A stretch of 49,379 bases of DNA from Candidatus Bathyarchaeota archaeon (GTDB lineage: Archaea > Thermoproteota > Bathyarchaeia > 40CM-2-53-6). The notes beneath the pieces were generated by a model. That model saw nothing but the letters and a program-made list of their open reading frames with translations, had not been told where the DNA came from and did no database searches. The position numbers and the translations under genes are program-made. Shown here piece by piece: positions 1 to 49,379 of the stretch. The stretch is from the NCBI GenBank assembly GCA_963833125.1, contig CAWHWX010000023.1, positions 1 through 49,379 on the forward strand. Reading direction: 5' to 3'. How positions within the stretch are numbered: the first letter of the stretch is position 1; each line of letters begins with the position of its first letter.

Positions 1-113
1 TGCGGTGAGTCAAGTTCGAATAGAAATTATCCAACGCAACGTAATCATCGGGTGGCGGGGATAATTCCAGTCACTAACTCAGGTTTAACTACGAAGGAAG
101 ATGTATTCGTCGC

Positions 114-515
114 ATGCCGAAATTCAATATCGACGAAACTGCCAGCACCCCTGGGCCTGGAGACTATTTTGTTGGGAAGGTGAAGATTCAAGCCGTAATC
201 AACGACTCGATCACCAAAGATGTCGAGGTTTTCTTGGTAAGTTCCGCGGATGGCGCCCGCACCAAGGTCCATTACCACGACTCCGACCAAGTATTGATGG
301 CGGCCGAGGGTCAGGGCGTGTTAGCCGTGCAGACCCAGGTTAAACTTGGAGAAGATGGCAAAGCTCCAGGTGACCTTCGGAGACGTCCAGCCTCTGAAGA
401 AAGGCGACTTTGTCTGCATCCCTCCTTTCTCGTGGCACTGGCACGGTGCCCAGAAAGGGGAGAACTTCTCGCATTACCAAATCAAGCGACCGTGTAAGAC
501 GGTATGGTCGAGTGA
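114..515 (+). CDS. Cupin-domain protein (frameshifted; 3' end uncertain)
   Basis: Cupin motif 1 (GARTKVHYHDSDQVLM) is in ORF 114..497 and motif 2 (GDFVCIPPFSWHWHGA) is in overlapping ORF 346..588, joined by an indel near 350-365. The end is inferred at TGA 513-515 (alternatively 588). Confidence 0.75.
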
Positions 516-543
516 AACGGTTTGGGGGAGTTATTTGCATCGT

Positions 544-1202
544 CTAATGGGACCTATGTTTATTGTTGCAATTTTTCTTTTGGCTTGAAACCAGGGAAAA
601 GTGCGGAGTTGCAGCCTGATGGACACCTAATACTTTGAATGCGAACTGGACGGCTGGTCCAATGGCGATTGCAACAATCAAGGTTCCAAGCCATGCCGGT
701 CCACCTAAGAGCCAACCGACCGCAACAACCATGACCTCTATGCATGTTCGAGCGACTCGCACACTGATCTTCCCAAGCCTCGACATCGCCAGCATTAGAG
801 AATCCCGTGGTCCCGCTCCCGCAGGTCCACTCCGATGTAAATCGCAGTTGCAAACCCCATTATGATCGTTCCCAGGAGAAGATAGGCCACTTGAATTGGG
901 AATAGGTGCGGAACTGACGGAACGTACGGTTTCATGAAGTCTACCCATAGGCCAATGAAAATCATGTTTGCGATGGTCCCCCAACCCAACGGTTCTTTGA
1001 GAGCAATGTCGACTAAGATGACGAGGAAAGCGACGATAATGTTCGACTCTCCAAGAGTAAGAGGCAAGTGGTATGTTAATGCCATTTGAAGCACATCCCA
1101 GGAATCCAGACCTAAACTCGCTTGAACCAGGATATTGATAGAAATCCCGAAGAGCAAGAAGCCTATCTGAATGATGGAGAAATCACTCGCAAATCTTTTC
1201 AT
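544..1202 (-). CDS. YczE/YyaS/YitT-family membrane protein (frameshifted)
   Basis: ASLGLDSWDVL, GWGTIANMIFIG, GAGPRDSLM and GWLLGGPAWLGT motifs are spread over ORFs 795..1313 and 544..984. ATG at 1202 (MKRFASDF). Confidence 0.8.
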
Positions 1203-1296
1203 CCCTTCCACTGACCTTTGACGAATTGCAAGCTGTATCTCTTGTTCCGTTGCGGCAAGACACTGCCTATGCGCTACCGCTAATGCCTGGAACCCA

Positions 1297-1850
1297 CTAA
1301 CGTGTCTGAACATTCACTGTCCATTCGACAAGATTCTCCAGCAGAGTTCTCAATGTCTTTTTGGTGCCTTCGTCTTTGAGTCTGAGATCATTGTCAAACG
1401 CATCCCGAGCCATTCCTACAAATAATTCCGGACGGTTCATCGTGTACATGTTCAGGTCTACCAAAATCTGTCGCAGATGCATTTGAGAGCGCACCCCTCC
1501 CCTCGGCCCTGTCGACACACTCATCATGGCGGCGGCTTTGCCATCCCATACGTTGTCCGGCCGGTTCCCCCACTCTATAGCATTCTTGAGTAGCGCCGAA
1601 ATCAGCGGTTATGCTCTGGCGTGGCGAAAAGCACGGCATCCGACTTCCTAAGCTCGTCCTTAAACTCACGAACGGTTGTCGGTGGCTCATCCTCCAAATC
1701 TTGATTGAATAATGGGAATCCAGCGACGTTCGCTATTTTGAGCGTCACATTTTCCGGCAGCATACGAACCGCCTCCTCCAAGAGCGCCTGATTGTAAGAT
1801 CCATTCCTACTACTGCCAGATATCCCAAGTATCTTCAAAGTTAGTGCCAC
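1297..1850 (-). CDS. NADPH-dependent FMN reductase (frameshifted)
   Basis: ILGISGSSRNGSYN, DAVLFATPEHN and STGPRGGVRSQMHLRQ motifs are split across ORFs 1602..1892 and 1297..1527. GTG start at 1850. Confidence 0.85.
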
Positions 1851-2020
1851 GGACAGGTGATTGCGAAGTGTAGTGCAAAAGTCTTGTGACACAATAGAAC
1901 CAAATGTAAGTCAAATTGGCTGCGTCAAGAATTTCCATAAGAAAAAACTTCGTGGCCTGTGTAATGTTATGGATGCGCAAGCTCTATTTGGAGGTTGCAG
2001 CTTGCGATGCGAGACTAACT

Positions 2021-2931
2021 ATGAAACGAACCCGTGTCCCCTTCATTCGAAGGGCGCTTTCTTTCGAATTTGGAGCATTAGCGATCATCGCTGTTATCAT
2101 TCTCACGGCGGCCTTCTCGCTTGCATATCGGCCGCTCGCCCCGAACATTTCACAGGCAACCACATCATCCCAGTCGGGTGGCGAGCCCAGTCAGCTCCCA
2201 GTGATGAACCAATCGCCCACGTCACGTGCGATCTGGATTCAGTGGACCAAAGGCCAGTCAGGACAAGACCGTTTCAGCGCGAACTACATTGTCGTCAATC
2301 AAGGGGACACAGTGGAGCTTACTTTCCTCAACAACGACACCGTGATCCACAACTTCGTCATAGGAGCACCCTACTTCATAGAAGTGAACGCTTCAGTTCC
2401 AGGCCTAATCAATGACCTCACTGGCGCGAAAGTTACGGGCCCAGCAACCAACAACTCTCCCGGAGTCGTGGTGACCGGGAGTCGGGAAGTGTTACCGCAC
2501 GGTACAACTTCGTGGCTCAATATGCTGGAATATACGAGTTCGTCTGCACCTATCACGTCTCAATAGGAATGTTTGGCTACCTGGTCGTATTGCCGAATGG
2601 TGCGTACCAACCAACAAACACTACCGCACTCACGACGCCCTCCAGTCCAGCTACGTCGAATGTGGCCATCCTAGCAGGTGCCGCGTACCCTAATTCGACC
2701 GGGTTCTCACCCTCGACCATAACCGTAGTGATTGGCGTGAACAACACTGTGCGATGGGTGAACAACGACACCGCCCCTCATACCGTCACGTCAACGGACC
2801 ATAGTTTCGACTCAGGTAACCTGAATCCTGGTGATACCTTCACCTACACGTTCACCCAACCAGGCACATACACTTACGTCTGCACGTACCATCCCTGGAT
2901 GAAAGGAACGGTAATCGTGGTATCCGCCTAA
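2021..2931 (+). CDS. Membrane-anchored tandem cupredoxin (blue copper) protein (frameshifted near 2480-2510)
   Basis: N-terminal TM helix. Domain 1: NNDTVIHNF...YEFVCTYHVSIGMFG. Domain 2: WVNNDTAPHTVT...YVCTYHPWMKG. Each has the type-1 Cu His/Cys/His/Met ligand set. Confidence 0.8.
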
Positions 2932-2953
2932 CCTTCATGAGACTCTTGGAAAA

Positions 2954-3140
2954 GGTGACGTCAAGTTAACGTTTGTTCAGAGATTCTTCTTGTTTTCTGT
3001 GCGGAATTAAGGGGGGGTGGATCCACCCCTCGAGGGGTGGAGCCAAACGGTGCCAAACGAAGATACCTCTCGCCCCATTCTACGCCTCGATCCCCCCAAA
3101 CGAAGCAGTTTGCAGCAGCAACTAACAAGTTGACGTTACC
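2954..3140. mobile_element. 187-bp MITE-like non-autonomous element with IS1-like terminal inverted repeats
   Basis: The left end GGTGACGTCAAGTT and the reverse complement of the right end GGTAACGTCAACTT match 12/14. The element is flanked by direct repeat TGGAAAA at 2947-2953 and 3141-3147, encodes no transposase and lies between convergent genes. Confidence 0.7.
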
Positions 3141-3148
3141 TGGAAAAG

Positions 3149-4195
3149 TTAGTAGTCCGTTTCGAACTTGTCGAGCACGTCCAATTGGTCAAACCGCTTA
3201 TACTTCCAGACCAGCACCGAAACTACCCAAGACAGCAGAAAAATCAGAACGATCGCGAATCCAACCGTTTCGAAGTCAAGACCATTAAGCCCGCTCCAAA
3301 ATCCCCCGGTCAGATTCAGTTCGTTGGATAAGACCTGGAGCAACTCAACCGATCCAATGGCAAGGGCGACTAGAACGGAGATCACGGTTACGGTTAAGTT
3401 GTAGTAGATTTTGCGGATTGGATTAAGGAACGCCCAGCCATAGGCGGCGCGCATCGTTACACCGTCCGTAGTATCGATTAGAACCATGCCGCAGGTGAAC
3501 ATAAACGGCAGCACTAAAATCATCCAAATCGGAACAGAAGAGGACACACCTATCCCGACGCTGATCGCGATAAGTGCTATTTCCGTTGCAGTATCAAAGC
3601 CTAACCCAAACAGGACCCCGATGGGGTATATCTGCCAGGGACGATTGACGATCTTAAAGAGCGGGCGGAAATATCGGTTGAGGAACCCTCGTTTTTCCAG
3701 AATTGCCTCAAGTTGAACCTGGTTAAGCCTGCCTTGCTTCATTTCCTTGAAGAGGCGGTAGATGTTCACCACGATGACTATGTTCACGATTCCCATAAGC
3801 AGTAGGAAGGTGCCCGAAACCGTCGTGCCGATAATTGCCCCGCCACTTTCCAAATCCGGTATGTGACCGATAACGGTTCTAGTTGCAAGAATCAATGCGA
3901 CGATGAGCGCGACAACAATTGTCGAGTGTCCAAGCGAGAACCACAATCCTACAGTAAACGGCCGTTGATTATCCTGCATCAGCTTTCTAGTCGTATTATC
4001 GATCGCAGCAATATGATCCGCATCAACCCCATGCCGCAGACCGAACACATACGCAATTATGCCAAGGCCGGCGAGGAGCACCGATAGCTTACCAACGATG
4101 GCGGACGCTAGAAAACCAAAGATTGTGGCGAGAGCTATAATCGAATAAACAGTGACAATCTTCGCCTTCTCACTCCCTGAAAGCCCAACCGTCAA
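3149..4195 (-). CDS. HoxN/HupN/NixA-family nickel/cobalt permease (NiCoT)
   Basis: Signatures GLRHGVDADHIAAID, FSLGHSTIV and GLGFDTATE, with multiple TM helices. Probable TTG start at 4195 after AGGAGGAGG (the ORF track starts at 4234). Confidence 0.92.
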   Translation of the reverse strand: MTVGLSGSEKAKIVTVYSIIALATIFGFLASAIVGKLSVLLAGLGIIAYVFGLRHGVDADHIAAIDNTTRKLMQDNQRPFTVGLWFSLGHSTIVVALIVALILATRTVIGHIPDLESGGAIIGTTVSGTFLLLMGIVNIVIVVNIYRLFKEMKQGRLNQVQLEAILEKRGFLNRYFRPLFKIVNRPWQIYPIGVLFGLGFDTATEIALIAISVGIGVSSSVPIWMILVLPFMFTCGMVLIDTTDGVTMRAAYGWAFLNPIRKIYYNLTVTVISVLVALAIGSVELLQVLSNELNLTGGFWSGLNGLDFETVGFAIVLIFLLSWVVSVLVWKYKRFDQLDVLDKFETDY

Positions 4196-4241
4196 CGAAT
4201 GCCTCCTCCTGATCCTTTGCTCTCTGGGTAACATTAGACGA

Positions 4242-4266
4242 AATTACCCTGGAACGTGCAGTAATA
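4242..4266. promoter_or_regulatory. Candidate NikR-type operator
   Basis: ATTAC-N13-GTAAT inverted repeat (AATTA-N15-TAATA) about 50 bp upstream of the NiCoT start. Confidence 0.35.
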
Positions 4267-4445
4267 AGAAGCGTTCAGACAGAAATCGGGTTGAGAAAAC
4301 GAATAGAACAAGCTTTTCACTAAACCTATTCCAGTCATAACTCTCGCTGACTGGGTCAGCCTCACTTTTCCACTTGCCCCAGGTGGCTTCTACTTGGTAG
4401 AGAGGGGTTTATCAGTTCTAGCGCAAGTCTGCATCTTGTTGAATC

Positions 4446-5057
4446 TTGACTCAAAAAGAACCTAGAAGTCGCAGGGGTACGTTCTTAATGATTGTTGGCT
4501 TAGCCATTATTGCAATCCTGAGCCTAGGCTTCGTAGCCTACGCCTCTCTAAACCCGCAGAGGATGACGATTACGCAACAACAGTTCCTAACGAACACTCA
4601 GAACCAGTACGTTACTCAGACCGTAACCAGCGTCAGTACAGTCACGAACCTTGCAACGGTGACAACAGTTGCGAACGGTTTGTATACGGTGAATACTGGA
4701 GCCGGCCACATTGGATCTGGATCCTATAACTGTGGGAATTACGGGTGCACACCTCCCAGTCTTGGGGCGTATGTTAATCTGTGCACCTCATCCAGCGAAA
4801 ATAATACGGTTCAATGTTCAGGCATACTCTCTGAACCTACAAATGGCTGCATTGAACTCGCAATCCCATACACAAACCCCGATCTCCTAGAAGCCACCGC
4901 CTACCAATGGTACACCCTAAGAAATGCCCCATCGACACTTCCGTCCCCTGGAACATGGGTCACCGTGACAGGCCAACTCTCACAGGGCTACACCCAGGGA
5001 ACAAACGGCGCTGCCTGCCCGGGCACCTACATCAACGTGAACTCAATATCGCCCTGA
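4446..5057 (+). CDS. Hypothetical membrane-anchored exported protein (Thr-rich stalk, six-Cys C-terminal domain)
   Basis: 203-aa ORF with an N-terminal TM helix, a Thr/Val-rich linker and a Cys-containing beta-rich C-terminus (PGTWVTVTGQL). Confidence 0.7.
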   Translation: MTQKEPRSRRGTFLMIVGLAIIAILSLGFVAYASLNPQRMTITQQQFLTNTQNQYVTQTVTSVSTVTNLATVTTVANGLYTVNTGAGHIGSGSYNCGNYGCTPPSLGAYVNLCTSSSENNTVQCSGILSEPTNGCIELAIPYTNPDLLEATAYQWYTLRNAPSTLPSPGTWVTVTGQLSQGYTQGTNGAACPGTYINVNSISP

Positions 5058-5082
5058 AGCTGATATCGACTTACCTGCATCG

Positions 5083-5538
5083 TCACTTGTGTGATTGTTT
5101 CAGGAGAACGGCGCATAGGACGATCAATAGGCTTTGACCAATTAGGACTTGAACCGTACCAAGGGGAAACCATCCTGTGGACCAGGGTATGATTCTTCCT
5201 AGGAATACGTTGGGCATGCTTCTCGTGTCTATAAGCAGCAAGTTATCTACGATAGCAAGTACAATCAAGCCGACATTTGTCAACTTGGTCAGTTTACCTG
5301 AAGCGACAAGAAAACCTCCGAGAATATACACGATTGTTGCGATGAGGAAGTAGGCGCCTATCGCGGAGAACGGGAACATTGGATGAAAGGGGACCTGGCC
5401 TGTGGGCGGGGGTGGGGGTGGTCGGCTTCCGGCTGGTCTGAATAGGAAGGAGATACCTGGGGTGAGGGGAGCATGGCCATACGCCATAAGGAACGCATCC
5501 AACGCCACGATAACCCGCAGAAATCCAGAAGCAGCCAC
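5083..5538 (-). CDS. Hypothetical 4-TM membrane protein
   Basis: 151-aa ORF with four hydrophobic segments and a poly-Pro loop. Confidence 0.65.
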   Translation of the reverse strand: MAASGFLRVIVALDAFLMAYGHAPLTPGISFLFRPAGSRPPPPPPTGQVPFHPMFPFSAIGAYFLIATIVYILGGFLVASGKLTKLTNVGLIVLAIVDNLLLIDTRSMPNVFLGRIIPWSTGWFPLGTVQVLIGQSLLIVLCAVLLKQSHK

Positions 5539-5642
5539 TCAACACACCGACTACAGCACGTAGTTAAACTTCGAATTAATAAGATATTCGCGTTTCTTAG
5601 GCTGGGAACGTTCTCGCTGAACCTCCTCACAGATAATTGCAA

Positions 5643-5957
5643 CTACTCCCGTACGTTTCCTTCCTGGAATAATGCGATTCGATAGGGGAATATTTCGCCC
5701 CTGAATACGTTGTTCTTCACCGCTGGATCTCCAAGAAGGATCTGGTGGGCCGCTTCTACCGATTCCGAATTGAAGATAACTATTCCGAAGCTACTGGTGT
5801 CGGTATTTAGCGTTCTTCCAGCGAGAATCACAATTCCCTTTTCCATCAACGTCTTCAGGTAGGAAAAGTGTTGGGCAATTATTTCCTTCTCGTTCGTGGT
5901 TGGCCCTATCGTCAGTAATTCTGGACGCACAGGCTGAATTTTGTAAAGAAACTGCAT
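5643..5957 (-). CDS. YciI-family protein
   Basis: HFSYLK...GIVILAGRT...FGIVIF...DPAVKNNV pattern. It abuts the upstream DJ-1 gene. Confidence 0.85.
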   Translation of the reverse strand: MQFLYKIQPVRPELLTIGPTTNEKEIIAQHFSYLKTLMEKGIVILAGRTLNTDTSSFGIVIFNSESVEAAHQILLGDPAVKNNVFRGEIFPYRIALFQEGNVRE

Positions 5958-6534
5958 TTACCCACCCACCGTTCTGGGCTCGTATTCCATTAGTTCCATC
6001 ACCTGATTTTCTATATGTTCACCAAAGAGATCACGCACAATTGCGAGAGCCAAGTCTATGCCTGCACTGATCCCTGCCGACGTGCTCACTCGTTCTCCCC
6101 TCGTATATCTGACACCGGACAAGACTTGGATGTTTGGATATTCCCGAAGTGACTCGAATGATGAATGATGGGTCGTCGCTTTCTGGCCTGCGAGGATTCC
6201 AGCCTCTGCCAGAATAAGTGCCCCAGTACACACGCTAACGATCTGAGCACCAGCAGTACCCTGCTGGCGAACAAATGAAAGCGTTTCAGAGTCATTCTTG
6301 ACTTCACGGGCACCCTTACCTCCTGGTACGATGAGCAATTCTAGGGGTGGACAATCACTAAAGCTGCAGTTAGGTTGCACCTGGAGTCCATACCTACAAC
6401 GAACCTGACGGCCTTGCCGAGATTGTCACTATCTCGATTTGTCCCGTGAAACGTGCCGCCGCGCCGAACACCTCCAAAGGACCTGCAAAGTCCAATTCCT
6501 CCACATCATCGAATAGTAGTACCCCCACCCGCAT
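5958..6534 (-). CDS. DJ-1/PfpI-family protein (frameshifted near 6400-6460)
   Basis: The N-terminus read from the sequence is MRVGVLLFDDVEELDFAGPLEVFG. The C-terminal ORF has IVPGG, SVCTGA (catalytic Cys) and TSAGISAGID. Confidence 0.85.
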
Positions 6535-6647
6535 CATAACGAGACACCAACATTGTCAACAAAATCGTTGGGGAACATAACAAACTTTCTAGCGTCCGCT
6601 AACGGCGAACGATGTTCGAAAACGGTGGAGACATTCACCAACAGGGA

Positions 6648-6663
6648 GCCGTCAAATGACGGT
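6648..6663. promoter_or_regulatory. Palindromic operator copy 1 (GCCGTCA-AA-TGACGGT)
   Basis: Near-perfect inverted repeat in the divergent DJ-1/SBP intergenic region. It matches the copy at 9458-9473. Confidence 0.55.
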
Positions 6664-6732
6664 GAATTCACCACCAAATGAACACAATCCGCAATCACAC
6701 CATCAATTCTCGTCAATTGCGAGAACCCAATT

Positions 6733-6748
6733 GCCGTCAGATCACGGG
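6733..6748. promoter_or_regulatory. Palindromic operator copy 2, degenerate (GCCGTCA-GA-TCACGGG)
   Basis: One perfect half-site and one half-site with 2 mismatches, 85 bp from copy 1. Confidence 0.4.
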
Positions 6749-6906
6749 CGCCATCTAATACGGCCCATCGGAAATACGCCTAGAGAAAAATACTTCCACA
6801 AACTAAACGCAACAATTCTGAAAGAAAGAAACGATCTAACTTCTCGCACAATTTTGTGGAAATAACTAAATGAAAATCTCTCATGTTGACTCTAATGTGA
6901 TTTGAA

Positions 6907-9313
6907 TTGTCACAGAAAATTTGCAAAGAAATATTCGCAGGAATATGTTTAGCGATACTAGTTTACGTTACGCTATCCAGTACTATACCAATACTATTTG
7001 CAAACGTTCAAGCGCAGTCAGCACCCATATTTTCCGTCACATTGATTGCCCCAACAGGCGGCAACACGGTCAGGCGGCAATATGCGAGCATCATCACCGG
7101 CAACATGATAGCAGTCGGAATAGATGCGAAGCTTTTCTACGTGAACTTCGACCAGCTTGCAAACCGTTTGTTTGCTGCAACCGCTTCTCCTGGATCATCT
7201 TTCAGCCAAGGCGGTTATGATATTGGGTTCATCGGTTGGGGTTTTACGGCCTTCGTGCCCGATTTCAGAGGTAACTTCGACGGACGACCAGCGTATCTTC
7301 CGCCAACTGGCAGCAACTATGCGTATTACAACAGCCCCACCGTGAACGGGATATTTGACAAGCTATACACAAGCACCGACACGGCCACGCAAGTACAGTT
7401 AACGCATCAATTCCAAGAACAAATCTTCAACGATGCACCCTACAACTACATCTACGAAGCGATTGACCCAGTTCCCAGATCGTCGAAATTTACCGCTTGG
7501 GGCAACCAAGGCGTTTACAGTGAGGTTACGTTCCCCGACATACAGCATTGGGGAGGCTCAGACAGCCTCACAATGGCTGAAGCTAACGACATCTTCCCTG
7601 GAAACAACCTAAACCCAGCAGTAACATCTGCTTCGAACTCATTCTATGCACTCTACGTGTACGGAGCCATAATGGGTGGGTCATTGCAGGAAGCTGACCC
7701 TCGCTGCAGTTGCTACATACCCGGAACAGCTCAGAACATCACCTCAAGCCCGGACGGAACGACTTGGACAGTTAACATCAAGCCTGGTGTTATGTTCCAG
7801 GACGGTGTTGAGGTTACGGCAGACGACTTCGTGTTCACACAATATGCACTAAATAATCCCAACACAGCCAGCACAAGCCTCGGCAGCAATGTAGCCTATC
7901 TCGGAAGCAAAGTCACCTTCACGTTCCTGAACGGAACATCGAGGGTTGATGACAATACCGGTCCCGGAGTTCCTGAGACGGATGGTTGGTGGAAAGCCAC
8001 TAGCAAGTACCAGTTCCAATTCCACATGCCTGCAGTCTATGCTTTCACTAGCGATACCTACGCTGCTCTCACTCCGTTCCCCATGCACATAATGGAGAAG
8101 TTTCCATTCTCTACTTGGGATAGCGCTCCCTTCAGCACGGCAAATGGACCTTACACCTACACTTGGGACACGAAGCAGTACGGAGGCTCGGGCAGCTACA
8201 CTGCCACTGGTCCAGTGGGTGCCGGTCCTTACGAGTTGCAGAACTACGACTTCACCAACAATATCGCCACATTAACCAAATTCCCAGGATACTGGAACGC
8301 CACCGGATTGGAATCAATGGGACAGTTCTCAATTAACACCTACAAAGTTCAATGGATAAGCAACAAAGATTCCGCAATCGCCGCACTGAAGAACGGTCAA
8401 GTTGACCTCTTAGACTGGAACTACGCGCTCGCGAAAGACAGACCAACGCTCAACCAGCTTCCAAACCTGACCATCATTAACGCAACAGAGTTAGGTTGGC
8501 AGGAGATGGGGTTCAACATGAACAATCCAGTCTTCGGCACAGGAACGGCAACACCGGCCGGACAGAGCGATCCAACCAAAGCAGCTGAAGCAGCTCGAGA
8601 TATCCGCAAAGCAATCAGCCACATGATACCTCGTGACCTGATCGTGAGCGATCTCTTAGCCGGAGCTGCTTATCCGCTGGCTAGTTTCCTCGGCCCAGGA
8701 TGGGGCGTCTGGTACGACTCGACCCTCGCACCTGACAGCTACGACCTAAACGCCGCAGCATCGCTGCTACAACAAGCCGGCTACACAGTCAGCGTCACAC
8801 CGCCCGCACCAATTGCTGAGGCGGGAAGTCCGATGCTGGGTAGTGGTTCAGTAACCATATCCGGTACTGGCCCCGCCGGCGAGCATGTTGGTGATGGTTC
8901 AGCAAAGCACTGATGGCGGTAACACGTGGGCTGATTTCGCTCCACTCTTAACCGACAACTCCAGCAGATATCAAACCTCAGTACCAGCACCACCCGCTTT
9001 CGGCTCGGTATGGTACCGAGCGAACTTCACCGGCATCGTACCAACACCCAGCATAGTGGCTGGAATCCAGAACGGCACAATTACGCTCAACGAGATGGAA
9101 TACCAACAACTAACCAGCAACAGCACCAACTGGCTCAATCACCGAGTCCTATGGATCCCACCACCCGGCCAAACACAAACCACCGACCCCGTAACCGTCT
9201 CATCCGCGTCTACCGACGCAACGGTTGTAGCCGTACCGATCGTGATAATCGTTGCAATCGTAGGCGTAGCCCTCTGGATGCGAAGCCGCAAAAAGTCGTC
9301 TAAAGCGACCTGA
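6907..9313 (+). CDS. ABC transporter peptide/nickel-type (family 5) substrate-binding protein with C-terminal membrane anchor (frameshift near 8885)
   Basis: Signal peptide. SPDGTTWTVNIKPGVMFQDGVEVTADDFVFT, PVGAGPY, ALKNGQVD, IRKAISHMIPR and YDLNAAASLL motifs. ORF 8885..9313 supplies a beta-rich domain, a TM helix and a basic tail. Confidence 0.88.
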
Positions 9314-9328
9314 TATTCCCACCAGCGC

Positions 9329-9380
9329 GATAACGCATGGGTAACAGTGTCACGCCCCATGCGCTATCACTCCTTTTTTC
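9329..9380 (+). terminator. Hairpin plus T-rich tract after the SBP gene
   Basis: GATAACGCATGGG...CCCATGCGCTATC stem followed by CCTTTTTTCTTCT. Confidence 0.5.
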
Positions 9381-9457
9381 TTCTCATAATTGAAGTCCAC
9401 AATATCTCCCATGAAATCCAGTCACCTTCTTCTGACTCCTAACTTCTGGTTGTATTA

Positions 9458-9473
9458 GCCGTCAGGTGACGGC
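9458..9473. promoter_or_regulatory. Palindromic operator copy 3 (GCCGTCA-GG-TGACGGC)
   Basis: Perfect 7-2-7 inverted repeat about 63 bp upstream of the HTH regulator gene. Confidence 0.55.
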
Positions 9474-9536
9474 AATCGGTTAGTTTTTTGTGGGCAGCCT
9501 TTTGTGGTAACAGAATACTAGGATCCAGGATCCGTC

Positions 9537-10245
9537 TTGTACGAAGTAGCGTATCGAATCAAGCATGAAAATTGCCCATACAGTGCAATTTCGGCTAAGC
9601 ATCCAAATACTAAGATTTGGCATTGGTGCAACTCTAAAGTCGACTTTTTCGAGATTCGAGGAGAGGGCTCACTTCAGGCCGCACGAGACTTGAAGCGACT
9701 CGTCAAGGAAGTTGGAAGAAACATGAAACTGGAAACTTTCGCAAAACGCGACGGACTCGTAATAACGGGATCGGTCATATGCCCATGTTACTTCTTGTTG
9801 CAGAGGGCCAATTCGACAATCATTCACTTCCAAATTGACCGTTACCATTGCGCGTGTATCGGACCGGCGATTCACGAAAACGGCTGGGAGTACCACCGAA
9901 TTGCCGCCCCACATTCAACTGAGTTGAGGGGTTTGCTTGAAACACTCAGCAAGATGGGCGAAATGGAATTGCTTTTGAAAAAACAATACCAAGGAGATTT
10001 CGCACAGAACACCTATACGCTCTCCATTGCAGAATTGTTCCGCAAATTGACTGAGAAGCAACGACGAGCGCTCGTGAACGCCTTAGACAACGGCTACTAT
10101 ACAATTCCGAGGCGTACTACCGTGGGCAAACTCGCTGGTGCGAAGGGTGTCCCGCTGAACGACGTTTGAAGAGCATCTTCACAAGGCAGAAAGTAAAGTA
10201 CTGCGATCCCTTGGTCCATACCTACGAGTTTTTGACCCTACTTAG
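9537..10245 (+). CDS. Bacterio-opsin-activator (Bat)-type HTH transcriptional regulator (frameshift near 10155)
   Basis: LTEKQRRALVNALDNGYYTIPRRTTVGKLA, then in the shifted frame TTFEEHLHKAESKVL, ending at TAG 10243-10245. Confidence 0.85.
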
Positions 10246-10262
10246 CATCTAGATATCTCCTG

Positions 10263-10742
10263 ATGCACAATAGGGAGCTTAGAGCTCTGAACGAATATCC
10301 CAAAACTCCGCTCGCCGACCCTCGCATCACTGACTTGCAATGGCTATCAGGTAACTGGACAGGATCGCATGGCGAGGATCAGATTGAGGAGTATTGGAGC
10401 CCTCTTACCGCGGGCACAATGATGGGAATGTTTCGCTGGATTCACGAAGGTCGCGTGAGATTTTATGAATTTATGACGATCGAACGAGAGGGCAGAGAAC
10501 TCCTACTCCGGATTAAGCATTTCAACCCAGGCTTGCTCGGTTGGGAGGAAAAAGATACGTCCACCGAGTTTGTGCTCGTTCAAATTAGTCGAGATGAAGC
10601 AGTTTTTCTGGAACGTAATGTCAAGAAGCCGCCCGCACCGTGGATGATCTACCGACTTCAGGATAATCAGACGTTGATCGCATACTTCGAATTCGAAAAC
10701 GGGACCGTGAGTGAGAAAGACATGTTCATTTTCAAACGTTAA
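10263..10742 (+). CDS. DUF6265-like hypothetical protein
   Basis: LQWLSGNW...IEEYWSP...TMMGMFR...FYEFMTI...LRIKHF pattern. Confidence 0.7.
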   Translation: MHNRELRALNEYPKTPLADPRITDLQWLSGNWTGSHGEDQIEEYWSPLTAGTMMGMFRWIHEGRVRFYEFMTIEREGRELLLRIKHFNPGLLGWEEKDTSTEFVLVQISRDEAVFLERNVKKPPAPWMIYRLQDNQTLIAYFEFENGTVSEKDMFIFKR

Positions 10743-10765
10743 CAACGACGGCGGTAAGCACTAGG

Positions 10766-11179
10766 TTAGTCGAGCACGGGAGTGTCGTTCTGCTGGCGAT
10801 TGCCCCATCTGGAGTATATTTCGTCAGCTACCTCTTTGACCGTCTCTGCGGCTGTGTCGGGTTCGAATGATATCACCAGGAATCCATGGCCAGCGCGAAC
10901 TATTAGAATTGAGATTTTCTCGTGGTAAACCACGATACCCGTCAGCGATCCATACCAAGGTTCGTACTTTTTTAAGAAATCCGTGATCACGTGTGGGCCT
11001 ATTGCTAAGAATTGGTCATCTAGTTCGTCCGGGGAAATGCTTCGAGCTCCATCGCGCATTCTCTGGAAGATCGGATCGCCGAACTCAGACGCCAATTCAA
11101 CGCATCTAATCTTTGGATGCATACTGAAGAGTACTTCGGGGGTGATTTCGCTTACGCCCTTAGAAGTTGAGAGAGTCAT
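10766..11179 (-). CDS. Hypothetical protein, roadblock/profilin-like archaeal family (DUF6659-like)
   Basis: 137-aa ORF with KIRCVEL...G...RMRDG...YGSLTGIVVYHEKISILI...FLVISFEP pattern. Confidence 0.6.
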   Translation of the reverse strand: MTLSTSKGVSEITPEVLFSMHPKIRCVELASEFGDPIFQRMRDGARSISPDELDDQFLAIGPHVITDFLKKYEPWYGSLTGIVVYHEKISILIVRAGHGFLVISFEPDTAAETVKEVADEIYSRWGNRQQNDTPVLD

Positions 11180-11531
11180 AACACAAACCTATGGCACGAC
11201 GTCAAGAGCATATTTGGCTAATTATGTCTTCTTAGATCTCAGTCCCATCCGTCTGCTTGGGGGAAGAAAAATGAGTATTCCCGCAACTTCCTTCATTGCG
11301 TTTAGGCAGCGTTTCTCCTAGTGCGCGCTTTCGCTATTTATGAAGTATCTAGATGAATACAATGAAGTAGATGAAGACCAGACGAGATATGCGACAGTCA
11401 TGGCGGCAGGACGCTCTAGATCGATTCCCGATTCGTAGTGTCCCGATTTTCTAGTCGTCCCTATTACAGCTGAAGCCGAATCATTATTCTAGCTCAGTAA
11501 GTGCATGGAATCCTAGGATTGGGTCGTTCCG

Positions 11532-12229
11532 ATGACAAAGAAACTCTTCTGGGAGGACATGTACGCAAAGAGTTCCAAGCAAAAGTGTTTTCGGTTACGG
11601 GCAATCAAGTCGTGCTGGATCAGACGGCATTCAACCCTCACGGGGGCGGTCTAGTTGGCGACATTGGATGGTTGGACACAGTAAAGGTCGTGGACACCGT
11701 CAAGGGTGACAACGATTCCATCGTACACGTGTTGGACTCGCCCGCAAGTTTCCCAGTTGGGGCCGAAGTGCAAGGAAAACTCGAATGGGAAAGACGATAC
11801 AGAATCATGAGAATGCACACATCTGCACATCTCCTCAGTTCAATCTTCCATAAACAAACCGGCGCCCTCATCACTGGCAATCAAATACAACCGGACAAAT
11901 CCAGGCTTGATTTCAGTTTGGAAGGCTTTGACAGAGATAGGATGCTCACCTATTGCAGCCAGGCCAACGACGCCATCGCGAAGAATCCTCCCGTGAAGAC
12001 TTACTTCATGAAGAGGGAGGAAGCGTTGAAAATCCCAGGCATCACGAAATTAGCTACTGCCGCACCACCTGATGTGCAAGAGCTCCGTATAGTGGAGATC
12101 GAAGGATACGATATTCAAGCAGACGGCGGCGTACACGTTAAGAGCTTGAACGAAATCGTAAAGATAGACCCACTGAAATTCGAGAACAAGGGCAAGAGCA
12201 ATAGAAGATTGTATTTTACTATTCCATGA
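11532..12229 (+). CDS. alaXM: Alanyl-tRNA editing protein AlaX-M (frameshift after codon ~12)
   Basis: MTKKLFWEDMY start at ATG 11532. VVLDQTAFNPHGGG, MRMHTSAH (Zn HxxxH), DIQADGGVHV and NKGKSNRR motifs. Confidence 0.88.
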
Positions 12230-12277
12230 TCATGTCCAGATGATCCAGGCTCGAATAGACTCACTTTTGAAGTGCGG

Positions 12278-12532
12278 TTAAGGGAATATAGCGCGCTTCA
12301 GCACGATCTCAAGCGTGTTCTGATTCGAAAGTGTTGAACCCGCCAGCGTAACTCTACCATTAACCTCGACCACAGGAATCACGTTCTTGTAACGTTCATA
12401 CATCTCTGAACTTTCTGTTATGTCTCTCGTTGATATTTCTAGGGGGCGCTCGGTCGCAAGTTTCTCTAGAGTAGAGATTACATTTTCACAGAGGTGGCAG
12501 CCTTCTTTCGTGTAGACAACTACGGTGGTCAT
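12278..12532 (-). CDS. Glutaredoxin-like protein (DUF836-type)
   Basis: VVVYTKEGCHLCE (CxxC), DI..., YKNVIPVVEVNG. ATG at 12532. Confidence 0.85.
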   Translation of the reverse strand: MTTVVVYTKEGCHLCENVISTLEKLATERPLEISTRDITESSEMYERYKNVIPVVEVNGRVTLAGSTLSNQNTLEIVLKRAIFP

Positions 12533-12621
12533 CTTGTTCACTGGGACGGATCGTTTGTCCAGTATCGTTCCGGAAAAGAAGGAATAGAAAAAAGGTTTCG
12601 TTGGCCCAACCGTCAAATATT

Positions 12622-12828
12622 TTACTTGACGAGTTCGCCGGTTGCGAATCGGGGACCAACGGTGTTAATCTTGACCTTCACCTTATCGCCAGGTTTGGTT
12701 TGGGGGACGAAGACTACGAAGCCTTCAATCCTTGCGACACCATCGCCACGGCGACTAGTCTCCTTGATTTCAACTTCGTATTCCTTCCCTTCCTCGACTG
12801 GCTTATGGAAGGAACGTTCATAGCTCAT
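12622..12828 (-). CDS. Single TRAM-domain RNA-binding protein (archaeal RNA chaperone)
   Basis: KPVEEGKEYEVEI...RRGDGVARIEGFVVFVP...GDKVKVKI...RFA. Preceded by GAGGTG. Confidence 0.92.
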   Translation of the reverse strand: MSYERSFHKPVEEGKEYEVEIKETSRRGDGVARIEGFVVFVPQTKPGDKVKVKINTVGPRFATGELVK

Positions 12829-13166
12829 GCGTTTCACCTCGACTTTTCGTTCGTTCAGCTAGTTCGTCGGGAGAAAACTGGCGCGTCGGAACGTTTGATC
12901 ACGTATAAGACGGTCGGCTTCAGCCCGTACATCATAGCTTACAATCACATGGACTCGTTGAAGCTAATAATCCTACCTAGCTAATCGACGATTAATACAG
13001 TGCATCGCTATTAGCGATGTAGATGTGTACCACAAGGTGCACATTTCTAGATTCTCGCTTCAATTTTCGAATCAGTCGATTCACGTAAGAAGGCTTTTAT
13101 TGGCTGCGCTTGCTGTGACGACGTTACAACACTACCAGTATACTTTCTCACGGAGGTGAACAACGC

Positions 13167-13493
13167 TTGACAGAACAAAGATCAGTAACAGAAAGGCCTC
13201 CTTCCACCAGAGGTAATATTCCATCCAACACAGTCCTCATTGGCCAAAAACCGCTCATGGCTTACGCTACCGCAATCGTGATGCAAATCAACAGTGGCAC
13301 TAAGGAACTTTCCGTAAAGGCGCGAGGCCGCGTCATTTCAAAGGCAGTTGACGTGGTTGAGGTCTGCCGCAGACGCTTCTTCGAGGGCAAACTCGAAATT
13401 AAGGACGTCAGCATCGGGACTGAAGTGCTAGGTGAAGAGGGCCAAACGAGAAACGTCTCCACGATTGAAATTAAGCTAACCAAGAAAGCTTAA
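13167..13493 (+). CDS. albA: DNA/RNA-binding protein Alba
   Basis: VLIGQKPLMAY, VKARGRVISKAVDVVE and RNVSTIEI motifs. GGAGGTGA RBS. Confidence 0.95.
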   Translation: MTEQRSVTERPPSTRGNIPSNTVLIGQKPLMAYATAIVMQINSGTKELSVKARGRVISKAVDVVEVCRRRFFEGKLEIKDVSIGTEVLGEEGQTRNVSTIEIKLTKKA

Positions 13494-13534
13494 ACGTTTT
13501 GACCGTGGACATCTAAAATCCTTTTTTCTTGATT

Positions 13535-15500
13535 TTATTTTTGAAGTTCAGATCGGATCGCTTCGAAATAGTCGAGCGATTCCGGGTTACTGAGCGCGTC
13601 TCGATTTGAGATAGGCCTGCCGTTCATAATGTTCCTGACCACGCTCTCCACTTTCTTCATGTTAAACGTGTACGGGATCGCTGGAACCTCGAGAATAAGC
13701 GCCGGCACATGACGCGGTGAAGCATTCTCACGTAAAGCTTTCCTTATCCTTTCCTTCAAATCCTCTGTTAGGCGATGGCCAGGGGATAGTTGAATGAAGA
13801 GTATGATGCGTTGATCGTCTTTCCAGTTCTGCCCAATTACAAGGCTGTCGGCAATTTCAGGGAACTTTTCAACGGTGCTGTAGATTTCCGATGTACCAAT
13901 TCTGACGCCTGATGGTTTTAGTACGCTGTCTGAACGACCGAGAAAAGTTACTCCTCCGGTATCAGTGTGAATTACTATGTAATCGCCGTGTCTCCAAACG
14001 TTCTTCCCTTCAGCCGCATAATAATTGAAGTAGGCCTCCTTGTAGTTCTCGTTGTTCCGGTCGTTCCAGAAACAGAGAGGCATTGAGGGTGACGGAGCTT
14101 CACAGACGAGTTCCCCCTCCCGGTCGAATACAGGGTTACCACGTTCATCGTAGGCTTCGACTTTCATGCCCAGCCCAAGACCTTGAAGCTCACCAGCATA
14201 AACAGGGAGCGTGGGGCTACCTCCGGCAAAGCAGCCGTTGATGTCCGTACCGCCTGATATCGAATTAAAGTGCAAGTCCTGTTTAACTTCCTTGTACACC
14301 CATTCGAAGCCTTCCGGGGAGAGTGGGGATCCTGTCTGGGAGATTTCTCTCAATGAGGACAGGTCGTATGTATGCCCGGGTTTGGCGTTTATGCTCCTAA
14401 GATAGTTAATGTAGCTTGCACTGCAGCCGAAGGATAGTTATTTTTTCATCTCGGGTTAGCTGCCACATCCGTCCCCAGTCTGGATAATTCGGGTTACCAT
14501 CGTAGAGGAGTATGGTTGGACCGACTGCTAACGAACTCATGAGCCAGTTCCACATCATCCAGCTCGGGGACGATATGTACGTAATTCTATCTTTGCGGTT
14601 TAGGTCGGAGTGGAGTAGCAATTCCTTTAGATGGTTGAGCAGAACACCTGCTCCTTGAACCATACACTTTGGTTTGCCGGTCGTGCCGGATGAGAACATT
14701 ATGTAAACTGGATGGTCGAAGGGAAGTTGCTCAAATTGAATCTCAGTTCGCTTCGCGGATAGGAATTGATCGAAAGGTACCGCCTTAGGGATTTGGTCTG
14801 CTGTTGATTCGTTATCTACATAGGATGCCACTACTATTTTTTCAATTGAAGGGGTCCCGTCAGCAACTTTTCGGGCGTTCGAGAGAGTATCGAAGACATG
14901 GTTTTTGTAGAAGTAGCCGTCGACAGTGAAGAGAACTTTTGGTTCGATTTGTTGGAACCGGTCCAAAACTGCTGCAGGACCAAGTTCTGCACCGCACGAG
15001 GTCCATACAGCGCCGAGGCTCGTAGCTGCGAGCATGGCGACTGCGGTTTGAATAATATTCGGCATGTAGGCACAAACCCGGTCACCCGGACGTACTCCCA
15101 GCTCACGTAGGGAACCTGCTAATCGTGCCACTTGATCATAGAGTTCTGCGTATGTAACCTGGTTAGTCTTTCGCGTCTCTCCTCTAAATATGAAAGCTGC
15201 TCGCTCATCCCTGTGCCGCAGCAGATTCTCAGCGAAATTCAGTCGCGCGCCGACGAACCATTTGGCACCGGGAAAGTTGGCAAGGTCGTCGACGACCTGA
15301 TCGTATCTTCGAGACGATTTAATGCCTGCATATTCCCACATTGCAGCCCAAAAGTCGGGAATCGCTTGAACTGACCATTTTTGCAGTTCCCGATAGGATT
15401 CGAGTCTCGTTCCGTTTCTCTCGTTCACGAACTGTATGAATGCAACCATGTTGGAGCGATTGACACGTTCCTGCGAAGGCGTCCAGAGTAATTGTCCCAA
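13535..15500 (-). CDS. Acetoacetate-CoA ligase (frameshift near 14410-14430)
   Basis: LLWTPS, WFVGARLNFAENLL, MFSSGTTGKPKC, WMMWNWL, SISGGTDI and GRSDSVLKPSGVRIGT motifs. Confidence 0.9.
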
Positions 15501-15750
15501 GGGGTCCCCTCCATACCTTTGAGGATTCTTACCAATCTAGAGAGTTAGGGTATTGTATCCGTGTTTTAGACTTCGTTATTTCTCAACTAACGTTTAAATG
15601 GCAGTATGGCTCAGAGCGTACACGAACGGAAACCGTGCGGACGATAGAGAAGTTCTGCACAGCGAAACACAAACGCGGTTATCCCCGAAACGTGGAAGCT
15701 TAGCTGTTCTGTTTTCTGAAAGCGGTTTACGTAGGAAACAAGAAGTTAGA

Positions 15751-16929
15751 ATGCAAAAATTCGAAGAACTCCCGATAGCGGGAGAAATAGTTCAGAGCCT
15801 GAACGAAATTGGTCTTCGGGAAATGTTCCCGATTCAGGCTGCCGCAATCCTTCCCCTATTACAACGCAGGGATGTGATTGGACAGGCAAAAACAGGTACA
15901 GGCAAGACCGCAGCCTTTGGTATTCCCATGGTTCAGGGAGTCGATAAGTCATTAGACGCAGTTCAAGGCCTTGTTCTAGTTCCCACAAGGGAATTGGCAG
16001 TTCAAGTTGCATCCGACCTCAACAAGTTCGGAAAGCATCTGTCGGTCAGGTCCCTCGCCGTCTACGGCGGCCAACCAATCTACGGTCAAATGGAGGCACT
16101 CCAAAGAACGGTGCACATCGTGGTTGGAACACCAGGTAGAATAATCGACCATCTCCGGAGAGGAACCCTACTCCTCGAAAACGCGAACTTCGTTGTTCTC
16201 GATGAAGCCGACCGCATGCTCGACATGGGCTTCATAGAAGACATCGAATTCATCCTAAGCCGAACATCTCCAGACAAACAGACCGCAATGTTCTCTGCAA
16301 CCATGCCGGACGAGATCCTTTCTCTAGCCTCCAGGAACATGTACAACCCCGAGAAGATTTTAGTAAGCAGGGACGAAATTGCAGTTGAAGAGATCGAACA
16401 ACTCTACCGACAAGTGGACCCGGAACGCAAGTTTCAGGCTCTCTGCGATATTATGGATCAAAAGGCAGTCGATCGGGCCCTGATCTTCTGCTCAACTAAG
16501 ATCGGGGCAGATCGCCTTGGATACAAGCTTAGCAGAGTGCGAAGAGACGTGGCGGTAATACATGGCGACCTTACTCAACCTCAACGTGAACGAGCCTTAG
16601 AGAATTTCCGTAGAGGCCGGGTTCGGTTCTTGGTGGCCACTGATGTTGCATCACGCGGGCTAGATATCAGCGGTATAACTCATGTCGTGAACTACGACGT
16701 GCCCAGCGACCCGCTGCTTTATTTCCATAGAATAGGCAGAACAGGCCGCGCAGGCGCAAGTGGCGTAGCAGTAACCCTAGTCTCTCGCCGCGAAATGATG
16801 GACCTAAGACGGATACAGAGCATGACCAATACTAGGATGCATGAGTTACCTGAACAATGGAATCGTGAACCGGTAAGAAACACATCTCCAGATTTCCATC
16901 GAGTTCCGTTTGCTCATGCGGCCCAGTAA
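15751..16929 (+). CDS. DEAD-box RNA helicase
   Basis: Q motif, AKTGTGKT, PTRELA, TPGR, DEAD, SAT and HRIGRTGR. ATG at 15751. Confidence 0.95.
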   Translation: MQKFEELPIAGEIVQSLNEIGLREMFPIQAAAILPLLQRRDVIGQAKTGTGKTAAFGIPMVQGVDKSLDAVQGLVLVPTRELAVQVASDLNKFGKHLSVRSLAVYGGQPIYGQMEALQRTVHIVVGTPGRIIDHLRRGTLLLENANFVVLDEADRMLDMGFIEDIEFILSRTSPDKQTAMFSATMPDEILSLASRNMYNPEKILVSRDEIAVEEIEQLYRQVDPERKFQALCDIMDQKAVDRALIFCSTKIGADRLGYKLSRVRRDVAVIHGDLTQPQRERALENFRRGRVRFLVATDVASRGLDISGITHVVNYDVPSDPLLYFHRIGRTGRAGASGVAVTLVSRREMMDLRRIQSMTNTRMHELPEQWNREPVRNTSPDFHRVPFAHAAQ

Positions 16930-17020
16930 AGCTAACATTGAATAGATACGCTATCAACCTGAACCACTGAGAGTGAAAAACACGCCAAGACAAATTAGAA
17001 ACAGAAATGTTCGCTCTGAA

Positions 17021-17173
17021 ATGAAAACCTTAGAATGCTTACGCTGCCATAGAATGGTCAGGCTAGACGAATACAAATCCCACCTGTCCACATGTGGCGT
17101 TGCCCCGGTTGCCCCGGAACCCACCGCGACCCCACCCGTGCCCGACGCATCTCCAACAAAACAGGAAACTTAA
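17021..17173 (+). CDS. Small C2HC zinc-finger protein with Pro-rich tail
   Basis: MKTLECLRCHRMVRLDEYKSHLSTC (C-x2-C-x11-H-x3-C), 50 aa. Confidence 0.55.
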   Translation: MKTLECLRCHRMVRLDEYKSHLSTCGVAPVAPEPTATPPVPDASPTKQET

Positions 17174-17182
17174 ACTCCGCTC

Positions 17183-18145
17183 TCAGCGTAGGTACTTTGT
17201 CTTACCATCCTCGTACCCTAAGACTGTTTGAAGTCCGTCCATATCTGGAATATTTTCGTAATCCCCTCTAACCGTTGCCGTTAGGGCAGCGCTGGTCGCC
17301 GCAGCACGTAAGCTGTCCTTCAATTTCCAACCGTTGAGTTGTGTGGCGAGAAAAGCCGCTGCGAACGCGTCTCCTGCACCAGTCGCATCTTCTATGTGCG
17401 ATGGGATCATGGGTTGGGTTGCTGTCTCTCCGCTTGAACTCGCATACGCCCCGCTTTCCCCAAGTTTCACGATGACGGTTTTGACTCCGGCCTTATGAAG
17501 AGCCCTCGCAATCTCGTCAGGTTGATCTTCTCCTAGAATGATCTTTGAATCGGGGCTGCTTGTGAAAACGATGTCCGCCATCTTACAGAGAGGGAGTAGA
17601 GTTGAACGAGCAACCTCCGTGTTCCATAGCTTCAGGCGCACATTGGTATCTAAGGAAACCAAAACGTTACTTTCTTTCGCGGCCTTTACCGCAACAACTG
17701 TTGCATCCCTGGCACTATCGCTGAGAGCTGGTGTAATGCCCGTAACGTGGAAGATTTTCGCGGATGAGACATAATTCTCGTCAACATCGTTTGCGCTTAA
17801 CCTACTTCCTGCGGAATTCTTTCGATAGTAGAATGCTTCACTCTTCTCGGGTATGGGATAGCCACGCTGAATGAAGAACAATCCAGTCGGAAATTGTCGG
17901 TCAACCACAACATGTGACGTGTCCACTCTCTCAGCTCGGAGTGCACCGAGTAGGAATATGCCAAATTCATCGTCCCCCACTCTCGAGATTATGCCAGAGC
18001 TACATCCAAGCCTGGAGACACCGATTGCAACGTTCCCCTCAGCTCCGGCAGCGTGCTTCTCAAATAATCCAACGTCTCTAAGCGGCCCTCGAGTTACTGC
18101 GTTCATTTGAACCATAATTTCGCCCATGCACACTACGTCGGGCAA
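17183..18145 (-). CDS. PfkB-family sugar kinase (2-keto-3-deoxygluconate kinase-like)
   Basis: AGAEGNVAIG, RVGDDEFG, YYRKNSAGS, DTNVRLKLW and DATGAGDAF. Probable TTG start at 18145. Confidence 0.9.
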   Translation of the reverse strand: MPDVVCMGEIMVQMNAVTRGPLRDVGLFEKHAAGAEGNVAIGVSRLGCSSGIISRVGDDEFGIFLLGALRAERVDTSHVVVDRQFPTGLFFIQRGYPIPEKSEAFYYRKNSAGSRLSANDVDENYVSSAKIFHVTGITPALSDSARDATVVAVKAAKESNVLVSLDTNVRLKLWNTEVARSTLLPLCKMADIVFTSSPDSKIILGEDQPDEIARALHKAGVKTVIVKLGESGAYASSSGETATQPMIPSHIEDATGAGDAFAAAFLATQLNGWKLKDSLRAAATSAALTATVRGDYENIPDMDGLQTVLGYEDGKTKYLR

Positions 18146-18230
18146 AGGTTCACTCGCTCCTGAGAGTATGGCTCTCTGAAGACAACCCACTATTCAAAAT
18201 ATGTGTAAGGAGCAGAGATCAGTGGGCTGA

Positions 18231-19239
18231 ATGCCGGAGGGTTTCAAGTCGGGTTCACTAAAAAAGTTGGGCGAGCATGAGGTAATACGAATAATCGAAA
18301 GCGCTCTCGGTGCGAACCCGCGAACGGTAGTTGGTTTCGGCGATGATGTTTCCGCGGTAAGGCTTGCGAAGCACCAGCTTGCGGTGCTGAAGACTGACAT
18401 GTTGGTTGGCAGCACGGATGTTCCCCCTGGAATGAGTATGAGGCAAGCTGCTCGAAAGGCTGTCGTGGCAAACATCAGTGATCTGGCAGCAAAGGGAGCT
18501 CGGCCGATTGCGGGAATTGTTGCCCTCGGGTTACCCTCGACGCTTAGGAAGAGGGACGTGATGGAGATTGCTGGTGGGTTGGCTGGGAGTGCTAAGGAAT
18601 ATGGATTCCCACTAATCGGCGGCGACACTAACGAATCGAAAGATCTCGTGATATCGATCGCATTGTTCGCTCTTATGGACGAGCGACGAATTGTTCTCCG
18701 TTCCGGTGCAAGAGTCGGTGACATAGTCGCCGTGACAAGCGACTTCGGGGCCGCATCGGCCGGGTTGAAAGCGCTGCTGGAGAGAAGAGTTATGCCAAGC
18801 AAGTTGCCCCGAGCCTTGGCTAAAGCCATCTACCATCCCAGAGCGGAATTGGAGTTGGGTCTACGACTTGCTGCTTCAGGAGTAGTCAGTGCATCAATAG
18901 ACTCAAGCGACGGCCTAGCCTGGAGCCTCCACGAATTATCAAAGATGAGCAAGGTCGGAATACAGATTCAACACGTACCGATCAGCAGAGCTGCGAAGAA
19001 GTTCGCTTTCAGATACCGATACAAAGCGATTGATCTGGCACTATATGGTGGAGAAGAATACAACCTCATAGTAACTATCCGACCCAACCATCTTCGAGTT
19101 GCACAAACGGCGGCGCGAGGAAGGTTGAAACCGATCGGCGTTGTAACCTCCAAGATCCAAAGGCGTAAGCCTCGTGAAGAATGAACGTAAATTCAAGATT
19201 GCGATGAAAGGATGGGAACACTTTCGACAACGAAAATAG
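18231..19239 (+). CDS. thiL: Thiamine-monophosphate kinase (frameshift near 19155)
   Basis: LGEHEVI, GFGDDV, ANISDLAAKGA, IGGDT, IDSSDGL and GGEEY. The C-terminal KGWEHF lies in the shifted frame, ending at 19239. Confidence 0.9.
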
Positions 19240-19277
19240 GTTAGAAGCTTCTGAGGAAGCGATTTCGAGTCGGAACC

Positions 19278-19916
19278 ATGACGAAATTCAAGATACCCTA
19301 CTACCAGCAAACTTCTGATTTTAGTTGCGGGCCAGCTTGCGTCATAATGGTGATGAAGCATTTCGAACCACGGTTGGAACTCGGAAGGGCGCTAGAGTTC
19401 GAGATTTGGCGCCAATGTAACATGATCGGGATAAAGGGTGCCGACCCCTATGGACTGTCCGTTCCATTGATCGATGCAGGATACGAAGTTCGCCTACTAA
19501 CTCAACGCAGAAAAATCATCGATGCTGCACCCTGGAAGAGAAGATTACGCAGACACTTCCCTGCCGAGGAAATCGAACTTAGCTTATTCGGAATGAAACA
19601 GAACCAAAAGCGAGCTCTTCAGAGACACCTTCAGGTCACATTCAAGCGACCTATGGTTGGCGATGTCGTGCGAGGCGTTAGAGAGGATTTCGTTCCTATT
19701 GCCCTCGTGCACATGGGCGTTGTGCACTCTTTGAACATCCCACATTGGGTAGTGGTCACTGATGCTGACGAGAGTTCTGTAGTCTTCAACGATCCCTATC
19801 CACCCAAAGGACGAAAAGGATTAAAGTTATCCCACGCCAAATTCCAGAAAATACTTGATGATATCGGCGTAAGAATAGGGCTTAGCCCTTCAATCCTTTT
19901 CGTTCGCCGAAAATGA
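19278..19916 (+). CDS. Peptidase C39-like protein
   Basis: YYQQTSDFSCGPAC (Gln/Cys), PHWVVV (His) and FNDP (Asp). Confidence 0.82.
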   Translation: MTKFKIPYYQQTSDFSCGPACVIMVMKHFEPRLELGRALEFEIWRQCNMIGIKGADPYGLSVPLIDAGYEVRLLTQRRKIIDAAPWKRRLRRHFPAEEIELSLFGMKQNQKRALQRHLQVTFKRPMVGDVVRGVREDFVPIALVHMGVVHSLNIPHWVVVTDADESSVVFNDPYPPKGRKGLKLSHAKFQKILDDIGVRIGLSPSILFVRRK

Positions 19917-20007
19917 CTCCTCGATGAGATTTTACTAGAATCAGCTTCGGAAATCAATAGTGAGGCTAAAACCCACCAAAACCTCCCGGAGCCTAAGCTG
20001 AAAATGT

Positions 20008-21714
20008 TTGGATTTGACCCTTAGACTCGCAGGCGAATCAGGCGATGGAGTCATTCTCGCAGGGGAGGTCCTGACGTACGCGCTATCTCGAATGGGTTTG
20101 AAAATTTTTACATTCAGAACATATCCTTCCTCGATTCGCGGAGGTCAGTGTATGTATCAGATTCGAGCGAGCGACTGGCATGCCTATTCTCAAGGAGACA
20201 CATTGGATGTACTTGTAGCATTCGACACCGAGGCTGTATCGTCTCACGTGAAGGACCTGAAACCCGAGGGAGAGCTGATATTTGACCAAGACCGAACCCC
20301 AAGAGATTCACCGGCCCTACCAAAACGCGCATTTGGCGCGCCATTCACATCGATCGCCAGGAATGAGCTTGGATTCCCAAAGGCCAGAAACATAATCATT
20401 GCAGGATATGCAGCGGGAACCATCGGCATCTCCGAGACGATCATGAAGGAAGTCATAACGGGAAAACTAGGATCACGCGGAGACGCCATTCTTGACAAAA
20501 ACGTTTCGGCAAATCGGTTAGGGTTCAATCTCGTCCCAAAGGAAACGATTCAGCCTCTGCCTACTGGAGAAGCGAATAAGATCGTATTGTCTGGGAACGA
20601 AGCGATTGCACTCGGCGCAATAGTCGCGGGCTGTCGATTCTATGGGGGTTACCCAATCACACCCGCCAGCGACATTTTCGAATCGCTCGTAGATCTTCTA
20701 CCCGAAGTTGGCGGCCGCATCTTCCAGGGCGAGGATGAGATGGCGTCAATCGGCGCCGCGATAGGCGCCTCCTACGCGGGAACAAAGGCTATGACAGCAA
20801 CTTCCGGCCCTGGCTTCTCACTGATGACCGAAATGATAGGGATGGCGTCTATGGCAGAGATTCCAATCGTAATTGTCGACGCGCAGAGAGGTGGACCCTC
20901 AACTGGATTACCGACGAAGACCGAGCAATCGGATCTCAATCACGCATTGTTCGGAGGCCACGGCGATGTCCCCCGGATAGTGCTCGCACCTGGAAGTGTC
21001 GAAGACTGCTTCTACCAAACAATCCGAGCGTTTAACTTGGCAGAACTGTACCAGCTTCCAGTTATTCTGCTAACAGACCAGTCGTTGGCTCAATGCACGG
21101 AGGGTGTGTCCCTACCGGATATTGATAACCTGCATATTGTGAACCGGGAAAAAGCCAACGTGAGTGATGAAGGCAGGTTTCTGCGGTATGCAGTCACAAA
21201 CAACGGTGTGTCCCCGATTTCAACTCCGGGCGAGGCCGGAGGCGAATACGTCGCCGAGAGTGCAGAACACGACGAGCGGGGTCGAGTCAACTTCGGCACA
21301 AATACTCATTCTCAGATGACGGCGAAGAGATTCAGAAAATTAGAGACAGCTGAAAAGGAGCTTGCAGATGACAAACTCAATTTCATGGAAGTCGACGACC
21401 CTGAAGCGAAGCTCGCCGTGATTGGATGGGGTTCAACACAGGGGCCAATCCATGAAGCTGTTCTCAAGGCGAAAAAGAAACTTATTCGAGTCAAATGGCT
21501 GCAATGCAAAATGCTCAGCCCGCTTCCCAGAGAGAAGATAAACGCCTTCCTCGTAGGAGTAGACCACGTTGTGGTCCCTGAACTAAACTATACTTCGCAA
21601 TTCGCGAACTTATTGCGTATGAATTTCGCGATCGAACCGATTCCGATTACGAAAACTGAAGGTATGCCTTTCACGCCGGGTGAGATATTACAGAAAATAG
21701 AGGAGCTGGCGTAA
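20008..21714 (+). CDS. korA: 2-oxoacid:ferredoxin oxidoreductase alpha subunit (gamma-alpha fusion)
   Basis: AGESGDGV, IRGG, GYPITPAS, TSGPGFSLM and QRGGPSTGLPTKTEQSD. Confidence 0.93.
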   Translation: MDLTLRLAGESGDGVILAGEVLTYALSRMGLKIFTFRTYPSSIRGGQCMYQIRASDWHAYSQGDTLDVLVAFDTEAVSSHVKDLKPEGELIFDQDRTPRDSPALPKRAFGAPFTSIARNELGFPKARNIIIAGYAAGTIGISETIMKEVITGKLGSRGDAILDKNVSANRLGFNLVPKETIQPLPTGEANKIVLSGNEAIALGAIVAGCRFYGGYPITPASDIFESLVDLLPEVGGRIFQGEDEMASIGAAIGASYAGTKAMTATSGPGFSLMTEMIGMASMAEIPIVIVDAQRGGPSTGLPTKTEQSDLNHALFGGHGDVPRIVLAPGSVEDCFYQTIRAFNLAELYQLPVILLTDQSLAQCTEGVSLPDIDNLHIVNREKANVSDEGRFLRYAVTNNGVSPISTPGEAGGEYVAESAEHDERGRVNFGTNTHSQMTAKRFRKLETAEKELADDKLNFMEVDDPEAKLAVIGWGSTQGPIHEAVLKAKKKLIRVKWLQCKMLSPLPREKINAFLVGVDHVVVPELNYTSQFANLLRMNFAIEPIPITKTEGMPFTPGEILQKIEELA

Positions 21715-21716
21715 AG

Positions 21717-22543
21717 TTGACGGGTCCAGCATCCGGCGAATACAGGTCCGATTATAACCCTAGCTGGTGTCCCGCCTGCGGAGATTACGGAGTTCTCAAA
21801 TCAATCGATATGGCGTTCCATGAACTTGCGTTGCGCCGCGAACAGGTGGTGGTCGTCTCAGGAATCGGTTGCAACGGCCGATTCCCACATGGCTTCAGAA
21901 CTTACGGTTTCCACACTCTTCATGGGCGGGTGCTCCCCATAGCCCAAGGAATCAACATGGCTCAGCCTAGACTAAGCATAGTCGGGATAGCTGGAGATGG
22001 AGATGCGTTCGCCATAGGCGGAGGACACGTTCCGCACGCGGCGAGGAGGAACCCAGACCTAGCGTACATAGTGCTCGATAATGGAATATTTGCGCAGACT
22101 AAAGGCCAACCATCCCCCACGACCGCCCTAGGCTTCAAAACAAAAACGACCCCAACCGGCAACCAAGACGACCCAATAGACATCAGCCAACTCGCGCTTG
22201 CATATCACGTCTCATTCCTTGCAAGAGGCTTTCCAGGCAAACCAAACCACTTGGCACACATTATCGCAGAAGGCATCAAACACCGAGGCTTCGCCCTCAT
22301 ACACGTGTTGAACCCATGCCCAACGTTTCACGACACTTGGAAAGAGTATTCAGCAAAATATCTGAGATAGGCCCAGAACACGACCCTACAGACCTCGAAG
22401 CAGCCCGAAAGTTACTTGAAAGGAATGACAAAATCCCGATAGGCGTCATCATCAAACAGGAACGGCCCACCCAGGAAGAACGAGTAATAATCCCACCTGG
22501 GTCTAGCTCCGACGTGAAGAGCATACTAGCCTCGTTCCGATGA
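21717..22543 (+). CDS. korB: 2-oxoacid:ferredoxin oxidoreductase beta subunit (frameshift near 22360)
   Basis: WCPACGDYG, SGIGC, HTLHGR, GDGD TPP motif, TKGQPSPT and PCPTF. Confidence 0.9.
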
Positions 22544-22570
22544 TCTGTACCCTTCAGTTAGGCACCATAC

Positions 22571-23412
22571 ATGACCCTGGTGTATGCATGCATTGCCCCT
22601 CACGGCAGCGAAGCAATTGAGCAACTTGCAACAAAGGCCGCAGCGAAGAAGTTCCTGAAAACAAGAAACGGATTGCGTAGACTTGCGTCAGATGTAGGAA
22701 AAGCAAAGCCAGATACAATTGTGATAGCAACTCCGCACAACCTCAGATTGATTGGAAAAATCGGCATTGTACTCTCCGAAAATTCCACAGGAACCCTACA
22801 GGCATCCCCGCGAAACAAGAAAACAGTCAGCCTCAAAGCCAAATGTGACGCGAAATTCGCGAGCAACTGCTCCAACGCTCAGCTAGAAGACGCCTGCCCG
22901 TCGTCGGTGCGCATTATGGAACTACCGAGGGGATCACTTCGGACATGCCTATGGATTGGGGAACGCTGGTTCCTCTATGGTTTATGATGCCTCGATGCAG
23001 AAAGAAACCGAAAATTGTCATAGTGACGCCTTCGCGCGAGATTCCATTATCTAAGAACGTTGAATTTGGTGAAATAATAGCCGAACAAGCAGAGTCTAAT
23101 CGAAACAAGAGAGTTGTCTTCGTTGCGAGTGCCGATCAGGCACACGCCCACAAAGAGAACGGGCCATACGGCTTCAACAGACAAGCAAAGGACTACGACA
23201 GAATGGTGCTAGAGGCGTTACTCAGGAACCGAATAAGCGCAGTCATGACTTTCAAGCAGAGTTTGGTTCGGGCAGCGAAGCCTGACAGCCTATGGCAAAT
23301 GGCCATGCTGGCCGGAATCGCGGATAAGATCAACCTAAGGTCAGAAATTGTCTCCTACGATGTCCCAACTTATTTCGGAATGATATGCGCAAGGTTTCGA
23401 AGAGAATATTGA
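22571..23412 (+). CDS. LigB/class III extradiol dioxygenase-fold protein (frameshifted)
   Basis: ACIAPHG, PDTIVIATPHN, MPMDWGTLVPL, FVASADQAHAH and YFGMICA. Confidence 0.8.
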
Positions 23413-23425
23413 AAATTTTGATTGG

Positions 23426-23719
23426 TTAGGTCCAGTGACCCGTGAGCCAAATTCCCTGGATGTTCGTTCCGTTGTGGTAGCTTAACAACGTTGTAAAGTA
23501 CTTACTTGGCACGTTGTCAGAGTTCTTGGTCAATACCGGGCCGGTAATTACTGGCTGCGTTTTGCTGGTTTCAGAATCGCTACAGTAGGTTACCGTGACC
23601 AAAGTATTGCCGGAACCTGTATCCACTTCGAACCACCATTACTCAGTTTGAGGATAGAATATGATTTCATCATGGCGTTTAGTGGGATGCGTCGCTGCGC
23701 TGCTTGCAGTAGTTGCCAT
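23426..23719 (-). pseudogene. Hypothetical ~97-codon ORF with one in-frame TAA
   Basis: GAGGT RBS and ATG at 23719. MATTASSAATHPTKRHDEIIFYPQTE*WWFEVDTGSG... continues in the same frame into ORF 23426..23626. The TAA is at 23641-23639. Confidence 0.45.
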
Positions 23720-24038
23720 TGCTACCTCTCGGTATTTCCTTCTGGTCCCCATAGTCTACCTGGGCCTCTGGAGAATCGTACTATCTGAAGCGTTTACTCG
23801 CCTCGATCCATTGAAACACATAACGTGAACATTCCCTCAGTGCATCATCCCGGTTCGCGAACGAAAGGGTTCATGACGAGTAGTTCGGCATTGATAGAGG
23901 GGCCGAAGCAGCCATCGAATGTTCTAAGCCGTTGGCCCCAGGTTTGTGAAGCGAGGCCGTCTGTATCTCAGAACTGGAAAGCAAACAAAAGCCATTTCCT
24001 CATTGATTCCTGACCGCTCGCGAACAAAAAAACTTGCA

Positions 24039-25110
24039 ATGAGTCGATCGATGATGCTTGAAAAACCGAAGCTCTTCGGCAACCTGATCACTCAGGTGAT
24101 TCGGCCCGATCTGTGTACCTTCTGTGGAGCCTGCATGGCCTCTTGTCCCGTCAACATTCTTTGGCCTGTCGGAGAACAGCCAACACTAGTCGGGGCTTGT
24201 GCACTCTGCGAGATCTGCTACTACCAATGTCCCACGGTGGATTTCTCGAAAGAAGACGTTGAGGTTTTCCTATACAACCGAACCAGACGCCCCGACGAAC
24301 CCTTCGGAATCTCTCTTGGAACGTTCGTGGGCAAGGCAAGTAGAAAGGAAATTCAAAGCCAAGCTCAGGATGGAGGCATCGTCACTGCCCTTCTCGCGTA
24401 TGCAGTTGGAGAGCAAATTGATCGACGCCGCAGTTGTGGCGGGAAGAGACTCGAAGTGGCGGGCAAGGCCAGAAGTTGCAACGACGTATTCTGACTTGGT
24501 AAAGGCGGCTGGAACGAAATACACGCCGAGCCCAACTTTGCTTGGCGTGCAGTCAGCTTTGAATGAATACCAGAAAAATAGGATTGGCCTAGTGGGAACA
24601 CCATGCCAAATTAGAGCTGTGAGAAGAATCCAGACTTCGCCCTTGGGCAATATCCGATTGGCACAGGCAATGACGCTGTCGATAGGCTTGTTCTGCATGG
24701 AAAGCTACGCGTACGGCAAGCTCGTTGGGGCGTTTGTTACGAGCAGAGGAATCGACCCGGCCACTATCACTCGAATGGGAATCAAGAAAGGCTCCTTCAT
24801 AGTATGGTCGGGAGAGAACGAACTCTTGCATGTGCCCCTGAAGGAAGTGGATTCATTCGTAAGAAATAGTTGCAAGCAATGCGATGACTTCACCGCTGAA
24901 TACGCCGACATCTCAGTTGGCGGAATAGGTTGTCCACTTGGCTATTCCACCGTTATAGCGAGAACCGAAAGGGGATTCGATCTGTTGAAAAACGCTGAGA
25001 AGGCTGGGTACGTAGAACTCCGCAAACTCAAACCCGATGAGAAAGGATATCTCAAAGTCGTCAACATGTCCCAAACAAAACGGCTGAGAACCGCAATCAA
25101 GCCAATCTAG
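24039..25110 (+). CDS. Coenzyme F420 hydrogenase/dehydrogenase beta-subunit (FrhB/FpoF-like) protein with N-terminal 2x[4Fe-4S] (frameshift near 24400)
   Basis: CTFCGACMASCP and CALCEICYYQCP, QDGGIVTALL, AGTKYT, VGTPCQ, IGLFC and CKQCDDFTAEYADISVG. Confidence 0.88.
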
Positions 25111-25183
25111 CGGCATCCGTCAGAACAGAAGTCAATTTCCCACTTAAATTGAAGCCTCGCGATTACACATCGGAGACTGGTCA

Positions 25184-26053
25184 TTGTCCCAAGTAGATTT
25201 CAAACTCGACCCTAGCTTGAAGCTTGGTCCCGTATGTTTAAGGGTAAATGATCTGGACTCGATGCTTTCATTTTACAAGCAAGAGTGGGGTCTCAAATTA
25301 ATCCGACATGATGGGAACTTCACGGCACTCGGCAGCGGACAATCTAAGGAACCGATCCTCATTCTCGACCATGATGAGAAGGCGTTGAAACCTCCCGCTG
25401 ATGGGGCTGGGTTGTATCACTACGCACTCCTTGTCCCCGACCGAAAGAGCCTAGCTACAACGTACCTCTCGCTCGGAAACAATGGCGTAGTCTTCGACGG
25501 TTACGCGGACCACAATGTCAGCGAAGCGCTCTATCTGAGTGATCCCGAAGGCAACGGAATCGAAATCTACGCTGACAGGCCGAGAAGCGAATGGAAATTT
25601 GAAGATGGCGAAGTTCAGATGGCAACTCAACCCTTGGACCTAGAATCAATCATCAAAGAACTTCCGAAGGGGGCACATGATGAGAAGGCTGGAATGGTCG
25701 AAGGAACTCGGGTCGGTCACGTGCACTTAAAGGTTACTGACCTGCAGGCGTCGATAACATTCTACAGGAATGTTTTGGGGATGGATTTAATGAGCTATTT
25801 GGGAAGCGCGGCCTTCCTTTCAGTTGGAGGTTACCATCATCACATTGGCATGAACACATGGGAGAGCCTCGGCGGACCAAGAGCGGAGAAATCTTGGCTG
25901 GGCCTAGAGTACTTCGTTCTCAACATCCCACGAGCAAACCTGAACGAACTTTCTTCTAGGCTTGGTGGAAATTTGAGCGAACAAAGCGACGGGCCTGGGA
26001 GAGTTTTCGTCTCTGATCCTGATGGAATCCAATTAGTCTTTAGCGCATTTTGA
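25184..26053 (+). CDS. Two-domain VOC protein (CatE-like catechol 2,3-dioxygenase/glyoxalase)
   Basis: GLYHYALL, ADHNVSEALYLSDPEGNGIEIYADRP, GHVHLKV and GGYHHHIGMNTW. Confidence 0.9.
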   Translation: MSQVDFKLDPSLKLGPVCLRVNDLDSMLSFYKQEWGLKLIRHDGNFTALGSGQSKEPILILDHDEKALKPPADGAGLYHYALLVPDRKSLATTYLSLGNNGVVFDGYADHNVSEALYLSDPEGNGIEIYADRPRSEWKFEDGEVQMATQPLDLESIIKELPKGAHDEKAGMVEGTRVGHVHLKVTDLQASITFYRNVLGMDLMSYLGSAAFLSVGGYHHHIGMNTWESLGGPRAEKSWLGLEYFVLNIPRANLNELSSRLGGNLSEQSDGPGRVFVSDPDGIQLVFSAF

Positions 26054-26439
26054 TCTTTGAGCTCTCAGATTCGCTTACCACAAAACATGACTCCCTGCAG
26101 CCGAAAAGCGTGTACCGCCTACTCGCAATGAAATCGTATACCCTATCCGCTAATGAACTGCTGAATAGACTGCACACTAGCTTAAACGGAACAAGAAGCC
26201 TGCAAACCTCTGCGATTGCAGCCGGTCCCGCTGATTAGAGAACCGTCCTCTCGGATTAGGTGCATTCGACCTTGGAACTCTCGGTCGCTCATTCCATATT
26301 TCCTCCTCGACCCTAGGGCAAGTTTTTGGAACGGCTCATATTCGAGCGCACGGCTTCCATCAATTAAGGTGAGAAACCGGACGGCGCCGGTACAGAGATT
26401 GCAGATCCCATCGTAAATCACGTGCGGCCTTTGAATCAA
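26040..26439 (-). CDS. DCC1-like thiol-disulfide oxidoreductase (DUF393) (frameshift near 26225)
   Basis: VIYDGICNLC. The shifted frame gives VYDFIASRRYTLFGCRESC and ends at 26040. Confidence 0.78.
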
Positions 26440-26469
26440 GGTGAATTCCCAACACGGGCTGTCATTAAT

Positions 26470-26634
26470 TCAATGACCCTTGTTTATGCTCGCGTAGAGC
26501 AAGTCACCGACGTTCATGGGTGGAGGCGTGTAGAGATGAGTAAACTTGCATTCATCACAGTAAGTTCTTCGACACTCGACACAGAAGCCTATTGGCCGTT
26601 TTCCACTTCCACAGGAACAGGTTTGCATGCTCAT
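26470..26634 (-). CDS. 54-aa B-box-like zinc-finger protein (not in the ORF track)
   Basis: MSMQTCSCGSGKRPIGFCVECRRTYCDECKFTHLYTPPPMNVGDLLYASINKGH*, with GAGGAG upstream. Confidence 0.65.
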   Translation of the reverse strand: MSMQTCSCGSGKRPIGFCVECRRTYCDECKFTHLYTPPPMNVGDLLYASINKGH

Positions 26635-26761
26635 GAAACTCGACACTCCTCTACGAGCTGAATAATACCGAACTCATGAGCAACTCAATCAGCCATCACT
26701 TCTTAAGGAGATGGGAGGAGGCGGTTGGATTATATAGCGTCCTACACGTGATTTTGACTTC

Positions 26762-28252
26762 ATGTCTCAGAATCAAGTCATAATGGAGATCGCTGAGAAG
26801 TACAAGCCGCTATGGGCTCTGGATAGTGTAAGTGCACTCCTTGAGTGGGACATGGAAACCTACATGCCACTCGGATCTTCGGCACCGAGAGGCTTCGCAC
26901 TCGCTCAAACCCAATTGATCAAGCAGGAGCACATGGGCAAGTTAGTTGACTTAGCGCAAAAGGCAGAAAAGTCGTCCGGGCTTAATGATTACGAAAAGGG
27001 GTTTGTAAGGGTACTAAGACGCGACTTGGATTATTACTTGAAAGTTCCTCCAAAGCTTTTGGAAGACATCATCAGAACGGCGACTGAAGGCACTGTTGTC
27101 TGGAGAGAGGCTAGGCAGAAGTCGGATTTTTCGTTGTTCCAACCATACCTTGAAAAAATGGTTGGATTGAAGAGAGAGGAAGCGGAGAAACTTGGTTACA
27201 CGGGACACCCGTATAATGCGTTGATGGATAGGTTTGAAGAAGGACTTACGACGAACGATGTGGACAGAGTATTTTCTCCGATGGCTTCTGCACTGAAGGG
27301 GATCCTCGACAAGGTCTTGTCAGCAGGCAAGTTTCCAAGAACCCATCCCCTCGAAGAAATCGCATATGCAGAGCCCGCGATGAGGCGAGTGAATGAAGAT
27401 GTGCTGAAGTTAATGCAAATGCCAGAAAAGACGTTCAGAATGGACGTTTCCACCCATCCATTCACGACGAGCATGTCCATAGAGGACGTGAGGATAACTA
27501 CAAGGTACGAGGGGAAGGACTTCAAGGCTTCTCTCTACTCAACCATTCATGAATCTGGGCATGCGATTTACGATTTGCAGATTGACCCGTCACTCGACTA
27601 CACGCCGCTCTCCAGGGCTACTTCATTGGGCGTGCACGAGTCACAGTCAAGGTTCTGGGAAAATTTCGTTGGGAGGAGCAGAGAATTCGTAAAACTTGTT
27701 TACCCAACCCTGAAGGCGAACCTACCATTTGTCGCTCCTTACAGCGAAGACCAAGTCTATCGATACGTGAACTCAGTGAAACCCAGCTTGATCCGGGTTG
27801 ATGCGGACGAATTGACCTACAACTTCCACATAATGCTCAGGTATGAATTGGAGAAGAAACTGATTGGTGGAGAAGTCAAAGTTTCCGAGGCTCCCTCAAT
27901 CTGGAAGGATTTGATGGAAAAGTATCTTGGTGTGCGACCCCAAAACGATGCCGAAGGAATCCTTCAGGATGTGCATTGGAGCGGAGGCATGATCGGCTAT
28001 TTCGCCACCTATTCGCTTGGCAACATCATAGCTGGAATGTTCTACGACCGAATTCGAAAGGACATGGATCTGAAGACGACGATTGTGAAAGGTGAATTTG
28101 GGAGACTTAAAGACTGGTTGAAGGAGAAATTCCACAGGTACGGCGCAATATATCCTCCCAAGGATCTCCAGAGGAAATTGTTTGGCGTGGAATACAACGC
28201 CCAGCCGCTAATCAATTATCTGCAAGAAAAGTACGTAGGAAATGCTAGCTAA
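26762..28252 (+). CDS. Carboxypeptidase M32 (Taq-type)
   Basis: HPF, DVRITTRY, IHESGH (HExxH), HESQSRFWEN, IRVDADE and GILQDVHW. Confidence 0.95.
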   Translation: MSQNQVIMEIAEKYKPLWALDSVSALLEWDMETYMPLGSSAPRGFALAQTQLIKQEHMGKLVDLAQKAEKSSGLNDYEKGFVRVLRRDLDYYLKVPPKLLEDIIRTATEGTVVWREARQKSDFSLFQPYLEKMVGLKREEAEKLGYTGHPYNALMDRFEEGLTTNDVDRVFSPMASALKGILDKVLSAGKFPRTHPLEEIAYAEPAMRRVNEDVLKLMQMPEKTFRMDVSTHPFTTSMSIEDVRITTRYEGKDFKASLYSTIHESGHAIYDLQIDPSLDYTPLSRATSLGVHESQSRFWENFVGRSREFVKLVYPTLKANLPFVAPYSEDQVYRYVNSVKPSLIRVDADELTYNFHIMLRYELEKKLIGGEVKVSEAPSIWKDLMEKYLGVRPQNDAEGILQDVHWSGGMIGYFATYSLGNIIAGMFYDRIRKDMDLKTTIVKGEFGRLKDWLKEKFHRYGAIYPPKDLQRKLFGVEYNAQPLINYLQEKYVGNAS

Positions 28253-28300
28253 CCTGTATACTGCAAACAAGTGAAATGAGAATTGGAAACCGTCGCCTAG

Positions 28301-28705
28301 ATGGATGAGAGACGTATGCCAAAGAAATATCGTTTAGTGTATACTGGAATACGGGTTAGGAATCTAAAGAAATCAATCGACTTCTACAGAAAAGTCATGG
28401 GAATGAGAGTCACGAGAAGAGGAACGATGCCTCACGGTGGCAAATATGTGGCTCTAAGAAGCCTCGGATCCTCACAGGAACTCGAATTAAACTGGTACCC
28501 ATCACGAAGCAAATTCTATTCCAAGTACCGACGAGGAGACGAATTAGATCACCTTGCCTTCGGCGTGGGCAACGTGAAAGCTACCCTAGCAAAACTCATT
28601 TCGAAGGGAGTTGAGGTGGCGGTTTCGGTTTCTGAAGCAAAAGGGATAACGGAGGTCTACGTGAAAGATCCGGACGGCATATGGTTAGAGCTACTTAGCT
28701 GGTAA
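28301..28705 (+). CDS. VOC/glyoxalase-family protein
   Basis: YTGIRVRNLKKSIDFY, LELNWY, LDHLAF and YVKDPDGIWLEL. Confidence 0.88.
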   Translation: MDERRMPKKYRLVYTGIRVRNLKKSIDFYRKVMGMRVTRRGTMPHGGKYVALRSLGSSQELELNWYPSRSKFYSKYRRGDELDHLAFGVGNVKATLAKLISKGVEVAVSVSEAKGITEVYVKDPDGIWLELLSW

Positions 28706-29000
28706 CGGTCATCTATCTCCGGCTCATTCACTTTTCCTGAAACGTTTCGATGCCGCCCTGTGGAGTTAAATCGAATGAAGAAACTGTACGCATTGTTTTG
28801 GATAAGGCTGTGCAGTCTCTGCCCCTGTGATCTCCCGTTATCTGGACCTCATCGATTTCATTCCACCCTGTTCTTTGTTTGATTTGCTCGAATCATATTC
28901 CGAAATTCAACCTCGCATAGTATCACAGCAGAAGAACATTCTTTGCCCTTCGACCTCGGCCCAGTAGTCGCCCCAGGTGGATTGGCAGATGGCGCAGCCT

Positions 29001-29903
29001 TCAGGAACTTTCAAGCAGTTTCCCTCTTTCCAGTCGAGCCATCAAATATCTGTCGAAGGCATCTATGGATTTCATGAATGTTGCTTGAACGTCGTCGGCT
29101 ATTCCAAGCTCGGGGGAGTATTTCTCGATCAAATCCATCGCCTCCTCGGAGTGATCCACGTCAGCCTCGTAGCCTTCTCTGAGGAAGTTCTTGGTTGCCT
29201 CGGTAACCTCATTTCCTTTGAGGATTGATGGATCAAAGTAGCCTACAGTCAGCTCCATCTTGTCTAAGGTTACGGTTCGCTATGAGCTCTAGTGGATGCA
29301 TCGCGGCCATGGTTTCAAGCCAATGGCATGTCTCAGCAATTTCGTTCCAAGATTTGATGGCCCATGCGGTGTCGGGTAGAGGAGGGGTGCGAGAAGTATT
29401 TGTTCTCTCGGCAAACCGAGGCTTTCGCCCATGCGTAAGAGCAATTCGTAGTGTGACGGACGCTCTGGGCCGTATCCTCCGAACTCGGTGTTGATGTTAT
29501 CGAGTTCGTATTGAGTGACATCTACTTTGTCGGTCTTTGCGACGATGTAGGCGCAGCTGCGTGTCCATTGCCTCAGGAAATGTTGATGCTCCACAACGTA
29601 ACCCAGCAGAGTCGGTTTGGACGGGTGTTGTAGGGCTAGGACGAAAGGATGCGGTTTCGGTCCGTAAAACCGTTCAATGAACCGCTTCTTCATCCAACCC
29701 TTCAGCCCTTCGCGGCCGAAGTCAAAGAATAGCGTCAGCGCTTTGGAGAGAGTTTGCGGGTCGCATTTCTTCTTAGTAATATTCCTGTTCAGCCACATTA
29801 CGTGCCCTGGATCACTCTCACCAGCCTCTTCACAGAAATGACGGGCGAGCGCTTCGTAATCCCCCCATTCGAGGGAAACTCCGCATACAGCACATTTTGT
29901 CAA
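29001..29903 (-). CDS. N-terminal C2H2-type zinc finger fused to a heme-oxygenase-like (TenA/PqqC/CADD) iron-redox domain (frameshifts near 29390 and 29250)
   Basis: CAVC...H...H at the N-terminus, then NINTEF...PSHYELL, and in rejoined frames [12 protein letters not shown] and [15 protein letters not shown]. Confidence 0.75.
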
Positions 29904-29933
29904 GGGGAAACATATTCCAACGATTAGGCCAGG

Positions 29934-30143
29934 TCAGAGTGGAAAATCGGCGGGCAAATGCGATCTCAACGCCTGGAATTCCTTGCTCCCCTCCTTCTTC
30001 AAACGCCCCAGGGTAGCCTTAACCTCATCAGACGATAGTCCGCGAGCGGAACTAACCATGCCCACAGTTTCTTCGAAGTTAGCGTGGCAAGTGTTGTAAC
30101 AGTTGACCATTCCATGAAGAAGTTCGTTTTCTTTAGGGGTCGA
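29934..30143 (-). CDS. Small helical hypothetical protein (start uncertain)
   Basis: PKENELLHGMVNCYNTCHANFEETVGMV...FQALRSHLPADFPL. It is co-oriented with and 30 bp upstream of the HO-like gene. No clean start codon sits next to the RBS-like GGCGAT. Confidence 0.55.
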   Translation of the reverse strand, partial: STPKENELLHGMVNCYNTCHANFEETVGMVSSARGLSSDEVKATLGRLKKEGSKEFQALRSHLPADFPL

Positions 30144-30250
30144 GGTATATCGCCGGTTTGCACTTGCTACCGCATTAGCTAAAAGTTTGCGGCGACCTCT
30201 GCGTTGCTGATCTAGTTTCGCATGTACCAAAGTATTTCCAGGGTAACATT

Positions 30251-30823
30251 ATGAGCGGTGTTACGAAAAGATGCGGTTGGGCGAGGAATGACCCCCTGCT
30301 TAAAGAATACCATGACAAGGAGTGGGGCGTCCCTGTACATGACGACTCCAAACTGTTCGAGTTTCTCATTCTTGAAGGTGCACAAGCAGGGCTGAGCTGG
30401 CTTACGATACTTAGGAAACGAGACGCATTCCGGTTAGCCTTCGACGGATTCGATCCAAGAAAAGTCGCTAGATATTCGAGTTCTAATGTCAGGCATCTGC
30501 TAACGAATCCAGGGATTATCCGTAACCGCCTCAAAATAACTGCCACAATAACAAACGCCCGGCAGTTCCTGACCGTACAGAATGAATTCGGAAGCTTCGA
30601 CAATTACGGTTGGAGGTTCGTTGGCGGCAACCCGATTGAACACCGGTTTAGATCATTGTCAGCCATCCCTGCGAAGAGTAGGGAGTCTGACACCATGAGC
30701 TCCGATTTGCAACGACGAGGATTCAAGTTCACTGGCTCAACAATTTGTTACGCGTTCATGCAAGCCGTTGGAATGCTGAACGACCACACTATCAGCTGTT
30801 TCAGGCACAACCAGCTGAATTAG
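30251..30823 (+). CDS. tag: DNA-3-methyladenine glycosylase I
   Basis: RCGW, YHDKEWG, LFEFLILEGAQAGLSW, GIIRNRLKI and AFMQAVGMLNDH. Confidence 0.95.
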   Translation: MSGVTKRCGWARNDPLLKEYHDKEWGVPVHDDSKLFEFLILEGAQAGLSWLTILRKRDAFRLAFDGFDPRKVARYSSSNVRHLLTNPGIIRNRLKITATITNARQFLTVQNEFGSFDNYGWRFVGGNPIEHRFRSLSAIPAKSRESDTMSSDLQRRGFKFTGSTICYAFMQAVGMLNDHTISCFRHNQLN

Positions 30824-30836
30824 ATTAGGTGGAAAG

Positions 30837-31331
30837 TTGTCTGTAGCGCAACTGTTGAATGTCGTGGTTCTTTGGGTGCATTTGTTCAGCGCTGTTCTCT
30901 TCGTAGGAGGTTCGTTCTTCATGTGGTTGGTGATCGTGCCTGTTTCACGTCTCATCACTACGGACGAATCGGAGAGGACGCGAATCGTTGGGAAGATTGC
31001 CCGAGCCTTTGGTAATCTGACTAACCCCCTCATGGTTGTTTTAGTGTTCACGGGGTTGTACAACGCAATATGGTACCTACAATCCGCTAATGCCCTCTTT
31101 GAATACCCTGGGACGCTCCTACTGATGAAAGTAATTCTCGTTTCACTTCTGCTGCTACTCATCTATGTCAATAACCTATACTTCGGAAAGAGAATCATCA
31201 GATTAGCCAAGGAAGCAAAATTGGATGAACTCAAGGCGCTGCGGAAAAGGAGCAGAGTCGTTTCGGCTGCGAACCTGACACTGATGCTTCTGATCCTACT
31301 CCTCTCAACGATGATGCAAATGTCTCCTTAA
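30837..31331 (+). CDS. CopD/DUF4149-like 4-TM membrane protein
   Basis: WVHLFSAVLFVGGSFF, LVFTGLYN and LLMKVILV pattern. Confidence 0.7.
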   Translation: MSVAQLLNVVVLWVHLFSAVLFVGGSFFMWLVIVPVSRLITTDESERTRIVGKIARAFGNLTNPLMVVLVFTGLYNAIWYLQSANALFEYPGTLLLMKVILVSLLLLLIYVNNLYFGKRIIRLAKEAKLDELKALRKRSRVVSAANLTLMLLILLLSTMMQMSP

Positions 31332-31366
31332 AATCAGGAGCACGCAGTCTCACTCTGAACGTATTT

Positions 31367-32566
31367 TTAATGCGCTGTTCCAGCCGACGCTTTCTCATCG
31401 ACGGGCCTGTTATCGTAGAATCTTGTAATTGTGAAAGGTTTTATCACGTCAGGGGCTTCGCCCGTGCGTATTAGTTCGGCGACATTGTTTCCCGCGGCTG
31501 GAGCTGTCTTGAAGCCGTATGTTCCCCAACCGCAATCAAGAATGAATCCTTTGACTTCTGGTGATTCGCACATGATCGGTGAGAAGTCTGGTGTGATGTC
31601 GCAGATCCCTGCCCAGCTTCTAATTATGTTCACGTTCGCCAAACAAGGCACGATTTCCACCACGGCGCTTGCCATCACCTCTAGGGTTGGGAGCGTGGTC
31701 CTGTAACTGTAGGACGTATACGGATCTATTTCCGCTCCCATGACAAATTCACCTCGGTCGGTCTGGTAGAAATATGCAGCCAAGTCACCTGACATGATCA
31801 CGCCCTCCATGATTGGTTTCAGAGGTTCACTGACGCAGGCTTGAAGCGGTACACTTATGATTGGTAACCTTACTCCAACCATTTCAGCGATTGTTGAACA
31901 CCAACCCGCCGTCGCATTCACAACATAATCACAACTGATCTCTTGACCCTTTCGCAGACACGCCAGTTACCTTACCGTCCTTCGTCCTAATCGCATCAAC
32001 TCTCGTGTGCGGGTGGATCTCGACGCCCATTCGGTCTGCGGCGCTTGAATAACCCCAAACTACCGGCGTCATGCCTGATGACGCCGCCACGCGGGTGGTA
32101 AAGAGCTCCAACTATTGGGAACCGTGGTTTGTCGCTCAAGATCAAGGATTGGGAAGAGTTCTCGAAGTCTATTCTTCCCAATCATCATGCTTTCGACGCC
32201 AACGGCTTTGTTCACTTCAGCCCTAAGCCGGAGACGTTCAAGCGAAAAGTCATTGTGCGCTAGAGTTGTCAAGCCAAACTGGTCGATGAGCATGTTGAAG
32301 TTTACTTCTTGTGAAAGCCGTTCCCAGCCTTTCAACGCCTCGTCATAGAAAGCTACGTTCTCTGGGGTGCGCTGGTTTGCCCTAATGATCTGAGTGTTGC
32401 GCCCGCTGTTACCCCCTCCTAGATAGGTTCGGTCAAGTACAGCCACATCGGTTATGCCGCGTTTGGCAAGGTGATAAGCCACTGAGAGACCATGAACGCC
32501 CGCACCAATAATCACTACGTGGTATCGGTTCTTCAGCGGGTTCTTTCTCCACATTTTTTCGGTCAA
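31367..32566 (-). CDS. soxB: Sarcosine oxidase beta-like FAD subunit (frameshifted)
   Basis: MWRKNPLKNRYHVVIIGAGVHGL, GGGNSGRNT, GGVIRHDA.VWGY, PLQACVSEPLKP and CGWGTYGFKTAP, spread over several ORF pieces. Confidence 0.85.
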
Positions 32567-32571
32567 TCAGA

Positions 32572-33295
32572 TCACCCCATTCTCCAGCCGAGCAACTTCA
32601 TCGCGGAAGAACCAACAGGAACGACACCTAACTCCATACCCGCGCCGAACACGGTGTCCCAGATGTACTCGCTGTACGCTCTCTCGAAATAGACCTGATA
32701 TCCTAGCACGTTCCCAAGGTCAAACCTCAGAACGATTGATGGAACGTGACGGATTGGGGAATACGTCGCTGAGAAATTGGGAAAAATCTCGGCATTAACG
32801 TTGAGTTCGGTTAGTTTCCGAAGAAGCGCTCTACTCTTTGGACCTAGAATGTAGGTTCCAGCAAGGACGGATGATACATCGATTGTTGTGACATGATTTG
32901 ACTCGGCGCTAAGTTGCTTGGATGCTGGTTCCTTGTCGGATGGTCCCGCTATCAGCATCGCTTCATCTTCACACAATGCGACGCAGACCGCCTCCTTTAG
33001 GGGTCCGGGTTCGTTAGTTAGCACGGTTCCTCTGGCTTCACGTTCGCTGCGATGGTAAAGCCGCGAGATAATTGTGGTAATGTGGGTGCTCTTCAGGTTG
33101 AGTTTGATCAGGTGGCTTATGTCGCCGACTCCAACGCTTCGTTCTACCGTCTCCTTCTCTACCATTGGATCGGTGAAGCGTTCAGCTAATTCCCATCCAA
33201 ACTGCGTTTTGAGTGAACTTCGCTCCGAGCGAGGCTTGTTTGTGGTGAAAGGGACTCAATCGTTTCGGTATCGTACGTTGATGTGATATAGTCAT
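32572..33295 (-). CDS. Sarcosine oxidase gamma-like / GcvT folate-binding-domain subunit (frameshift near 33200)
   Basis: ATG 33295 overlaps the alpha stop codon. MTISHQRTIPKRLSPFHHKQ, then GWELAERF, VGVGDISHL, ILGPKSRALLRKL and YSEYIWD...G. Confidence 0.75.
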
Positions 33296-36262
33296 TAGCT
33301 CTTCATCCTCCGCCCTTCGGGATCATAGAAGGCCCCCGAAACTATCTCAGCGTCCACGGGATGGCCATCGTGCACGATTGGTATCGTGTTGTGTTCCTTT
33401 GCAGTCTCCGCGGGGACCCACCCTATTCCCACGTATTTCTGGCGCGCATAACTATAGCCTGCAGTCGTAACGCGACCAACAGGTTTCTTGCCGGCCACGA
33501 TTACGTCCCCGTTGCTTACTGCGCCCGTTCCTTTCACTTCGAAGCCAATGATGTGGTGGCGAAGACCTTCACGCTGCGTTTTCAGAAGGTAGTGTTTTCC
33601 AACAAAATCTGGTTTCTCAAACTTTACGGCCCACGCAAGGTCTGTCTCCAATGCGTCGCTCGCTGCGTCCGTATCTAGCGTCGGCCAAATGTGCCGTTTA
33701 TCTAAGCTCAGCAGCCTCATTGCTTCGACTCCAACGGGTCGGATGCCGTAAGTCTCACCTTCCGACAGAAGTTTGTCCCACAGGTATTCTGCGTATTCTG
33801 CGGGAAAATGAATCTCCCATCCGACCTCCCCAACGAATCCGATTCTCAACATGAAGCCTGGGACTCCGGCGACGTTGGCTTTGGAGCACGACATGTAGGG
33901 GGCAGCCTCGTTGGAGAGGTCGATATCGACTAGGTGGGAAAGTAGTTCACGAGCCTTTGGGCCTGCGACATTTATCGCGGCCAGGCCAGACGTCATATTG
34001 GTTACGCTAACATCCAATGAGCCTGTGACCTGCCACCACTTCAACCAGTTCTCGACAAACTCAGTGTTACCTGTGGAGGAGGTGGCGAGATATTCATCCT
34101 CATCTAGACGGACGATGATGCCGTCATCCATGACTTTGCCCGTTTCACTGAGCAGCAACGCATACCTTGCTTTTCCAACTTTCAAATTCGAGTAGATGTG
34201 AGTGTAGACCATCTCCAGCAATTTGCCGGAGTCTGGGCCTTTGATTAGGAACCTTCCGAGCGTGCTGACATCGATTATTCCAACTCGTTCTCTGATCGCC
34301 CTATACTCCTGCTCCACGGAACCGTAAGACCTGGGCCGCTTCCACTCACCCATATCCATTAGCGCCGCGTTCAATGAGGTATGTTTGTGATGTAGAGCAG
34401 TTAGTTTTACGGGCCTGTGAGGGGGGCCGTTTAGGAGGCCCATCGCCAGTGGCTGGTAGGGTGGCCTTGACGTCGTCCTCTTCGTTTCGCTCAGCTTCAA
34501 TCCTATCTTTTCAGCGTGAATCGCGGTGCATGTTAAGCTGCAGAGTTTTCCTTGGCAGGGTCCCATCGTAAAGGTCGTGTAACGTTTCAATGTCTCGATA
34601 TCGTCAAAGCCCTCGTCCATCGCCTGCTTGAGGTCCTTGTCTACCAAGTCCTCGCAAATGCAGACGAACCTCTTCTCTTTCTCGCCAGGGGTTGTGTACA
34701 ATAAACCCGGATGGATGTTGGCCCTGTACTTCGCCGTGAGGGCATTTAATTCGGCTAACCACTGCGACCTCTTTTGTTCGAGTTCAGCGTTTGTCTTGAA
34801 CGAGACAGGCTCAGATCGTTTTTCTTCGTTTCCGAGGTCCGCTGCGGCCTGAAGCCCTGCCAGTCTTCCCTGTAAGATATTGATCTGTAGGTCGTGAATT
34901 GCGGTGACATCGCCGGCAGCATAGATCGTCGGCACCAGATTTGTCGGTGTTGATTCTCCTAACGCCTCGTCAAATGAGCTCTCGCAACCTGCTTGTAGTA
35001 GCAATGCGTTGGCTGGCTCAAATCCTGTTGACAATACAATCAAGTCGCAGGACACGTTCTTCAATGAATCAGGAAGGAGGTCGCCTTTCTGGTTAATCTT
35101 AGCGAGCACTGCGGCCTCGACCGCCCGTTTTCCCTTCGCTTCCAGCAATGTGTAGCCGTCGAGAAGCTCGGCGCCTTCCTTGCTCGCCCTTGCTTTGAGA
35201 GCATCATCCATAACGTTACCATTGGGAGATGCAATTGCGGATATTTTCACTCCGGCGTCCAGTAGGTCAGTTATGATTTCGGAGCCGTATTTGTTGTTTG
35301 TCACAACAAGTGCATTTCCGCCTGGCGTTATTCTTTGTAGATTGATCAGGCGTTGGGCTCCTTCCCTCAAGAAGATGCCAGGTAAGTCGTTGTTAGTGAA
35401 TGCGAAGGGTCTCTCGAAGCATCCGGTGCAGACGATTATTTTCTTAGCCCTAACTCTGATGAGCCTCTTACCTTGCGAGATCCCTACTAGGTTGCCTTCG
35501 TAAATACCGAAGCATGTAGCATTACTCAGTATCTCGATGTTGGGGGCTGATGACTGTGGAATAAGTTTCTTGGCAACTTCGAACCCTGCGACGCCGGAAA
35601 ATTCTGAACTGTCACAGGAACTAACTTTGTATCTTAGCCGACCGCCAAGCTCAGGCTGGTCGTCGACCAGCAGTATCTGAAATCCGGATTTAGAGGCTCT
35701 CCGCGGCAGCGCTTAGGCCGGCTGGACCTCCGCCTATGATTGCAATGTCAACATGCCTGTACTCGTCCTCGTATTCGTTTTCGTTTCGTTGCAGGTTCGG
35801 GTTGACCTTGCCGTACCCAGCTGCTCTTCGGATGACCTTGCGTACGATGGGCCAGAGCCATTTGGGATGAATGAATTTCTTGTAGTAGAATCCTACGGGC
35901 AGCAGGAAACTGAACTTGTCGATTATGGAGCCGAGATCGTGATCGAGTGAAGGCCAAGCGTTTTGCTGTTTGACCTCCATACCATCCGTTGCCAATACCG
36001 TACAGGATTTCACATTGGGTTGGCCATTGACTTCCATGAAACAATTGGGACATCGCCCGGCCACGCAAAATAATCCTCGAGGCCTATGATACTTGAAGCT
36101 TCGACCGAAGATGCTCCTGCCTTCCAAGAGCAGGGCTGATGCAACTGTGTCGCCCTCGTAACACTGGACCTTTCTGCCGTTGTAGTTGAGCGTGATAGAT
36201 TTTGATCGGTTGATTTGTTCCCCAGGTTTCTGAGGTAGCCGAGTTGCTTTCATGTTTTCCAT
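33295..36262 (-). CDS. soxA: Sarcosine oxidase alpha-like subunit with [2Fe-2S], Rossmann, BFD-like and GcvT domains (one frameshift near 35700)
   Basis: GRSFKYHRPRG, GGGPAGL, NNDLPGI, IYAAGD, LKRYTTFTMGPCQGK, RTTSRPPY, IDVSTLG and GFVGEVGWEI. I read the frame as open from 35700 to 33295. Confidence 0.88.
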
Positions 36263-36537
36263 TCCTTTTCTTTGTCGTCGTCAGGGAGAAACGTCTCCAG
36301 CACGGTGTTATCGCTCGTATTACGGCGTACCAGAAACCATCTTTTACATCCGAACCTGTGGTAGCACCATTCCTTCTGGACTCCGTGAATGTTCTTTCGT
36401 CCGTATGCGTAATTGTACCAATCTTGGTCGGATGCATTAACTGAGGGTCGCCTCAATGCCTCGCCGCCGAAAAGGAATTCATACGCGCTTCTTTCGCCGC
36501 AGTTGGGGCATTTGATTATGAGAGACAAGTGACTCAC
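36250..36537 (-). CDS. soxD: Sarcosine oxidase delta-like Zn subunit
   Basis: IKCPNCGER..EF.FGGE, W...Y.RKN..G...EW.H..GC.RWF...RNT. Confidence 0.88.
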   Translation of the reverse strand: MSHLSLIIKCPNCGERSAYEFLFGGEALRRPSVNASDQDWYNYAYGRKNIHGVQKEWCYHRFGCKRWFLVRRNTSDNTVLETFLPDDDKEKEWKT

Positions 36538-36780
36538 TCATTCAGAGACCTACGAAGCGCCGTATTCTGCTCTGATCTAGCTTCGTGGAACAAGGCCTCT
36601 GTTGTTCCTGACTGCTTCCGGATATAGCATTTCTGCTCGTTCAGGAGTATCCCCCTTGAAGATTGTAGCTTCCTCGCAAGCGTAGATCTTATCCGTACGC
36701 TTATTCAGTGGTGGTGGAAGAGGCACTGACGTGCGTCAAACGAAATTATCTCATCGGTTACAGTGGAGTTGTGATTCGAC

Positions 36781-37224
36781 TTGGGAATGAACTTTGAGGG
36801 AACCTTCGAAGTAAAAGCACCTAGGGATAGGGTTTGGGACTTCGTTATCGACCCAAACAAGATTGGCAAATGCCTACCGGACTTGAAAAGTTTGCAGGTT
36901 GAAGCTGACAATAAATTCACGGCGGTCGCCCGGGTGGGGATCGGATTCATGAAAGGCGATTTCAAATTTCAGCTGGCAATCGTGGAACAAAACCCACCTT
37001 CACATGCTCGGCTGAAAGGAACTGGGACCGGAGTCGGCAGTAGCATGAGCATGGATACTGCGATAGACCTAGCAGACGCTGGGACAGGCACGAAACTTAC
37101 GTACAAAGCAGATGTGCAGATCGGCGGAACACTTGCTTCAGTTGGTCAAAGGGTCATCGGCGGAACTATTGAGAAAACAATTGGCGAAGTCTTCAGCTGC
37201 GTGAAGAAGCAAGTGGAAGTTTAG
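36781..37224 (+). CDS. CoxG/SRPBCC-family protein
   Basis: FEGTFEVKAPRDRVWDF..DP..IGKCLP, VGIG, and YKADVQIGGTLASVGQRVI. Confidence 0.88.
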   Translation: MGMNFEGTFEVKAPRDRVWDFVIDPNKIGKCLPDLKSLQVEADNKFTAVARVGIGFMKGDFKFQLAIVEQNPPSHARLKGTGTGVGSSMSMDTAIDLADAGTGTKLTYKADVQIGGTLASVGQRVIGGTIEKTIGEVFSCVKKQVEV

Positions 37225-37258
37225 ACGACTTCAGGGTTCGGCTTTCATTCGATGGTAG

Positions 37259-39707
<2,449 letters not shown>

Positions 39708-39807
39708 CTCTCATCATCCAAAGGGACGTTTGCATGCAGCTGGCTGAAGTAATTCTGCATTGCTGTCGTACCAACGTTTCTTGGGTTTTGAATGAATGGT
39801 ATGAGGG

Positions 39808-40779
39808 CTAGCCGGCTGTGACGAAATATTGTTTCAGTTTTCCGCCCTCTAAGTCCGCAATTGCGCCCATAAGAGTTCCCTCCTCGTAGACGCTGCCTGG
39901 GTTGATGCAGACCGTTTTGCCAATCTTCGCGATTCCTTTGGATTCATGAATGTGCCCATGAAGGCCGAGAAGAGGTTGGACTTTCTCGATCGCTTCCCTC
40001 ACAGCCACACTTCCAACGGCGCTAGTTATTCTGCCGCCTGCCTTCACGTCCAGGTTCGCAGTTAGGGCGGGTGCATCGTCGAGACCTGATTTGGAGGGTG
40101 GGTCATGAAAGTTGAATATGCTCTTGCCGGGGTTCTTCAGCTGATTTGTCATTGCTCCGATCTTCTTCCCTAGCTCTTCCTCAGAACATTCCCGATAGGT
40201 TTTCCAAGGGGTCGGTGTTGACCAACCGGTGCTCAACATTTCGTAGTCTCCCCCAATTTCAAATATCTTCCCTTCGGCGTCTATGACTTTTGTCGATTGT
40301 TGGATTAATGCGTCGATGTCGAACATGTCGTCATTTCCGGGGCAAACGAAGCACTGAGTGTCTGAATTTTTCAGTTTGCTGTCCGCATAATTCATCCACA
40401 TGCTGACTCTTTCGGCCATTAATTTGTTGAAGGTTTCATTGCCCCAAGCAGTTAATCTATCTGGATCCTTGTGGAGGTCGTTGTAATAATCTCGCTCAGC
40501 GCGAATCGGATAGTATCCTTTGTCTGAGATTTTCTTCTCTAGCTTCGCTGTTTCTTCCTCGTTCTTTAGGACCAGATGGTTATCCTGGAAGTCAGCAGTG
40601 TAGGTGTGATTTTTTTCGGCGATTATTGGAATTAAGGCCTTGCCAGTCATATCCCCACCTAGGACTAGCAGGCTGGCCTGATAAAATTCGGAAGCGGCAA
40701 TGAATTTCTTCCAGCATATATCGGACCCATGAACGTCTGTTGCAAAGAAAATTCTGGGCAGGAGCGCCCACCTGCTCAA
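39808..40779 (-). CDS. Icc-related metallophosphoesterase
   Basis: TDVHG, GGDMTG, PGNDD, FHDPP, LHGHIHES and NPGS motifs. Confidence 0.9.
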   Translation of the reverse strand: MSRWALLPRIFFATDVHGSDICWKKFIAASEFYQASLLVLGGDMTGKALIPIIAEKNHTYTADFQDNHLVLKNEEETAKLEKKISDKGYYPIRAERDYYNDLHKDPDRLTAWGNETFNKLMAERVSMWMNYADSKLKNSDTQCFVCPGNDDMFDIDALIQQSTKVIDAEGKIFEIGGDYEMLSTGWSTPTPWKTYRECSEEELGKKIGAMTNQLKNPGKSIFNFHDPPSKSGLDDAPALTANLDVKAGGRITSAVGSVAVREAIEKVQPLLGLHGHIHESKGIAKIGKTVCINPGSVYEEGTLMGAIADLEGGKLKQYFVTAG

Positions 40780-40808
40780 GGGCGTTAGTATTGGATTGGT
40801 TGAAGCGT

Positions 40809-42452
40809 TTACTCTACTGGAATTTGTTGGTATATCTTGCTCATGTCGAAGCCTTGTTTCTTTCTGTAGGCTTTGAACCCGAAGTATAGTACAATTGCGA
40901 TTACGTAGAGGCTTACCATCATATACACCGAATATTGATTGTTAACTCCGTAGAGGGAGTTGGAGCCCCACTCGTAAGTTAACCATCCCATGAAGAATGC
41001 CGTTACGACTCCGGCGATGGTTATGACCGGAATTCCGCCCACTTTGTACTTTGCGATGGGGGATGATTCGTACAGGTCTTTCCTTCTGTAGGGTAAAACG
41101 GCTGCGGTAATTGCGGTGCCCAGGTACATTATTGCAATCACTAAGACCGCGTCTAAAGTGAAGGTTGAGAATGGTGTGCCTCCGATGCTAACGAAAGCGT
41201 AAAGGTAACTGAATATGGCCGTGGGAATTGCCATGGCAATTATCGCGTTGATAGGCGACCTTAGTCTCGCATTAACATCAGCAAATCTGGCGGGGAATAT
41301 TCTGTCGAAGGAAGCAGCGAACATAACACGTGTGGATGTCATGAAGAGGGTGCCCGACCAGCCCCAGTAGAAGCAGCTCAAGGTGAGCAGAAGGAATAGT
41401 TCTACTAGCACATTGTTCGTGAGAATTCCAGCGAATAAACCTGGGCTTGGGAAGATTGGAAACGGCAACGCCGGGGTTGAAGGGTTGTACGCGAAAAGTG
41501 TTCCCCAATAGACATAGTTGGCGGAATTGTAAAAGTTCCAACCAAATGCATTCGCGAAGAGGATGAAACCAACGATAGCGAGAATGGAGGTGAACACAAG
41601 TGAAATTGTTAGAGCCTTAAGATTGCGTTTGAAATCGTTCGAGCCTCGGACCTCGCCGTACAATGTTGCGCCCCATACGGGGTAAAGGTTGAAGAATACG
41701 ATGAACGGGACCAGCCCGAGGCTTGCGCTAAGGTTCCAATCCGTTAATCCTGCTAATCCTGAAAAACCACCCCCCGTAGCGATCGTTTGCATTGTTGTGT
41801 AACTGTCACCCGAGGCACCAAAAATCTGATTCGTCCAAGAATTAAACGCGGACTGAAATGTGGGCTGAGAGGAAGCTGCGAGAATAACATAGGTAACAAT
41901 GAGACCAAGCATGCCGATGTGGAAGCACCATTTCTGGATTCGGGCATAACGTTTCATTCCCAGCGATATGAATATCGAGACAATTATTATCGTCAAAATC
42001 GATGATGCGAATACGCCGGTTGAACTTGACCACCAGAGAGCTGCAGGGACGTTCCCTAATACTGCCGCGATTGGCGTAAACACCAGAATACTGAGTATGA
42101 CGCCGTAGATCGGCCCCCAGAGCCAGAGGATAAACACATACCCAGTAAAGGAAAGTATGAACCCGATACTGCCAGACAAGACACGACTTTGCCAAACATA
42201 GTCGCCACCTGCCCTCGGCATAACGGCGATGAGCAACGTGTAAGCTAGAATCTCGAAGAATATGAAGATCCCACTAACCACTATCGCGGTAATCTGGTTT
42301 CCACCCGGAAGGAAGGCGCCGTATGTAAAGGCGAACCAACCAAGTGAAACGACATTGATTGAAAGTGCTGAATAAACGAATGAATCGTAGATGCTCCATG
42401 CGCGCACTAACCCGGTCGCATCTCTTAGGAAAAGCTTCTTTTGCTCAGTCAA
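40809..42452 (-). CDS. APC-family amino acid/amine permease
   Basis: FLRDATGLVR, MPRAGGDYVW.SR, YGEVR and RVMFAASFDR, with about 12 or more TM helices. Confidence 0.9.
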   Translation of the reverse strand: MTEQKKLFLRDATGLVRAWSIYDSFVYSALSINVVSLGWFAFTYGAFLPGGNQITAIVVSGIFIFFEILAYTLLIAVMPRAGGDYVWQSRVLSGSIGFILSFTGYVFILWLWGPIYGVILSILVFTPIAAVLGNVPAALWWSSSTGVFASSILTIIIVSIFISLGMKRYARIQKWCFHIGMLGLIVTYVILAASSQPTFQSAFNSWTNQIFGASGDSYTTMQTIATGGGFSGLAGLTDWNLSASLGLVPFIVFFNLYPVWGATLYGEVRGSNDFKRNLKALTISLVFTSILAIVGFILFANAFGWNFYNSANYVYWGTLFAYNPSTPALPFPIFPSPGLFAGILTNNVLVELFLLLTLSCFYWGWSGTLFMTSTRVMFAASFDRIFPARFADVNARLRSPINAIIAMAIPTAIFSYLYAFVSIGGTPFSTFTLDAVLVIAIMYLGTAITAAVLPYRRKDLYESSPIAKYKVGGIPVITIAGVVTAFFMGWLTYEWGSNSLYGVNNQYSVYMMVSLYVIAIVLYFGFKAYRKKQGFDMSKIYQQIPVE

Positions 42453-42578
42453 AACTAACCAATTGAGAGGGCTCTTAAGTTGTTTTTAATACTTTGCACA
42501 GGCCAAGAATTCCACGCCCACGTCGAATTAGAATAATTGCGAGGAACTCAGGGCGGCCGTCCCCTGGTTAATAAACCC

Positions 42579-43601
42579 CTAAACCGTGAGGACGATTCTT
42601 ACAGGGTTATCCTGTTTCGAATCAAGCATCTGAAAGCCCCTGTTAACCTCTTCTAGTTTCAGTTTGTGGGTTATAGATTTTGATAAGTCCACTTTCTTGA
42701 GGGCTACTAGTTCAAGGAGCTTTCTCAAGTCATCGCTCGTGTGGTCGGATGAACTCCGTATTTGTGCTTCTAGGAATCTGAAGTCTGCTTCAGGATTGAA
42801 AGTCAAATCCTGAAAGCACATACCGATCGCAACGGCCTTGCCGCCTCTCGACAGGCTTCGAATTGAATCTTTCAGAGTCTTCGCTAATCCAATAAATTCG
42901 AACGCTTCATCTGCGCCACCCCATAGCTCCTTTGCCTTTGCTACGAAATCCTCCTTAGTTGGGTTGACTACGTAATCGGCACCTAGTTCTTTTGCGAGTT
43001 TCAGTTTGCTATCCATGATATCCACGGCCATAATCTGGCCTGCGCCTTGCATTCTTGCGAATTGGATCCCATGCAGCCCAACTCCCCCTAACCCCACAAT
43101 AACGACATGATCCCCTATCCCGATGTCGCCCTGCCCTATTCCATGAAACGCGGTTACGACCCCACAGGAGATTATGGCGCCCTCCTCGAAGCTGACGTTG
43201 TCGGGCAGCGGGATTGCGTTCTTCGCGGGAACGGCGTCATATTCCTGATAGGTTCCTTCTCTCTGGTAACCGATATATTCCAAGTTCGTGCAGAGGTTCT
43301 CGTGTCCGCTGCGGCAAAATCTGCACATACCACAAGTGACGTCATAATCCAACAATACTCGTTGGCCCGGCTTTATCCCCTTGACATTCGAACCAACCTT
43401 CTCCACAACGCCAGCGCCTTCATGCCCCAAGGTTCGCGGGATGACCCCACTCGTGTCACGGCCTTTCCACACGTGGATCTCGGAACCACAAATACCAGCC
43501 GCTTTGATTCGAACGAGAACGTCGTTGTCGCCAATCGTTGGAACAGGAACTTGCTCAAGTCGCAGAGGCTTGTTTGCTTCGTAGAACCTGGCCGCTAGCA
43601 T
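42579..43601 (-). CDS. Zinc-dependent alcohol dehydrogenase (MDR family)
   Basis: GICGSE.H, LGHEGAG, CGMCRFC...ENLC structural Zn and GLGGVG. Confidence 0.93.
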   Translation of the reverse strand: MLAARFYEANKPLRLEQVPVPTIGDNDVLVRIKAAGICGSEIHVWKGRDTSGVIPRTLGHEGAGVVEKVGSNVKGIKPGQRVLLDYDVTCGMCRFCRSGHENLCTNLEYIGYQREGTYQEYDAVPAKNAIPLPDNVSFEEGAIISCGVVTAFHGIGQGDIGIGDHVVIVGLGGVGLHGIQFARMQGAGQIMAVDIMDSKLKLAKELGADYVVNPTKEDFVAKAKELWGGADEAFEFIGLAKTLKDSIRSLSRGGKAVAIGMCFQDLTFNPEADFRFLEAQIRSSSDHTSDDLRKLLELVALKKVDLSKSITHKLKLEEVNRGFQMLDSKQDNPVRIVLTV

Positions 43602-43753
43602 GGTTGATGAGGGCGCAAGATTCGTATTAATGGTTTGTGAAGAATGATCGATTCGTTTGCCAAGTTAACCGAAGAATGTTCTCTCGGAGGATTTATGAGG
43701 GTGAGCCACAGAATTAAATAGAGAAATCATACATCGCTACGCAAGAGCGTTTA

Positions 43754-44992
43754 GTGCCTATGCAGTCAAAGAGCGGAAAGTTTGCTCCAACAATCTTTCT
43801 CTATCCAAGAATTCGCAAGACTCCGTATTATGAGGCTCATAAGAAGGCCGGAGTCAAGTCGTACAGCGTTTACAATCACATGTACCACCCGCGTTACTAC
43901 GGTGACATGTACAAAGAATACGAGAAAGTTGTGAGCACCGTTACGCTTTGGGACGTGTCGGTTGAACGCCAAGTAGAAATTACCGGCCCAGACGCGTTCA
44001 AGTTCACAAATTACCTCACCCCAAGGGACTTGACCAAGGTAAAGATTGGCCAGTGTAGGTATGTGGCAATCTGCACCGAAGACGGAGGAATGATCAACGA
44101 TCCGGTGCTGCTCCGACTCGGTGAGAACGAGTTCTGGCTCTCGGTTAGCGACTCTGACGTTCTGCTCTGGGCGAAAGGAGTTGCTGTCAATTCAGGAATG
44201 AACGTGAAGATTCACGAACCCGATGTATCACCGGTTCAGATTCAGGGACCGAAGTCGCCGTGGGTTGTGAAGGAACTAGTCGGGGACAAGGTGTTGGACC
44301 TTGGATATTACACCTGCATGCCCGCTAAAGTCAAGGGCATGGACGTAATCGTGAGCCGAACGGGCTTCACCGCCGAGCTAGGATACGAAATATTCCTGCG
44401 CAACAGCACCGTTGGACGAAACGCCGTCAACCTCTGGGAGGCAATACTCGAAGCCGGAAAACCCTACGGCATCCAGGTAACTGGACCAACGCACATAAAG
44501 GCCCTGGAGGCGGGAATATTGGATTACGGTTGCGACATGGATCTGAACACCAACCCATTCGAAGTGGGCTTGGATTATCTCGTCGATGCGAACAAGCAGG
44601 CGGACTACATTGGCAAGACCGCTTTGAAGCAAATCAAGGTGGAAGGAGTCAAGCGCAAGCTAGTGGGTTTGGACATTGGCGGAGCGCCCACATATGAATG
44701 GAATTGGGACACCGGCGTCGAGAACCCACCTGGGTGGGATACCGGCGACCGATGGCCAGTAACACAGAAGGGCAAGAAGGCGGGTTTTCTGACCAAAGCT
44801 TACTTCTCGCCAAAGTTGAAGAAAAACATAGGCCGAGCAATGGTCAGCCTCGAATACTCCAAAGAAGGCACAGAACTAACTCTCGAAACACCAGCCGGAA
44901 CAAGGACGGCAAAAGTCGTCTCGTTCTACTTCACCGACCCGAAGAAGGATATAGCGAAAGCCAACGTAAGAGCAATGGTACTCGCAAAGTAA
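43754..44992 (+). CDS. GcvT-family THF-dependent methyltransferase, DmdA-like subfamily
   Basis: RIRKTPY, YSVYNHM, LWDVSVERQVEITGPDA, TPRDL, GGMINDPVLL, WLSVSDSDVLLW and SRTGFTAELGYEI. These are DmdA-type motifs rather than the FDVSHMG motif of true GcvT. Confidence 0.85.
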   Translation: MPMQSKSGKFAPTIFLYPRIRKTPYYEAHKKAGVKSYSVYNHMYHPRYYGDMYKEYEKVVSTVTLWDVSVERQVEITGPDAFKFTNYLTPRDLTKVKIGQCRYVAICTEDGGMINDPVLLRLGENEFWLSVSDSDVLLWAKGVAVNSGMNVKIHEPDVSPVQIQGPKSPWVVKELVGDKVLDLGYYTCMPAKVKGMDVIVSRTGFTAELGYEIFLRNSTVGRNAVNLWEAILEAGKPYGIQVTGPTHIKALEAGILDYGCDMDLNTNPFEVGLDYLVDANKQADYIGKTALKQIKVEGVKRKLVGLDIGGAPTYEWNWDTGVENPPGWDTGDRWPVTQKGKKAGFLTKAYFSPKLKKNIGRAMVSLEYSKEGTELTLETPAGTRTAKVVSFYFTDPKKDIAKANVRAMVLAK

Positions 44993-45046
44993 CCTAGCCC
45001 CCTCCAAAGTTAAGCCGGAGTACCTTCGACCGCTAAGGATTGAGGA

Positions 45047-45902
45047 CTAACTCAGTCCTCTCAGCTCTTCAAGTAAACCTGTGACGATATTTAGGTCTGG
45101 ATCGGCCCAGGGGTAAATGTAGAAACCGGCCGCCTTCTTCCAAAGCGAGCGATAGACCTCCCTTACAATCTGAAGACCTTCTTCGACACCTTTTGCTGCG
45201 ACTCTCAACTTCACGGTTGGGGGGATCTTTACGCCGAGTCTCTGTTCCAGGAAAGTGATTGATTTCACGCTTCTCGGCACGAGCAATCCGATTAAGCAGG
45301 GAAGATTTTCGTTTGCTGACTCAAGAGCTTCAATTGATGTGAGCACTTGCTCGGAATGGAAGACCGGTTGCGTGATGGCGAGATCTGCTCCAGCTTCCCG
45401 CTTCTCTTTCATTGTTGAGATTAGCTTCGGAATGTCGTTGGAGGTAGGGTCGCTTCCCACTGCAATGCAGAATTGCTGCCCGCCGTCCTGGGATTTTTGT
45501 TTTCGCACCCACCGTATCAACTCACCCGAGGTTTTGAACTCGTAACGATTCGGGTAGGGTGGATCGTTTGGGTCCCCATAAAGCGTAAGTAGGTTATCGA
45601 CCCCGCCCCGCTTTAGATTGTTAAGAATTTCTCCGTCGTCACGAGGGTGATCTCGACAGATAAGAGACGCCACCACATCCACCTCCGTCCGCTGGACGAC
45701 CCTGATCGCCGATTCGAAGCAGATTTGTTCCGCAGTCTTTGCTCGGATCATCTGGGTCAGATGCATTCTTCAGTGCGGTGAGGCGGATTGCATCAACATA
45801 GGGTTTCACTTTTTCGACATGGTTCAGTAGATTGGGATCGTCGGGCTTGAACTCGACGACCAAAAGGGGCTTCCGGTTTCGCAGTTTATCGGTGAGTTTC
45901 AA
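45047..45902 (-). CDS. metF: Methylenetetrahydrofolate reductase-family protein (frameshift near 45755)
   Basis: LVVEFKP, SLICRD, NLLTLYGDP, ELIRWVR, FCIAVG and KREAGADLAITQPVF. Confidence 0.78.
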
Positions 45903-45930
45903 ATCAATACGCTCTGTAGCAGCTTTCTAT

Positions 45931-47153
45931 CTAGAACAATCCCGCCAACCGGATCTTCTCCCACAGGCTTACGTTCTGCTTCATGCCAGATGCCATTTCC
46001 ATTGCTAACATCATTGACTTTTGATTTTCTTGCATTTTACGTAGGCTTCTATCTCTGAACCATCCGACAATTGGGTTGCTTGTATTCATCATCATCGCCG
46101 TGAGCTCTGCCATGCGTCGCAGCGATTCCGTTTGACGCCTCCTTGCCACTTCGTAACTCTTCAGGGTCCTTGCTGAGAAGTCGGATTTAGAGAAGCATAC
46201 ATCGAGCACATCGAGCAGAGTGTTTACGTCGGTTAGGGTTAGGCTTCCCCCTTGCCCAAGGCTTGGCTCTATGGAATGAGCGGCATCTCCGATCAAGGCT
46301 ACGTTATCAGCAACCCAAGAATCCACTCGGACGTCTTGAGGGATCATGTATAGGAAGTCGTCCCATGACAACGCTGGCATCTAGCGCTCCTTTGAGCTCG
46401 GGGGCTAATGTAGTGATGTCCGTTTTGAATTGCTCAAGCCCCTTGGCCTTTACAGTTTCGAATGATCCCGCTGGTAGGTAGTAGAACAGGTATTGTCCAT
46501 GCGGTAACGGGAAACTGCCCAGCATCTTTCCCTTTGCCAAGTAGTGGCAAGCCTCGTCGCGTGAACAATCAGCCGCCTCGCCCGTGACCGTGACGAGGTA
46601 GCTTGCCTTCGATTGTGATGAATTCGCTTGGATTCCCGCCGCCTGTCGAACTTTGGACTTTCCGCCATCCGCGCCAATCACGACTTTCGCCTTAAGCTCT
46701 TGCTTCGTCCCATCGATAGTTGCTTGCACTCCGCTTATCTGACCGCTTTCTGCGGAGGAAGGTGTCGAATGAGGCGCCATCGAATATCTTGACGTGCTTG
46801 TCCTCAGCCCGTTTGCGAAGAATGATTTCGAATTCGTGTGGAAGGAAGGTTAGCACGTAATTCGGTTTGGTGTTCAGGAGGTGGTAGTCGTAGGCTACAA
46901 GCAGTTCCCCTGAATTCTTAACGTACTTCACTGTGCGAAGCTTGCGTCCTATCCCTTCAATATCACTTAGCAGGTGAAGTTTTTCGAGAACTTGAAGCCC
47001 GTTCGGCGCTAGACTCATACCCCGCTTGACTGGCATCGTTCCTTTTCGAGCCTCCAACAATGCCACACTATGGCCACCATGGCCCAGGCCGATGGCTAGA
47101 GATAGGCCAGCTATGCCCCCTCCAACGATCACGACGTCGAATTTCCCGTCCAC
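45931..47153 (-). CDS. FAD-dependent monooxygenase (UbiH/PHBH-like), frameshifted
   Basis: IVGGGIAGL, VIGADGGKSKVR and ALIGDAAHSIEPSLGQG across three ORFs. Confidence 0.88.
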
Positions 47154-47310
47154 ACTAGTGCCCCCGGCTGGGCAAGCTCTGCGTGGTAGCTGTAGGTATT
47201 ATTTGTGCCGCAGGCTGCAACCGCAATTCGACACCGGTATTTGCGATTTTTGCAGGACTGTCGATATTCATCTCGTTGTTCGTGCACAGATAAGACAGCA
47301 GCAGACGACG

Positions 47311-47870
47311 CTATGGTGATGCAATTAGAATCAAATAAGCCGCGCCAAGGACCTCAAACAATAAGATAAGCGACCACGATGCTCGCCTAACCCAAACTCG
47401 TCTCGGGAATTTTGTTTTAATTTCCCACGCGATGTATCTGTGTGCTACTATTCCAAGTTCGTTCTCTAAAGTGTGGAGCCTTCCAAAAGTGATTGCGTCG
47501 AGTAAGGCACTGGTATATGCGAAGCAAAACAGCCAGAATGAGTAGATTCCCAGCCCCTGCCGAACGTTAGGACCATCTTGACTGTTAAATTAGAGGCTAA
47601 TGCAGCCTGACCGATCAGGACAAAAGAAGTAATCACAAAAATCGTGCCCGCAGCCCTACTACGATTTCACTTCTTCTTCGCACTTCTTCATTGAGTGTTT
47701 CAAATTCAAGTCGTCTTCGCTCATCCATTTTTGAACTATCAACTTGGGGTTTAGGCTCCTGATCCCGGAGAACTACGGGGCATCGTCTCGTTCAAGCCAA
47801 ATGCGACGACAATAATTGGTGCCCACACGACAAGCAACACGAAAGCTTGAAGGACAGGCATGCCAACCAT
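47311..47870 (-). pseudogene. Interrupted multi-TM hypothetical protein (not in the ORF track)
   Basis: Rejoined frames give MVGMPVLQAFVLLVVWAPIIVVAFG / MDERRRLEFETLNEEVRRRSEIVV / AGTIFVITSFVLIG / GLGIYSFWLFCF...LHTLENELGI...WSLILLFEVLGAAYLILIASP*. This needs 2-3 indels. Confidence 0.45.
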
Positions 47871-48100
47871 TCCCAGAACAAACCTATTTCAATTGTCGGT
47901 TTTCCTGCTAGGATTGAATTGCGATGTTATCGCTCACCAACACCGTCGCATTCTTGCATGGCACGTCATTAACCCAAACTGAGAACTGAGTCATTCCTAG
48001 CTGTCTAAACTCATTGACATTTACAGAGAAATCCCACCGATAACTCCCGTTGTCATCGGTGGTAAAGGTAACACGTGAGCCGCCTATGTCAGTGTCCTCG

Positions 48101-48924
48101 TTAGGAACGTACCCTCTTCACAACGTACGATCGACACACCAAAACATGATACATGTGTGAGGGTTTAAGACGATTCATGATTCCCGTCAGTTTAACTATG
48201 TCACCGCGCTGAGAGAGATGCAATGTTGAAATCTTATCCGACCCCTCTTGATCTTCTGAGCCAAAGGGCGGAACTGGCTTAACATCACGAGACAAAAACC
48301 ACAGAACGTCAAATTCAGTTATGGGTTGTGCTTGTTGTGGTGAAATGTCGGACTCAAAAAAGCCTGTCTTTCTGATCTCCGAGAATGACACGATGCAGTT
48401 GTCATTTAACAGGTCAAAATTCGAACTGAATAGATTGCCATTTCGTGTGTTCAGAGCCGTTGAAAACACTTCGATTGCTTCATCCTGCTCTTTGATAGCA
48501 ATAAGATCGTGCTTCAAAGTGTGAAAATTGGGCTCCCTTAATTCGTCCCATGAACTGAACTGAATTTGCTTCCGTACTCTAACATCGTAAGAGAGGGACA
48601 GGGGCATGTGGATTCGTAATAATTCTGTTCTTACTTCCTCACGGTAATTGAATTGCTTTAGGGTAAGAACGAGTGGGCGATTCTCCGATACAGGTTTGGT
48701 TTGTGGAAGGGGGATATCGAACCAATTGTTATCCTTCGGTGCGACCGCCAATTAAGAATGCGATGACAAATAAGCTCCACCAATCCGAACGAATACACAA
48801 CGTCCGAAACGTAAGGAATTAGTTGGGTTGGTGTAATACTTGCCCATTGAACAATCTAAACGATCACGCCAATACCTAACAGGATTATACCGAACCAAGC
48901 GAGGATTCGTTCTTCCGTCGTCAA
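48101..48924 (-). pseudogene. Hypothetical protein with N-terminal TM helices, interrupted by an in-frame TAG and indels
   Basis: ORF 48101..48751 (216 aa, soluble) is preceded by LTTEERILAWFGIILLGIGVIV*IVQWASITP...YSFGL and SLFVIAFL segments in adjacent frames. Confidence 0.45.
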
Positions 48925-49105
48925 GGATTTCCGTCTTCTTAGCCTGCTAAAGAAGAGAAGGAGGCATGGTAACGATATAAGCCGCAGGTATGTGCCAACC
49001 GCTGGGAACAGCTCCTCAGTCGCACTAGCCCTCCTCGTCCCGTCTCCAATACGCAGCCAACGGTTTTTGACACCGCTTCCGAGCCGTTGAAGATTTGACA
49101 GGGCC

Positions 49106-49379
49106 TTGGTTCTGGGCATCTGAAGTAGATGCCTTTCCACTTATTGAAGCGGGCTAGGTCCTCGCACGTTTTGATTTTCCGGTTCTCCGATACGTCAGCT
49201 TTACCAAGAAATTCTTTGACGTTCTCAGGCTCTAGTAAGTTAGCTCGTCTAGCTACAGCCTTGAGGGTCCTTACGGTATGTTGAATTGTTGCAGGTCTAT
49301 ACCCGTTTGCTTGCATCCAATAGGCAAACGCACCTATCGAACTAAGTGAGCTTATGGCTACTGGTCCTGGGTTTAATGT
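49106..49379 (-). pseudogene. Truncated tyrosine recombinase/integrase (N-terminal core-binding region only)
   Basis: IGAFAYWMQANGYRPATIQHTVRTLKAVARRANLLEPENVKEFLGKADVSENRK...LARFNKWKGIYF.MPR resembles the N-terminus of archaeal integrases. No catalytic R-H-R-Y domain follows, and the 5' end runs off the window. Confidence 0.65.

Follow-up and report, generated by a model that had tools for sequence, protein, structure and literature searches.

Our results suggest that the DmdA-like protein P0001, encoded on a contig of a soil archaeal lineage, would convert glycine betaine and tetrahydrofolate (THF) to dimethylglycine (DMG) and 5-methyl-THF, with MetF, DMG and sarcosine oxidases finishing the route to glycine, and from the sequence comparisons below we give this reading a slightly better than even chance. 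In the proposed pathway, P0001 would place the first betaine methyl group on N5 of THF independently of a corrinoid, a dedicated short MetF would oxidise the 5-methyl-THF formed to 5,10-methylene-THF, and a fused DMG oxidase together with a SoxBDAG-type sarcosine oxidase would remove the two remaining methyl groups in the form of methylene-THF and so yield glycine, while an APC permease may import the substrate. The case for betaine rests on the gene neighbourhood; substrate and product are predicted, as are the direction in which MetF works and the role of the transporter. The features of the window (the whole stretch of 49,379 nucleotides that was analysed) are collected in Table 1.

Table 1. 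Features of the DmdA-like gene cluster, with positions in the window.
Feature	Position	Strand	Basis or remark
soxB (two pieces)	31367-32566	-	Pfam DAO + GCV_T reported jointly for soxB + soxG
soxG	32572-33165	-	Pfam GCV_T/DAO basis reported jointly for soxB + soxG
soxA (two pieces)	33295-36262	-	Pfam Fer2_4, SO_alpha_A3, GCV_T; NCBIfam soxA 440.5 bits, below cut-off
soxD	36250-36537	-	Pfam SoxD
CoxG/SRPBCC-family protein	36781..37224	+	Pfam COXG 123.4 bits; conserved in L113, L114
Fused FAD oxidoreductase + FAO_M + GcvT (dimethylglycine oxidase/dehydrogenase architecture)	37259..39707	-	Pfam DAO, FAO_M, GCV_T, GCV_T_C
Metallophosphoesterase-like protein, paired with permease	39808..40779	-	weak Pfam Metallophos_2
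APC-superfamily permease	40809..42452	-	Pfam AA_permease_2 41.6 bits
Zn-dependent alcohol-dehydrogenase-family protein	42579..43601	-	Pfam ADH_N + ADH_zinc_N; divergent from DmdA-like gene
DmdA-like GcvT-family protein P0001	43754..44992	+	candidate glycine betaine:THF methyltransferase
Short MetF (methylene-THF reductase family)	45047..45902	-	Pfam MTHFR 76.4 bits; two overlapping frames
FAD-dependent monooxygenase (UbiH/aromatic-hydroxylase-like)	45931..47153	-	Pfam FAD_binding_3 on three pieces
Tyrosine recombinase, 5' part, cut by contig end	48939..49379	-	marks right island edge

The reading frame of the DmdA-like gene is intact (412 codons), and since 10 of 10 close homologues start at the methionine matching ATG 43760, the protein is probably 410 aa long. 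It matches Pfam GCV_T (155.5 bits) and GCV_T_C (46.8 bits) and aligns over residues 18-309 with the DmdA of Pelagibacter ubique (3tfh_A; E 2.6e-69, ~50% identity), including the DmdA-type motifs (YNHM, LWDV..ERQVE, NDPV and SDSDVLLW) that a preliminary description had pointed out. The AF2 model (pLDDT 91.7), in which only a 15-residue insertion at 317-331 is singled out as of low confidence, has 3tfh_A as its top structure match (E 1.4e-45, TMq 0.85, TMt 0.95, rmsd 2.1 Å), and its comparison gives a three-domain GcvT-type fold with 3TFH closest. The dN/dS of 0.035-0.07 against six lineage homologues indicates that the gene is maintained under strong purifying selection in related metagenome contigs.

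P0001 is DmdA-like but lies outside DmdA proper. Against NCBIfam NF009133, the curated equivalog model of DmdA (cut-off 410 bits), it scores 348.7 bits and its nearest neighbours (P0002-P0010) 298-391 bits, the cut-off being reached by only 7 of the 47 full-length representatives scanned. It also falls outside the clade holding all seven passing DmdAs among those 47, with support for the exclusion of SH-aLRT 99, UFBoot/SH-aLRT 93/96 and 88/86, and 98. In the tree, the P0001 lineage forms the third branch of a three-way split with clade ii and the DmdA-holding clade, in an order that is poorly separated, and it sits inside neither bacterial clade linked by gene context. Its active-site stretch reads T-G-F-T-A-E-L-G (Phe205, Glu208), against S-G-W-S-K-Q-G-G in P. 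ubique, where a passage of PMC7487153 states that the Trp contacts DMSP. However, this position is W, Y or F among the cut-off-passing DmdAs, so Phe205 is not decisive, and Glu208, in place of their Gln, Arg or Lys, is the firmer difference. Together with the score and the tree, this bears out the earlier assignment of the protein as related to DmdA without being one. Seven residues (K22, H45, R47, E55, Q162, Y186 and E208) are invariant in 31 context-linked sequences and differ in the cut-off-passing DmdAs; P0001 is one of the 31 sequences defining the set, so its seven residues count as agreement and not as an independent test. As for the other families, P0001 stays under the cut-offs of the GcvT models NF001567 (186.1 against 300) and TIGR00528 (167.8 against 235.85), other GcvT-like loci of its own genome being on contigs C30 and C4, and it matches the LigM and DesA models only in part, at 48.0 and 70.3 bits (cut-offs 580 and 800).

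The gene neighbourhoods of bacterial relatives point to the same chain of reactions. The fetched locus contains MetF, DMG oxidase or sox genes in 19 of 26 cases for the two DmdA-like clades nearest the tree base, i and ii (7/9 and 12/17), against 2 of 21 in the DmdA-holding clade, both with MetF only, and 1 of 30 ordinary GcvT loci. MetF is present in 16 of the 26 loci, and DMG-oxidase-type or sox genes in 13, as compared with 0/21 and 0/30 for the DmdA-holding clade and the GcvT loci; note that the loci are not independent, being from relatives, and that five clade i loci are Pelagibacteraceae. Such relatives beside MetF and DMG or sarcosine oxidase genes occur in Actinomycetota, Chloroflexota, Alpha- and Gammaproteobacteria. 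As an example, the Rubrobacteraceae locus L022 carries a BCCT transporter, DMG oxidase, the DmdA-like gene, MetF, FTCD_C, GcvT, a DAO oxidase and IclR, and it is the one case of a BCCT betaine-type transporter beside a DmdA-like relative. The order is DMG oxidase, DmdA-like and MetF in L020; in L024 (Allosalinactinospora), MetF and a MetV-like gene are divergent from the DmdA-like gene and followed by DMG oxidase, soxB and soxA; L028 has DMG oxidase, DmdA-like, formate-THF ligase and FolD; and L038 has DgcAB-like genes, DmdA-like, MetF and soxBDA. In whole operons of this kind one step and one enzyme are left over, so the DmdA-like protein would fit the missing step. The presence of MetF beside the gene suggests that the product is methyl-THF, which needs oxidation, as the oxidases of the cluster already make methylene-THF. 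For the high-GC bacterial loci, genes were called with a GC3-weighted caller; tblastn with the MetF of the window found no bacterial MetF in the loci, and these genes were found by Pfam on neighbouring ORFs and then by bacterial MetF queries.

Parts of PMC12478193 list, as of 2025, three recognised ways to remove the first methyl group from betaine, namely the Rieske enzyme GbcAB, BHMT and the cobalamin-dependent MtgBCD. The corresponding families, MttB/MtgB (PF06253), GbcA-type Rieske (PF00848) and BHMT/MetH-type (PF02574), have 0 matches in the archaeal genome itself, absences that are provisional since this genome is 87.8% complete. Allosalinactinospora (G043) likewise has no PF06253 or PF00848 match. 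However, Rieske oxygenases occur in 3 of 4 bacterial carrier genomes checked and extra homocysteine-methyltransferase-domain genes in three, so that a redundant known route is possible there. To our knowledge, the three betaine demethylations described so far each rely on oxygen or a strong nucleophile (Zn-thiolate, Co(I) or a Rieske oxygenase). Compared with the DMSP sulfonium, a trialkylammonium donates a methyl group far less readily, and we know of no precedent for a direct attack by THF N5 on such a donor. Our literature search found no paper describing a folate-dependent betaine demethylase of this kind. The earlier suggestion of a betaine methyltransferase candidate gains comparative support from the DmdA-like placement, the neighbours of the relatives and the lack of the known families, and it remains a prediction from sequence.

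The other genes of the cluster are in part broken in this assembly. The DMG and sarcosine enzymes that the preliminary description had placed nearby are Pfam-supported at 31367-39707, several of them frameshifted: the DMG oxidase gene is in at least 4 pieces, with an intact 812-aa homologue in the lineage contig L113, where the sox genes, of the heterotetrameric sarcosine-oxidase type, show 83-89% identity. The adjacency of MetF to the DmdA-like gene also stands, on the Pfam evidence, whereas an intact frame and an operon do not: the frame is broken by one extra A near 45740, and the two genes are convergent, tail to tail, with 54 bases between, which makes them neighbours and not one transcript. 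The sister contig C22, 92% identical, lacks this base and has an open frame there, and metF is intact as ORFs of 284-286 aa in L106 and L113, so that its frameshift is most likely an assembly error. The monooxygenase lies in three frames through extra bases near 46378 and 46752, while on C22 it is intact (406 aa, 126.7 bits); it reached no specific NCBIfam family. All three comparable frameshifts are thus single extra bases missing from C22. Near-identical short contigs come from the soil metagenome run X1 (11 short pieces, of which 8 reach at least 95% identity), one of which lacks the extra base at 46378, position 45740 being outside their coverage; pieces from X2 and X3 (<95% identity, long unlike ends) were left out of the analysis. 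The APC permease, a candidate substrate importer that may serve the pathway, is 45% identical to the permease at the same position in the Actinomycetota locus L023 and 84-92% identical in L113, L114 and L116. The metallophosphoesterase-like protein has homologues in L018 and L023 (43-44% identical) and at least 8 paralogues in its own genome, several beside a permease paralogue. The alcohol-dehydrogenase-family protein, whose best NCBIfam match is threonine 3-dehydrogenase (203.8 bits, below cut-off), is present in L109, L114 and L116, and in L108 and L110 no copy lies between the genes.

The cluster is an integrase-flanked island, horizontally acquired by a soil archaeal lineage. It was not found in 40 relatives nor in 400 other genomes of the phylum, and its DMG oxidase was not found in the 40 relatives. 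Its metF differs from the one native to the genus, the identity being 25-35% in relatives. The recombinase fragment at the contig end has 86% nucleotide identity to C22:6-271, and, while the fragment alone has no Pfam match, the full ORF on C22 (305 aa) matches Phage_integrase at 74 bits; no tRNA was found in the window at the island edge. The closest relatives of the island outside the lineage are bacterial, and the gene is no archaeal invention.

A chimeric contig was considered and rejected: over its left 31 kb the sequence agrees at 88-95% with a further contig of the bin, genomes of the same genus encode one left-flank protein at 67-74% identity, GC stays level across the junction, and the same metF, monooxygenase and integrase recur on a sister contig. 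The flanks of related metagenome contigs show 65-80% nucleotide identity to other contigs of the genome, a likeness that comes partly from a multi-copy family and is therefore weak evidence against a chimera. The rRNA operon of the genome is archaeal. The left-flank protein has 36-37% identity in two named Bathyarchaeia genomes.

Several other readings have to be weighed against a betaine methyltransferase. P0001 could form methyl-THF from a donor other than glycine betaine, which we regard as unlikely; the donor might then be a different onium or N-methyl compound, such as proline betaine, a carnitine-type betaine, dimethylsulfonioacetate or a methylamine, or else an aryl methyl ether as in LigM/DesA, with the flavin monooxygenase hydroxylating the ring. 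What speaks for it is the most constant archaeal trio of DmdA-like gene, metF and monooxygenase. Among 23 lineage contigs, many of them short, metF is adjacent in 15, the monooxygenase stands beside metF in 10 and a DMG oxidase is found in 5, and the best-conserved companion besides metF is an aromatic-hydroxylase-like flavoprotein with no obvious betaine role. In L106, the closest relative (92% identity), the trio has no DMG oxidase nearby and follows a cobalamin-synthesis operon, with a short MetE-like gene not far off. MetF next to GcvT-family O-demethylases (LigM/DesA) is also known from Sphingobium. A section of PMC3160333 suggests another substrate for a SAR11 DmdA-like protein beside metF. 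Set against these points are the LigM and DesA scores, far under their cut-offs, the lack of a detected monooxygenase next to the 80 loci L018-L097, the BCCT transporter of L022, and the recurring neighbours in four bacterial phyla, DMG and sarcosine oxidase, whose chain starts from betaine alone. That P0001 behaves as the GcvT domains in DMG oxidase and SoxA do, capturing an aminomethyl or iminium group as the partner of a separate amine oxidase and forming methylene-THF and not methyl-THF, is improbable. The fold and THF-binding residues of P0001 are common to GcvT, DMGDH and SoxA, and a free-standing GcvT-like gene does lie by a monomeric DAO-type oxidase in L022 (12774-15325) and, according to the relevant section of PMC3160333, in SAR11_1303/1304. 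In contrast, the DMG oxidase and SoxA of the cluster already have their own GcvT domains, L022 has its GcvT/DAO pair besides the DmdA-like gene, the MetF linkage is specific to the DmdA-like clades, and the nearest characterised relative transfers a methyl group.

A divergent genuine DMSP demethylase, yielding methylmercaptopropionate and 5-methyl-THF, is very improbable, although the top NCBIfam model, the top solved structure and the identity to the P. ubique enzyme all belong to DmdA and the Trp position varies among passing DmdAs. Besides the score, the tree position and Glu208, P0001 has a 'YHPR' motif where DmdAs have 'LLP', and Pfam found no acyl-CoA ligase, dehydrogenase or hydratase gene in the cluster; the earlier remark that DMSP-pathway genes are not adjacent holds, with no dmdB/dmdC/dmdD-typical Pfam family at 31.3-49.4 kb. 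In addition, the near-identical contigs are from a soil metagenome and the nearest relatives of P0001 are soil-type MAGs, and DMSP is not expected to be a major substrate in soil. DmdA-like proteins inactive on DMSP are documented, as in SAR92 strain H455 (extract of PMC10746254), and carriers of dmdA homologues making no methanethiol are described in part of PMC6309047. That the gene belongs to a decaying island and is without a present function here is scarcely credible: frameshifts do interrupt metF, the monooxygenase, the DMG oxidase, soxA and soxB in the window, yet the comparable extra bases are missing from C22 and one of them also from the short-read contig, L106 and L113 carry the homologous genes intact, the dN/dS is low, and frameshifts are frequent across the assembly.

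Returning to the betaine reading, its widest form is that the DmdA-like clades with MetF and DMG/sarcosine oxidases represent a fourth, corrinoid-free and oxygen-free first betaine demethylation, widespread in SAR11-type marine bacteria, soil Actinomycetota, Chloroflexota and, by transfer, soil archaea, as well as the stock from which DmdA later arose. We hold this joint claim to be tentative, with a chance a little short of even; the origin of DmdA would follow from the true DmdAs being nested in a derived clade while the betaine-context clades lie nearer the tree base. In soils and seas, few osmolytes and methyl sources are as abundant as glycine betaine. If the claim is true, a one-protein enzyme using folate alone would supply the missing step in the many genomes where DMG and sarcosine oxidases occur without a known betaine demethylase, and the presumed cobalamin requirement would be removed. 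Moreover, 'dmdA-like' metagenome reads, often counted as DMSP-demethylation potential, would need reinterpreting, and the climate-relevant DmdA would appear derived from a betaine enzyme. For archaea, the pathway as read here would give a soil lineage a complete, oxygen-dependent betaine-to-glycine route taken up from bacteria.

Among known systems, DmdA (EC 2.1.1.269; PDB 3TFH; NF009133) transfers a methyl group from DMSP directly to THF, giving 5-methyl-THF. P0001 shares with it the fold, the YNHM, WDV..ERQVE, NDPV and DSDV motifs and presumably the reaction type, from an onium methyl to N5 of THF, but has Glu208, Tyr44-His45-x-Arg47, Gln162 and His247 in place of the DmdA residues, and its neighbours are DMG and sarcosine oxidases and MetF instead of MMPA-CoA pathway genes. 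With GcvT it has in common the Pfam domains and the fold; however, it is 28-36% identical to GcvT-level matches in relatives, stays under the GcvT cut-offs, and its cluster is without an H- or P-protein gene (the 19 ORFs scanned at 33-49 kb match neither the GcvH nor the GcvP Pfam family). The THF-dependent aryl O-demethylases LigM/DesA belong to the GcvT family and make 5-methyl-THF without a corrinoid, as proposed here, but are very distant from P0001 (fold TM 0.66). The net reaction proposed for P0001, betaine + THF to dimethylglycine + methyl-THF, followed by a dedicated MetF paralogue, would be that of MtgBCD with MetF2 as given in parts of PMC12478193, where the fold is unrelated (MttB superfamily plus a corrinoid protein) and the system cobalamin-dependent; the same source reports, for Ruegeria, a MetF paralogue as the most induced protein on betaine and proposes it as the oxidiser of the methyl-H4F made by MtgBCD. 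Finally, in the SAR11_1265 type, an aminomethyltransferase whose substrate its authors left unassigned, a DmdA-like gene likewise adjoins MetF (SAR11_1264), a pairing that one portion of PMC3160333 notes as unexplained, with MMPA demethylation as the authors' guess, and the two genes are co-regulated (PMC5069961). The Pelagibacteraceae loci L054, L056, L057, L060 and L084, equated with this type by description only, have the DmdA-like gene beside MetF, and in three of these a DMGDH-type gene lies at most a few kb away. In contrast to P0001, the SAR11_1265 type belongs to another clade (clade i), at 36-40% identity.

The gene of P0001, a DmdA-like protein of the GcvT family, lies on a single whole contig of an assembly of 3.07 Mb (39 contigs, 87.8% complete, 7% contaminated) whose rRNA operon is archaeal. 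Its reading frame is intact, as first described, and the protein is probably 410 aa long with ATG 43760 as start, since all ten close homologues begin at a Met matching this codon. The DmdA-type motifs listed in the preliminary description do occur in the protein, aligned with those of Pelagibacter ubique DmdA (3tfh_A; E 2.6e-69, 237.5 bits, residues 18–309), and Pfam recognises GCV_T (155.5 bits) and GCV_T_C (46.8 bits). An AlphaFold model, for which a 40-sequence alignment served as input, was confident (pLDDT 91.7, pTM 0.90) except for residues 1–6 and the insertion 317–331, and the predicted fold best matches solved structure 3TFH (TMt 0.95, rmsd 2.1 Å), with T-proteins ranking behind. The top NCBIfam match was also the DmdA model, at 348.7 bits and below its cut-off of 410, and P0001 stays far under the cut-offs of the GcvT, LigM and DesA models. 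With HMMER, 561 proteins at E ≤ 1e-30 were retrieved from 1.84 billion cluster representatives; of the 79 representatives listed at roughly full length (340–520 aa), 47 were scanned with the DmdA model and only seven passed (35–46% identical to P0001), and those nearest to P0001 among the scanned ones (47–55% identity) reached 298–391 bits. In a phylogeny against DmdA, P0001 fell outside the clade with every passing DmdA in all three trees, namely a quick one of 86 rows (SH-aLRT 99), a careful one of 53 rows (UFBoot/SH-aLRT 93/96) and a quick one of 63 rows in which the lineage of P0001 was subdivided (SH-aLRT 98). The third tree shows that lineage (support 100) in a three-way split, whose order is not resolved, with the DmdA-holding clade and with clade ii (95), which is mainly actinobacterial, and clade i, which includes Pelagibacteraceae, branches outside it. 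By its sequence, P0001 is thus DmdA-like and not a DmdA.

Genes and segments of the window and of related contigs (positions in the window unless a contig or locus is named; rank counted upstream from the P0001 gene)
Feature	Position	Strand	Remarks
Segment colinear with contig C18 of the same bin	1-31333		G000:C18:157361-183595; 84-95% identity (also given as 88-95%)
Recurring stretch, ~190 bases	within 2946-3149		beside NicO nickel-transporter gene
Oxygen-dependent set	31367-47153		DMG oxidase, sarcosine oxidase, flavin monooxygenase
soxD, soxA, soxG, soxB	31367-36537	-	last, in that order; Pfam
coxG		+	5th; Pfam
Fused FAD-oxidoreductase/FAO_M/GcvT	37259-39707	-	4th; dimethylglycine (DMG)-oxidase architecture; Pfam
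Metallophosphoesterase	pair, 39808-42452	-	3rd; Pfam
APC-family permease	pair, 39808-42452	-	2nd; Pfam
Zn-dependent alcohol dehydrogenase		-	1st; Pfam
P0001	43754-44992	+	
Short MetF	45047-45902		convergent with P0001 gene, 54 bases downstream; Pfam MTHFR 76.4 bits
FAD monooxygenase			beyond metF as seen from P0001 gene
Extra 7.3 kb of contig C22	C22 1060-7133		between integrase and monooxygenase; absent from window
Cobalamin-synthesis operon	L106:232-6829		CbiX/C, CbiD, several TP_methylases, CbiG
MetE-type (Meth_synt_2) gene, 344 aa	L106:11426-12460		short; after the trio
Tandem DmdA-like genes, two Actinomycetota MAGs	L058:10001-13762; L059:10001-12419		two genes each; in L058 followed by MetV-like gene and MetF

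The observation itself is confirmed: the dimethylglycine and sarcosine enzymes occur nearby, upstream on the minus strand, and MetF does sit beside the DmdA-like gene, although it is convergent and its frame is broken in the window. Elsewhere, the genome has a FolD-like gene on contig C19 and, on C28, another MetF, which is native. Note that this genome holds at least eight paralogues of the metallophosphoesterase and a larger number still of the APC permease (contigs C4, C14, C16, C24, C30, C33, C18 and C1), several of them as adjacent pairs (e.g., on C24, C30, C16 and C33), and that the oxygen-dependent set occurs in an archaeon whose group we take to be usually described as anaerobic. In the window, metF, the FAD monooxygenase, the DMG oxidase, soxA and soxB are each spread over two or more frames. 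Window 45313-47182 has a 92.5% identical counterpart on C22, another contig of the bin. The 1870 aligned columns hold 141 substitutions and exactly three indels; in all three the window has a single additional base (near 45740, 46378 and 46752), one per frameshift. On C22, the monooxygenase is a single 406-aa ORF and metF is open as far as the contig end; the base at 46378 is also missing from a short-read contig of a soil-metagenome run, related metagenome contigs carry intact metF (284–286 aa), monooxygenase (405 aa) and DMG oxidase (812 aa), and interrupted frames are common throughout the assembly. Assembly errors are the likeliest cause of the broken genes.

Pattern scanning of one genome for each GTDB species gave 604 stretches, and among the best 80 of these the closest named carriers are bacteria, namely Allosalinactinospora lopnorensis and a Gaiellaceae MAG (54% identity to P0001), an alphaproteobacterial MAG (53%), Arthrobacter sp. 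VKM Ac-2550 (51%), a Rubrobacteraceae MAG (50%) and a Dehalococcoidia MAG (44%); the sole other archaeon among these 80 is a Halosegnis MAG (39%), and the matches in named Bathyarchaeia are ordinary GcvT (32%). Neighbourhoods were searched with the cluster proteins of the window and bacterial MetF, FolD, Fhs and BCCT, with Pfam on 84 neighbouring ORFs at 13 loci. The counts, which rely on fixed thresholds, several short loci and non-independent relatives (five clade i loci are Pelagibacteraceae), are regarded as a pattern rather than a statistical test: MetF, DMG-oxidase type and sox genes were found at 6, 4 and 3 of the 9 clade ii loci (any of the three at 7), at 10, 7 and 1 of the 17 clade i loci (12), at 2, 0 and 0 of the 21 loci of the DmdA-holding clade (2) and at 1, 0 and 0 of 30 ordinary GcvT loci (1), and three more loci absent from the tree had none of them. 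As an example, one operon (L022) encodes a BCCT transporter, DMG oxidase, the DmdA-like protein, MetF, FTCD_C, GcvT, a DAO oxidase and IclR; others encode DMG oxidase, DmdA-like and MetF (L020), DMG oxidase, DmdA-like, formate-THF ligase and FolD (L028), or DgcAB-like genes, DmdA-like, MetF and soxBDA (L038). At L024, MetF and a MetV-like gene diverge from the DmdA-like gene, followed by DMG oxidase, soxB and soxA, and L023 has its metallophosphoesterase, permease (45% identical), DMG oxidase and DmdA-like genes arranged as in the window, with MetF and sox genes nearby. In these six loci, betaine to dimethylglycine is the sole step without a gene on the path to glycine and C1 oxidation, and the DmdA-like protein is the sole enzyme without a step. 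The metallophosphoesterase/permease pair of L023 (an Actinomycetota MAG) is 43–45% identical to that of the window.

The DmdA-like gene was found neither in 40 relatives (best matches at GcvT level, 28–36% identity) nor in a sample of 400 further genomes of the phylum (E ≤ 1e-60); in the same 40 relatives no DMG oxidase was detected, and their MetF genes are only 25–35% identical to that of the window. Since the homology with C18 ends ~30 bases short of soxB, the left-flank peptidase is 67–74% identical in same-genus genomes and the right end carries a tyrosine recombinase gene of which the 5′ part is present (the full C22 copy matches Pfam Phage_integrase), the 18 kb that run from soxB up to the integrase are an insertion relative to kin. 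The C18 copy of the left 31 kb is far more broken (ORFs ≥350 aa cover 0% vs 28% in the window copy), and this could mean that the bin mixes two strains or that one copy is a decayed duplicate. The extra segment of C22 encodes two adenylate/guanylate-cyclase-like ORFs and a PLD-like/TrmB-like protein, so the right part of the island differs between the two copies. In the left part, the recurring stretch is 83–93% identical to copies at over 25 sites, spread across 13 contigs or more, and resembles a short dispersed repeat, perhaps a miniature mobile element.

Clusters of P0001 homologues in a 5.8-billion-protein collection (seven at 87–90% identity, ten at 69–80%) and 23 metagenome loci (72–96% identity) show that the acquired island is not a one-off and is maintained in an archaeal lineage. 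The DmdA-like gene adjoins metF in 15/23 of these loci, the monooxygenase in 10/23 and the DMG oxidase in 5/23, many contigs being short, and always in the window's orientation; dN/dS of the P0001 gene was 0.035–0.07 against six metagenome homologues, four further ones being saturated at synonymous sites. Proteins P0155 and P0156 and their cluster members, 88–90% identical, are labelled Candidatus Acidoferrales and Dormibacter-type bacteria (two NCBI MAG records) on contigs of 3.8–15 kb; these are probably mis-binned short archaeal contigs, since the flanks in our genome are archaeal, and a very recent transfer between domains is also conceivable.

We propose that P0001 would convert betaine and THF to dimethylglycine and 5-methyl-THF, that MetF would turn the latter into methylene-THF, and that DMG oxidase, then SoxBDAG, would remove the two remaining methyl groups oxidatively, each capturing the C1 unit as methylene-THF with its own GcvT domain. 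Methyl-THF is suggested as product because the MetF linkage is specific. As precedents, a dedicated MetF paralogue is induced on betaine in Ruegeria (PMC12478193), and metF adjoins the DmdA-like SAR11_1265 (PMC3160333) and is co-regulated with it (PMC5069961). With moderate confidence, and going by sequence and gene context, we regard a betaine:THF methyltransferase, in line with the preliminary description, as the best-supported explanation of P0001. Trialkylammonium is a weaker methyl donor than sulfonium, and all betaine demethylases known to us work with a stronger nucleophile or oxygen. The betaine reading has two further weak points: the sister relation of P0001's lineage to clade i or clade ii is not resolved, and in the closest relative (metagenome contig L106, 92%) the trio of DmdA-like gene, metF and monooxygenase directly follows a cobalamin-synthesis operon and has a short MetE-like gene nearby, with no DMG oxidase found within 14 kb. 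These surroundings may point to a connection to methionine or methyl-group metabolism. The monooxygenase, which is aromatic-hydroxylase-like and conserved but has no role in the betaine scheme, leaves room for a different methyl donor, either an aryl methyl ether or some other compound.

Known betaine demethylases were sought as alternatives. The MttB/MtgB family, a Rieske GbcA-type alpha subunit and a BHMT/MetH-type homocysteine-methyltransferase domain were not found in our genome (87.8% complete; positive controls worked), and the Allosalinactinospora genome is without the first two, with the homocysteine-methyltransferase domain in one MetH-sized gene only. Three other carrier genomes contain Rieske oxygenases and extra methyltransferase-domain genes; thus, exclusivity of the DmdA-like route is not general. 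The 2025 MtgBCD study gives GbcAB, Bhmt and MtgB-type systems as known routes and mentions neither 'aminomethyltransferase' nor 'DmdA' (PMC12478193), and a full-text literature search found no characterised GcvT-family betaine:THF methyltransferase and no report of betaine breakdown in Bathyarchaeia. Two reports describe DmdA-like proteins that are inactive on DMSP (PMC10746254, PMC6309047).

The active site can be compared with known systems. In P0001 and its neighbours, T-G-[FYW]-[TS]-[GA]-E-[VL]-G stands in place of the S-G-W-S-K-Q-G-G of P. ubique DmdA, as in GcvT and DMGDH. The Trp of the DmdA motif is a DMSP-specific contact according to a review (PMC7487153); however, this position varies even in cut-off-passing DmdAs, so Glu208 of P0001, against Gln/Arg/Lys in DmdAs, is the firmer difference. 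All 31 context-linked sequences share K22, H45, R47, E55, Q162, Y186 and E208, positions at which DmdAs differ, and H247 and R/K249 are nearly invariant; these residues are candidates for a pocket binding the carboxylate and trimethylammonium group. If true, P0001 would represent a new substrate variant within the DmdA/GcvT methyltransferases and a fourth betaine-demethylation route, present in an archaeon via horizontal transfer.
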